A stretch of DNA of 63,093 bases, the filler included, from Trichosphaerium sp. ATCC 40318 (Eukaryota; Protista; Tubulinea), in NCBI GenBank assembly GCA_038496445.1. It is 3 parts of 3 records of this genome, joined end to end, with 100 filler letters (N's around TTAATTAATTAA, not from the genome) between each part and the next. Parts side by side here need not be neighbours in the genome. Positions count along the whole stretch, not along the records: positions 46,355 to 63,093 come from JALMLS010000615.1; 2 more parts are not named here. One strand, written 5' to 3'. The translations under genes were made by a program, and so were the position numbers. The stretch's first letter is position 1, and each line of letters starts with the position of its first letter. Below, in pieces: positions 1-63,093 of the stretch. Below the pieces are notes generated by a model, which worked only from the letters and a program-made list of their open reading frames with translations, did no database searches and had not been told where the DNA came from.

Positions 1-875
1 TTTTTTTTTTCTTTTACCTCTAAAGTACATACTAGATGTATTCGCTGCAAATGTTTTTGTTAGTACTAAAGCACCAAACTTTCCGTTACTGTGCCAAACA
101 GCAATGGTAGATCTAATGTATAGTCGATATCTTATTAACACCAAAAGAACAAAACTGAAATTAATCTCAAAAATGGGTCATCGCTCAGAGCCTACTGTAG
201 CTTTTGGTGTGATGTATGAAGATAAGGATCCAGAAATACAAGCAAAGGTAATCACATTACAAACGCTTTAAAACGTAGCATGTCACATTAAGTTTAGGCA
301 TTAATTTTTTTTTTTTCAGGTTATTTTGAAAAAAGTCAAAAAATCGCCTTTGGTTATTGGTAATATATTGTGGCAACTACCTTGGTGCCCTCAATTTTCT
401 ATTCGTTCAGAAATAGGAGTAATACTACAACATAATTTCCCAACACAGTACGTCATACCACAAACAAGTTCGCTGAAACAAAAACGCGAAAATGTTTGAC
501 TTTTTTTTACAAACACTCACAACACAGCAAAAATTAATGATAAGATTATTTGTTGTGTGTCAATTCTAGATAACCGTAGTCGTTTTTTTTTTGAAATAGG
601 AGTGGATTCAATTTTCTTCTTAATATTTTCTTATTTTTTGAACAGCTTTCGTTGGTCCTGTTTGTTGGCCATACTTGGTTATTAATTATACAAATAGATT
701 TACAATTGGTGTTCTATACTACCCTGATGCTAATGACGTATCTTACGTCAATTATGAACGTCATAACAATGATAATCCTGAAGGATTTGAACATGGTGAT
801 AATGATGATGATAAAAATCAACAACGTGGAACGTATTTTGAATCTGTTTATTGTAAGAACGTGTTCTTGAAATAG
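1..875 (+). CDS. 3' part of an intron-containing gene of unknown function
   Basis: Open exon blocks separated by GT..AG introns (e.g. AAAG|gtaatc at ~248, tttcag|gtt at ~319, aacag|ctt at ~645). Last exon ends ...SVYCKNVFLK* at 875. No recognisable motif. Confidence 0.4.
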
Positions 876-1418
876 AACTAAAACACACAGAAAAAGAAAT
901 GAAAATAAACTTAAAATGGTCTTGCGGAGTACTCTCCTTTTGACATTTTTAAGAGTGGGTAGACAAAAAGTTGTTAAGATCCATTTACACTTGTTATTCC
1001 GACCCAATTTTACTGAGGACAGGTAGATCAATATCTTCAAACTAAGTTTGTTCCACTAGCAACTATAACAGATCCAGGCATTTGATATCAAAAAAGATTA
1101 TTCATTGGATGTTCCAATAAAATAGTCCTGTTGGTCAGGTTCTGACGTTTTTCCCGCATATTCCTGGTCGGAAGAGTCGTTTGTCCTTAATTAGCCCTTT
1201 GTTCCTTGAATGTAAAATAGTTTCCGCAATCCTGCGATAGCACCAACCCACAACCAAATCGAAGTCTCAAAAAAACAACAAAAAAATCAATATTACTTGA
1301 ATTTAAACTTAATATTTTTGTATTAGAAATATTAGCTGTTGAATAGCTGTCATGCTTACTTCTATTACAAAGCGCAAAATTATATTCTTACAAAGTAGAA
1401 AGGATCTCTTTATTTAAA

Positions 1419-3066
1419 CTAAACAACAATTTCTCCAGCAGGTCTAATCCAAAATATTTCATTAGTCTTAGTGCCACCCAAAAATCCATGAGGGAAAGGT
1501 AACTTATAATCGACAACCTTAGCCAAACGATCCATGTGATCTATAAGAAGTCCAATGTAAGTCTTAATAAACAGAGATGAAGTTACCTTGAGTTAGTGTG
1601 AATTTACTCTCCAAAGCACCAATGTTGTCTTTCAAATGACGAAGTTTCGAAATACCAATAAGAGCGGAAGTGACACCACGTTGTTGGAGTGCCCAGTTCA
1701 ATGAAACTTGAGATAGACTGGATCCAAGTTCTTTTGAAATTTTTGCAAGTTCATCAACAATATCGTAGTCTTTTTCACTCATCTGAACAACCCTATGGCC
1801 TTCGCCAGCCTTTTTATTTATGTAAGAACAAAAACGTGATGAAGAAAAGCGCTTACTTCTTGTCCACGTAGAAATCTTCCCGTGTACTTGCCACTGCCAA
1901 GAACGCCCCATGGAACGCCACCAAGACCCAATTGGTTAGCCATTGGAAGGATATCGGCTTCAAAGTCTCTATCACCCACGTTATAACGTCCTTGATAGCC
2001 AATGAATTTACTAGTTCAAAGTCAAGTTGTGAAATAAGCAAACTTAAGTACATACGTCCAACCTCGTAGTTGAGCGACTGCCTGAGCATACGATACAACC
2101 CACGCTGGTGCATCAGATACTGCAATGTATCGTACTTTACCTGAACGAACCTACACGGAACTAGTTAAACTAAACGTTCACCACAAGTTATCTTGTCGAG
2201 CTTTGTTTAATCTGCCAAAAAGAAAACCAAAATATTTTCGAATGAAATAATTGTTTACCAAATCATCCAATCCACGCATGACTTCCTCTATTGGCGAGGT
2301 ATAGTCCCAGAAATGTACATAAAAAAGATCCTAAAAAGACCTATTACCACCACGTGATACCCTCTATAAAAATTATACAATGTAAGTTGTTTTAAGCCTT
2401 TTCAACGATAGGTCTACAGAATACATCATATTCTTTCTTCCATTCCCAGCATGATTAACATTTACTTTGGATCCAAAATTAAGCCCAGTAAACTTTGTGG
2501 CAATGACAAGCTACAAGAGAGTAAATCACGTGACTCTTTGACATGGAAAACAAGACAAAACAACTCATACCTCTTCGCGGTTTCCTGCTTCTTCCATAAA
2601 CTCACCAAGCCATTCTTCGGATTGTCCGTTTTGGTAGTTAACAGCAGTATCAAAGAAGTTACCACCTTGAGAAATAAAGTGGTTGAACACCTTCTTTGCT
2701 TCTTCTTTCTCCATGTGTATGCCTTGATAGAAAGTTAAATAGCTATTTAGTTCACTTGATATTTTTTAACTAGCGCTAGTTCGGAATCTAATTACAACGA
2801 AAGAGTGTGCTTTAGTCAAGCAATAAAACTTGATTCTGGTGAAGAACAACGGATAACAGTTACCCAAACAACAAAAAAACGGACCCATAGGCTTCCAATT
2901 TTGTCCCCATGTCATTGTACCCAAACATAAAGGCGACACACGAAGTCCTAACGCAAGTCATCAAAATACAAAACCTTTGTTTCTCCGCGTCACCTGAACT
3001 GCCAAGAAGCCTGTACTCATTGAGCCCACTTTTACGTTCCGGATGTTTAAGCATTTCAGCTGCCAT
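1419..3066 (-). CDS. Aldo-keto reductase (aryl-alcohol dehydrogenase-like), multi-exon
   Basis: Spliced exons read YRLLGSSG|LRVSPLCLGTMT, GGNFFDTA, GNGRKN, YVHFWDYTSPIEEVMRGLDDL, VRSGKVRY, PWGVL, SQVSLNWALQQRGVTSALIG...LKDNIGAL, all canonical AKR motifs. Stop at 1419-1421. Confidence 0.9.
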
Positions 3067-3568
3067 GATGTGTTGCTTTATGTTATAAAGTTATTTGTAA
3101 AAGACCATTTTTAATCCGAAAGTGTTTCGGAAAATTAAATGCGGCGAGCGGGATTTATGATGTACCACATTTCTTGACATTGCTGTCAAGGTTGTATTTT
3201 TATGTAACCGAGGATAGGTTATCTGCGATCAACAAATCATACGAAAGTAGAATGTGACCTATCTGCTTTGACCACCAAATTCCAACACATCCCAACGATG
3301 ACCTCAAAAACACCTGCGTGAAGTGTTGTTGTACAAAAACACATGTTGGTCACGTTTTTCAGAGCAATTGACATTGTTGCGGAAAAGAAGTTGAGTTGCG
3401 TTACAATAACAATACTATTGTAGGTACAATGGTACGCCTATGTATTCCTATGCGTTCCAGTTTGTATTTGATAATTTTGGTAAAACTGGCTACAATATTG
3501 CAGATGAACTTGGCTATACTTGAAAGCATGTGTTTATTGTGGCCAACAGGCTGTAGAAAGCATAATTG

Positions 3569-3623
3569 ACCACATTGTTAGAGTGCCCAGTTCAATGAAA
3601 CTTGAGATGGACTGCATCCAAGT
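3569..3623 (-). pseudogene. ~55-bp duplicated fragment of the adjacent AKR coding sequence
   Basis: accacattgttagagtgcccagttcaatgaaacttgagatggactgcatccaagt matches 1675-1729 (accacgttgttggagtgcccagttcaatgaaacttgagatagactggatccaagt) with 4 mismatches. Confidence 0.8.
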
Positions 3624-4514
3624 GGATATCTATTTGCATTTTGTTTCTTGTGGAATTTCAAAAGTGTAATTTCAACATCAATATATTGGCCATTATCCTT
3701 TTATTACGTTCTTGAAGGCTTGTACCAATTATACAGCTAATTACAGTTTTTGTACTTACACAATGGTAGCGTTGTGGACTTCAGCGAGTGGTTTATGACG
3801 TAGTGTATACTATTGCGCCGTGGCAAGAGTAGTTTAGGCCATAACTGTGGTCAGGTAGTCAGCCTGCTTTTGTTTCAGTAAAACCGGCAAGTGTAGAGTT
3901 AGGGTTGGTGAGTTGTTAGAAACTACAGATTCAGTAAGATAATATGTAAGTAGTTCTTAGAGGTTCAATACCACTTCAGCTTATTATTTTATTTTGTGTA
4001 ATGGACTTAAAAGCAGCATTCCAAGCAAAGGAAATGGATCATTTTGACAAAAACGTGTTGGCATGTGTGGAGAAATGTCAACATAGTTCGGTGATTTTGC
4101 ATTATTTACGGGTGGATACTGGGATGACATACGTTTTACATCACGTGTTTGTCAAATGAATCAATTGTAAGGATGCCGTATGTTGTCAGCATGATAATGA
4201 AATAGTAATATTTCCTAACGGTGTAAGGTCAAGCATCGTTTTCAAGGCACAATGAATGTAAATGGTATTTTCCTGTTTTACCAAACACAACCTTGTAAAT
4301 TCACGAAATCACCTTTTCTACGGGCAAATAAGTATCTGGAGGCCTCCTATACACAAACGTGTCTTTTGTGATCTTGATACTAAACTCTAACAAAACCTAG
4401 TTGTTTTATTATGTGGCTGTGCTTAAATTGCGTTAAAGGCTTTTGTAAACTAACCACAATAAATTAAATCTAACGACACAATAGTTTTTAATGATTATTT
4501 GTGGTGATTGGGTC

Positions 4515-4788
4515 GACCAGTTAAAGGGATCGTTTGTCAACGTCATTCATCCAGCAGTTCTTCTGAAATTTTCGATATGTCAACATTGGGGCTGCGTGCG
4601 TCTGTTGACATATCGAAAATTCTGGGAGAAATGCCGGATGACTGGGTATTGCCGCTGTCATGTCTGCAGCGAGGTAGTGATAGTTAACGAGTCTACCTAC
4701 CTTCTCATGTGATGCTCAGCTGAATTAGGTGAAACTCCAATTCAGACGTGAGGCGTTGTTGACAAACGACTACTGGTCTTTCTTTTTT
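4515..4788 (+). ncRNA. Candidate structured ncRNA (or SINE/MITE) with paired ends and a Pol III-like T-run
   Basis: GACCAGT 4515-4521 pairs with ACTGGTC 4772-4778, and TCGTTTGTCAAC 4530-4541 with GTTGACAAACGA 4758-4769. Perfect 19-bp stem 4567-4585/4603-4621, three further small hairpins, and T6 at 4783-4788. Confidence 0.5.
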
Positions 4789-6689
4789 ATGGAAAGTTCT
4801 TGCCAATGACGGTTATGACAATTTTTAAACAGCCCAAACCCTCGCAATCCGCTCTTGTATATCTCCAACAGCTGTAGCACCAACCGCAATACAGTACCAC
4901 ACATCCAATAACATTACCGCCTATGACAATACCTTCAGCAGTGTCACCAACACGTGTCCTTTCAACTGTAGGGCCAACAACACCTACCATGACACCTTCA
5001 ACCACAAACAAACCTCTGGAATTGACAGTCAAGTTAGTATTGTTGCTATGACACTTGATAACACGTAAATGCCTAAACCAACACAAATAACATAACCAAT
5101 TTCTCAGTTGCCTCATACCAAAATTTCGTGCACCTTTTGAAATGTAACCTTGTTTACAAGCTAGATTGCACAGAAAATAGAGTTAACAACCAAACAATAA
5201 TACTGCATGCTAAGTAAGAAAAGTTCCAAACAGTACTCTCGTACACTGTACAACAGGTTTTTACTTGCAACAAAGCAGTAGGAACTACTTACCTCTGAGG
5301 ACTCGCAATGGTTCCACAGTTTTGATGCCTTCAACATTATGTACAAGCTCTGGTAATCTGACGCTCGTAAAGACATCGCCAGACATGCTGCAAAGGAGAC
5401 ACGCCTTAACAAAGAATGGCTTAAAAGGTTTACAAAAAACAGCACGTGATGCCTTCCAATATCAACAAAACATCACTACATGCAAAATACGTTAGGCCTT
5501 GTAACCTTGCATAAAAAATGGATGGAGTTTTCTTTGTTGCTCATAATTGTTGGCTTGTTTGATTTGTTCACTGAATGTGAGGAACGCTTTATGCTTTTAA
5601 ATCTCGGACCGTTTCCGGACCGAAAACTGATATCTTAGGTCCGGTATCAGATTGGTGTTCGCTACCTCTACAATAAACTGATTCAAACAACAAGACTGGA
5701 TCATTTTTTGCAACTTGCAATTTATGTGTAAAGTGTTAGTGATTGATTTAAAAAAAGGAGTCTATGAGAACTTCCGAAGACATGTAATCAAAAAAAACGG
5801 TCTGGATACAATGTATTCATTAGTGAGATGATATATGATAGGATATGAAGGCGAAATTCAAGTTGACATTACTTTTCAGAACAGAATCCTGTACAATACA
5901 CTCTACAGCATTGCTGCCATAAAACATGTGAATACTATTTTACCCCAGTTCTCCTGGTGGTACATAACAATCTTTTGCCCCCAACTCGACATTTCTCGCG
6001 GTGTTTATCATATATTATGAGCTACTAACCGAATCAGAACTCTTTCTCTTTGAGCACTAGATTTGTAAATCCTGTTTTTGGGATACACCACTTTTCACGA
6101 AAAATAATAGATCCAAGGGTGTTATGACAACATTCATTCTATTATAGGTACTAAAAGAGCAATAGTGAAAAATGATCCATTGTTTGTCTGCTGAATGGTT
6201 TTAGATTGTGATTTTTCTTTAACTAAAACATGTTTCGTTGCATTGTTAAAGCTCTATTAAAACCATTTTGATATTCCGTGATAAAAATTAAAAAAGTGAC
6301 ACCAACAAACTCCTTGGGAGTTTCCGTCATGTTTATCACTGGCTTGGTTGAGAAAATAAGCAGGCAGTTTTAGAGCTTGAAACAAACATTATGATATTCG
6401 GTGATAACACATAAAAGGGTGACCACAACAAACTCTTCGTGCGAATCACGTGACAGAACACATTTTTGGAGAGGTTTGTATGGTGTGAATAACCCTTCAT
6501 ACGCTCGAGAATTTACGTGTAAGCTGTTAATGTTACCTTTTAAAAAGATCTTTTTGAAATAGACATTAATCGTTGATACAGGTAAAAAAACGTGGGCACT
6601 GGCTAGCGAAATAGGAAGTTCTCGCTATTTTCAAGTAAATCACATAGATGTCTGCTTTTTTAAAGGCAACAACTTTCAGCATACAAACA

Positions 6690-7865
6690 ATGCATCGCCT
6701 CTCGCTAATACTGGCCCTTCTCGCTCTGGTAGTACTTTGTACGGTACGTGTTACTAAAACAGAAATAACCTGCCCAAGTATTTTTGCTAACTGTCTATAG
6801 TGCCAACCTGCAGCTGGTCCACTAACCACTGATACAACTACAGTTTCTCCAACTACTAATGATCCGCCAACTGATGCTACAACTACAGTTTTTCCAACGG
6901 ATGAAACCGACGTTACAACTACAGTTTCTCCACCAGCTGACACTACAACAGTTTTTCCAACATCAAATGATTCACCAGCCGACACTACAGTTCCAAGTTC
7001 TCCAACAGCTAATGATCCACCAGCCGATGCTACAACAGTTTCTCCAACAACTAATGGTCCTCCAGTTGACGCTACTACAGTTCCAAGTTCTCCAACAACT
7101 AATGAACCACCAGCCGATGCTACAACAGTTTCTCCAACTTCTCCAACAACTAATGGTCCTCCAGTTGACGCTACTACAGTTCCAACTTCTCCAACAACTA
7201 ATGATCCACCAGCCGACGCTACAACAGTTTCGCCAACTTCTCCAACAACTAATGGTCCTCCAGTTGACGCTGTTACAGTTCCAACTTCACCAACAACTAT
7301 TGATCCACCAGCCGACGCAACTACCGTTTCACCAACTTCTTCGACAACTAATGATCCGCCAACTGATGCAACTATAGTTTCTCCAACTTCTCCAACAACT
7401 AATGATTCACCAGCCGACGCTACAACAGTTTCACCAACTTCTTCAACAACTAATGATCCACCAGCAGTTTCACCAACTTCTTCGACAACTAATGATCCGC
7501 CAGCCGACGCTACAACAGTTTCGCCAACTTCTCCAACAACTAATGATCCTCCAATTGACGCTATTACAGTTCCAACTTCACCAACAACTATTGACCCACC
7601 AGCCGACGCTACAACAGTTTCGCCAACTTCTCCAACAACTAATGACCCACCAGCCGTTTCACCAACTTCTTCGACAACTAATGACCAACCAGCCGACGCT
7701 ACAACAGTTTTTCCAACTTCTCCAACAGCAACAACAGCTTCAACAAGTAGTCGTGTAAGCTGTATGCGAGGTTGTAGGGCCGATTATAGAGAATGTGTCC
7801 GTAATACCCCTATTGCTGTATGTAGAGTTGAAAGACGTTCTTGCCTTAGACTATGCCTTATTTGA
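6690..7865 (+). CDS. Secreted Thr/Pro/Ser/Asp-rich mucin-like protein with C-terminal 6-Cys cationic domain
   Basis: Signal peptide MHRLSLILALLALVVLCT, intron 6744-6800, then tandem PPADATTVSPTSPTTND-type repeats. Ends SCMRGCRADYRECVRNTPIAVCRVERRSCLRLCLI* (7863-7865). Confidence 0.85.
6830..7740 (+). repeat. Imperfect coding tandem repeat (~40-50-bp units) of the mucin domain
   Basis: Recurring ccagccgacgctacaacagtttc(a/g)ccaacttctccaacaactaatga units. Confidence 0.9.
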
Positions 7866-8968
7866 TGGTATTGTATTGCACACTGTTTAGTATTGTTCCC
7901 AATAGTAAACCCCTTCACATTCCTTTGTTTTGTTAGTCATTTGACTTTTAAAGGTTAGTGTTTTAGACAATAACCGTATATCAAATATATTTTCTGCACG
8001 TGATAGATTAGTTTGAGAAACAAGAATGGAAATAAAATTACTAACAACACAATGAATTAAAATTGTTTCAGAACTGTTAGCCACACCTAAAGTTAACCTT
8101 GCAAAGCATGAAGTAGATCCCGCATTCTGGTAGAGTCTACAATACATGTTGGAGATTCCTTCTCACTCAACTTACAATGTCCTTGAACATACCAGGCACC
8201 CTTCCCATGTACCTAGAATAAATAAACTATCAACATTTGACTAGATCACTTTATTCAAAGCTCCAATATAACACTACATCATTGAATTGTCTTGTATCTC
8301 TGAAATATTTGATGGCTGCACTGGCGTTATTAGCAGCACAGTGATACTTACGGCTGACCGTTATATTTCTCTTCAGGTTTTTACCTAAACATACACAACG
8401 TCAAGAACCTTGGCAAAATAGTCAAATCCTGGACCTGCAGCGGTTTGTCTTGTTCTTGTTCAAACGTGAATTCTGTTTTATCATGTTCATTCCTGATAGG
8501 TACAATTCACTCATAGAATACACGAAGAATAGGTACAACTTGGCCTGTCTATGCACCTCCCGGAGTTGCTAAGACTTTAGCTATTGGAAAAAAGTACGAA
8601 TACACCAAAGACGCAATATCAACAAACACTGTCAGCGTGTTGTCTTTAAAACATTGTATTTAGAGCTTTTAGGTGCGCATAGCTAGCAATAACTTGATAG
8701 TGATCACAAATATCCAATAGCTTCATTCTTATTTCCCAGATCATATTGTTTCCTGCTTCAAGACCACCATAGAGGTAATCTCATCGCTGAAACACAAAAG
8801 AACAAAGGTGAAGGGTAGTCAAGCGTTAAAATAAGGTTGCTAGCTTCAGTGTGAAATGAAAGGAACCAACGAAGTTAAAGGGTTTACCTCCTTTTCGTGC
8901 AGCAGATTTCGCGGTTGGATTCCGGTGACTGTCTTCGTAACAATACACACCGGGTTTCTTAAAACAAG

Positions 8969-9235
8969 CTAAGACTTGCAATGAAAATAGTTCTGTTCTT
9001 CAAGAAGAGGATGAAGAGTTTGAAAAATAGATACAAACAAGCTCAATACATTCTTTTGTAATACAAGCACGGAACCCAATCCGAATCGTATGAACCCACC
9101 AATTACGTACATACCTTCGTCTGTAATGTTTCTATTATCGCTCAATTCTATCGTATGAGCATCAAGTAAAGCTTTAATAACAACATCTGTCACATGTTGA
9201 CAAGAAACCTAAATTAATTGTGAACACTTGTTTTT
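8969..9235 (-). pseudogene. Leucine-rich repeat fragment, probably decayed
   Basis: VTDVVIKALLDAHTIELSDNRNITDEG resembles the LRR units at 12870-13110 and 20232-20470. Upstream frame is interrupted. Confidence 0.45.
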
Positions 9236-9582
9236 ATCTCGTTTTTGGATAATATCTTGCCATATTCCTTTGCTATGGCTACAAGTGATTCTACAGCTTC
9301 TACCCATATCCCATACTTCCCTAACGAAGTAAAATAAGTTTTAATTGTAATCTGTTTAAAAACCGTTAACCAGTTCAGCAATATTTGGTGGGTAAACTGC
9401 TATTTCCCGTGTTCATCGACATGTTACCAGATTTTGGTTACGCGTCAATGTACATAACTAAGTTGCGTTGTTTTAGAGCGATAAATCACGTGGGGAGTGA
9501 AATGAACTCATATTTTCAACAGTTCAAATATACAATAAGCTACTGTTCAAACTAAACGGTTTTCTTTTTTTCAATAGTTTAT

Positions 9583-11912
9583 CTACAGGTTTCTTAATCT
9601 ACTCTCATGTGCTATAACATATCTTTGGAATGTCTCTAGAGTTTCTAATACTTCTTTTTCCGCAAAACCGGCCATTGTTTGTTGATCAATAGGGTTAAGA
9701 AACCACTCTGTATACTCAAAAAGAGTAATTTTAGCGTCACCATCAGAGTTTGCCATTTTCTATGAAACAAGTTAGTCACGTGATACTAAATTTATACTAG
9801 AATTGTTTTATGGATATAGTAGTATGTATTTACAATAAAAAGTGCGTACATATCCAAAGTTTGTTATTTCTTTTGTCATTTTCTTCAATTGGTATTTTTT
9901 CATATATTTTTCTAGTTTTACTTTTGCTCGTATTTTTACACGTTTATCTTCACGAACGTTTATGTCTTTCATTATTTTATCAACAAGGAACCTATTAAAA
10001 ACCATTAAGATCATCCAAAAGCTGACAAGATAAAATTACAGAGATCTTCAAATTGTAGAAAATGAAAGGTAAAGAACTTACGGAAGTTGGCTTTGAAAAA
10101 ATATTCTGTGTAAGATAGAGCACTGCTTATTCATCATTCTAAACTCTTTAAAAGATAGCTTATTATTTTGATTCTTATCCATCATCATGTAACTTACTAC
10201 AAAGGTACAATTAGCGAAAAACGGCCAATAGCAAATTTTTTTACTTTTTCTGAAAGAAAAAACTACGTACTATCACACATCTCTTGGCGTGTGGAGACGG
10301 CTGTAACCCGATCCAACGCAGTTACAAAAGCCTTTAAAGGCACCAATGACTTTGACTTGAAGGATCTGTAGTAACCATGAAACAAGTTTGCAGTAACATA
10401 AGCATAAACTTGTTGAGCTGCATGCAAGTCTTTTGAAGGTAGATTTTCCATCGTTTCTAAGTATAGACTACAATCACGTGTTTCTATTAACGGCTTAAGT
10501 ATGCATCCGTTGAAATAGAGACCAAGATTCATTAAATTATGCTAAACACGAAACCAGGTAAGAACAAAAAAAGACGAATATAATAAAACAAGTTCAAAAA
10601 CTTACCATAATTGGGTACAGTTTAGCCATGTTCAAATAGTGGCATACTTGCTTTCTATCCTTAAGATTCATTACTAATGCTGGGTTGGCGTAGTAATGAT
10701 CTTTTAGCGGTTGATACGTCACTAAGAAGAAACGTTACAACGACATCCAATAAAATGGCGTTTTTTTACAGGTTGAAACGTACAACAGTCAAACATGTCG
10801 GTGCCCATCAATCTAGCTCTTACATGTAGTTTTCCTTTTGCCTTTCTCTTAATACCAGGACCTCCTTGGAGTGGTAGTATAAAGTCACATAGAGAGTCTT
10901 TGCATTGAGGTGTTAACTTCTTCATTGCGTTTCTTATTTCCCATATGTTTAATCTGGCAACAGCAACTAACACCTATTAGAAAAAAACCGATAGAATCAC
11001 GTGATAAAAAACTAAAATCGACAAAAAGGCACAAAGGTGTTTTCTTCATCAACAAGGAGAACAATTTGAGTTTTTCTTGCTTTTGATACTACGTACTGTC
11101 TGCTGCTTCTGTTTGAATCAAAAACTCTAGTTCAAAGCTTGTACCAGGTTCTTTAATAAGCATACCATCTTCAGACCATACACTTTGCTAAAACAACGGA
11201 GTTAGATATGTCGATAACTAAAAAAAATAGAGGCAAAAAACACAAAAAAATTAAAACACTCGTAAACAATTTAATCACGTGTTAAATATAAACGTACGAT
11301 AGGTCCGCTTGTTAATGCTTCACAAGAAACATGCGTTGTAGTAAAATAATTATCAGGCGTTTCATCACCCTTCCAACGCGTGCAGACGCCCAACTGAGGC
11401 GAAACTAAAGGTTTTAGAATACTAACAAAACTGCGAAGTCCTTTTTGCTTGACTACTCTCCTACATTACCAAAACCCTTTGCTGACGCATGAAAGAATAT
11501 TGGAGATGCGGAGAAGACGTTTTAAAGCAGAAAAGAACGAAGACAAACATTCACTAAATAAGATCTTTTTTTCCGTACCAGGGAATTGCCATTCAATATC
11601 GACTAGTTTATGGATATGTAATTGTACATCCAACACTCCATATTGTACATCGTCATCCGGACCACCGACCAAAACAGGTTGTGCACGTGCGACAAACCAA
11701 AGGTCCATACCAGGCTTTGTACTATGCCTAGCATTCGAAGTTTGGGCGCTTCTTATTAGCTCCTCTGTCAGTCCGCCAGCCGCCGGTGCCTGTGCTGTTT
11801 TAATCCTTCTACTACCCTTTAAAGAACCCTTGGCATCAGCGGGTACGCTTTTCCTCTTATCGACAAGCTTTGAGAATTGTTCAGAGTCACTTGCTTCAGC
11901 TGCGTCTGTCAT
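9583..11912 (-). CDS. Multi-exon protein with C2-like beta domain and C-terminal EF-hand-like motif
   Basis: Exons include GVLDVQLHIHKLVDIEW, VLVAVARLNIWEI...LPLQGG...KGKLHVRARL (C2-like), a Lys-rich segment and KMANSDGDAKITLFEY (EF-hand-like). GT-AG introns; stop 9583-9585. Domain calls are by eye. Confidence 0.6.
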
Positions 11913-12833
11913 GTTTTTGAAAATGAAAAAAAAAAAAGATCGGAGAAGATCCTTTTATGACAACATGTTGAATTCAATACTTCGTGACGTACTCAAAAGA
12001 ACGTAATTACCTCACAGATGACGTGAGCCATGAAAAGACAACAGAGCGATAATAAGAGCATGTTCCGAAAATAAATTGATGGTTTTTTCGATTAGGTGAT
12101 GACCTACAACATCTCTTAATTTTTAAAGTCTGTATCTACTTCACTACCTAAAATACAAGGAGTCATTCGCGACAAACACCAAGAGTCACATGAACCACGG
12201 AATAACTGGTATTATTGTTGGAACAATAGTGCGCGCTCAGCTTTTTAGGACCACCCAGCACTTTTAATTCAACAGCCATGAAACGAACAACTTAGCCGGA
12301 ATAAAAAATCAGACAGTAGACTTCTACTTAACGTTACGGCGTCTGTACGCTTCCTGCGTGCGTCAGAGATCCAAATTCGGCTATTTGCAGTACAGAAGTG
12401 ATGAGAGCTTTTTAAAACTGGACGAGTTTTATTTGTTAACAGGCACCTCAAATGACAAGGAAACTATTCTGGTTTGCGAAACGGAAAATTGTTAATGTCA
12501 CGACAAGAAGGTGCGAGGTACGAGTTATAAGTTAAGTCTATTTATTAATCTAAGTACAAGTCTATTATTGTGACAACATAGTATCCAAAAAGGTGCTACT
12601 TTTTTTTCAACGAAACAGTGACGGGGAAAGAAATGGTCGTAATTTCGGTCTTCATGGGACTTCTAACAACTTCAATTTTTCAACAGGAGTTCGTTGTGTA
12701 GTATGAGTTATCTTGACACTTTCTTTGTACACATGATAAAATACACAGAACCGGTACAACATACTGAAAGTTGCTGGCCGTGTTTATGTAAGTGTGTACC
12801 CCTTGGCTTAATGTCGGTAAGAATGGTGATTAA

Positions 12834-13245
12834 GTGTTTAATATCACCCAGCTAAACGCATTTAATCCCCTCAAGGCATTGGCAGGTGTACACACTATCA
12901 ACCTATTTTATTGTAAATCAATAACTGACAATAGCATTGCGGCATTGGCAGGTGTGCATGAGATTAATTTATCAGATACAAATGTAACAGATGAAGGTTT
13001 GAAGGCATTGGCAGGTGTACATACTATCAACCTATTTTATTGTAAATCAATAACATACAATGGCATTGCAGCATTGGCAGGTGTACACGCTATCTATCAT
13101 TGGAATAAGCGCACTGGTAGGTGCAAAATTAATTAGCTTGGAAACATTCAGCAAAATTATTTCGCGTCATGTGCAATATGTAAGCAGTTGTTGCTCTAGT
13201 AAAGTTCTATTAATCAGTAAGAAAAACTTACTAGTATCTCCATGA
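12834..13245 (+). pseudogene. LRR protein remnant (ALAGVHTINLxxCxxITDxG repeats), frameshifted
   Basis: Three to four ~22-aa LRR units with near-identical DNA (aaggcattggcaggtgtacacactatcaacctat). The frame shifts near 13095 and there is no clear 5' end. Confidence 0.65.
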
Positions 13246-13673
13246 AACACATTTGGTGCCGTAGGACTAATTGTCAAAGCTGATAACATGACTTTTTATC
13301 AATACATACAATGTGACTTGCGTGCCAATGTTGGAACAAAAAAAAAAGGAAGTTAACGTGACCATTCACCGAAGGTTCAAAGCATGTGATAACTTTGTTT
13401 GAAGCACCTCTTGTACTTTTGTGAAACCATCTGCATAGAAGAGTTTCGTCCAATGATAGTACAGTAGGAAATGCTAGTGTTGCCAACCATTCAGCTATTT
13501 GGGTAGCGCATGAATATTGTCCAAAGTTACTTTGAAAATAAGTTGTAGGTTTCGGCAAAACTTGCACCTTTTTCAAAGATTCAGTGTAAAACGGTCTTCT
13601 TATTTTTTGCTTGTAAGGACCGTAAAGACTGTCATTCCTGTCCCATCACTACCGAACGTGATACATTTCATCA

Positions 13674-15575
13674 ATGAAACAAAACAAGCCACCTCATCGC
13701 TATTTCGCGCCACGCATGTATGCCTGGTATTTTACTAAGTATTCTAACAGATATATCTCTAAAACTCTTTTTACATTACCCGAGCATTGTCTCGATCTAT
13801 TCTTATCGTGTTTAAGGCTGATACTGATGGTTACAGCTTTTTGTGGCGTTATGCTAGTATTCTTTCTACTCGGAACAGGTAAAACCAAAATATCACGTGA
13901 CTAGAAATCATAACAAACTGACCAAACACCTTAGAGAATAGAGATCAAAATCTTAAAAAAGTAGACATTTCTTCACCTGTAGATGATAGCCCGAAAGATA
14001 ACATGGTTGACATCAAACCCATGACAGAGGTCACTTTATCTTATGAAGATCTACATCACATTACTAGCGTAGATGAGATTCCTATAAATCAAAAACTATT
14101 CTCATGCCTAGGTGAGTGTTTTTTTGTTGGTTGACCGTTTCTATAACTTTTGAGTTCTAGGAGGTTTGATGGTTTTAAAGCCTGACTTTTTGACTCCTGA
14201 AGAATGCAATAAAACAATCAAAGAGAACCCAGTAAGCTTCACGTTTAACATAGGAAGATTTGCAAGTGTGGTTACAGCAGAAAGAATTGCAGAAGCAAGA
14301 GGGGATTTAGCTGTTGCTATTGATGTTGGTGCTCACTCAGGTGAAGAGCTATTTACGTTCCTCAAGAATGATAAAATATCAAACGTATACTCCTTTGAAG
14401 CAAACCCATTGCTTGTTAAACATATATTGAACAAAAGTAGAACGCTTCCAGAGGAACAACTGAAAAAGGTGAAAAACACAAAAACTTATTTAATGACTTT
14501 CGTTCATTTCAACTTTTTTTGACTGTTTCTGTAAGATGAACGTGATTAATGCAGCAGTTTCAAGTGAACCCAAAGAAGATGCTACGTTTTTTGTAACAGG
14601 AGATGAGTCACAACAATCTGCACTTGATAATCAAAAGGGTGTATTTAACGAAGCTAAAGGTAAAAAAAAAAACATGCTCCCAAGCTACCTCTAGAACGAG
14701 TATAGTCTTAGTTTTCTTTAGGTCATTATAAAATAAAGATAAAAGTAATTAGCTTGGATACATTTATTCCTGAAGACTCACCAGTAGATATTATTAAGGT
14801 AACCATCAGATAAAAGGACACAGTTTTTTGTTAACTATTTCTGTGGATTTGACCTGAAATAACGCTATTATGTTTAACGTTAAGCCTACTTTTTAAACGG
14901 CCACTCGATTTTGTAGCACATGTGACTTTCTACTCCTATGCTCGCGTAAAGTCCTCTATAAGGATACACTAATGGATAGCTTGCAGAGTTACACAAAGTC
15001 TACCTATATTCACAAACCATCCAGAAAATCAGGCTTAGCTAACTCAAAATAGTGTTATTTAGGGTCGAATCCTTTGCAACAGTTTTTGTCTATTTCTTTG
15101 CTACCTATTTTTGTTTGTATGTATTTTAAAGGATTATTTGTTAGTCTGATACTCAAGGAAACGACTTCCATGTTCTTCAGGGAGCAATAAACATCTTGGT
15201 TGAAAAGAAACCAACATTTGTTCAAGTTGAGTTTTGGCCTTGGGCAATAGAAAACTCAGGTGCAACAGCAGAAGATCTCTTGAATATATTGTTCGATTCT
15301 GGATACGTAAGACTAAAGTGAGTAATATAAAACGGAACTAATAAATGCAATAATAGGTACTGACATTCCACAATATGCATGGTCCATTTCCAAATGAAAC
15401 TTCAAGGCAAACATTTCTTTTTTTATTATGAGTGTTTTTTTTCTTATTTTCTTGCAGGCATTTTTCAAGCTTTATTTATCACTACAACGACGTTGAAAAT
15501 CCTTGGAAATCAGGAAGATTTGGAGATATTCTAGCTGTTCATACAGACTCACTTTCGCAGCTCCATAGAATTTAA
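13674..15575 (+). CDS. FkbM-family SAM-dependent methyltransferase, type II membrane-anchored
   Basis: N-terminal TM helix. Motifs AIDVGAHSG, VYSFEANP, VINAAVS, ISLDTF...DIIK|SDTQGNDFHVLQGA, FVQVEFWP, GDILAVH. Stop 15573-15575. Confidence 0.88.
14845..15072. mobile_element. MITE-like element with ~42-bp imperfect terminal inverted repeats inside an FkbM-gene intron
   Basis: Left end GGATTTGACCTGAAATAACGCTATTATG...TAAGCCT versus reverse complement of right end GGATTCGACCCTAAATAACACTATTTTG...TAAGCCT. It accounts for the unusually long (~345-nt) intron. No clean TSD. Confidence 0.65.
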
Positions 15576-16535
15576 CTCTTTGGGATTTGAAGTCAATTAA
15601 TCTGTTCTGAAAAAACCAAAAGGCGTTGTCCGACTTACATAAACATAGTCTTCATCAAATCCTGTTTTTTTCTTGTTTTGCTGAGGTTTTAGTGCCACGA
15701 GTTTAATCCTTTATGGTACAAGAACCGCTCCCAAAGTGACTGTATCAGCGAATATAAATAAGTGTTTAGTATTCAGCATGCCTTGAAACTCAAAACGGCA
15801 ATTGTACTGTAGCTAAGCGAACTTGTGTACTACACAACTTGATCGTTTTAGGTCTCTAACTACTATATGGACGTAACAAGGTCACGTGATAGTGTTGGTA
15901 CCAAGAAAAATTGGACAATACCATCTATGATTAAACTCGCAGGTGTATTGCTGGTTTGTTATGTTTTAGAATTTACAAGTAGGAATATCATACGAAGTAT
16001 TACCGCATTCTACAGTTGTTTGACAGCGCATTGTCCATTTTCAGGAATAGCAACTAGGCCGCTTGTTACAAATGTGATACTATCTGTGCATTCAACATCG
16101 CTTGTTGCATCTGTAGCACACTCTAAAGGCAAGAACTGTACCTCTTGTACACGTACATTGATAGGACTATTGTAGCCAAGATTACCAACTTGAGCGTTTC
16201 TACCAGTGCATGTGTGAGTCATTCCATACACTCAAAGCCATAGACCACGCGTACGATTACAAGAAGAGTTTGCAGTCTTATTCGTAAGTGTAGGCACCTC
16301 AGCAGAACTTGGCTTAGAATATACGGCGATTCACAAGTAACAAATACAGCATCCATTTGATTCGCTCTAATAGCTTTTAGCGAAACTAGGTATGCTGCCT
16401 GAAAACACGTCCAAAAACAACAGTTCAATAACGTGGGATAGAATATAACTAAGAATGGCACTTCACGTGCCTACTAAAAGTCAAAAGTAGTCATGTTTAA
16501 AACAGTTAGTCGAGTTTTCCCCTTTGCATGAAACA

Positions 16536-18587
16536 ATGAAAGTTCTTGCTCTTATCTTTTTTGTTTGTACCTCGTACGCTTTTATTTCAGTCATTCCAGA
16601 AACACAAAAGCTTGTTGATGAATTTGGACGTGAACGCATATTTCATGGCGTAAATGTAGTCTACAAAGGCTTCCCATGGCACCCAGATGTCAATGAGTCC
16701 GTTATTTGTCCTCTTACTACTTTTAAAAGTCGGCTAAAAGTGCCTATTTAGGTTCAACCCTTACACATCTTTCGCAGAGAAAGATCTTGAACAACTAGAG
16801 AGTTGGGGTATGAATATAGTCAGATTAGGAGTAGTACGGCTCAAACATCTTCCTATTTTTGCTTAATATGGCTCACGTGACATTTTAGATGTGGCCTGGA
16901 GTTGAACCAACACGTGGTCAATACAATCAAACGTATTTGCGTAAGTGTTTAGTTTGCTTGTACCAAAGAGTGTTGTTGATTTTTCGTTTTAACATTCTTT
17001 GTTTTCTTAAGAGGTTATGAAGAAGTTGGTTGATGACATGGCATCACATGATATATACACACTTGTTGACTTTCATCAAGACCTGTATGGCCAACGCACT
17101 GCTAAGAAATTTAGACTAAAACAACACTTTAGGTTGTCTGAAAAGTATTGCGGTGAGGGCATTCCTGGTACGTTTGCTGCCACTTCCGTACCTCGAGGGA
17201 TCTCATTTAACTTTCAGACTGGGCTGCTGTTTCAAGATCAGGTGCTTTCAAGTTTCCAGAACCAGTTGATATCGCTTATCCTATCAACAACGCCACTGGG
17301 CATCCGTTCAAGAAAGACTGTGATAAGTACTCTTGGGCTACTTATCAAATCGCTGAAGAGCAGTCATCAGCTTACCAGTCTCTTTATTCGAATGTTGACG
17401 GTGTACAAGATGCGTTCTCTGGGTACTGGAAGACTTTAGCTGAACTCTACAAGTCTTCAAAGTACGTAGTAGGATACGAATTGATGAATGAGGTAAAACG
17501 AAGAATCCCATACATTTTTGTGTTTTTTTGTAATTCAATAACATCTTTAGCCTTGGGCTGGAGATATTTATTTGGATCCAACATTGATGGTACCTACTAT
17601 TGCTGATACTAAAAATCTTGCTCCTATGTATGAGAATGTACAGAAAGCAATTCGATCAGTTGATGAAGACGTATGTTGATAAAAAAAAAGAGACGCAAAA
17701 AACCATTATTTAGCTGTAACATTTACTTAGCACTCAATTTTCTTCGAGTCAGTAACTTGGGATGACTTTGGTGTTGGATTCGAAAATGTCCCTGGTGGAG
17801 ACGTTTATAAAAATAGAAGTGTGTTCAGTTATCACTTGTACTTGCCACCACAACTAGACTACGCCAGTACGTTTGTTTTCTTATCCAAAAAAAAAAACCA
17901 CAACTTATTACTTTATAGGTGGTTTCAGTGCGCGTATGGCTGATATCAAGAAGCTCCAATGTGGTGGTATGCTCACTGAGTATGGTCTCGATACCATTGA
18001 AGATATACATAATGTATCTAAATTGGCAGATCAATACTTGCAGAGCTGGATTGCTTGGTAACTCGTCTTTATATCAAGTCACATTTCTCGGCTAAATCAA
18101 AAAGGGAGTACAAAGCATTTGTTAGGATAACCGGATGGTCCTTTGGAGTTTATGATGAAGCAGGAGATCTCTTAGTTGATAAAGTTAAGGCCCTTAGCAG
18201 AATATACGCACAAGGTAAGCTTCCTTTGCTAAACATCTTTTGTACATTTTTTTTTTAAATTATTCTTATTGCAGCGACTGCTGGACGTATTCAATCGATG
18301 ACTTTTGATCCTGAAACCGGAGATTTTAAGCTTTCATACACAGTTGATGTTAAAATTAAGCAACCAACAGAGATTTTTGTCAACCAAGGCAAGAACTATT
18401 TATCTTTTGAGAAGTCACGTGTTTATTTTTTTGTCTTGTAGAGTACCACTACCCCAACGGTTTCACTGTTGTTATCACACCTCCAGGAACTGCAACTTGG
18501 AAGCTTCAAGGAACAAAGGTATTGGTTCAGCCCATAGTAAATATACAACCAGATACAATCCTTACTGTTTCAATCTCAAAAAAATAA
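16536..18587 (+). CDS. Secreted glycoside hydrolase family 5 endoglycoceramidase-like enzyme
   Basis: Signal peptide. Motifs DEFGRERIFHGVNVVYK, GMNIVRLG, DFHQDL, acid/base GYELMNE|P, nucleophile MLTEYG, SWIAW, and C-terminal PTEIF...YPNG. Confidence 0.92.
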
Positions 18588-18935
18588 ATAAAACAGAAGA
18601 CTTGCACCTCTCGTTCAGTTATTTTTTTGGGGAAAGAACCTTACCCATCTGTTGTGAACCTTGTTACTTTCAGGATTTATTACTACTCAACAATTGGATC
18701 GAACTGACTTTGTTTTTGACAGCTTCTCAGTAAAACAGTCAAGGCGTGTCAAGGCTTGGCGTCATTCAAAACAAAATACACAAACCACGTGAATTGATAA
18801 AAATAAGTACAAGCTTGTACCTAATAATCCACTAAAACCATTCATTTCGTAGGGAGAAGGAGAGGTAACAGGTGGAGTTCATGCGAAATGCATTAACAAC
18901 AAAGAACAGCGAGGAACCAGCTGTGTTTGAAAACT

Positions 18936-19799
18936 ATGGAAACGAGGTATGTAATTTGTTTTTCTTGAAGATGTACTACCGACACGTTACAACCTACATG
19001 TAGATTGCTAGACCTTCTTGTTGAGATACAGCTTATTTTTGTTGATTTATCATGTGACGTGTATTTAATTTGGCCAAGTCTATCAAAGTACACAGCAACA
19101 ACATCAAGGTATGATTACAAGATGAAACAACATGGAAAGTGGAAAAAATTTAGAACCAAACAGCAAAACAAAATGCAGCTAGTTTGTCAAATGAGTATGT
19201 CACATGGTAAACGACATGGAGATTTTATCACGTGGTATGAAAATGGTCAGGTACATGACAGATATCAGTACATAGATGGCCAACAAGTAGAACACGGTCA
19301 ACTTGCAAGTCGTCAGCACTACATCAATGGAAGCAATGAAGATCAAATAGTTAAACTATGGTATAAAAACGGTCAATTACAAGAGCAATATTATCTTAAA
19401 AAAGATAAACTTGTGGGAGACTACAAAGTATGGTATGAAAGTGGTAAACTGAAACGACAATGGCACTATGTCAACGGATTAATTGATGGAGAGTTAAAAA
19501 TGTGGTACCATAAAAATGGCCAGTTAAGGGAGAAGACAAGTTACGTTAATGGGACTCGACAAGGAGAGCACAGGATATGGTATGCTAATGGCCAACTATC
19601 GAAGTACTGTTTTTTCGTCAATGGTAAAATTGAAGGGGAGTACAAGCAATGGTATTTCACTGGCCAACTGTCAAAGAATTGCCATTATATCAATGGTAGA
19701 CGTGAAGGAGATTTCAAAGCATGGGATGAAAATGGTATTTTGAACGAAGAAGCCAACTATAACAATGGCCAGCGTGTACAATCTTGTTCAGTGATGTAA
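18936..19799 (+). CDS. MORN-variant (YwqK-like) repeat protein with F-box-like N-terminus
   Basis: Micro-exon METR (18936-18946), intron, then LLDLLVEIQLIFVDL... and about 8 repeats of WYxNGQLxxxxxYxNGxxxG. Confidence 0.85.
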
Positions 19800-20231
19800 A
19801 CAGACCTTTTCGAAAAGTGAAATTATAGTTAGTTTCTAAAACGAGAACCACACTCTGTCCAAATATATTGCTCTGCAAATCAACGGTTGTCTGGCTACGT
19901 GTTTGAGAAGACGTGACTAGAGAAATTTCGTGTAATTTCGTAATAATAATAAACACGTGACTACAATAGATAAAAATCCAGTAGCTAGTTAGTAAATCAA
20001 AATGCAGTGTATTACAAGTTGAGAAATTTGGAAGTCATTTTATTTTTTGTACACGTGGAAAGACACCTAACTAGTTTTGTTCCCTTCAGTGTTGACATAT
20101 ATAAAATACAATCCCGGTCCCCATTTCAGCAACCTTTGGTAAGGTAACAGTTGTACATCTGTTCATGCTGGAGTTGAAGAATTATCAATAAAAGCGATAA
20201 ATGTCTTGATTTTGAGCTTGTTTATCACAGT

Positions 20232-20549
20232 TTATCCAAGAAAACGTATTTTATGTGCACCTGTCAATGTTTTAATAACTGGTAGCTCTACATTTCTGCG
20301 GTACTCCAACCAGATGGTGTGTACACCTGAAATTGCCTTTAAACCTGCATGTGTTACATTTGTAGATGATAAATCAATCTCATGTACACCTGCCAATGCT
20401 GCAATGCCATTGTCTGTTATTGACTTATAACGACATAGGTTGATAGTGTGTACACCTGCCAATGCCGCAATAATGTCGTTTGGTAGCTCACTCAGTCTGA
20501 GAACAATAGTCGTATTGTGGAGTAATAGACCCAACGTGGTTGTGAACAA
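20232..20549 (-). pseudogene. LRR protein remnant, same family as 12834-13245
   Basis: AALAGVHTINLCRYKSITDNGIAALAGVHEIDLSSTNVT, with high nucleotide similarity to the 12870-13090 block. No convincing start. Confidence 0.6.
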
Positions 20550-21052
20550 TATCTCATAAAAGATGGCACGTTTGGGCCGGTACGTCCCTTGTTTGATAAA
20601 TGGACTATTTTATCCTAACAAATAACTTACTTGAAACGCCATACATACCAACTATCCTCTCCAAAGCTGCCATACCGAAAACAACCTTCTCTGGATCTAA
20701 GAGAATGAGTTCTTAGCATGTGACCATGCTTGACTGTATACCTCGTAACCAAATTTCAAATAAAATTCTTTGAATTATCTATTATCCTACAACTAAGGCC
20801 ACATCTCTTACACGCATACTCATCTTTCCTGTACCCTTTAAAATTGCAGAAATGGCAAAAACAAACTTCAAGGTATGCGATGCGGTCAAGACATAAGATT
20901 TTCTGCAAAATATGACTCGAGAGTGTATTTTAATACATCGTTTTATAAATTAGATTTTATTTCTCTCTCCTACGCTCACCTGGATTTTTTGAACAAAAAA
21001 AGTGGAAAGGCAAAGATGCTGTAATTCTTGGCTAACTACTACTTGTATTTAG

Positions 21053-21805
21053 CCAAACTGCCTTCCTTCGGTTAATAGTACATTTCTCCTAAGCCTCCCG
21101 CATGAAATACAGCTAGATATCATGGATTTAGACTATGAAGTATATGTTAAGTGGCCTTTGTTATCTAAATACTCAGCAATAACAACGAGGTTCGATGATG
21201 AAATGAAGAAACATGGAAAGTGGCTGAGCCGCAGGAAACGAAATAACGGGTGGGGATTATATAGTGAACCTGTTGTTGTTGAAAAACAAGTTACGTTTGT
21301 ACACAGTAAAGTAGAAGGTGTGTATAAAGAGTGGAGTAATGGCAAACTGATAAAGAAGTATAATTTTATCAATGGAATGATTGAAGGAGAGCTTGAACAT
21401 TACTCTGTTGACAACGGAAGACTCTGTATGAGATGTCATTATGTAAATAATAACAAAGAAGGAGTGTGTAAATACTGGCATAGTAATGGCATATTAAACG
21501 AAGAATCTTATTACAAAGAAGGTAGGCAAGAAGGAGATTACAAAACTTGGAACAAGAATGGTAAATTGATTTTACAATGTAAGTATGTCAAAGACAAGAG
21601 AGACGGAGAGTTCAAAAAGTGGAATGAAGAAGGTGTATTAATTGCACATGGTAATTATTTGAATGGTAAGAAAAATGGAGAGTACAAGGAATGGTATAAT
21701 AATGGACAACTTCAAAGACTTTGTTATTACTCTAATGATAGATTGAAAGGAAAGTATATGACATGGAATGAGATTGGTAAATTGAAGTTTGAAGAAACCT
21801 ACTAA
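21053..21805 (+). CDS. MORN-variant repeat protein with F-box-like N-terminus (paralog of 18936-19799); main exon
   Basis: Acceptor at 21052, then ...FLLSLPHEIQLDIMDLDYEVYVKWPLLSKY followed by GxYKxWxxNG repeats. The first exon probably starts at ATG ~20852. Confidence 0.85.
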   Translation, partial: PNCLPSVNSTFLLSLPHEIQLDIMDLDYEVYVKWPLLSKYSAITTRFDDEMKKHGKWLSRRKRNNGWGLYSEPVVVEKQVTFVHSKVEGVYKEWSNGKLIKKYNFINGMIEGELEHYSVDNGRLCMRCHYVNNNKEGVCKYWHSNGILNEESYYKEGRQEGDYKTWNKNGKLILQCKYVKDKRDGEFKKWNEEGVLIAHGNYLNGKKNGEYKEWYNNGQLQRLCYYSNDRLKGKYMTWNEIGKLKFEETY

Positions 21806-22437
21806 GATACTTAACTTACGTTGTTCACTTTTTACTATTATCTGTACAAGAATAAATAGTATGCCCTGAAAAGAATTTTTTGCTATTTGTCTTGACTGGA
21901 GGCAGTGAATCTAGAGGTGGCAATGAGCATAAAACAATGAAGCTATTTGTTTTCATAGTGTTTTTTTTCTTGTTTTTTTTTCACTGTATCTAATAGCTTG
22001 CCCATCTCTACACAAGTTGTAAAGAACAAGCATGGTTACATTAAAATAAGGACTTTTGAGGTATTGTTATGTGAGAAAGGAAACAAATAGCATTTTTACA
22101 ACAAAAAAAGGACTTTAGGGACGGCATAGTAGTTTTGATTGGTTGCTACTCATCATTGCTAATCTATCGTGTCTGACTTTATATTGTCAATCTTGTAGTA
22201 CAACCAAACGCTTGACACTAAGTCTTGTAGTAATTGATCAACAAGTAAAGTAAGTGACAAAGCAACATAGTACAAGTAAGAATATAATATTAAAAGATAT
22301 TTTATAAGTATTTTATCAACACACATACATTGTTAGAAAATTACATCAGTTTTTTTTTTTTTTTTCTTTTCGAATGATGATCTTTTTTTCATCCCTTCAT
22401 TGAATGTTTTCACGCTTTGTTACTTAAGTGGTTATTT

Positions 22438-23935
22438 TCATTGTACTTCAACCAATGCTATTGCATCATCTTTATAATGCATATGTACTACTGGCCAGTA
22501 TGTCAGTCCTTTCTCTAGCTCTCCTTGCATTGATAAAGCAATACCATTAACAAAAAAAGAAGCTTTAAGCTTAACAAGATCAAGTTGAATCCCTATTTTA
22601 AACCCTGTTGATACTTCTATAGGTACTGCTTTTAATTCTGATGAAAGCCTATAACAATGACCAGCCATACCAATACCAAGATCTTTACAATAAGCCGATC
22701 TAAACAAAAAGCTGGTAAGCGAGTATTTTTTTTCACAGAAAAGGAAAAAAAAAGTTTTGCTCCTGTGGCACACTGACTGAATTTGATTTTAGAATTTGTG
22801 TCTATTTTATAATTCTAATATTGTATATTTCGTATCAGGGTATTTATATTATTTGATAGTACGTTGGTACCGTTTTTTCTTCAAATCAAGAAAAAAAATT
22901 GAACAAAAATAATCCAAACATCATACCGTTCTTTACAACTTGTCACACCAATGATAAGTCCACTCTTATCATTTCCATTGATATTTACAATCTTAACTTC
23001 CCAAAAAGCCTTGATAAACGACAATTAGAGAAAAAGAGAGAATCATGTATTGGCGTGAGCTCAAACAAACAGAAAGGTGAACTTTACCTTTCCTGAAGAA
23101 AATCCATGAGAACCAAACACTTTCGTCCAGTAGTTAGACCCAATACGCTTTGCGTTTAACCCTGTTAACACATAAGCACGTGAAAAAGTGTTTTATATGC
23201 CTGCGTACCTCCTTCAGTAAACTGAAACTCTTTTGAGTTTCCTTGCCACGTGAATACAGGAGCAGGTACCCTTGGCTGTTATTTGAAAAAAACGAGTTAA
23301 TAACATGATTTACGATAAGCTATGGTGTGAAAATCGATGTAACACATATCAATACACCCGTTTCCAATAGCATATTGGAGTTACAGGATCAAGTATGGTG
23401 GGAAAAGCTGAAAAAAAACTCTCGAAAATATTGATGAAGTAAAAAAAAATAAAACTCACTTTGAACATTGTACCACTCGTGTCAACATTATCAGGGCATA
23501 AATGGTACTCTATAGCCTTTTAAAAGGTTATCAGTAAAAGAAATAAACAAATGAATTTATAATCGTACTTGAACATAAACCTCAAGAGGAACAACTCCGC
23601 TTGGCTTAACAATATTCATTAAGTCATCTGGGAGAATAAGAGGAAACCTTTGTTTTCGTTAATGAAAAGACATTTGAAGTTATCTAACATTCACTAAATA
23701 TGTTTTGAGTATGTAAGGTACCTTATAAAGGGAATAAGAGGTAAAAGAGTTTCCTTCAGGCTGGTGCTGTTGTTGTTTTTTTCCAGATTTTTTTCACCCC
23801 ATCTCAAAAGCGCTTTGTAAAGTTCTAGCTCCTCTACATCAAGTTGATCCGCTATAAACAAATCAATCATGTAAGAGGGTATGTAAAGACTGTTGACAAT
23901 ATGTTTAGAAGCGTACTCATTAACATTTCACGGAG
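22438..23935 (-). CDS. BTB/BACK-SPRY domain protein, 3' part (5' end lost at gap)
   Basis: BACK motifs DQLDVEELELYKALLRWG and RFPLI. SPRY motifs GFSSG|KAFWEVKI, LIIGV, GFKIGIQLDL...FFVNG, YWPVV. Confidence 0.8.
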
Positions 23936-24035
23936 NNNNNNNNNNNNNNNNNNNNNNNNNNNNNNNNNNNNNNNNNNNNTTAATTAATTAANNNNNNNNN
24001 NNNNNNNNNNNNNNNNNNNNNNNNNNNNNNNNNNN
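23936..24035. other. Assembly gap with artificial linker
   Basis: N-run containing TTAATTAATTAA (stop in all six frames); 100 nt in total. Confidence 0.98.
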
Positions 24036-27000
24036 AAACAATCGCTCGATGGCCTTTGAGGCATCGCTCTTCTCTTGATCGTTTTGCTGCCTGCGTACAA
24101 TAGAAGGCAACGTAGAATCGTTGAGAAGCTCACTACACCCGGTGAGTAAGTGATTTATAGATAACATTATGACAGTACCTGGGAACTCAGTAGTCAAACT
24201 AGGAAGGCGACTTGACATTAAATGTTTCATCTTTGTGTCTGAAACGCCAAAGAAAACAACATTTCCGACAGCTAACACAGAGTAAGCACAGTAAGTGGAA
24301 GAAAATCAAGGGCGGCATTTTGGTATAACGTACGATCGAAACCACGACGGCCAGCACGACCTGCCATTTGGCGATAACTGAGAGGATGAAGCCACAAGTT
24401 AGAACCAGCGAATACCACACTACGGCATGGCATGTGAATACCCAAAGCAAGTGTTGCAGTACTTATGACGACACGCAATTGCTATTGCCTTATTAGTACA
24501 ACAAACAGCGTACAAAAGAATAAAAATGGATGTACCTTTTGTCTAAACAGTTGCTCTACAGCGCGACGGTAGGCGAGTGGCAAACCAGCGTGATGCATAC
24601 CAATACCACGTTTTAATCCCCTAATTTGGTGAGTGAGCGATGTGACGTGGAATGGATGATCAGTAATGTGCGTACTCAAGTAGGAGAGGACCATTAGGAT
24701 CTCTTTCAAGTACCCTCTCTAGACGCCAATCGATTACAAGGTTGCTCTGCATATCGAGGAATGAGAAGGCAAGTTCAATCTCTGGAAGTTCCTCAACTAC
24801 ATCAATAGTCTCGCTCTGTGGGTGCAGGTTGTAAGTACAAAACCTTTAATAATCCAACCAAGAAGGTGAATAAAATTCTGTGCTTACTTGACCGGCTTCT
24901 TTCTCTTCTTTTGTTGTAGAATTGCTTTCTGCTTTGCGTTGCTGTTTGGATTGAGCCTTTAGCTTTTTCTCGTTTCCTCTCTTCAATTTCTTGTATTCTT
25001 CAGTGTTTTGGTACGCTTCTTGACTAGCCACAAGGGTAGTAACCTGTGTGCTTTGAGTCAGTCGCAAATAATAAAATAAGCGTGGCAATTCAAACGTACA
25101 ATTGAAGACATGAGGGCATTGACGATGCCTCTATCCAAAGAAAATACTATGCACGGCATTTTATCTTGCATTGCCAAGTTGGAAAGCAAGCCGAGGAGAT
25201 GAGTGCCCAAGTAAGATGGAGAATAGCAGTCGTCCACAGGGCGAGTTACATCATCATCAGGGTTAGGTAGGCCCTCTACCTTGAGCTCTGCAAGTACATG
25301 TTGTACCAGATCAGTCTTGGAGGCGCCAACCCACTCCATCAATAGCTGTACATGGGTTAACCAAAAACTACGTTTATAGGATTGGCTTTTTCTCGTACTG
25401 TTTTGAGTAGGGATTCGTATTCTCTTGACTTCTGTCTGGTGACTACAGGTTCATCTTTAAAGAACAGAACGGCGTCCAATTTGGCAGTGGCAGCCTTTGC
25501 GGATTCTAGGCAAAGAGTTAGGTCTAATAATACACGTGTGATTTCGTTGTGATTATTATTACCATCGTTGAATTTTGCAGCGGCGGATACCATAGCCTTG
25601 TGCATTAAAAAGCAATCAAACGGTTCCAAGATCATGTCTATCCAAGATTTAGCTAACCTGGAATCTACACTCACTATATTGCGCACCTGCTGGGAAACCA
25701 CGCTCTTGCAACATTTCTAAGGTGATGCAATGGACTGGATGAACAAACTTGATTGTACTACAGAAACACAAGACACGTTAGTCTAAAGCATGACCATTGT
25801 GGGGAGTGGTGTGTACCCAACTTCTCCCTCTTTTGGGTTGTAGATGTCGCTCACTGGCGCACAGCTGCGTTGCAACAATGCTGATTTTGGTGGCATGTAA
25901 AATTGCTTCCTTAAATCAGAGTATCGCACATTGTGTTGTATGAGATGGACTATGACAAATATGAGTAGTTGCAAAGGTAGCATTCAGTCAACAAAATAAA
26001 AAAATCGGTACCTTTGAAATTACGCTTGGTGTGCACTGCAAATCTTTGTCCTTTGAACTCGTCTATGCTTTGTGTCTTCTCATCTGGATATTGCTCAGCT
26101 AGTTTCTTTTGAACGCCTTCCATCCAACTAAAATAGGGAGTCAGAATGGTCACAAATGAGTTGTGATAAATATGTTACCTGTGAAACTTTTGGAAGTTTC
26201 CTACAGTGGCAGAAAGTGCAAGGAATGGCGCTTTGCTCATTACCAATAGGCGCTCCCAATATGCACCAATACCAACATTAGATATTTGATGGACTTCATC
26301 GAATACCACCCATTTGATCCTCTTGACCCAATCGCGATTTGAAGGTGACAACAAGAGCATTTCAAATATCTCTGGAACTGTTACAAGCACTTGACATTTC
26401 AGAGGGTCTTCTTCAGGGAAGCAGTAATCGTGCGTAAAGTAACCATACACACTTCGTGTGGTGGAGTTGCTGTAACTCTTGTTGAAGGCACCAATGACTG
26501 AGGCGGCGACTTGATTGACTAAAGCCTAAAAAGCCATGACATTAGTTAATTACGACACAATCTGACATGTTTATGGCACAAACTGTTTTGCGTACCTTTG
26601 ATGGGGATATGTACACGACTACGCCATCGTCGCTCTCGCGAAGTGTTTTTTCCATACAGTAGTAACTGATGAAAGTTTTACCAGAAGAAGTTGGTGCGAC
26701 TACAAGTGCGCTCTCTGTGGATACGAAATCAGAAATGAAGAAACGCAATTTAGTGAGGTGTACCATTGGCGTCAACTGCATCGATCAACTTGACTTGCCA
26801 AGCTTCGAGTTTGAACATTTTGACACGAGGATCAGCGGTTTCTGTGCCACTGCTTCTCGACATGTCTTTTTGCATGTGTTCCAATTGAAATTCGATAGAT
26901 TCCTTTTCTGGAGACACTTTCTTGCTGCCTCTTACTTTCTTGGCAGTATCAGGGAATCCAATGAGTTCTAGAGCCTAACAAAATGCGTCAATCAACGTGT

Positions 27001-30000
27001 CGTTACAGACAAAGAAACATTGGGGAACAAGTTTGGTTTTTTCGCCGGTCCAAGAAAGTACCTCGACAACAAGACTTTGATCAGGGCTATAGCCATCGTA
27101 TAGATGGTGAATGGTACGGAAAATCTCTATACGAAGTATAAGGCTAGGATCTGCCTTGTACTCCTTCATAAGGAGGTCCATTCTATAAAGCAATGCACGC
27201 TTTTTTACTTCATGCTATAGGAAGAAAATAAAGATTAGCAACTCCTTTTTGTAAACGTGGGTTTGTACCTTCTGCTCTCTGTCGTCTACGTTTCTTTGTA
27301 TCTCTGCAATTGCATCTTTGAATGAGGAGTTACGAAGCAATTTAGAGATGTTCTTCCACTACAATCATGGTTAGTACAGTACATTAGTTGTGGACAAACT
27401 GACCCTCAAGTCTGTGTCTTCTTTGTCTTGTTTTTGCAAGCGAAGTGCGTTTTCATGTTTTAGCTTATCAGCTTTGCTCATGTTGCCCTTATTTTGTTTT
27501 CGCGATTTATTGATTTGTGCTTTACGCTTGTTCTTTTGTTCCTCTCTCTTGAGCTCTTTGTCCCTCTTGATCTTGTCCTTTTTCGACAATTCCTTGATCT
27601 GTCCAACGTGTTGAATATCCATACGCTCCAGATCTAAATGACCGTACATTACAATCAAAAATAATATAATTATTCAATTTTAAAATAAACATACGGGATC
27701 CTTTGAGGGATTCGGCGTAACGGAACATGTGCTTCTGCAAGTTGTTTTTGCTCTTTTGAATGCGTTTCTTCTCCCACTTTGTGAGATTTGTCTTTGTTTT
27801 ACGTTTATCCTTCTTCAAAGCCAAATCTAAAACACGCTATCTTAATCCACGTGCACAAACTTTTTTTTTGATAAACTGGTTTTTGTTGTGCGTTAACTTA
27901 CCTTGTCTGAGAGGAGCTACTTGGTGCCACTTGTATACTGACTCAAAGTATTTTTTGGAATCTTGGGAGCTCTTTACAGCATCATCGTTTTCTAAAATGA
28001 CAAGTTAGCATTTAATCAACGAGAAGGCGTGTGTAGTACTGTCGAGAGTTGGTAGTTGATCAGCACCAAGGATAAGTTTGCCCAAAGGAGACGAGAAAGG
28101 CATCACTTCTTTCTTTTTCTCTATAGATAGGCAAAGGACGTTAGACCCTGAAAACATGACAAGCGCTCTAAAAGATAGTAGTACCTGCATTCAAACCAAT
28201 TCGTTTTTGAAGTTCTTGTTCGTCTAGTTCTCCATCTCTTATTTCAAGAAGTGGGTATAACGCGTCAGTAGTCCCTGCTATTTTGGAGATGACGGCCCAC
28301 GAGGACTCAAGTTTATCAACAGTGGTTTCAGCCACACCGAGAGTTTCCAAGGTGTTTTGGCGGTTGTCAATATCTGCCACGAGAAAATGTGAGCGTTACT
28401 AAATCGTGTATAGAAAGAAAAGCAATCTCTCACCTGTGCCATCGTTTAAGGATAAGTAACGCACTAGTTGTTCAAATAGACGGTTTGAATAGCAATCACA
28501 TACATGCGAAGGAAATTCAACATTGTCCTGAAATCAAGTTAGGTTGTTGAGGTTGAACAAAAGGGGTTGCAATGCGTTTGACATACTGTGTAACATAGAG
28601 CAGCAACATAATGGAATACGCGTTTGGTAAACGCTGCAGTTTGTTTTGAGGCAGATGAAGTTATTGGTAACATTGCAAACGCCTACAACATAACGTTAGC
28701 AATAACAAAAGAAGAAAGGTAACAATTTTAAAATAGGTACCCTAGCTTTAATGTGCAGCGTCTCTAGCAAGTCCTGGTGAATCAAGAATATTTTTGCCAA
28801 GTCTCTCCAATTGCCAAATTCCGGTTTGCCACCACATTCCTTGAGCGCAAGGCCGAGTGCGTGTACAAACACGTTCGGTTTATCTGAATTCGAAAAAAAT
28901 GTCAATATTTATACATAAACAACAAACCGAGTTTTAGTACCCTCGATAGCGGCTATCTCTTGTTTCAACTCTTCATTTGCCGGCTTGAGTATGGTATCGC
29001 ATACAAATGTCTTGACTAGGAGTAAGTACTTTGAAAGATTGTAGTAGTCACACAAAAGAATGAACTGCGAACAGTCAATGAGCATGGCACGTACAACTGC
29101 CTTTTCAGTGGCGCGAGCTTTGCTTCCTTTACCAGCTGTCCAGTAAATAATCCAACCCCAAGCTCTTCCGCCATGGAATTCCATTTCTTCTGTACATACC
29201 ACATTTTGGTTCAATGACACGCATCGCTGGGTACAGTCAGCACACAAGCAGTAGGGTTATGGAACGTGGACTTGGGGTACGCACAACAAGGAACGCTTGG
29301 AATATAGCAGCATGTTCAGCAGACATGAGGGTGAGCATCTCCTTTGTAGCACCATTTGAACATAAAACGAAGGATGGTCTCTCAATCCTGATACGTCCAG
29401 CGAATTCGTCTGAAGACCAATCCATATCGAGTTCTTCCACTACGAATTCGGTGTTCTCTTTCAAGTGTCTAACATATAATTCAGTTACAATGTCTTAGTG
29501 CACGTGCCAGATTTTGACGCGTGACATGTGTTAACTGTCAAGTTTTGTTTTTTGTTGTTACATACCTAACGAGCATGTCGCGCAAAACCAACAACTCTGG
29601 GTTATGCGCCCAAATCCCGCGATTGGATCGCAAAAACAATATTTTAAATTTAGGCGAGCATTCCGACAAATTTACCAAGAAGCGCTCGTATAGGTAAACG
29701 GCGTGCAGGAATTCTCCACCAGATAACTTTTGATCGAGTAGAACAAACGCCAGTACAGAATCACCTGTAAAACGCGAGCAAAGTCAGTTTAGCTGTCATA
29801 TTTAGCGTCAAAACGCGTGTTTCTTTTTTTTTTTGAAACTTGCAACGCCACAACAGTTGCGTAGTTTCTAGATGGGTTACGTACCTTCAATGATGAAGGT
29901 CTCGACGGACGAAAACGTTCCACCGAATAATGAGTGGTTTCCAAGCCCAAACTTGCCCACGCAGTCGCGTAGACCTTCCAAGTACTTGCCTATGACAAAA

Positions 30001-30206
30001 ATAAGCCTATTCCGCCGTTTAACTAGACAAATTGCCTTCAACCAATTCAGTTACGGCATCTTCTCCCTCTTGGTCAATGAAGAACTCGTTGGCTTGGTCT
30101 TGGAGTTTTTGCGCCTATAAATTTTGAGATACAAGACGTTGCGTTGTTTTATTCTTGCCTTTGTTTGGCCCGATTCTACGTCTGGAGATTGTTGAGCTTT
30201 TTCCAT
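24036..30206 (-). CDS. DDX60: DDX60-like Ski2-type DExD/H RNA helicase, many exons, 3' end lost at gap
   Basis: N-terminus ETFIIEG|DSVL...[12 protein letters not shown]...ILFF resembles the DDX60 N-terminus. Motif [74 protein letters not shown]. Confidence 0.88.
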
Positions 30207-30346
30207 GTTTTGTATGAATGATCAGAACCTCTCACACTCACAGTTTCAAAAAACAAACGAAAAGGTACCGAAATTTCGGGTCAGTGAAGATGATGAAGAA
30301 ACAATTACGAAAAATGACATGCGACACGATAAATTTACTACAAGTA

Positions 30347-31497
30347 TCACAATGTTGCAACTAATGCCTTGTCAATCTCCGGCAAGCCCAATAAAAAGGT
30401 GCGTAGTTCTGGCGGCAAGGGATCATTGATTATCACTTTTTTTCCTTCAAAGGGATGCACGAATTCAAAACGTGTTGCGTGAAGAAACAGTCTGTGTAGA
30501 TTGTGCGTCTCTTTAAAAAACTTGTTGATTCTACCCTTTCCTAAAGATGGGCAAGTGTCAGAAGCAATACAAGAAATACCCTAGCAATGGGAGGGTTGGC
30601 ATACCATACATGGTGTCTCCTATTATTTGTCGGGCGGACTTGTGCAGGTGTCTCCTTATTTGATGTCTACGTCCTGTAATTATTCTCGCCTACACAGCAA
30701 TAATGTCTGTTAACAATACCACATTATAACGATATGCTCAAAAGACAAACCTTGACAAGTGACAGGCGATAGAAAGAGGCTAATGTAACAAATCTAGTTT
30801 CTGCGTCTTGGATGACAGCTGGTTTCTTCTTGTCTGCTTTTGACATGCGTCCTGCCTTGCGCTTTGTGAGGGGCTGTGTATCGATCCTTCAAGTTTTTTT
30901 TAAGCATGCATTTGTACTTGAAACAGAAATTGACGCACCAGCTTGGCGGTGAAGTGCCACGAACCAACGCAAGGTACTCTTTAATCGTATTTTCCTTGTC
31001 TTGTATCACTACCTGGAATTTGGCAGCAGCCAGGCTAGACAGAGCAAACAGAAGGATACCTTGATGAGAGTCAAATGCTCATTTCTGTGACACAAAGATT
31101 TACGCTTACCTGACGTGGGTCTAGAGGCCACAATTAATTCAAAGTCTCACGTGCGCAGTGGTACCTATCAAGACGATGCACCGGATGTACTTTGGTACCT
31201 ACGTAGGTAGATACATTCTCAGCAACAAAGATAACTTCTTGCCGCCCGAATATGTCGCTCTTATGTACTGCATAATTCGCTGGTTTTGATACTATTATGC
31301 AATGCTCATCTAGGACCGTTCGTTACGCGATGCAAAAGCAATGTTGCTACTGTTAAACCTCTGTAAAGTACTCGCATTGTGTCAGTTGTTCCAGCTACTT
31401 TAATGGGCGGATAACCCGTGTTGTACAAGTCTTGGGTGGTTTTGTCAGTTTTTGGCTCTGGTGTCTCATGTGATGGCCTTTCTTCTTTAGGTTCCAT
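30347..31497 (-). CDS. RluA/TruC-family pseudouridine synthase
   Basis: Spliced motifs VSKPANYAVH, VHRLDR|PTS|GILLFA, KEYLALVRG, TGRRHQIRRHL, IIGDTMYG, LFLHA...HP. Confidence 0.9.
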
Positions 31498-31767
31498 TAT
31501 TTTGTTGCGCAGGTGATGTAGTTTGCTACTTTTTGAAGCCGTACAAATTGGTTTGTATGGCTTAATCATTATTTAAAGTATAACCGCTTGGGGGGACTTA
31601 ACTTCACAAGAGTTGCAACAAGTCCTGAGTAGAATTGAGAGATCATTAATACTAAAGGCAAGCATGAACATTACATTGTTTACGCGTCAACACGGAGACG
31701 TATACCACACCGTACAGGCTGTAAAGTTGTCGGTGGTTTTTGTTTTTGTTTTTGTTTGTTTTTAAGT

Positions 31768-33348
31768 ATGGGTCCCTTCAGTAGTAACTGTATGTGTAGT
31801 ATGAGTCTAGTAGATAGTGGGTCAATAGTAGATGAAAACGCTAAGCCACCAGCCGAGGCTGGTGACATCGCGTTAGAAGGTGTTGGCAGCGATATGGATG
31901 TCGACAAAGAAGTGGGAAATAGTACGGAGACTTCTCCCAGTAGCACACCAAAATTGAAGCCTGAGGTTGCAGACACGGTTATGGGTGAAGTAGTCGATAA
32001 AGGCGAAGACAAAGGCGATGAGGTTGGCGACGAAAGCGAAGACGGTGAACAGGTTGCAACGGAGCCTAAGGAACACGAAGGAACGCCAGAGCCTACGGAA
32101 CAGCTGGTACCAGGGTTTAAAGATGGTGAAAACCTTGTAGAGAGTGAGGACGGCGATTTCGAACCGATACGCACAAAGAAACGTACCAGAGACGCGAACG
32201 GTATACATACAGACGCCAACACAGTTAAGAGGCCGCGTAAGATGTCCAACTCAACGAAAGTGGTCTCCAGACGTATTTTGAAGGCTAAAACCATCGTTGG
32301 TGCGCCGCTCACTGGCGCTATTCGCAAAAACCAAAGTGGTATGAAAGAAGTAGAAGATTTCGCCAAGGCCATTATATCGAAGGAAAGCAGAGATCGTAAT
32401 CGCGCTATGAACAATGGAGCCAACTCAAGACAGGAAGAACGTAGATTACACAAATTAGTGGTATCTACTCCTGCGTTTGAACAGCAGAGTTCTGTTTGCG
32501 AAGAAGAAGTCTTGCGTAAGGCCAAAGCATTCTGGGTCCGTGTTGCAGACTATCCAGACCAACTAGATAGGCGTAAGTGGGCGTCACTGTTCAAGGTTAG
32601 TATAGCGATTGACAGAGGAGACAGAGTCACGGATGAACAACGGTCGTGGCGTCGGTGGGTTCATAACGGATCTGCGTACCTAAAGGCGAACAAGGAACTC
32701 GTGTTTTCGGTGAAGACAGAAGAGATGAGAGAGTTTATTTGCAGTATCATGGTGCCAGAACAGATTGCGGAACCAGTTGAACGTATACAGATCTTCAACA
32801 AAGACGTGGACGGTCGTGACATCGACTTTAAACGCGTCTTTTTCATCGATGATCTACGAGACGGTATTGACGCTGATACAGTCCGCAAGGGCTTGATGGA
32901 GATGTACTATGACGCTGGCGAGATAACCGTTATCAACATGGGTATAAATCCCATGGCACGAGACGAAGACTTTGCTGTGTTTGCCAAAGTCTGGGTAGAG
33001 TTGCCAGACTCTGAAGCGTTTGCGGAAGCTAGGAACAACAACAGTGGTTTCTGTGGCGACTGGGAAGTCACCATCAACCAGGCTACGGCCAAGGGTGCTC
33101 CTAGGGCGGTTCTAGTCCGTTTTGATCCGGCGCAGTTAGCGAGGTTCAAAGTTGCGTTGTTCATCGCCCAAGTAGAAAAGTTGTTTGGGATCCGCATTCT
33201 AGCTATGAAGAAAGCACACGGCACCTATGGTGGGTTTGGTACAGCTTGTTTTGTTACGTTTGCATCCAAGGAAGAGAAGCTGAGAGCTATAGACGCGGGA
33301 CAGCTGAAATGGGGTGAAAAGTTGGCGCTGAGATTTAAGTTTTCTTAA
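31768..33348 (+). CDS. LINE ORF1 protein (acidic disordered N-terminus, probable RRM-like C-terminal domains)
   Basis: ~525-aa intronless ORF ending 26 nt before ORF2. GTACFVTFASKEEK resembles RNP1. Start codon uncertain (31768 or 31801). Confidence 0.8.
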   Translation: MGPFSSNCMCSMSLVDSGSIVDENAKPPAEAGDIALEGVGSDMDVDKEVGNSTETSPSSTPKLKPEVADTVMGEVVDKGEDKGDEVGDESEDGEQVATEPKEHEGTPEPTEQLVPGFKDGENLVESEDGDFEPIRTKKRTRDANGIHTDANTVKRPRKMSNSTKVVSRRILKAKTIVGAPLTGAIRKNQSGMKEVEDFAKAIISKESRDRNRAMNNGANSRQEERRLHKLVVSTPAFEQQSSVCEEEVLRKAKAFWVRVADYPDQLDRRKWASLFKVSIAIDRGDRVTDEQRSWRRWVHNGSAYLKANKELVFSVKTEEMREFICSIMVPEQIAEPVERIQIFNKDVDGRDIDFKRVFFIDDLRDGIDADTVRKGLMEMYYDAGEITVINMGINPMARDEDFAVFAKVWVELPDSEAFAEARNNNSGFCGDWEVTINQATAKGAPRAVLVRFDPAQLARFKVALFIAQVEKLFGIRILAMKKAHGTYGGFGTACFVTFASKEEKLRAIDAGQLKWGEKLALRFKFS

Positions 33349-33374
33349 TAAATATATTTCTTTTTTAAATTAAT

Positions 33375-36300
33375 ATGTCTAGTTATTTAGATAACTCCTC
33401 CTCAGACTCCAACCCTCACTCCTTCTCCGCCTCCTCTCACGACTCCTCAAACTCCTCTCACCCAATAGAAACGTCAGACTTCAGTACAGACAAAGAACAT
33501 AGGCTCACAGTTGTCTCCGTAAACTTATCTCAAGCTGGAATACAGGGTAAGTACCGTGAAATTACACAGTTTCTTGAAGAATACGAACCAGATGTCCTCA
33601 TGTTGCAAGAGTGCCATTGCACTAGCGAAGATTTTAAGTACCTCCTTCCTGAATTCCATAAAGACGCGCCCAACTATACACTTTATGATAACCTAGTTAG
33701 TAGAGCAACAGCCAAACGTATCAACACTAAACATAGGGAAATGGCTTTTGCGAAACGACATAAAATAGAGATGTCAGCGATACAGGATAAACTTCTCTCC
33801 ATGTCCAAAGAAGACTTCACGAAAGAGTACGAATATCTCAGCAGCAGCGGTCGCCCCCAAGGAGGTGTAGTCACTATTGTCAGTAAGACGCTTGCCTTCG
33901 GCAGCGTCAAGATCCCCTCCAAAGATAAGGTTTTCCTCCCTGTGATTATTAACAGTAGAGGGTCCAATGAACAGAGAACAATGATAGTTAACGTTTATAT
34001 AGATTCTTATACAGATAAGGCGAAAAAAGAACAAATCAAGAGGCTTGGAGTGCTCATTCCTCAGTGGTGCAGTGAAAATGATGTCTGTAGCAACCGTGTC
34101 ATTGTCGGTGGCGACTGGAATATCCCCTTGTCGCACAAAGATGTCAAGTCCAAGAGTAACAGAGCCACGAGGAACGCTAAACTGGTGTGGGAGTTAATCA
34201 ACGAGCTAGACCTGTGGGAACCTTTCAAGAGGTTTAACAAAGACGTACCTGAATATTCGTACAATAACAAATCTCGCATAGATTATTTTCTTGTGTCGAA
34301 TGATTATCCCTTTGAATCTATTTCATCTACTATCCTAGATGATGATGATATTATAATGTCTGATCACCATCCGATAGGACTTTTTATGCAGACTAAAGTC
34401 TGCAGGTGTATAATTGAACCAAGGATCAAGCCAACCTTTAAACGCATCCAAGAGCGGAATATCACCACTGCCGATCTGAAAGCGAAATTGGAATGGTCTA
34501 AAATAAAAAGTAAGTTTAAAAAGTCCACGCTCGATAGCTACGACAAAGCAGTTGCGGAAGAAGATCCCTTAGTGGCGCTAGACTTCTGGACTAAGTTTGT
34601 TGATGGATTAAACGAAGACTTGTACGAATACTTAGGAGACGCGTTGGGAACTCAAGAAATGAACTGTCGTACACTCCAGTCGTTTATTGATAAGTCACCA
34701 GCCTTGAACCGTATGAAAGCTAACTCTAGATATGCAATAGCTTTACGTATTCGTATTACACGTAAAAACCGTAACCGTACAGGAGACACGTTTCGTGAAA
34801 TACGTAGGCTTGGCAACTCACTCAACATTGACGAATGGAATGATGAAGTAATCAATAATGTAGAACAGGGCGTGATTGCAATAGCGTCTATCCTTCGCAG
34901 TCTCTCCTATCAAAAACGAGATGTCAGGCGTAAAATTAAGACTAAATATGTTAGGAAGTGTGCCAGTAGATGCATGGACATGAGAGGCAGGCCTCTCTTT
35001 GCTCGAATGCGTAAACTTCGCAGTGAACAGTCAGGACAAGCATATTTTCCGGACTATCTCACTCCTAACACGGACTATTGGGAAGGAGATGAGAAAGTTA
35101 CCAATGCTGAACAAGATCACCTAGTGTCCAACAACGAAATTGCAGATGAGTTTGAACGCAAATGGGGAGGGCTGTTCTGTTCTGGACACAGAGTCAAGAA
35201 CCCCAACAGTGACGACCTTCCCTTCAAGGTAGAACTCCCTACACCACCTGAGGATATGGTTGAGACAGATTGCAGTTTCCCTATTAACCGCAAAACGTTT
35301 CGAGATGCAGCGGAACAAATCGCCTCATACAAAGCGCCTGGAGAATCAGGGATTGGTCCTAGAATATTCAAATGTATTCCGTACCAACTGGTAGACAAGT
35401 TGGTGGTGCTGTTCAACTTTGCCTATAACAACTCGATCATGCCACGAGCATGGTGTAAAAGCTTGGTGGTTATGCTGCCTAAAAGCAGCAAAAAGGACGT
35501 TTTTGCTTTTAGACCTATTGCGTTGCTAGATTCTGAGTATAAGATCTACTCTAGAATACTGACTAACGACCTGAATAGACACGTCATAGAAAACAACCTG
35601 ATGTCCAAACTTCAATTCGGGTTTGTTCGTGATAGGTCTATATATATGGCCCATAAACTGTTCTTTAGCGCCCTGAACGATGCCAACGCATATGACTTGG
35701 ACTTGCTTGCCTTGTTTATTGATCTCCGTAAGGCATACGACTCCATACCACATTGGGCAATACGCGCCATACTGGAGTTCCACAGAGTCCCAACACACCT
35801 TATTAATGGTATAATGGGGATATATAGCGGCCTACGAGCTACGATAAAGATTCCGGTTGGAGATGTTGACATAAATGTCAACAGAGGCACGCGTCAAGGT
35901 GATATTATCTCCCCGACTATCTGGGACCTTTTTATTAACCTGATCCTGCTTAAAATCGAACAGAAAGGCTATGGGTATATCATGAAGACCAATAACAAAA
36001 AAGTACCTGCATCAGGATACGCGGACGATATAGTCCTATTAGCAAAGTCAATCTTAGACATGAAAAATATGTATAGGGTAATCACCAAGTTCTGTAGCCA
36101 TTTCCTGGTCAACGTTAATCCTAGCAAGTGTGCAATCACGATAAGAAGGTCGGTTAAACGTACACCTAATGACTTGTCCTTCCTTAAATGGAGGGGAAAA
36201 CCGATCGTAGAACTACAGCCTAACCAATGCTACAAGTACCTAGGTATACATACGTGTCTAGATATGAATTTTAGCACGCACTATGCGAAACTGGACAAGG

Positions 36301-38339
36301 CGTTCCGCTCGCAAATGGGTATCATTAAGTCCAAGATGTTCACTACAAGACAACGAGTTATACTTGTTAACCAAGCAGTAATGGCAAAAATTAGTTTCAC
36401 AATGGGATCAGTGATTATTCCGGAGGGATGGAGAAACAAATGGAACAAGCTAGCATGTACGACCATATTTTACAGTGCTAAAGTCAACGTCCGATCATAC
36501 GAATGCAGAGTACAGTCCAGGCTAGCTGGACTGGGACTCCGCGACCTCCATGATATACAGCGCATGATGTATATTAAAACTGCACTTAAAGACGTGCTTA
36601 ACACCGAAGAAATCATGCCTAAACTCACTATCCTTGCAAACAAGGAGAAAGAGTGTATTGAAGAACTTCTCTTAGATTCAGTGTGGGAGGTCAAGTTTAA
36701 CGATGGTCCACGTGCTCAACCCAAGATAGCTAAGTATACCAAACAAGCGTTTGAAAGCTTTGTCTTTTCTGTGGTTGAAGATGGTTTAAAAAAGTTTGTC
36801 ATAGGTACAGATGGCAGCGTCATTAACAATAAAATCGCGTCTTCGGCTGTGGCTTTTGCATACGACAAAAGGACGTGCTCCAAGTCTGCCACCTTGTTCC
36901 ACGATGACTCCACAGGAGCTGAGCTTGAAGCTATTGAGCTGGCGCTCAAAGCTTCCCCAGACGACTCGAACGTAATTAACATCACCGACTCCCTGGGTGC
37001 TAAGCAGTTAGTGGACAATTATGAAAAGATGACGAAAGTGGAGAAATTTAAATGTAAATATAACCACACTTTGGTTAGAATCATTGACTGCCTCAAACAA
37101 CGACGTGATGCTGGATCGCTTACTGAACTCATTTTCTACCCTAGTCATGCCAACACATGTGCAGCAAAGGCCGCTAAAGCCAAGAAGATTAGAGAAAAGC
37201 TGTCCAAACGTTTCAGAAGCGAGGAAATAGACCAGTTTCAGCGCCTTAATGAAATGGCAGATTGGGCGGCTGGCGCCGCCGAGCTTGATACTCAGGGTAA
37301 GTCACTCATGAATACTATAGCCATACCTGTAGGTGCGCCGGATTGGCGGATGGAGAACAAACGCAACGGTAATAAACTCTTCCACGACCCGTGGTTGGAG
37401 TTCAGGAATGAAGGCGAGTTCAATAAACTCCGAGAAATGGAAATGGTGTCAATAGCCAATGGTAGATCTAGGGAAGGTATCATGTATAAAGCGTCGTACT
37501 TCCCCGAGAGTACGCTCACGCAGGCTGCTATTAAAGTTTTTGTTTTTCGGGTACGGAACAATGCGCTTAGTCTTAATAAGCAGTGTCACAACCCTGCCAA
37601 CGTTATCCAACGTGAGTCCTTGTGGACCAAACGTAACCGCATCATGTATCCTACAAATAGATGTGGAGCCTGTGAAGAGACAGGTATAGAAGTAATCGAA
37701 GACTACTTCCACCTGGCCCACTGTCCCAACTGTTCCTTTAATTTTGAAGAATTGTTTGTTACCCATATTGCCCGTATCCTTGTACATTTACTTACTTGCA
37801 AGGTGGCTAAAGGGTCGTGGGACGAATCAGATGCTAATAGAGCTATTGTATGTGCACATGCAACAGACAATGCATTTGTACTCCCGGACATGGTAGAGAC
37901 TTGGCGTGTAACAAATGAAATGCGGGAGGTGGCTTTACTTGGTACAGGGGAGATCCTGTCAAGAGAACTTAGAGCAAAGGTAGAAGATAGCATACACATG
38001 AACATGTCAGTGGTTCAACGCGCAAAAGAGGTGGCAGAATTCTGGGGTGTTGCACAGGGACGCAGAGATAACTTTTCATATCGTACATCGCAAGGATGGG
38101 TTATGAAAGGAATGGCGGGGCGTATAGCCGCTACACTTGGATTGGAAGATGCAAAAGCAATGGAGGCCACGTGTATGATTAACGTGGCATATATGACACT
38201 TATGTACCGCAAATATCGGGCGCGATGTAAGACGGAAGCTAAAATCCGACGAGATCGTGGTAGAGTGGTTGGTAAGTGCTCTTGGAAACCCACGAAACGT
38301 CAGATTAGAGCGGAAACAGAAACAGTAGAGGAGGGATAA
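33375..38339 (+). CDS. LINE ORF2: AP endonuclease, reverse transcriptase, RNase H, Cys/His zinc motif
   Basis: APE: DVLMLQE, GGDWN, SRIDYF, SDHHP. RT: KAPGESG, FRPIAL, QFGF, DLRKAYDS, GTRQGDIISP, YADD, YKYLG. RNase H: TDGS, AELEAI, ITDS, PSH, NEMAD. Zinc motif CGAC...EDYFHLAHC. Confidence 0.96.
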   Translation: MSSYLDNSSSDSNPHSFSASSHDSSNSSHPIETSDFSTDKEHRLTVVSVNLSQAGIQGKYREITQFLEEYEPDVLMLQECHCTSEDFKYLLPEFHKDAPNYTLYDNLVSRATAKRINTKHREMAFAKRHKIEMSAIQDKLLSMSKEDFTKEYEYLSSSGRPQGGVVTIVSKTLAFGSVKIPSKDKVFLPVIINSRGSNEQRTMIVNVYIDSYTDKAKKEQIKRLGVLIPQWCSENDVCSNRVIVGGDWNIPLSHKDVKSKSNRATRNAKLVWELINELDLWEPFKRFNKDVPEYSYNNKSRIDYFLVSNDYPFESISSTILDDDDIIMSDHHPIGLFMQTKVCRCIIEPRIKPTFKRIQERNITTADLKAKLEWSKIKSKFKKSTLDSYDKAVAEEDPLVALDFWTKFVDGLNEDLYEYLGDALGTQEMNCRTLQSFIDKSPALNRMKANSRYAIALRIRITRKNRNRTGDTFREIRRLGNSLNIDEWNDEVINNVEQGVIAIASILRSLSYQKRDVRRKIKTKYVRKCASRCMDMRGRPLFARMRKLRSEQSGQAYFPDYLTPNTDYWEGDEKVTNAEQDHLVSNNEIADEFERKWGGLFCSGHRVKNPNSDDLPFKVELPTPPEDMVETDCSFPINRKTFRDAAEQIASYKAPGESGIGPRIFKCIPYQLVDKLVVLFNFAYNNSIMPRAWCKSLVVMLPKSSKKDVFAFRPIALLDSEYKIYSRILTNDLNRHVIENNLMSKLQFGFVRDRSIYMAHKLFFSALNDANAYDLDLLALFIDLRKAYDSIPHWAIRAILEFHRVPTHLINGIMGIYSGLRATIKIPVGDVDINVNRGTRQGDIISPTIWDLFINLILLKIEQKGYGYIMKTNNKKVPASGYADDIVLLAKSILDMKNMYRVITKFCSHFLVNVNPSKCAITIRRSVKRTPNDLSFLKWRGKPIVELQPNQCYKYLGIHTCLDMNFSTHYAKLDKAFRSQMGIIKSKMFTTRQRVILVNQAVMAKISFTMGSVIIPEGWRNKWNKLACTTIFYSAKVNVRSYECRVQSRLAGLGLRDLHDIQRMMYIKTALKDVLNTEEIMPKLTILANKEKECIEELLLDSVWEVKFNDGPRAQPKIAKYTKQAFESFVFSVVEDGLKKFVIGTDGSVINNKIASSAVAFAYDKRTCSKSATLFHDDSTGAELEAIELALKASPDDSNVINITDSLGAKQLVDNYEKMTKVEKFKCKYNHTLVRIIDCLKQRRDAGSLTELIFYPSHANTCAAKAAKAKKIREKLSKRFRSEEIDQFQRLNEMADWAAGAAELDTQGKSLMNTIAIPVGAPDWRMENKRNGNKLFHDPWLEFRNEGEFNKLREMEMVSIANGRSREGIMYKASYFPESTLTQAAIKVFVFRVRNNALSLNKQCHNPANVIQRESLWTKRNRIMYPTNRCGACEETGIEVIEDYFHLAHCPNCSFNFEELFVTHIARILVHLLTCKVAKGSWDESDANRAIVCAHATDNAFVLPDMVETWRVTNEMREVALLGTGEILSRELRAKVEDSIHMNMSVVQRAKEVAEFWGVAQGRRDNFSYRTSQGWVMKGMAGRIAATLGLEDAKAMEATCMINVAYMTLMYRKYRARCKTEAKIRRDRGRVVGKCSWKPTKRQIRAETETVEEG

Positions 38340-38775
38340 GATGGATTTGGATATGTAACGCGGTGGAGAGTGGCGGAACTATGAATGTGGAGACGGTCGG
38401 TGGCAGGTTTTTACGCCCAGGTGGGGCTTTTCCTGCAGGATAGAGGGTTTTTTTTACGAATGTTTTCCCTCATTATTTCTTTTTTTTTTACACTACATGT
38501 AGGCCTAGCGGCCGTGTCGGGTGGTTGGCGACTATACTAAAGCGGCCTAATTAGCGCCCAGTAAAGTCAACGCCAGACAATAAACAATAAACAAACAAAC
38601 AAACAAACAAAGTATAACCGCTTCTACATCGAATACTACGCCATTAACTGGCGTGTGGAATACATTTTACGCGTGTTTGTTCTCTTTCGCTATCAACGGA
38701 AGTTTATAGTGGCTATTACATCACACATGGCGTAATTAGCGCGAGAACACGCTGACATACAAAGTTTAGCCAACA

Positions 38776-40632
38776 TGAACAAAGCAGCCCAATACGCAGC
38801 ATCACGCGTTAAAAGCGAAGCAAGGTGCGACTAGAACTCATACAGCGCTGACAGTTGAAGGTTGCTTTCATGGCAACAGAAGCGCATAGCCACCATCGCA
38901 CACACGCTAAACGTGCGCACGCTCACTGATTGGTATGCGGTGAAGCAAGTAGACATAGAAGAGGCAGGAGGGAGCATCATCTTGCGCCAGTAAGTACCAA
39001 AGCACGTGCTCAATGAATAATAATTGGATCATCTGTAGGTTCAAAAACAGTCTGGTACTTCTACTTCAAGCAGCCTATCCCGGCTATGACTGGGTAGAAA
39101 ATAGGTTTATGTAAGCGTAAGACACGTGTTGTAGCTGTAACTGACAGACGTGAAAGGGCTCCTATGGGGCACTGGCATCTACTGGAACACCAACACACCA
39201 GATTTCAAAAAATAGGAGAATCTCTGTCAGTTGCTACGTTGGATGATTGGTACGATATCACTTGGGAGGACGCACATGCGAAAGGAGGGGGCAGTGTGTT
39301 GATGAATCAGTGCGTAAAAAAACTAGAGCGTAGAGTCCCACTAACATATTCGGACAAAAGGTACAAAGGCTCAATATCTTCAGCACTCATGACTATATTT
39401 CCACACTACAATTGGCGACCGTGGCACTTCAAGTAGGTAATAAAGGCTTGCCAGTGAGCTAACTGTATGCTCAGAAATGCACCTCATGGCTTTTGGAGTT
39501 CTATTACTAATCAACGCGAAAAGTTTGACGAAATAGGTAATGACCTTGATATAAAGCTCATGTCGGATTGGGCCAAACACTCCACTAAGACGATATGTGA
39601 CCTCAGTGGAGGAATAACGCACAGGTACATAGCACATTATGTCCGCTTGTCAATGACAGGGTAGTAGGTATGGCCACTCTCTATTGAACACGTTGCGTGC
39701 TATATATCCAGAACAATCATGGGCGCCACACATGTTTAAAGTGGAGTACGTAGTTCTCGCACGTGAAACACTTACTTTGTCCAAGCCGCCAAGGTGCCTT
39801 AACGCCACAACATTTTTGGGATAACAAAGAGAATGTCTTGACATACTTGAAACGTCTAGAGATCCAGTTCAATATAACTGAGCCGACATCATGGCAAGAA
39901 CCACTCACATCAAATGTTAATGCTAATTTTTGTGTCTAGGTACCGTATATCGCAGAAACAACTATCTGATACTACTGGCCCTGGTTTTATTCGGTATTTT
40001 CTGTCTTCTTTGTCCGTTCTGTATCCTAATGTGGCGTGGAAGCTCCCTAATTTCAATTCTCTGTTTAAGAGATCAGCGCAGAGGTACCAACTGCCCAATC
40101 TTAGACTATATTAAACATACTCAAGGCTATTGTCAACGCTGGTTAATGAACTCTTTAAAGGTGCAACAGTATATGAGGAGTATACTGTTGGGATACGAGA
40201 CTCCAACGGAGCACCTGTTGTGATAGACATGTATGTGCCAGAACACAACATTGCCATAGAGTACCAAGGTATAGTGGAAGGGAACCACCAGGCATTAGGA
40301 TAACATCTGTAGGCGAGCAACATTACCATGATGTGTTACCACATGCGTCCCCCAGTGCTGCACATAAGCTCCGTGATGAGGAAAAGTTTGCACTTTGTAA
40401 ACAGTTCGGTATAACATTGATCACAGTTCCGTACTGGTACGTCTTGTTTTTTATGTTGTTTTTTTGACACTTGTTTAGGTTTGATGGCACAGCAACGACC
40501 CTCGTCAATATTATTAACCGAAGTACCAACAATCAGGCTGTAAACACACCACACTACCTCGCAGAAGCTAAAGGAAGGCAACAAGGTATGATGATGGCCT
40601 CAAACAATTGCACAATGTTGCATGTAACATAG
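38776..40632 (+). CDS. Protein with four ~70-aa Trp-rich repeats and a C-terminal PD-(D/E)xK (Vsr/DUF559/RAP-like) nuclease domain
   Basis: Spliced repeats W..LxDWY.I...GG..L..Y.GS...L...YP.Y.W..F, then VYEEY...IDMYVPEHNIAIEYQG|EQHY...RDEEK...GITLITVPYW. Both ends approximate. Confidence 0.75.
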
Positions 40633-40700
40633 ATAAAAACTATTTGATAAAATACAATTTTTTTTTACTGTTGGTTGTCCACAGCAACATACAGGATTGC

Positions 40701-42613
40701 TCAATTTATTTTGGTGGCCTTTGATCTGAGCTCTGCCAAAAATCCGCCACCTCCCTTGATTATTGTGGACTAGTGAAGTAATGATAAGCGTTCAAGTTGT
40801 CATAATGTTGTGTGTGCTTAAAAAGTGTACCTTTGGACGACTCCATTTCCTTTTAGGAGGTTTGTGCACCTTGATTGGGTTCTCACCCTTTTCTATGTTC
40901 TTAATTTTGTTGTCCAGCGACTGTACAAATGCCACTTGGATCTTTTGGTCGACCCTAAATTTGGGCATGTTGTGGCGTATCGCACGAAGCTCGTTCTCCG
41001 TCAGATTTACGAGCGAGTACCTAAAAGCAAGCGTCAACGTGGTGACACAATACAAAGGACAGAGGACATACGCTTTAAAGTTTGACTCGTGGCGCCTTAT
41101 GATGGCGTCTTTTTTCAACAAAACCAACAGCATCTCTGGCTGCCTGGACATTCTTGCCTTGAAAGCAATTGGATTAGCACGGGCATTGGAGTGCAACTTG
41201 GTGACCACATCAACAAATGCCTTTCTAACCAACTGGTCAGCTGTTGAGCCCCTATAGGGTTGAGTGAATACGCACGCATTTAATGGCTGCTGTTTGTCCA
41301 ACCAATCTTGTTTAATCTTGCGCTGTTCTTTCATAAACTCAGGTGACGTTTCCAGCTCCTTCATTACGCCTTCCAGCTGACACTGTGTTAGAGGGGAACG
41401 TTTGAAAGCAGAAAAACAAATTCGAGCGTTTGATTCATTGATTCATTCATACCTTTATATTTGCTTGACTCTTTTTCTTCTCTGACGCTCCTGGGTCATT
41501 GAGTATACCTTGCAAGTCGTTCAGGTCTTTTTTAATCTCTTTCAAACCTCTGTTGTAAATTGTAAGTTTCGTGTACTGGCGAAACAGCAATAGTAACAGT
41601 AATAATAATCACTTTCTCCTCTACAAAAAAAACCCCCAAGGCAGTTCGTACCTAACAGCTGGACCTGCTCTTGCAGCTGATGCTTGTGCTATGAGTGCCT
41701 CCAGATTGTCAAGTTTTTTTAGCTTCTCATTGAGCTCTTCCATGTCCAGCCTTTTCATCATGCGCCTAAACCGTTCCTCCATCGCTCGTTCTTTGTCCAC
41801 CATTTGTTCTTCACGCTGTTGTAGATTTACTTCCATCTCTTGTAACCGGCGTTCAAAGTTCACCAAATCATCGTTGGGCGTCGTACGTTGTGCCAGTGCC
41901 TCAACTAGCCTCTCTTCTAATTCTTGTAGCCTTCGTTCACTACTGGCAAAGTCTATGGACCTGGATGTGTCCGATTCCACCTCTCCCACACGTTTTTCGA
42001 GGCCTTTTACACGCTGTATTATTCGCGTGACTTCATTGGGTGACACAGCCGTAGCTTCCATGCCAATTAGACCAGCTTCCACGTTTTGTAAGCGACGCTC
42101 AAAGTTTACCATCTCAGCCGACGGTGTATCAGGTCCACGTGCACTGCTTGGACCACGGTAGCTTTGGACTTTGTTCATTCGTGCTATAGGTGGCACTTCT
42201 GCCGTTGCACCATTTTGATGTACCTCTAAAACAATCCAATTACTCTACCGTCGAGGTGTCATCCCACTCCAAAAAAGAACAATTGTTTTTTACAATCAAT
42301 GTATAAGCGTCGAACGTACCCGATGTATCAGGCGGGTTATAATGATCGCTTGGTTTGGAAGCCTTATTAACTGATTGCTCATCGGCGAGCGCTAGTAATT
42401 CGTCGAGTTGTGCAACTGCGCTGTCAGTTCTACGCGCGTTGAGGTTTACAAACACCAACTGTACAAAAACAAGCAAAAAAGAGAGTTTTTGGCTGTGTAC
42501 CGTGCAATAAGGCGGTGGTCTTCCACTGGCACATCTGTCTCAGCGCCTGCCATGGCCATTAGTTCATCTAATTGGCCGAAAACCGATTCATAATGCTCCA
42601 ATTCCGCTTCCAT
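40701..42613 (-). CDS. Coiled-coil protein of unknown function, multi-exon
   Basis: Start MEAELEHYESVFG, repeated VNFERRLQ coiled-coil segments, GT-AG introns; ends ...GGGGFLAELRSKATKIN*. Confidence 0.65.
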
Positions 42614-42892
42614 AGTTAGATATCTGCTATTTGTGCTGTTTTCCGCCTCTAGATTGTAAACGTTGTTCACCAAATTGCCAAAATACACTACAGCCTCAAC
42701 AAAGTATCGCGGTTTGCTGCGTTAAAATAGGAACAATTCGATTGTACAAAAATGGATTTGACTTTAAAGCGACCAAGTTATTACCCAATTTTGATACGTT
42801 TTTCTCCATTTTATTCGGTTTTTTTGAATTTCGGACCTTGTCACAAAATTTACCATGTACATGCGCCCAAACTTAGCCAAACTGACAGCAAC

Positions 42893-43507
42893 CTATTGGT
42901 CGGAAGCGTCTGGATCCTTGGACAGGTGAGATAATGCTGCTGCATTAGCCTCCCAGTTTCTGCCATCGAATGGTTGTACGTTCAACGACGCTTTGATCGT
43001 TTCATAATCGTCAAAAGTTCTAAAAGCGGTTGTTCAGTAAGTCGCCCTACTATCTTTAACGCACCTTGCATTAATGTCTACGCCGTCCGGGTTTGACCTT
43101 TTAGGCGCAGTTAGAAGCGAAAAAGCGATGATTCAAAGACTTATGGGCTCACCTTGGAATGTAGTGCGTGCAAATTCCACAAGTCTGGTATTTTGCCGTT
43201 TAGCTTTTATGAATTTAAACAGTACGCGTTGTACCTTACAAAAGTAATGTTTGGCAACTTTGGAGTTGAACTGGTACAAAGTCAAATTATCCTTTCCTGA
43301 CAGCAGCTTGAACGCTAAATTAGGCCTGATGATGTGGATAAATCCCTTTTTACTGCAGCTGTACGGTATTAGCGGTAGAGGGCAGTGAAATGATTTTGGT
43401 TACATGCTACAATTACAGTCTTGTAGTTCAGACTTGCCGTCCCACAAGAGTTCATATCTAACCGCCCCACAATGACACCCACCTTTGAACAGTTTTTCTT
43501 CAGCCAT
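42893..43507 (-). CDS. CENP-V / GFA family zinc-binding protein
   Basis: MAEEKLFKGGCHCGAVRY...DCNCS.CSKKG...YQFNSKVAKHYFC..CGI...PRSNPDGVDINARC...PFDGRNWE. Confidence 0.9.
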
Positions 43508-43722
43508 GTAATAAATCGTTTAATTGTAACCAACTTTTGCTTTGTCTTTAAAAAGTATGTTTCAGTAAAGCTGAGTTGATTGTGCTGATTTTTAAAGAAT
43601 TGTCTGTTGAATTTTATTCCGGTTGAATTTGGACAAACAGGTTTTATTTCCTTAAAATTATCTCACAACTCTTCAAACCACATAACAACACTCGTCTACG
43701 CGTAAGAGAGTGATAATAACAA

Positions 43723-45131
43723 ATGGACAAACAAATGCGTACGCAATAGGCTTTTTCTCCCAAATGACACCACGTAGGTACCATTGTACGCCGTTATTCG
43801 CAAAATAAAGTGGCAGTGACTGTTGGCAGTATTGTAGTGCTTTGTCTACTCTACGTAGTAGCGAGACCCTCCACCGGTGGCGTACTTCTGGGTACGCATT
43901 TCTTAACACTTTTCTCAACAGAAAAACGTTCATTAGAAAACTGTTATCACCAAACGTGCTGCTGTTGGTGCCTCGAGCCTGCGCGCACTCCAATTGCTAA
44001 AGCTTCCAAAGAAAGTGCCACGTTGAATTATTTACGCTCATTCTGTAGCAACACAAGACATTACCATATCCAAGGAGGCCCAAGATATCTACAAGCGCGG
44101 GTTAGCCAAACAGCATGTGTTGGTTGATGATGTCAAAAATGAAATCGAAAGAAACCAAAACAGCGAGTGGTTCAGGCAATACATGATCCCTTTTCTCTTT
44201 GAACCAATCGCAATAAGTCATTGTACAACAATAGAACGCATAGGCGCTGCAGGAGACGGCGGTACGTTTAAAATACGCAAAAAAAGAGCTCCATGGATAT
44301 GTAGGCATTATGTAATTAATGCCGTCCATGTGTTTGTCGTTGTAGTCTCGCAAACCCCTAGATTGTTTTATATTGATGTGTTTAACAAGGAAAATATGTA
44401 TGCGACGGATTCAGACTAGCTTCATCACCATCCTGCGTTGTTTACTCTTTTGGGTCGAATGAAGACACGTCGTTCGAAGAGGACATTCATTCCCTCCACG
44501 ACCATTGCGAGATTCATACGTTCGATCCTACTGTAGGTACGTACACTCGAGATGATTGTCACATCGTCCACACATTCTGTTTGAAGTGGTGAGGCTGTGT
44601 ACTGACGCATTGGCGCATTTAGACCAGAAATCAGATGCAGGTAAAATCCCATACATTAACTTTCACTTTGATTACGGTCTGGGACACCTTGATGGTACTA
44701 TTACATCCCGTTATTCGCGTAAACCAGGTGTTGTGATCCCAGTACGCAAGGTACGTGTTGTTTACAACAGAAATATTTTAAAGACTAGCATTAACCACAA
44801 AATGCATCAATAGCTCTCCACCTGGATGGACAAGTTGGGACACAATTTTATTGACATTCTCAAAATTGATATCGACCTCGCAGAGTACGAAGCGTTCGAG
44901 GAGATGCTCAAGGACGGATTACCAGTGTGGCAGATAGTGATTGAGGTCCACACGCAAACACAGGAGATGTGGCCTAAAGCGCTGGAGACCTATATTGATT
45001 TCTTTGAGAGAATGGAGCATTACGGTTGGGTCATGTTCGCAAAGGAGTCCAATTACAGGACATGTGGTGGCGCAAACGAATATGCCTTTATCAACTTGAA
45101 TAATCCAAAGTACAACTACGTCGAGGTATAA
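43723..45131 (+). CDS. METTL24-like (Methyltransf_22) membrane-anchored methyltransferase-domain protein
   Basis: N-terminal TM helix. Motifs ERIGAAGDG|GKYVC, CVVYSFGS, CEIHTFDP, LGHNFIDILKIDIDLAEY, QIVIEVH, FAKESN. Confidence 0.85.
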
Positions 45132-45314
45132 GTCAAGGATGCAGTTTGAAACTGGATTTTAATGTACATTAACTAAACGAGGATACCTAAATAATAAATA
45201 AATTTACAAAAAACCCTACAATCCAATACGCACTCAAAAATGCGATTACTCGCGGCGCTACACCTGAGAGGTACATAATTCCTCATCTACTCCTCAAGTA
45301 TTCCTCAGGTATTG

Positions 45315-46254
45315 CTATTCTTTAAGAGTCAAGGTGATGGATTGTCCCCAGTGATCCGACAGCTCCTGGCCATTTTTTTGCTTTAAAATGTCAACTTGTT
45401 CTACTGACACACGTGCTAACTCTACACCCTCCAGTTTGTCAATGGCAAAAACGTAGTCTAATCTTTCCGACTCTTGCCACACAACGAGCGAGTTGGTCTT
45501 GGAGTCGTAGGTGGGTTCTGGGCTGCTAAACGAGCCGCAGTATTCTTTGTATAAGTCTGCAATTCAGATTTTTTGTGAGTGCGATGCTTATGTAAGGAAA
45601 TAGCAAACACCGAATTTGGTGATTGACAGAACAGATCGTACCACGCATGCAAAACTGATTCATAAGGAATTTGTAGTTGGAGGAGTTGTATGGGATGTTA
45701 AAGTCACCCATGAGAAGGACTGCAAGTGATGCTGAGCTATTGCCTGGGTGCGCCAACCAGTTCAAGACGCATGTACGCGCGAATGTGTAAATCTCCTGCA
45801 CCTGCTTTTTTTGAAATCGTTTGTTCATAGCGTCCAGGTGCGTGTTGATGAGCAGTAATGTTTTTCCTGCACAGTCAGTTAGGCACCTTTGAAGACACGT
45901 GCAAAAAATAAAGGGGAAAACAAACAAATCAACTGTTGTGCATCGGTGTAGGTAAACGAGATGTGTATCTACATACCTGGCCACAGTGATGGTATTGATA
46001 GGAATACCGCATGAACGCCTTTACGCGACTTGGATTCTGAAATTGTAAAGGTGTGTTTGTTGAATCCGTCAAGTGTAAACTTCTACTCGCAATTTCAGTG
46101 CTGAGTCATTATGTAATGTGAAAAGGGATATTGAATAAATACAAGTACTAACCTTGCGCCAAGCAGACCATAACCCGCCATTCGCGTTCAAATAGAAGCG
46201 TGCCTGATCTAAGAAGGGCATCCACGTCCAAGAAGTATAACCTGGAGGTATCTG
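45315..46254 (-). CDS. Endonuclease/exonuclease/phosphatase (sphingomyelinase-like) protein, 3' part
   Basis: Motifs INTHLD, LMGDFN, RLDYVF, LSDHWG. 5' end lost at gap. Confidence 0.8.
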
Positions 46255-46354
46255 NNNNNNNNNNNNNNNNNNNNNNNNNNNNNNNNNNNNNNNNNNNNTT
46301 AATTAATTAANNNNNNNNNNNNNNNNNNNNNNNNNNNNNNNNNNNNNNNNNNNN
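46255..46354. other. Assembly gap with artificial linker
   Basis: N-run containing TTAATTAATTAA; 100 nt in total. Confidence 0.98.
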
Positions 46355-46447
46355 TACAGCTATTTTCAGTCATGTAGTTCAATTTTTCTCGTAGATTGGT
46401 CAAATGTTTCTGTTTATTGTCTAGTTTACGTTTTTTAGTTGCTGCAC

Positions 46448-46537
46448 TGTTAAAGGGTCGGTTAGGGATAAAGATAACAAGTCGTCAAATTGTAAGTCCA
46501 CGTGATTTATTCTTTAATTAGTTTGACCGCTGTTACA
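46448..46537 (-). repeat. 3' LTR (90 bp)
   Basis: tgttaaagggtcgg...gaccgctgttaca, identical to 51678-51767. Confidence 0.95.
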
Positions 46538-46740
46538 TATCTCCCAGGGACCCCAGATAAGACGCCCTCGTCTTATAAATCATCTCCTTTGATCCAGGTA
46601 CGTTTATAGTCCGTATTTTTGTAATCAAAACCGTTAATAATTTTTATCACATCGTTTAGCCTTAATAACCATCCTCGATCCTGTTTTAGCGTCGGTACGT
46701 AATTAAATTACAAATCTTCGCTTTTCTTTAAACACATTTG

Positions 46741-49700
46741 TTACCAGTCGCTTATAGCCAGTAGTTGTTCTTCTTTGAATTCATTATCGAAGTTATCCAG
46801 CATTTCTCCAACCCATTCTTTCAACTGTAGAAGACCACATCCTGCCTGGTACGAAATCTCATTTTCTAAATCCTTACTCCTGGTGCCTGATCTAATAAAT
46901 CTTGATCCTATTCCCAATAAATCTTTTAGCGCCTCCTTTGATTTGTCCAATCCTAACTTCTCCATTACCTTGTAGGTACTTTGGATCAGTTCTTTTAGTC
47001 TTGACGTTCTCGTGGTTTTATTTCCTCTTTTACTTCTTCGCAGGTTTGTATTATTTTCTTCTTCTCCATCGATTTCCATTCTTTGTGGTTTGTTACTTTC
47101 TTCCCTTATCTTATTAGCTATTGTTCTAGCATCTCGCATAGACTTGGTTCCATCCATCACAGGTCCAGGTATATATTCTCCACTTCCATCTTCACTTGAT
47201 TCTAATTCTGAAAGTCCTCTTTCTGCCGTTTCTGTATAAATATTTCTTAGGTCCACATCAATATCTTCAGTAGGCCGTAGGTATGAATCAATGAAAGGTT
47301 TCATCCTCTCCACATGAACTACAGGGTTTAATTTGCTTCCTTTAGGTATGTCCAGCCGGTAGTTAACACTTCCAATCCTTTCTAATATCTCGTAAGGTAC
47401 TTTCCATTTCTGAGTCAATTTCTTCTTTTCTCCTTCTCTGACATAAGGTATGTATAACCAAACTTTTTGTCCCAGTTCATAATCTATCTCTCTTCTTTTT
47501 TCATTATAATATTTAGCTTGTTTCCTTTTCTGTGCCATTATATTCTTCTTAGCTAATTCATGTACAGCTCTTAGTCTATGTGCAATTGTTTCAGCCCAGT
47601 CTGCCATATTATATTTATTCTCTAAAATGTTTTCTTGTCCTACCAGTTCATCTAATGGTAACCTAGGTCTTGTTCTGAATAATAGCCTGTAGGGTTCATA
47701 CTTGGTAGTGGAATGAACAGCTGTACGGTATGTGAAAAGAGAAGGGTTGATCCATACATCCCAGTTATCCTGATCTTCATTTACAAAATGTCTAATCATT
47801 TCTATTAAGGTATGATTGAATCTCTCTGTCTGTCCATCGGTTTGAGCATGGTACGCTGATGTTTGTTGCTTGTCTATGTGTAGTAGATCATAGACTTGCT
47901 TCATAATTTCTCCAGTAAAGTTAGCTCCCTGATCTGTTAACACTTTCTTAGGAATTCCGTATCTGAAACACCATTGGTCCACAAATAGTTTGGCAATGGT
48001 CAAAGCCTCCTGATCCGGCATAGCAAAAGCTTCTACCCATTTAGTGAAGTTGTCATTTATCACTAAAAGGTAAGTGTTTCCTCTAGGTGTCCTGTTGAGT
48101 GGTCCAACGATATCCATAGTGACTAGTCCAAAAGGTACTCCAACATTAAAATTTTCTCCCATTAATCCTGCTTTTCTTAATCTCGGTGTTTTAGTTCTTT
48201 GGCATGATGGGCATGACTCACACCATTCCTTCGTTTCTGTAAACATTCCTGGCCAGTAAAATCTTTGTTTTATCCTGTGGTACGTTTTTTCGAATCCTGA
48301 GTGTCCTGCTAAAGGTGCATCATGTCCTTGCCTGAATATTTCTCTTTTCACATTTATATTATTAGGGACATATACTTGGTAACTTTCTTGTCCATCCGGT
48401 TGTACTGTACGTCTATATAATACTCCATCATCATTCAGTCGAAGTTCTCTTACTCTTGTATAGAATAAAGACTTTTTAAACTTATCTGAGTTCTTTATGA
48501 CCTGATTAATCTTTCCTGACGTTAAATATTCGATGTAAGTTGCTGTGGTTATATCTGCTTTTTGTTCCTTGTTCCAGTCCACATATCCTTGGTTCGTTCC
48601 TTTAATTTTGTAGTCTTCCTTTCCTATCTTAATCAAATTGACCTGTTTTGTAGCAAATGGTGTCCTTGATAGAGCATCAGGTACCACATGAAGCTTTCCT
48701 GGTTTGTATACTAGCTCAAAATCGAATTGTTGTATGGTGAGTATGATCCTCGCAATAACTGGTCTCACAGAGTTAATCTTTGTTAGGTATGTTAGCGGTT
48801 TATGATCTGTATATACCGTGAGTTTAAATTTTGAATAGGCCAGATAATTCTTAAAATATTCCAGTGCCAGTTTGATGCCCAGTAACTCTCTTTCGGTGGT
48901 ATGATAACTCCTTTGTGTTTCTGAAAAAGCTTTTGAGAAGTATGCAATTGGTTGTTCCTTTCCTGACTCATCCTTTTGACTTAGCACAGCTCCACAAGCA
49001 TAGTTAGATGCATCGACATGAAGTTCAAATCTTTCATTAAAGTTTGGATGCTTGAGGACTGGTGGAGTGGTAAATGCTGCCTTCAATGCCTTGTAAGCTT
49101 CTATTTGCGGTTGTTCCCATGTCCATTTAACTCCTTGTCTCCTTAGTTTCTGTAGAGGTTCTGTAATCCGAGCATAGTCCTGTATAAATCTTCTATAGTG
49201 GTTGGTAACATTTAAAAATCTTTCTAACTCTTCTAATCCGTTAGGCTCTCTCATATTCCTGATTTCTTCGATTGTAGATGTCTTAAGTAGTACTCCTTGT
49301 TCTGATATCCTGTGGCCCAAGAATTGTACGCTGGTATTAAATATATTTGATTTACTTGCCTTTAGTTTTAGTCCTTTTTCTTTTACCCTGTCCAATACTA
49401 ATTTTGTGTGTATGAGGTGTTCTGTAAAGCTCCTGGAGAATATAATAACATCATCGACATAACACATACACAGCTTCCAAAGAAGACCACTCATGGTAAG
49501 GTTCATCATCTTTTGAAAGGTGGCCATAGCATTTTTGAGTCCCATCGGCATTCTTACAAATTCAAAGTGTCCATCACTTGTTGAAAAAGCAGTTTTTTCT
49601 ATGTCCCTTTCTTCATTCTCCACTTGAAAGTAACTACTTGTAAGGTCATAGGTAGAGAAGAACTTAGAGTATGCAGTAGCATCCAGCATCTCATTGATCC

Positions 49701-51069
49701 GTGGTATAGGGTGAACAGCCTTCTTAGTAATCTTATTTAGTTCCCTGAAGTCCAGACAAAATCTCCATTTTCCATCTTTCTTTTGTACTAACACCACTTG
49801 CGAGGCCCAAGGAGAGTTAGATTCTCGGATGATCCCTTGTTCCAGCAGCTTTTCTACTTCCTGTCTTATGAGCTTAGCTTTCATAGGTGTCATATAACGG
49901 TAAGCCAAAGCTATAGGTCCTTTTCCTTCTTCAGTATTAATTGCATGTTTTAGTCCTGTAATAGTTGGTCCTGGTACGAGCTTCTCACTAAACTGGTCCT
50001 TGTATTCATGATGAAGAATAGCTACCATCATCTTCTGCTTGTCTGAAAGCTTCTTATCCGCTAACCTGAATAACCTGTAGATTTCCTTTATCTCTTCATC
50101 GGTCCTTTTCTTAGTAAACATTTTGTTAATTTCTTTTAGTGCTTCTTCCTTGTTGTCTTCCAGCGAATGTATAGTGTCCTCAGGGTCTTTAAGTTCAAAG
50201 GTACCTAGGTCATAACCTTTAGGTAATGTAATCCGTCTATTAGTCCCATTAAAAATCATAACTCTAACACTTCTCTTTATAGGTTTAACCAACTCATGAA
50301 TAACATAGACTCCTTCAGCAATAAGTTGTTTATGTCCATCGACATATCCTGATATTCCATTATAAGCATGAGGTACTATAGCATTAAACTCTGTTTGAGC
50401 ATAAGGCGATAGCTTTATGTCATTTGAAGTAAAAACATGAAGGTTGTCGCTCTTGTATCTTCTGTTAATTGTATGTATAGGTATAGGAAATCCTCCTTGA
50501 ACAATAATCTGTTTCTTCGACATACTGATATCACATTTACTTTTGTTCATATAATCCATTCCCAATAGTACATCAAACTTGAAGTCCTTGATAACTAACA
50601 TCCTTTGATAGATTGTGACACCGCCAACTTTAACAGGAAGAACAATAGTGCCATATACCTTGATGATCTTGTTGTCCGCTGTGTATAAAGGTCTGGTATA
50701 TTCTCTTTTAACTTCACTAATTTTCTTAAGATTTCTGACAACGTTTAGGTCCACCAAAGAAACAGAAGCACCAGTATCAAAGACAGTCTCCAGTTTGTTG
50801 TTTCCTATCACACAAGATGCCTTGAGTATACTGTAACTTATCTCAGGTTTGTTAGGCGCCTGGTCTTCATTAATAAAGTTAAATTCTTCACCACAAAAAG
50901 TAACAAAGTTTGAGTTTTTTCGATTATTTTTGTCTACTTGGTTAATGACAAGACATTCCCATGTGTTGGTGTCCGTAGGTCCTGAGCTATTGGTTAGTAA
51001 AGAAGAGGGCCTGTTTGGGTCCTGAGATGGGTCCTGTAGGTCCTGGCATTGGGTCCTGGTCTTACTCAA
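46741..51069 (-). CDS. pol: Gypsy pol polyprotein (protease, RT, RNase H, integrase)
   Basis: FDTGAS; WRFCLDFRELN, MPMGLKNA, YVDD; DAS...ERELL...TDH; HDAPLAGH...CPSC, MDIVGP, TDQG, ERFN. The frame stays open upstream to ~51447. Confidence 0.95.
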   Translation of the reverse strand: MSKTRTQCQDLQDPSQDPNRPSSLLTNSSGPTDTNTWECLVINQVDKNNRKNSNFVTFCGEEFNFINEDQAPNKPEISYSILKASCVIGNNKLETVFDTGASVSLVDLNVVRNLKKISEVKREYTRPLYTADNKIIKVYGTIVLPVKVGGVTIYQRMLVIKDFKFDVLLGMDYMNKSKCDISMSKKQIIVQGGFPIPIHTINRRYKSDNLHVFTSNDIKLSPYAQTEFNAIVPHAYNGISGYVDGHKQLIAEGVYVIHELVKPIKRSVRVMIFNGTNRRITLPKGYDLGTFELKDPEDTIHSLEDNKEEALKEINKMFTKKRTDEEIKEIYRLFRLADKKLSDKQKMMVAILHHEYKDQFSEKLVPGPTITGLKHAINTEEGKGPIALAYRYMTPMKAKLIRQEVEKLLEQGIIRESNSPWASQVVLVQKKDGKWRFCLDFRELNKITKKAVHPIPRINEMLDATAYSKFFSTYDLTSSYFQVENEERDIEKTAFSTSDGHFEFVRMPMGLKNAMATFQKMMNLTMSGLLWKLCMCYVDDVIIFSRSFTEHLIHTKLVLDRVKEKGLKLKASKSNIFNTSVQFLGHRISEQGVLLKTSTIEEIRNMREPNGLEELERFLNVTNHYRRFIQDYARITEPLQKLRRQGVKWTWEQPQIEAYKALKAAFTTPPVLKHPNFNERFELHVDASNYACGAVLSQKDESGKEQPIAYFSKAFSETQRSYHTTERELLGIKLALEYFKNYLAYSKFKLTVYTDHKPLTYLTKINSVRPVIARIILTIQQFDFELVYKPGKLHVVPDALSRTPFATKQVNLIKIGKEDYKIKGTNQGYVDWNKEQKADITTATYIEYLTSGKINQVIKNSDKFKKSLFYTRVRELRLNDDGVLYRRTVQPDGQESYQVYVPNNINVKREIFRQGHDAPLAGHSGFEKTYHRIKQRFYWPGMFTETKEWCESCPSCQRTKTPRLRKAGLMGENFNVGVPFGLVTMDIVGPLNRTPRGNTYLLVINDNFTKWVEAFAMPDQEALTIAKLFVDQWCFRYGIPKKVLTDQGANFTGEIMKQVYDLLHIDKQQTSAYHAQTDGQTERFNHTLIEMIRHFVNEDQDNWDVWINPSLFTYRTAVHSTTKYEPYRLLFRTRPRLPLDELVGQENILENKYNMADWAETIAHRLRAVHELAKKNIMAQKRKQAKYYNEKRREIDYELGQKVWLYIPYVREGEKKKLTQKWKVPYEILERIGSVNYRLDIPKGSKLNPVVHVERMKPFIDSYLRPTEDIDVDLRNIYTETAERGLSELESSEDGSGEYIPGPVMDGTKSMRDARTIANKIREESNKPQRMEIDGEEENNTNLRRSKRGNKTTRTSRLKELIQSTYKVMEKLGLDKSKEALKDLLGIGSRFIRSGTRSKDLENEISYQAGCGLLQLKEWVGEMLDNFDNEFKEEQLLAISDW

Positions 51070-51149
51070 AGGAACAGAGTAATTAAAAACAATTTTATTT
51101 AAGTCAATATCATTTTCATTGACTTGGTCCTGTTTTTGGTCCAGTACAT

Positions 51150-51551
51150 TTAACTCTGGCGGAGGGTAAGAGTTGTTGTTGGTAGGTTTTGGTCCTGGTT
51201 CCTGTTGTTCCTGTTGGTCCGGGTGATAGTTCCTTGGAGGTGGGTAGGTGGGAGTAGGTTGGTATCCTCTAGCTTTTGGTCTTGGATAATTTTTTCTTTG
51301 GGTAGGTTGCTTTGAAGAAAGATTGTATACGCTGTCTCGCTTAGTTGTGCGTCTACAGCTATCCTCTTGACTTCGTTTAGGAAATAAGGAAGGTCTTTGA
51401 GTGAGCCAGAAAATTTGAGTTGTTTCTTTGCGTATCCAATCTTCGCATCACCAATACTCTTCTTTCCTTTCCACTCGCCAATCCAATCACCGTTTTGTTG
51501 TTTCTTAAGGTAAGGGATATATTTGTGATAATCATGCTTTAATTCCGCCAT
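51150..51551 (-). CDS. gag: Truncated gag-like ORF
   Basis: KFSGSLKDLPYFLNEVKRIA...IFLQSNLP is typical of a retrotransposon capsid N-terminus. No zinc knuckle. The Pro/Gln-rich linker continues in the pol (-1) frame. Confidence 0.65.
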   Translation of the reverse strand: MAELKHDYHKYIPYLKKQQNGDWIGEWKGKKSIGDAKIGYAKKQLKFSGSLKDLPYFLNEVKRIAVDAQLSETAYTIFLQSNLPKEKIIQDQKLEDTNLLPPTHLQGTITRTNRNNRNQDQNLPTTTLTLRQS

Positions 51552-51660
51552 AGCGTCTGTTCTGCGTGTCTCCGTGTTTTTTCGTGTTTCTTCTCAGTTT
51601 TGAGAAAAATATTTTCGTTTTTGTAGTGTATAATTTCCTTTTTAGCGTGCCGGTTTAAAT

Positions 51661-51676
51661 CTCAGTCGTGTCGCCA
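51661..51676 (-). promoter_or_regulatory. tRNA primer-binding site
   Basis: Minus strand reads TGGCGACACGACTGAG 1 nt inside the 5' LTR, complementary to a tRNA ending ...GUCGCCA. Confidence 0.8.
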
Positions 51677-51677
51677 A

Positions 51678-51767
51678 TGTTAAAGGGTCGGTTAGGGATA
51701 AAGATAACAAGTCGTCAAATTGTAAGTCCACGTGATTTATTCTTTAATTAGTTTGACCGCTGTTACA
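51678..51767 (-). repeat. 5' LTR (90 bp)
   Basis: Identical to 46448-46537. Confidence 0.95.
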
Positions 51768-52546
51768 GCACGTGTTGAAGTACGGGTTGTACACGCCACC
51801 ACAGGTAGGTACTTGAAAATATAACCAAACAAGTTTCTGGTGGTTTTGCACGTGATTGTAATAAAATAGCTTCGTAACAATTCCTCTGATCAGTAAACCG
51901 TGTTATGCAGCCCTTACTGCCGTAAATGCGTTAGTCTTATTTCAAACTTGTTGCCACCTCCACTGCGAGTTGCTCATTGTACGATAGCGAATGCGTGACA
52001 TCTAAAAATCAGCAGGTGAAACCAGCATAGATAGAAAAACAAAAATAAAGAGAATAAAATCTCCGCCACTGGAATAAACAACAGCATGTTTTACAACCGA
52101 AAAGATACGACAGCACAACATTCTTGTATTTTGGCGTCCGGTTCTCGTTATTCTGTCTGGTTACAATAACGACATTATGATAATATCCTTTGTGCTTGCC
52201 TATCGGGGTAAAAAATAGCCCGAAAAAGAGTATTCGCCACTTACGAGCAACAAAGTTGAGCGAGGGTATTCGCACTATTTTGGTGAAATATTTGAAAAAC
52301 CTGTGTTTCGTGAAGGTACATGGCCTGTTTTGTCACCAGTTTGTAACTCCATTTACTTAAATAAACAGATTGAAGGTCTCCAAGTGGTTTGAAAAAACTA
52401 TTGTAGCGAATCAGTTAATAATAAAAAAAAAACCACAAAACCAGAACCGTAACACAAATTACAATAACACTTCACTGAAAAATCTCATGTGTCAAGAACA
52501 CCAACTTAATACTACTTTGCGATAACCTCAAGAGTGACAACACGTC

Positions 52547-55500
52547 ATGGCAGAATCACAGAGTGACAAATACCAACGTTTAGAAAAGGAAGAACCAACC
52601 AACATCCATCTCCCCATAATTGAAATTGTGTTTTCTTTTGCAGGTTTGTAGTGCTTGCTAAGCAAATAGTTGACAAAGTTTAGCAACAAATGGCTACAAT
52701 GAAGTTGTATCAACATTACTCAAAGCCAACGCCAATATTGATGTTGTTGATGAACATGGAAACACAGCTTTAATATATGCAGGTAACATGATATGATGAG
52801 ATACAACATGTACATATCTCACTCTACATTTAGCACAAAAAGGAAACAATAAGGTTGTATCAATGTTACTCAAAGCCAACGTCAATGTTGATGTTGTTGA
52901 TAACTTTGGAAACACAGCTGTAATATATGCAGGTAACATGATATGATGAGATACAACATGTACATATCTCATTATACTATTTAGCACGAGAAGGACACAA
53001 TGAAGTTGTATCAATGTTACTCAACGCCAATGCCAATGTTGATTTTGTTGATAAATATAATGGAAAAACATCTTTAATATATGCAGGTAACATGATATGA
53101 TGAGATACAACATGTACATATCTCACTCTACTATTTAGCACTAGAAGGACATGATGAAGTTGTATCAATGTTACTCGAAGCCAACGCCAATGTTGATGTT
53201 GTTGATAACTTTGGAAACACAGCTGTAATATATGCAGGTAACATGATATGATGAGATACAACATGTACATATCTCACTATACTATTTAGCACAAGAAGGA
53301 CACAATGAAGTTGTATCAATGTTACTCAATGCCAACGCCAATGTTGATGTTGTTGATGAATATGGAAAGACAGCTTTAATATGTGCAGGTAACATGATAT
53401 GATGAGATACAACATGTACATATCTCATTATACTATTTAGCACGAGAAGGACACAATGAAGTTGTATCAATGTTACTCAATGCCTTCGCCAATGCTGATG
53501 TTGTTGATAAATATGGAAAGACAGCTTTAATATATGCAGGTAACATGATATGATGAGATGCAACATGTACATACCTCATTCTACTATTTAGCACTAAAAG
53601 GACATGATGAAGTTGTATCAATGTTACTCAAAGCCAACGCCAATGTTGATGTTGTTGATAAATATGGAAAGACAGCTTTAATATGTGCAGGTAACATGAT
53701 ATGATGAGATACAACATACATATCTCATTCTACTATTTAGCACAAAAAGGAAACAATAAGGTTGTATCAATGTTACTCAAAGCCAACGCCAATATTGATG
53801 TTGTTGATGAACATGGAAACACAGCTTTAATATATGCAGGTAACATGATATGATGAGATACAACATGTACATATCTCACTCTACATTTAGCACTAAATGG
53901 GCATGATGAAGTTGTATCAATGTTACTCAAAGCCAACGCCAATGTTGATGCTGTTGATAAAAATGGAAAGACAGCTTTAATATATGCAGGTAACATGATA
54001 TGATGAGATACAACATGTACATATCTCACTCTACTATTTAGCACAAGAAGGACACAATGAATTTGTATCAATGTTACTCAAAGCCAACGCCAATGTTGAT
54101 GTTGTTGATAAATTTGGAAACACAGCTGCAATATGTGCAGGTAACATGATATGATGAGATACAACATGTACATATCTCATTCTACTATTTAGCACAATAT
54201 AGAAACAATAAAGTTGTATCAATGTTACTCAATGCCAACGCCAATGTTGATGTTGTTGATAAATATGGAAAGACAGCTTTAATATATGCAGGTAACATGA
54301 TATGATGAGATACAACATGTACATATCTCATTCTACTATTTAGCACAAGAAGGACACAATGAAGTTGTATCAACGTTAATTAATGCCAATGCCAATATTG
54401 ATGTTGTTGATGAATACGGAAATACAGCTTTAATATATGCAGGTAACATGATATGATGAGATACAACATGTACATATCTCATTCTACTATTTAGTACAAA
54501 GAGGATGCAATGAAGTTGTATCAATGTTACTCAATGCCTTCGCCAATGTTGATGCTGTTAATGAAGATGGAAATACAGCTTTAATATATGCAGGTAATAT
54601 GATATGATGAGATACAACGTGTTCATATCTCACTCTACTATTTAGCACTAAATGGACATGATGAAGTTGTATCAACATTACTCAAAGCCAACGCAACTAT
54701 TGATGCTGTTGATGAATATGGAAATACAGCTTTAATATATGCAGGTAACATGATATGATGAGATACAACATGTACATATCTCATTCTACTATTTAGCACT
54801 AAATGGACATGATGAAGTTGTATCAATGTTACTCAAAGCCAACGCCAATGTTAATGCTGTTGATAAAGATGGAAAGACAGCTTTAATATATGCAGGTAAC
54901 ATGATATGATGAGATACAACATGTACATATCTCATTCTACTATTTAGCACGAGAAGGACACAATGAAGTTGTATCAATGTTACTCAAAGCCAACACCAAT
55001 GTTGATGCTGTTGATAAATATGGAAAGACAGCTTTAATATATGCAGGTAACATGATATGATGAGATACAACATGTACATATCTCACTCTACTATTTAGCA
55101 CAAGAAGGACACAATGAAGTTGTATCAATGTTACTCAATGCCAACGCCAATGTTGATGTTGTTGATGAATATGGAAAGACAGCTTTAATATATGCAGGTA
55201 ACATGATATGATGAGATACAACATGTACATATCTCATTCTACTATTTAGTACTAGAAGGACATGATGAAGTTGTATCAATGTTACTCAAAGCCAACGCCA
55301 ATGTTGATGCTGTTGATGAATATGGAAATACAGCTTTAATATGTGCAGGTAACATGATATGATGAGATACAACATGTACATATCTCACTCTACTATTTAG
55401 CACAAAGAGGACACAATAAAGTTATATCAACATTACTCAACGCCAATGCCACTGTTGATGCTGTTGATGAATATGGAAATACAGCTTTAATATATGCAGG

Positions 55501-58119
55501 TAACATGATATGATGAGATACAACATGTACATATCTCACTCTACTATTTAGCACAAAGAGGACACAATAAAGTTATATCAACATTACTCAACGCCAATGC
55601 CACTGTTGATGTTGTTGATAAAGATGGAAATACAGCTTTGATTTATGCAGGTAATATCGCAAATGAGATAAAAACTATGTTTATTTACTATCATTTGAGA
55701 TTTTGACTATATGTCAATGTTAATGTTGAAATTAATCAAACCTAACGCAAGTAATATTGATACTATTGATGAAAGTGAACCCAACAAGAATTCAGGTATT
55801 GGGCACATTACAAAAAATTTGGTGAAATAATAGCTAACACTGTAAGTAGTAACTCCATGCCAAAGAAAGTGGCAAGACTTTATGTTCATTTTAATTAGAG
55901 AAGTGGTATCAAATACACCCTCAGCTGTTGAAAAATTCGTAACTTTCTTAAAATACTGTCCAAGTGGTAAACAATGCCATCCACTGTGGAGATACTGTAA
56001 AAAGCACTATTCACAAAATGTCAACGTAGAGGGGAGAAAACAGTTTGAAGAATGGCTTCACCGTTTGGTACACTTTGTTGAATACCAATACCTTAAACTA
56101 ACCATTACAACGTTTAGCCAACGCGGTATTATTTCAAACTGGCAATGGAAAAAGGGATTTGTTATTTAATTTGTTCTACATGTGATCCCAAAGTTGTACT
56201 GTCTCCGGTACGATATCTTCACTGCTACTAACGTCTACACTACAAACAACATTCTTCTTCTACAGGAATTCTGGAAACAAGATGGGCAATCAATGCAAGG
56301 CATTCTACATGATATGCCCAATGATGCTTGGGTTAATAACAGTCAAGATGAATCCTTAAAAGAAGAGTGTACTGAAGGCAAGAAGCGTGTGGTTATATAA
56401 TACTAAAAAAAGTTTTCAAAAGGATTAAAAGGTGAAAACGCATGGAGCCTGAATCCGCGATTGTATTTTGCAAATAATTGGGATAGCTCTAACACGTGCG
56501 TACAATTACTTTTTGTTAGTTCTAATATTACAAAAAGAGGCATTGTTGCAAAGGCGACACACTACAAAACACTGAATCTGCTTGATGCCAACGACAAAGT
56601 GGCAGTCAGAGAATTCAACATCCTCAAACAGGAGATGTCAAAACTACATGGCTATGACAATTACGATATCATTGAAGCGACTCTCGTTTATAATGACATC
56701 TTGACAGAAAACTTTGGTCGAATCAACGAAATACTGACGCACAGACATCAGTACGGTTGCCCCACACTTCATAGGTATTTTTGTGATTCTAAACATGCAT
56801 CTATTAGAGAACTGCCCAACTTGTTTAAAAAACAAAATTGGAAAACTGATAGTATCTACAAGGAATACAAAGAGACTGTGTACCAAAAGTACAACGCCCT
56901 CACTGCTTTTAATGATTGTTATACTGAAAAAAAAGATAAGGTAATGTTCTTGGTACTCTTGCACTACAAACATTTTATTTAGTTACCAGTGATATTGATG
57001 GTCCATGGAACAAAAGAAAAAGCAGCTAAGAGTATTGTAAAGGCTGGTTTTGGAACTGTGAGTTCTTTAGACGCTGGTTACTATGGTCAAGGGATATACT
57101 TCACTGTACGCTATTACCCAATTATTGCAGGTGGTCAATATTCATTTTCGGCATTAGAGAAGCATAAAGTATGCCACTTCATATGATTTAACACGAGGAA
57201 CTGCAAAAACACTGGTTTTAAGTCTTGTTACTCCTGGCAACGTTTACCCAGTACGCAAACAATAATATTGATGTGGATAATCTTTACTTACTTGATAAAA
57301 AGCATGATCCCCTTGTATGTAAAAAGACTGATGAGGGTACCAATACCATGAATGAAAGCTTGCACGGAAGACCAATAAAACCAGGCTACCAAAGTCACTA
57401 TGCATTGGTAGACCGCATCGGTAAACTTTTGCCCGCAGATAAACTTGAAGATGCAGTATACGATGAGCTGGTAGTGGCACAAGGTACACTCAGCAATACA
57501 ATCGAAAGATGTGATTAAAGTATCAAACACTATTTTAGATACTCAAGCTGTTGCTCGGTACATCATCAAAGTTACAAACAAACGTACAAAAAAACGTAAA
57601 ACTTCAAAAACCAAGAAAGGTAATAAAAAGACAAAGAAAGAGAAAGGCGATACTGAAGATCAAGCTTCAGAAGTAGATACTGATGGCTCAGCTGGCGAGC
57701 TATCTGATGATGAACTATCTGATTCTGAGGACACTTTTATTTCTAACCGGTATAATTTTATAGTATCTTTTAAACCTAAGTTTTGTACTAGAAAACTGTG
57801 GGCTGCCCATGATGATTCAACTGATGATGAACAACCAAGTTATAATTATGCCAATCTCAAACTAGAATTACAAGAAGCAAACAGCGAGGTAGAGAAACTG
57901 AAGAAGAGCCTGGCTGAACTTCATCGGAATTCACAGAAAATGAATGCAAACAAAGAACAGCACATTACTGAATTGACTGAAAGCAACAACACCCTAAAGC
58001 TAGACAATATCAACCTCTCCAAAGGTGTCCAAGATCTAATGCGAGACAACACTAGCCTAAAGGAGAAGAATGCCATTCTACTGGCAAAAATAGCTCTCCT
58101 TGAAAGTACAGCAAAGTAA
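52547..58119 (+). CDS. Ankyrin-repeat (20 exon-encoded units) + PARP-like ADP-ribosyltransferase + acidic/coiled-coil tail protein
   Basis: ATG 52547; 20 ANK exons 52684-55650. ART motifs LMVHGT (H at 57004), AGFG, GYYGQGIYFT, LSLVTPGNVYPV, GYQSHY, YDELVV (H-Y-E triad). C-terminal coiled coil; stop 58117-58119. Middle exons approximate. Confidence 0.85.
52684..55650 (+). repeat. Tandem array of ~151-bp units = 99-nt ankyrin exon + 50-52-nt intron (20 exons, 19 introns)
   Basis: Intron consensus gtaacatgatatgatgagatacaacatgtacatatctca(c/t)tctactatttag. Exon consensus AxxGHNEVVSMLLxANANVDVVDxxGxTALIYA. Confidence 0.95.
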
Positions 58120-58956
58120 TTCTGATTCTGTTGTAAACAAGCAACATTTATCAATAAACAACCACAGTTTAGTTTTTCTCACAAATTACTTTGTTTCAAA
58201 TTCATGGCAATAACTTGTTTTGGCGCACTGAAGATAAAGAATACTTATAAGTGCAACATTCAATTGTAATTTGTTCAACTTTGGAAGGTAAGATGTTGTA
58301 GATAAAATAACAAGATGCCAATTGTATGTATTGTTGAAATTTTATTGGTGCCGCTCAGGCCAATAAGAATTGGTAATTTATGACTTACTGCATAAATTTA
58401 AGCCCAATTTTTTTCCTCAATACACAGACGACATGTATATGTGCGTATAACGCTGCAATAAAACTATTTTCTCCTCTTGGTTTTTATTGAATGCGTTTTA
58501 AAAAAAAAGTGCTGAGCTGACTTTCACTGATGCCTTACACTGACCCAACATGTTGGTACATATGTAACGGGGGTAAAAAAAGTGTCTTCCTTGACACTAA
58601 CACAAGATAAGCTATGTGAGCAAATCAAGATATATTCGCTTCTAACAGATCAATTAATCTGTAAGTCAAAGTTGTTTTCTCCTCTTATTAACTTTGTTTC
58701 TACTTAGTTGTACAATGCATTACTGTCTTTTTTATTTGTATGGGACAATCGTGTATGAGTGCCAGTACAAGTCATAACAATCCTCACCTAAGAAGTACCA
58801 CAATACAAAATGTACAAGGTTATTGTTCTACTTGTAAAGCATCTTAAAGCCCGCTCACGGTTTTAGTTTTAGGATCCTACATGTACCAAGGCGACTCCAA
58901 CTTACTCCACAAGCTAAAGTAGTTTTTTAGTGCTCGAAAAACGCACGTGCGTTTGT

Positions 58957-59404
58957 GAAAACCAGAGTGGAGAAAATATTTTTATCGTCGGATTCTATGC
59001 ACTGATACATGTCACATTAGTGTGCAAAGAATCAGAGTCAAAATCGGTCTGGTAAGCCAGAAATTTTTACTTTTTTGTCAATTTTTTGCTTCAAAAACGA
59101 AGAACTTTTACCTCACATTTTATCACGATAAAATTTCCAGAAAAAAATAAGAAAGGTAACATTTATGGCAACCACGGTCAAGTTCAGCTCTGATTTTTTA
59201 CACAGTAAACCAACATGTCAATGTGCGTATTTGCAATTTTTTTGAAATGTAAAAGTTCTTCGTTTTTGTAGCAAAAAATCGACAAAAAAGTAAAAATTTC
59301 TGGCTTACCAGACCGATTTTGATGCTGATTCTTTGCACACTAATGCAACATGTATGAGTGCATATAATCCGACGATAAAATTATTTTCTCCGCTCTGGTT
59401 TTTC
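58957..59404. mobile_element. Fold-back / MITE-like element with ~155-bp inverted arms
   Basis: 58957-59111 (gaaaaccagagtggagaaaata...caaaatcggtctggtaagccagaaatttttac...agaacttttac) is the near-perfect reverse complement of 59249-59404, around a ~137-bp spacer. Confidence 0.75.
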
Positions 59405-60006
59405 ATAATGTGTTTTTCTGAAATCAAAAAATCTACAATATACAATTTCCTACTTTTTAACACATGTTAGTTCCTCACCACTTGTACTTGGCTCAAAGAA
59501 TTGTGAACAACTGGATTAAAACAGAAAAAAATTACTTTCGGTACAAGTACTTTACTGGATAACACAAAATAAGTAGGTGGCGCGAATTAGCGAGCACGCT
59601 TATATCAAAAAACCTGTATATTCCTTGTACACTATCGTGTTATTCACCTACTAATTTCGGTTTTGGCTAGCCAACCAATGGCAGATATAGTACATTCTTT
59701 TTGGTTCTCTTTTTCTTATTTATGTACTGCATGTACTTTTAAATACAGAGGCTACAAATTCTGTTTTCGATAAAATAAAAAAAGTTGAAGTATGCCATTC
59801 GAAGTGGATGCTTGGATGTAAAATAAACAAACTACAAAGTAGCTGTGGTTGTTTGTTTGGTTTTGATTAAGCAAAGATTGCTTTAAAGTGTATCATGTAG
59901 GAGCATGTATACAACAAATTGAGCTTCAAGAAAAACATACATTTATTTTTTAAGGTGGTAGAAAAAGTTCCAACGTGTTTTCATAAAGAACAACATCATC
60001 ATTTGT

Positions 60007-63000
60007 TTAGAGCTCATAAAGCAGAGACATTGCCTCAGCTGCTTTACTACGAACAAGTGGACTCTTTTCTTTAAGTAACTTGATGAGCGCTAAAGAAAAT
60101 GTCAGCTCTCATAGCACGTGCACAAGCAAGAAAAATTGAAGAGAAAAAAAAGTTAAAAAAAATACCTCGACAAACAATTCCTGGATTAAGATTAAGCTTC
60201 TCTCTAAGCTCCTCTGATAGATTTCCGAGTAAGAAACCAACAAGTACAGCACCATTAGATCTGATAATCTCCCATTGACTACTAAAGTACTTCTCAACAG
60301 TCCTCATGACATATTTGTTTACATTCTTAGGGAACTTCGCAATCTACAAAAGAAAAAAATAAGTTTGCAGAACAACATTCAAACAACAAACTTATCACGT
60401 GATTTTATCAGAAAATTAGTTCAAACAAGAACTTGTAAACATGGTAGATAATATAGGCACATATGGATAATGACCACCAAACGTGGAGATCCACAATTCA
60501 GAAGGTATTTTTTGTTTTGCTTTCAAAAAAATCTCAAGCCGTACCAATGCAATAGATAGTTTGTTAATGTATTCATCATAATCCAAGTCATACTGTGGGT
60601 TGAGTTTAACCATAAGTTTAGTAACTTCTTCATCACGGAAGAGAGGTCCGATTTTATTAAAAGTCCTACGTGAAAATGAGCAACTTTGACATTTACTTTT
60701 TCTTTTTGGCTTGTATGTACCTCTTTACTTCCTTTGTCACTTCAGGATCCTTGTCCTTCAAATGAACAAGCAAACAAGGTAAGTTGATGTGTAATTGATC
60801 AAAGTAAGTATCTTTAGAAGCACCATCAACACCTTTAAAAAAGAAAGTTAGACCAAAAAGAATTATGAAAACAAGAGCTCTTCAAGGCCATACCAAATCG
60901 ACTCAGAGCGCCAAAAAGATTTATAGCAGCACCACGTATTCTGGCATCAGGTTTATCAAGAGCAGGTTGTATCCTGTTGCAAATATTGATCAAAATTGGA
61001 GCAATCCTGCCTTCATCAACCATTTCGAATACCTAATGTAAAAACCACGTTAAAAAAACACGTGTTTATGTCGCGTGCTAAAAAATATCTTTCAAAAGAA
61101 TAAAATAACATACCTTTGATAGTCCACGCATAGATTCCATAGCAAGCACTGGATCTGGAACATCTATGGAAGACAACAAAGCATCCAAAACTGATTGTGC
61201 ATATTGATTTACTTTCTCAACACCACATGACACAATGTTGGATAATCCACGTAAAGCTTGTATTTTCAAGTTTGTATCAGTCAAAACATTAAGTAGCTCA
61301 TTAACAAGCTTGTCAAGAAGCTCTGGGTCTTTCTGGAAAATAAAGTAAGTAAAAGCAAGAAAAAAATGAGAAATAAAAGAAGGGTTTCCGAACACTTGGA
61401 CGAGTTGTTCTGCTCATAAAATATTTTGAACGTACAGCTGTAGCATTAATAAGTTCTCCATATACTGCAGCTGTAACTTTTCTTTGTCCAATGTAATTGG
61501 CTTGCAAGTAAGGCTTCAAGAATGTGAATATTTTTCGCTTTTCATTCGGATGTTCAGCACAAATACAACTACAAATGACGATCAGTAAGTGCTCAAACTC
61601 CAACTTAATGTTTCAAAAAGCCGTACGCTATAATCTTCTCTACACCTTGTAGGTAGTTCTCTCCTTTAAGAGTATCCCAAACATTCTCAGCGTCCATCAT
61701 AACACTCATATTTTCTTCTTTTGCAGCCTTGATAAACTTACCAAGAGCTTCAACAGTTTGACTGAAAAAAAGAGTTAATACCAGCGAGTACAAAACTACA
61801 AATGAATAAGTACTTACTTTACAGGTTCTGAAAATCCATAAGATGATCCTAATCGAAGAAGTAGAGATGAAACCAATAGAGGATAATTATTTTGAACAAT
61901 AAAAACCATCTCATCAATTTCCATAATCTCACCAAGAGCACAAGTTGCCTAAACAAAAAATATAAGGATTCGTAACTACACGTAATACATAGGCTCAAAA
62001 ACAGGTCATCGAAAGCCTCTCAACACGATCGACAACCAAAAAAAAAACTCAAAAACCGTTTTTTCTGGCACCAGAGTAAAAAAAAGAGACGTACGCTACA
62101 GCTCATGTCTGAAGGGCATTCAACCGACTTTCCTCCTTTCTCTTTTTCTTCCATAAGCTCACCATTGTTAATAGTATTCGTAAGGAACTTAACAAAAGGC
62201 ATAACAAGCTTAGCATCCTTTGCAATAGTATGTAAAGCGCGGACAACATGTTCATCATGTGGAATTGGTTCTTTAAGAACAGTCTCTATAACAAGCAATG
62301 TATGATGTTGAGCAAGTGATCTAATAGCATGTAGAGAACCGTTTATGACTTGATCATTTTGAACAAGTCTCATCTGTGCAATGACACCCTAACAACAGAA
62401 TAAGTTAAAAAAGAGAAACTGTTGTCAAACGAAGGCATAAGCTCGATAAATTACCTTAACTACATCTGGTACACTACGCTCAGCTTCTTCACCTCTAGAT
62501 TGAACTAAACCAAATAGAACAACACAAGTACCACGTGCTGAAGTAACCTATATAACCCGTCAACCAATCAGTAAACAAGAGCAAGAAAAAAGAAAAAAGA
62601 ATAAAAAAGAAAAGTATCAATCTTACCTCTGGATCTGTAAGACCCTTCAACGTATGTACTAGAAGTTCATCCAAGTTTTCATCTGGCAAAGCATTCGATA
62701 CAATAGTTGCCATCTCACGTACAACCTTGAACTGTTCATTCAAATCACCAGCACCAACACGCTTCCTAAAATAGGGTTACTATCACTTAAACACGATTAG
62801 AATCTTTACTTTAAGTCTGTTAAAGGTTGCAGTGCTTTTGGTGGGCTGACATCACTGATTGATTTATCATCCTTTCCTGCGATACCACGCATAGCGAAGT
62901 CCAAGTCTTGTAGAGTTAAAACAATAATAAATAACAACAGCAAGAGACAACAAAGAAAAAAGAAATCTTTCTAGCTGGACGGGAAGGATACACAGTACGA

Positions 63001-63093
63001 ATTGTATAGCTTCTATAGCTTGTTTACGAACATCTTCACTTGGATCACAAGTTCTTGGTATAAATAAAGCAGAGTATGTCCCAAATCTAGTAA
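60007..63093 (-). CDS. MROH1: Maestro heat-like repeat protein (MROH1/HEATR7A-like), 3' part
   Basis: HEAT-repeat exons ALRGLSNI, AMESMRGLSKV, ILINICNRIQP...IRGAAINLFGALSRFG, YFSSQWEIIRSNGAVLVGFLLGN, ending LLKEKSPLVRSKAAEAMSLLYEL*. Confidence 0.8.

Follow-up and report, generated by a model that had tools for sequence, protein, structure and literature searches.

Arrays of repeats that stay homogeneous at neutral sites and diversify at ligand contacts are a mark of recognition proteins in conflict, and known examples of this signature are the fungal NLRs and the brown-algal ROCO/NB-ARC genes. The fungal NLR (STAND) proteins, such as those of Podospora nwd/het-e/het-d, carry ANK, TPR or WD repeats (Dyrka et al. 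2014, PMC4986451; PMC12222747), and their class is delimited by a repeat identity of ≥85% across ≥100 amino acids (PMC4986451). The Ectocarpus ROCO-LRR and NB-ARC-TPR genes (Zambounis et al. 2012, PMC3341825; PMC11378527) have been proposed as candidate immune receptors of a eukaryote that is neither animal nor plant. Tankyrase is highly conserved and found in animals and choanoflagellates only; it combines five conserved ankyrin repeat clusters with a SAM domain and an ART domain (PMC9688111). Among ankyrin arrays, a length of 22-24 repeats is preferred (PMC7314423), and the DARPin repeat is split into 27 framework and 6 binding residues (PMC5777970). The fungal high-internal-conservation NLR repeats and the exon-per-repeat receptors of Ectocarpus are the nearest parallels of the Trichosphaerium locus described here.

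Structure of the ANK-PARP gene

The window, that is, the whole stretch of 63,093 nucleotides that was analysed, contains a complete ANK-PARP gene on the plus strand (52527 to ~58170; 32 exons, 1331 amino acids). The protein comprises, in order, an N-terminal cap, 20 ankyrin (ANK) exons, a C-terminal cap, a linker of ~290 amino acids, a PARP-type catalytic domain, a charged stretch and a coiled coil. A single open frame of 1331 amino acids runs through the 32 exons and is colinear with the homologs P0001 and P0002; identity with P0001 is 53% over 628 amino acids. Spliced RNA contigs from public runs back 12 of the 31 introns, with the array junctions counted as one class, and also the gene start and gene end. 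These contigs are only 88-99% alike, so that many probably derive from paralogs or other strains; of the 71 from run X1, only 7 match the window at ≥99%. Close relatives were found only in a JGI eukaryotic transcript sample, which makes the protist setting of the initial annotation plausible. In one related transcript, L001, ANK repeats likewise precede the C-terminus found in the window protein.

Transcription starts at ~52527-52534, where RNA contigs begin with adapter or template-switch loose ends. Exon 1 (52527-52643) encodes the N-terminal ankyrin cap in an open frame of 32 codons plus one base from the ATG at 52547. It is followed by intron 1 (52644-52683; 40 nt, GT..AG, phase 1), which lies outside the repeated intron family and whose joint 52643/52684 is present in RNA runs X1 and X5. 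The ankyrin array (52684-55650) consists of 20 exons and 19 near-identical introns, and its exon-exon junctions appear as loose ends of RNA contigs. Tandem Repeats Finder reported it as a single array (52696-55654; period 151, 19.6 copies, 91% matches, no indels, score 4687). Each 151-bp unit is a 99-nt ankyrin exon plus a GT..AG phase-1 intron of 50-52 nt, repeated 20 times. Parsed on GCAG/GTAA donors and TTTAG/ acceptors, where the slash marks the splice site, the exons lie at 52684-52782, 52834-52932, 52985-53086 (102 nt) and 53139-53237, and onward to 55552-55650. The initial annotation had described 20 one-repeat exons, all 99 nt long except one of 102 nt, that are free of stops and flanked by phase-1 introns; parsing and Tandem Repeats Finder bear this out. 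Every array exon is phase 1-1, none of the 20 carries an in-frame stop, and all 19 internal introns are GT..AG and phase 1. With exons equal in length and splice sites and introns nearly identical, any subset of exons stays in frame. An invariant block of ~70 nt surrounds each array intron. Copies of a 28-nt intron core number 18 in the window, whereas shuffled sequence would be expected to contain none.

The array exons are ankyrin repeats of Pfam clan Ank, which is defined by a repeat of 33 residues with a helix-loop-helix-beta-turn form. Translations of single exons (32 amino acids) match Ank, Ank_2, Ank_4 and Ank_5 at E 2e-4 to 5e-3, those to Ank and Ank_4 falling within ~1 bit of the cutoff, and the L001 array matches Ank profiles at E 1e-34 to 1e-38. 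After the last array exon, intron 21 (55651-55699; 49 nt, GT..AG, phase 1) again lies outside the homogeneous intron set. A degenerate repeat in the next exon (55700-55795; 96 nt, phase 1-1) was read directly, with the frame kept, as the C-terminal cap. The linker is encoded by five exons (55847-56067, 56118-56207, 56266-56377, 56423-56750 and 56808-56940) that are colinear with P0001 and P0002 and matched no Pfam family. RNA contig edges or joints fall here at 55845, 56207/56267 and 56750/56808; the introns 56068-56117 and 56378-56422, the latter GC..AG, were placed from frame and homology.

Four further exons (56983-57105, 57158-57250, 57303-57483 and 57539-57749), with RNA splice joints, cover the PARP-type ADP-ribosyltransferase region (Pfam PF00644). 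The last of these continues past the domain through a lysine-rich stretch into an acidic one. The final coding exon (57792-58119, stop TAA at 58117-58119) encodes the coiled-coil tail, with weak coiled-coil-type Pfam matches, and RNA contigs end at ~58156-58175. Single window exons match PF00644 at E 3.7e-4 to 4.5e-4, under the cutoff because each is only a fragment of 41-65 amino acids, while at full length the homologs P0001 (30.9 bits) and P0002 (36.5 bits) both score above the cutoff of 26.7 bits. By profile via these homologs, the window protein carries a PARP/ARTD catalytic domain. Its H-Y-E motifs read H-G-T, G-Y-Y-G-Q-G-I-Y-F and Y-D-E-L-V-V; among seven relatives G-T, Y and E-L-V are invariant and H is replaced by Q in three. 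The domain is a putative ADP-ribosyltransferase. The AF2 model of the homolog P0001 (residues 1-420, not the window protein) has a pLDDT of 70-84 over most of the PARP part and 54 overall. Its top Foldseek matches in the PDB are all PARP ART domains (PARP3, 4, 15, 1, 10 and tankyrase; E ~1e-7, target-normalised TM up to 0.69), which points to an ART fold as modelled on the homolog. A PDB sequence search at E 0.01 gave no match for the PARP domain, tankyrase included. The domain falls in a small, divergent clade, and a set of 1.8 billion representative proteins contains the C-terminal domain in just two clusters at 50% identity.

Divergence and mosaic structure of the repeats

All 20 array exons are distinct from one another. 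Identity between units is 97.4% in introns and 87.7% in exons at the nucleotide level, and 73.5% on average (range 59-97%) for amino acids; the L001 array has an internal amino-acid identity of 63%, and identity between the two arrays is 52%. Repeats are thus closer within either array than across the two, as concerted evolution would leave them. Variable columns number 7 of 52 in introns versus 47 of 99 in exons (Fisher p 3e-5). Diversity (pi) is 0.026 in introns and 0.023 at four-fold sites, of which 2 of 14 vary, and pN is 0.133, so that neutral divergence is about five times lower. The array introns thus serve as a built-in neutral yardstick, which is seldom on hand. The four-fold sites match them in invariance, so an appeal to low intron divergence is not special pleading.

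The initial annotation had proposed a per-codon comparison of substitutions across the exons, and this favours selection for diversity. The ratio pN/pi(intron) is 5.2 for the whole exon (bootstrap 2.3-20; ≤1 in 1e-4 of resamples), 3.7 for scaffold codons and ~12 for surface codons, a strong signal that takes the introns, which could be constrained, and the 14 four-fold sites as neutral. The NG86 pN/pS is 2.2 at five surface codons and 1.33 for the whole exon, the latter not significantly above 1 (18% of bootstrap values ≤1).

The most variable positions of the 20 exons are 2, 3, 24 and 25 (entropy 1.65, 2.02, 1.37 and 1.84), and position 27 is a two-state site, N/K. These five correspond to DARPin library positions 13, 14, 2, 3 and 5, respectively. 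In the numbering of Binz et al. 2003, the library positions reportedly include 2, 3, 5, 13 and 14. The claim that variation clusters on the ankyrin binding surface thus stands for five of the six library positions and fails for the sixth, position 33, which is invariant in the array (V). The repeats differ mainly at residues that would contact a ligand, and the array therefore looks like a fast-diversifying binding module. The scaffold is less uniform than the "nearly invariant" framework first described: 8 or 9 further positions alternate between 2-3 states (H/N, N/D, E/K, M/T, K/N, V/A, Y/C, V/I), in keeping with the mean amino-acid identity given above.

Identical modules of 30-40 nt are common to different array exons. 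In the four-gamete test 86 of 210 site pairs fail, and at least 9 events (Rm), either breakpoints or recurrent changes, are counted within 99 nt. The exons are pieced together as mosaics from recurring left and right modules that assort independently, so shuffling acts below the exon level. The exon cassette suggested earlier as the shuffled unit is accordingly the wrong grain.

Evolution of the array

Concerted evolution together with selection for diversity, acting on a target-recognition solenoid that feeds an ADP-ribosyltransferase, best explains these observations, and we give this reading a probability of roughly 0.6. The array would serve a lineage-restricted ANK-PARP protein as its ligand-binding solenoid, with 22 ankyrin repeats in total forming about one superhelical turn. 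Unequal crossing-over and gene conversion among the 151-bp units would hold introns and four-fold sites ~97% identical and would recombine a limited repertoire of modules smaller than the exon. Selection would keep or create amino-acid differences, chiefly at the beta-turn and helix-1 residues lining the binding groove. The groove may recruit variable protein ligands, which the C-terminal H-Y-E PARP domain may ADP-ribosylate, or it may modify itself, as an enzyme possibly oligomerised through the coiled coil. Diversification would be germline, between paralogs, alleles or strains, and not somatic. The immune or allorecognition sensor of the initial annotation is conjecture, and that annotation did not take in the PARP-type ADP-ribosyltransferase and coiled coil to which the array is joined.

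A differentiated but stable array would predict the same pattern of homogeneous neutral sites and different selected sites. Here a fixed partner would make repeat-specific contacts, and conversion would homogenise the unprotected introns, four-fold sites and scaffold, which implies neither an arms race nor receptor diversification. Many variable sites have just two states at intermediate frequency, as such an array would allow, and ordinary proteins often contain long ANK arrays, with 22-24 similar units (PMC7314423). Because the divergence data come from one gene copy, diversification is inseparable from the retention of old, repeat-specific residues during homogenisation of neutral sites. 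However, the modules are re-used at several array positions and reassorted, which is at odds with repeat-specific identities; three surface codons each encode 4-5 amino acids reached by single steps; and transcripts of related runs show yet other residues at the same surface positions (W-N, W-E and I-K at positions 13/14). We consider a stable array unlikely.

A programmed combinatorial library, as the initial annotation proposed and as in VLR-, DGR- or Dscam-like systems, would produce many isoforms per individual or clone by exon skipping, alternative splicing or DNA rearrangement. The interchangeable phase 1-1 exons would suit it, the ~70-nt invariant block would be an ideal substrate for recombination or splice choice, and some RNA contigs join distant exons (e.g., 52780 to 55097). 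Such joints are uninformative, however, as the contigs are built from k-mers of non-identical transcripts and the repeat is not placeable. No inverted or selector sequences came to light, the intron hairpin is no better than shuffled (z -0.38), and Rfam gave no match. The mosaic breakpoints inside exons point to DNA recombination over evolutionary time rather than to splicing. We consider a programmed library very improbable.

We give equally little credence to an assembly or polishing artefact in which the array is real and its copy number, order and variant mosaic are distorted among near-identical units. Units of 151 bp at 88-97% identity are hard to assemble, and the few run X1 contigs matching at ≥99% could be read in this way. 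Yet frame, splice sites and ankyrin scaffold are intact in the 20 distinct exons, the 3 kb contain no frameshift, and RNA independently shows exon-exon junctions of the array type; polishing errors would fall on introns and four-fold sites as well as on binding-surface codons. Neutral recent expansion, a young tandem duplication with relaxed surface residues and tiny introns needing exact sequence, could appeal to surface positions being the least constrained in any ankyrin repeat, hence their variation in DARPin libraries (PMC5777970), and to a whole-exon pN/pS whose confidence range takes in 1, but it is scarcely credible, since exon four-fold sites are as invariant as introns, the 12 other introns of the gene are spliced despite their unrelated sequences, and relaxation cannot lift the amino-acid-changing rate 4-12 times above neutral.

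Selection for diversity under concerted evolution admits a bolder and rather improbable extension: an undescribed class of intracellular sensor in a microbial eukaryote, with a hypervariable ankyrin solenoid, a PARP effector and a binding surface continually rebuilt by recombination of 151-bp units. If this were so, the intron-centred invariant block would be a homology track for exchange, module order would differ among strains or even clones, and NLR-type non-self recognition would have an ADP-ribosylating counterpart in this protein. If module order proved to vary in comparisons of strains, the locus would offer a tractable model of binding diversity built by short exon-intron recombination.

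Comparison with known systems

Five of the six positions varied in DARPin libraries are also the most variable here, and the framework is largely kept; in contrast to the libraries, the array is natural, position 33 is fixed, several framework positions are two-state and each site has few residues. The membrane-binding domain of vertebrate ANK1/ANK2/ANK3 is likewise a long ankyrin solenoid (24 repeats) whose inner groove binds many partners, and many of its repeats are encoded by 99-nt exons. Its repeats, unlike those of the array, are old and diverged, with long, unrelated introns, no concerted evolution and no PARP domain. Tankyrase (PARP5a/b) shares with the window protein an N-terminal ankyrin domain, which recruits substrates in tankyrase, a C-terminal PARP domain with the H-Y-E motifs and an oligomerisation element adjoining the catalytic domain, here presumably the coiled coil. 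The window protein has an uninterrupted solenoid of 22 repeats, a ~290-aa linker and a C-terminal coiled coil. Pfam scans of the linker exons and P0001/P0002 gave no SAM match; with a continuous array and no PDB sequence match at E 0.01, identity with tankyrase is ruled out.

The likeness to Ectocarpus drawn in the initial annotation is apt, as the symmetric, constant-length exon per repeat is found here as well (PMC3341825). Both systems have one repeat per exon, allow in-frame gain or loss, and show, in Ectocarpus as positive selection, variation at ligand-facing residues. They differ in repeat type (ANK here, LRR or TPR in Ectocarpus), in effector (PARP versus ROC-COR or NB-ARC) and in the introns, which here are tiny (~52 nt), near-identical and part of a 151-bp tandem DNA repeat. 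Shuffling acts here on sub-exon modules. The Ectocarpus type calls for a multigene family with exons gained, lost or exchanged between loci and for a signalling NTPase or kinase domain, whereas a single locus was seen here, alongside RNA contigs 88-98% alike that suggest paralogs or other strains.

As in the array here, the fungal NLR repeats form long runs (up to 21 ANK) of very similar units that evolve in concert with repeat reshuffling, and hypervariable, positively selected positions lie on the inner helix and beta-hairpin/loop. A role in non-self recognition has been proposed for them. The NLR-like combination of shuffling and surface amino-acid change is found here in the mosaic modules and surface ratios (pN/pS 2.2, pN/pi ~12; one gene copy). 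The host is apparently non-fungal, and every repeat unit has its own intron, unlike the fungal arrays, for which per-repeat introns are not known to us. Instead of NACHT or NB-ARC, neither of which was found in Pfam scans of the linker exons and P0001/P0002, the array has a PARP-type ADP-ribosyltransferase as its partner domain. Together with an internal identity of 73.5%, under the 85% threshold of the fungal class, this rules out identity as an NLR. PARP enzymes may be candidate effector arms of variable recognition systems outside animals, which agrees with the fast pace at which vertebrate PARPs are known to evolve in conflict between host and virus (PMC4038475). Beside the fungal and brown-algal examples, this locus presents the conflict signature in an ankyrin array with an intron in every unit, joined to a putative ADP-ribosyltransferase.

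Exon structure of the array and its gene

Tandem Repeats Finder revealed a single array at 52696-55654, with a period of 151 bp, 19.6 copies, 91% matches and no indels. Delimited by the recurring GCAG/GTAA donor and TTTAG/ acceptor, the array comprises 20 exons, 19 of 99 nt and one of 102 nt (52985-53086); the 19 introns between them are 50-52 nt long, all GT..AG and all in phase 1. When joined, the exons encode continuous ankyrin repeats without a stop, and single exons match Pfam Ank models. A 28-nt intron core occurs 18 times, with 0 occurrences expected. These results bear out the initial annotation's description of one ankyrin repeat per exon.

RNA-derived contigs from four public runs, which represent non-identical transcripts, were placed on 52400-58300. 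Their 5' ends lie at 52527-52534 and bear adapter or template-switch sequence, and 52643 is joined to 52684 across a first intron of 40 nt (52644-52683, plus strand, GT..AG); these ends and this joint indicate a first exon with its ATG at 52547, encoding an N-terminal cap. Array exon-exon junctions with the intron removed are present as loose ends of contigs. Further downstream, contig joints or edges mark plus-strand introns at 55796-55846, 56208-56265, 56751-56807, 56941-56982, 57106-57157, 57251-57302, 57484-57538 and 57750-57791. Two more on the same strand, 56068-56117 and 56378-56422, were inferred from frame and from colinearity with the homologs P0001 and P0002 (see below). The latter intron is apparently GC..AG (AAG/GCAAGA ... 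AAAAG/); the 30 others of the gene are GT..AG and 40-58 nt long. With contig 3' ends near 58156-58175, the gene model has 32 exons and 3996 nt encoding 1331 aa, and its sole stop is the terminal one.

An apparently intact Ty3/gypsy retrotransposon (46445-51767, minus strand) ends about 760 bp upstream of the transcription start. It contains a gag-like ORF (51150-51551) and a 1442-aa pol ORF (46741-51069) with protease, RT, RNase H, integrase and an SH3-like domain. Direct repeats of 93 nt and 99% identity (46445-46537 and 51675-51767) lie on either side of the element, which looks like a recent insertion. Downstream and convergent lies a multi-exon HEAT-repeat gene (60000-62800, minus strand), whose atlas look-alikes are HEAT-repeat families.

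The ADP-ribosyltransferase half and its relatives

With the 109-aa linker exon as query, 1.8 billion representative proteins were searched exhaustively; this yielded two real relatives, P0001 and P0002, both from transcript contigs of one JGI sample. The window protein shares 53% identity with P0001 over 628 aa. P0001 and P0002 both score above the Pfam cutoff for PARP, and the window's own catalytic exon reaches E 4e-4 as a fragment. The window protein carries the motifs H-G-T, G-Y-Y-G-Q-G-I-Y-F and D-E-L-V-V. An AF2 model of P0001:1-420 had a poor overall pLDDT of 54, with 70-84 across most of the PARP part; the top PDB matches of this model of low overall confidence were all PARP ART domains. 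Pfam detected no SAM, NACHT or NB-ARC domain in the linker exons, P0001 or P0002. The transcript of P0001, L001, encodes six or more ankyrin repeats ahead of the same C-terminus, and the more distant relative P0009 likewise combines ANK and PARP; the architecture is therefore conserved within a small clade. Only 7 related proteins were found among 5.8 billion.

In L001 (1-784) a run of N separates the ankyrin and PARP parts, which were therefore called as two genes; its repeats, with 63% aa and 75% nt identity among themselves, are more diverged than those of the window. In alignment A2, the H of the catalytic H-G-T is replaced by Q in the more distant P0005, P0007 and P0008, with the Y and E motifs retained, and P0005 has two PARP-like domains. 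The linker at 56490-56530 holds 13 residues (about TCVQLLFVSSNIT) extra to P0001 and P0002, and RNA contigs of run X1 appear to be without about 40 nt there; either an insertion or a difference between paralogs could account for this. No related loci were found with the C-terminal alignment as query, the 109-aa linker exon had no match in a word-index search, exact look-up of two window ORFs gave no record, and the L001 ankyrin query matched nothing but generic ankyrins, none above 50% identity. Assignment of the linker to PLD/NgoFVII, suggested by atlas look-alikes (0.91), was discarded as weak and unconvincing, with few features in common.

Variation and exchange among the repeats

All figures for variation within the array come from one genomic copy. 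Mean pairwise nucleotide identity is 87.7% for exons against 97.4% for introns, and 47 of 99 exon columns vary compared with 7 of 52 in introns (Fisher p 3e-5). The 14 four-fold sites are nearly invariant (pi 0.023), on par with the introns (0.026), and the existing synonymous variation is confined to two-fold codons (N, K and H) at or adjoining variable residues. Relative to this neutral level of introns and four-fold sites, pN (0.133) is raised 5.2-fold (bootstrap 2.3-20), with factors of 3.7 at scaffold codons and about 12 at surface codons. The initial annotation had called for an exon alignment with dN/dS. Nei-Gojobori pN/pS is 2.2 at the five surface codons and 1.0 at the remaining ones; the whole-exon value of 1.33 is not significant. 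In the DARPin numbering of Binz et al. 2003, variability is highest at residues 13, 14, 2 and 3 and at the two-state residue 5, which make up five of the six library positions. A DARPin repeat is divided into 27 framework and 6 binding residues (PMC5777970).

Each unit contains a nearly invariant block of about 70 nt, formed by the exon's final 19 nt together with the entire intron; directly after it, over the 20 nt that open the following exon, diversity rises to 0.22. The exons are mosaics, in that the 30 nt at the start and the 40 nt at the end of an exon each recur identically in other, differing exons. For exon 2, for example, the left part recurs in exon 8 and the right part in exon 4; the right part of exon 8 also occurs in exon 1. 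The four-gamete test is failed by 86 of 210 informative site pairs, at least nine breakpoints or recurrent changes are required within 99 nt, and reassortment extends to combinations across the intron. On this evidence, recombination or conversion among units was frequent and finer in grain than the exon. Mean amino-acid identity of repeats is 73.5% within the window array, 63% within L001 and 52% between the two, as would be expected of concerted evolution or independent expansion.

The chief competing account is that of a stable array in which repeat-specific residues are merely shielded from homogenisation. Against it, modules are re-used within the array, and related transcripts hold additional variants: repeats in RNA contigs of related runs carry W-N, W-E and I-K at positions 13/14.

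Neutral expansion with constrained introns is less likely. RNA structure as the cause of intron conservation was rejected, as a 9-bp hairpin was not above shuffles (z -0.38). UGAUGA, a C-box-like motif, is present; despite this motif, an intron-hosted snoRNA or similar RNA of a described family was not detected, since Rfam gave no match across 52400-55900 at E up to 1. No JGI metagenome contig matched the intron core exactly. Intron 21 (55651-55699), which follows the last array exon, is not claimed as a decayed copy of an array intron, since its 78% global identity to the array intron is no better than the 58-87% of unrelated introns from the same gene.

The combinatorial ankyrin "library" of the initial annotation, here read as a splicing or somatic one, is also less likely; exon skipping as read from joints such as 52780 to 55097 was rejected, because k-mer contigs of repeats make such joints uninterpretable. 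Distortion of the array in assembly is likewise a less likely source of the pattern.

Proposed function and comparison with known systems

The simplest account fitting all the data is a homogenised recognition solenoid with selected differences at ligand-facing residues and an attached ADP-ribosyltransferase. Unequal exchange and conversion would keep the solenoid homogeneous at neutral sites, selection would keep or make its ligand-facing residues different, and the transferase would have a tail that oligomerises it. We infer that the solenoid may bind ligands, that the transferase may be catalytic, and that the protein may serve in conflict with parasites or in a self/non-self role.

Stacks of 22 ankyrin repeats, making roughly one turn of the superhelix, belong to the sizes that are often favoured (PMC7314423). 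In domain logic the gene is nearest to tankyrase, found in animals and choanoflagellates only (PMC9688111). Its identification as a tankyrase was rejected on account of this taxonomic range and the lack of SAM and of ARC organisation. In gene structure it is nearest to the exon-per-repeat ROCO-LRR and NB-ARC-TPR genes of Ectocarpus (PMC3341825). In behaviour the array is nearest to the internally highly conserved repeats of fungal NLRs; among these are ANK arrays whose inner-helix and beta-hairpin positions are under positive selection (PMC4986451). New here is the setting of concerted, diversifying repeat evolution, namely units that each carry an intron, joined to a PARP effector.
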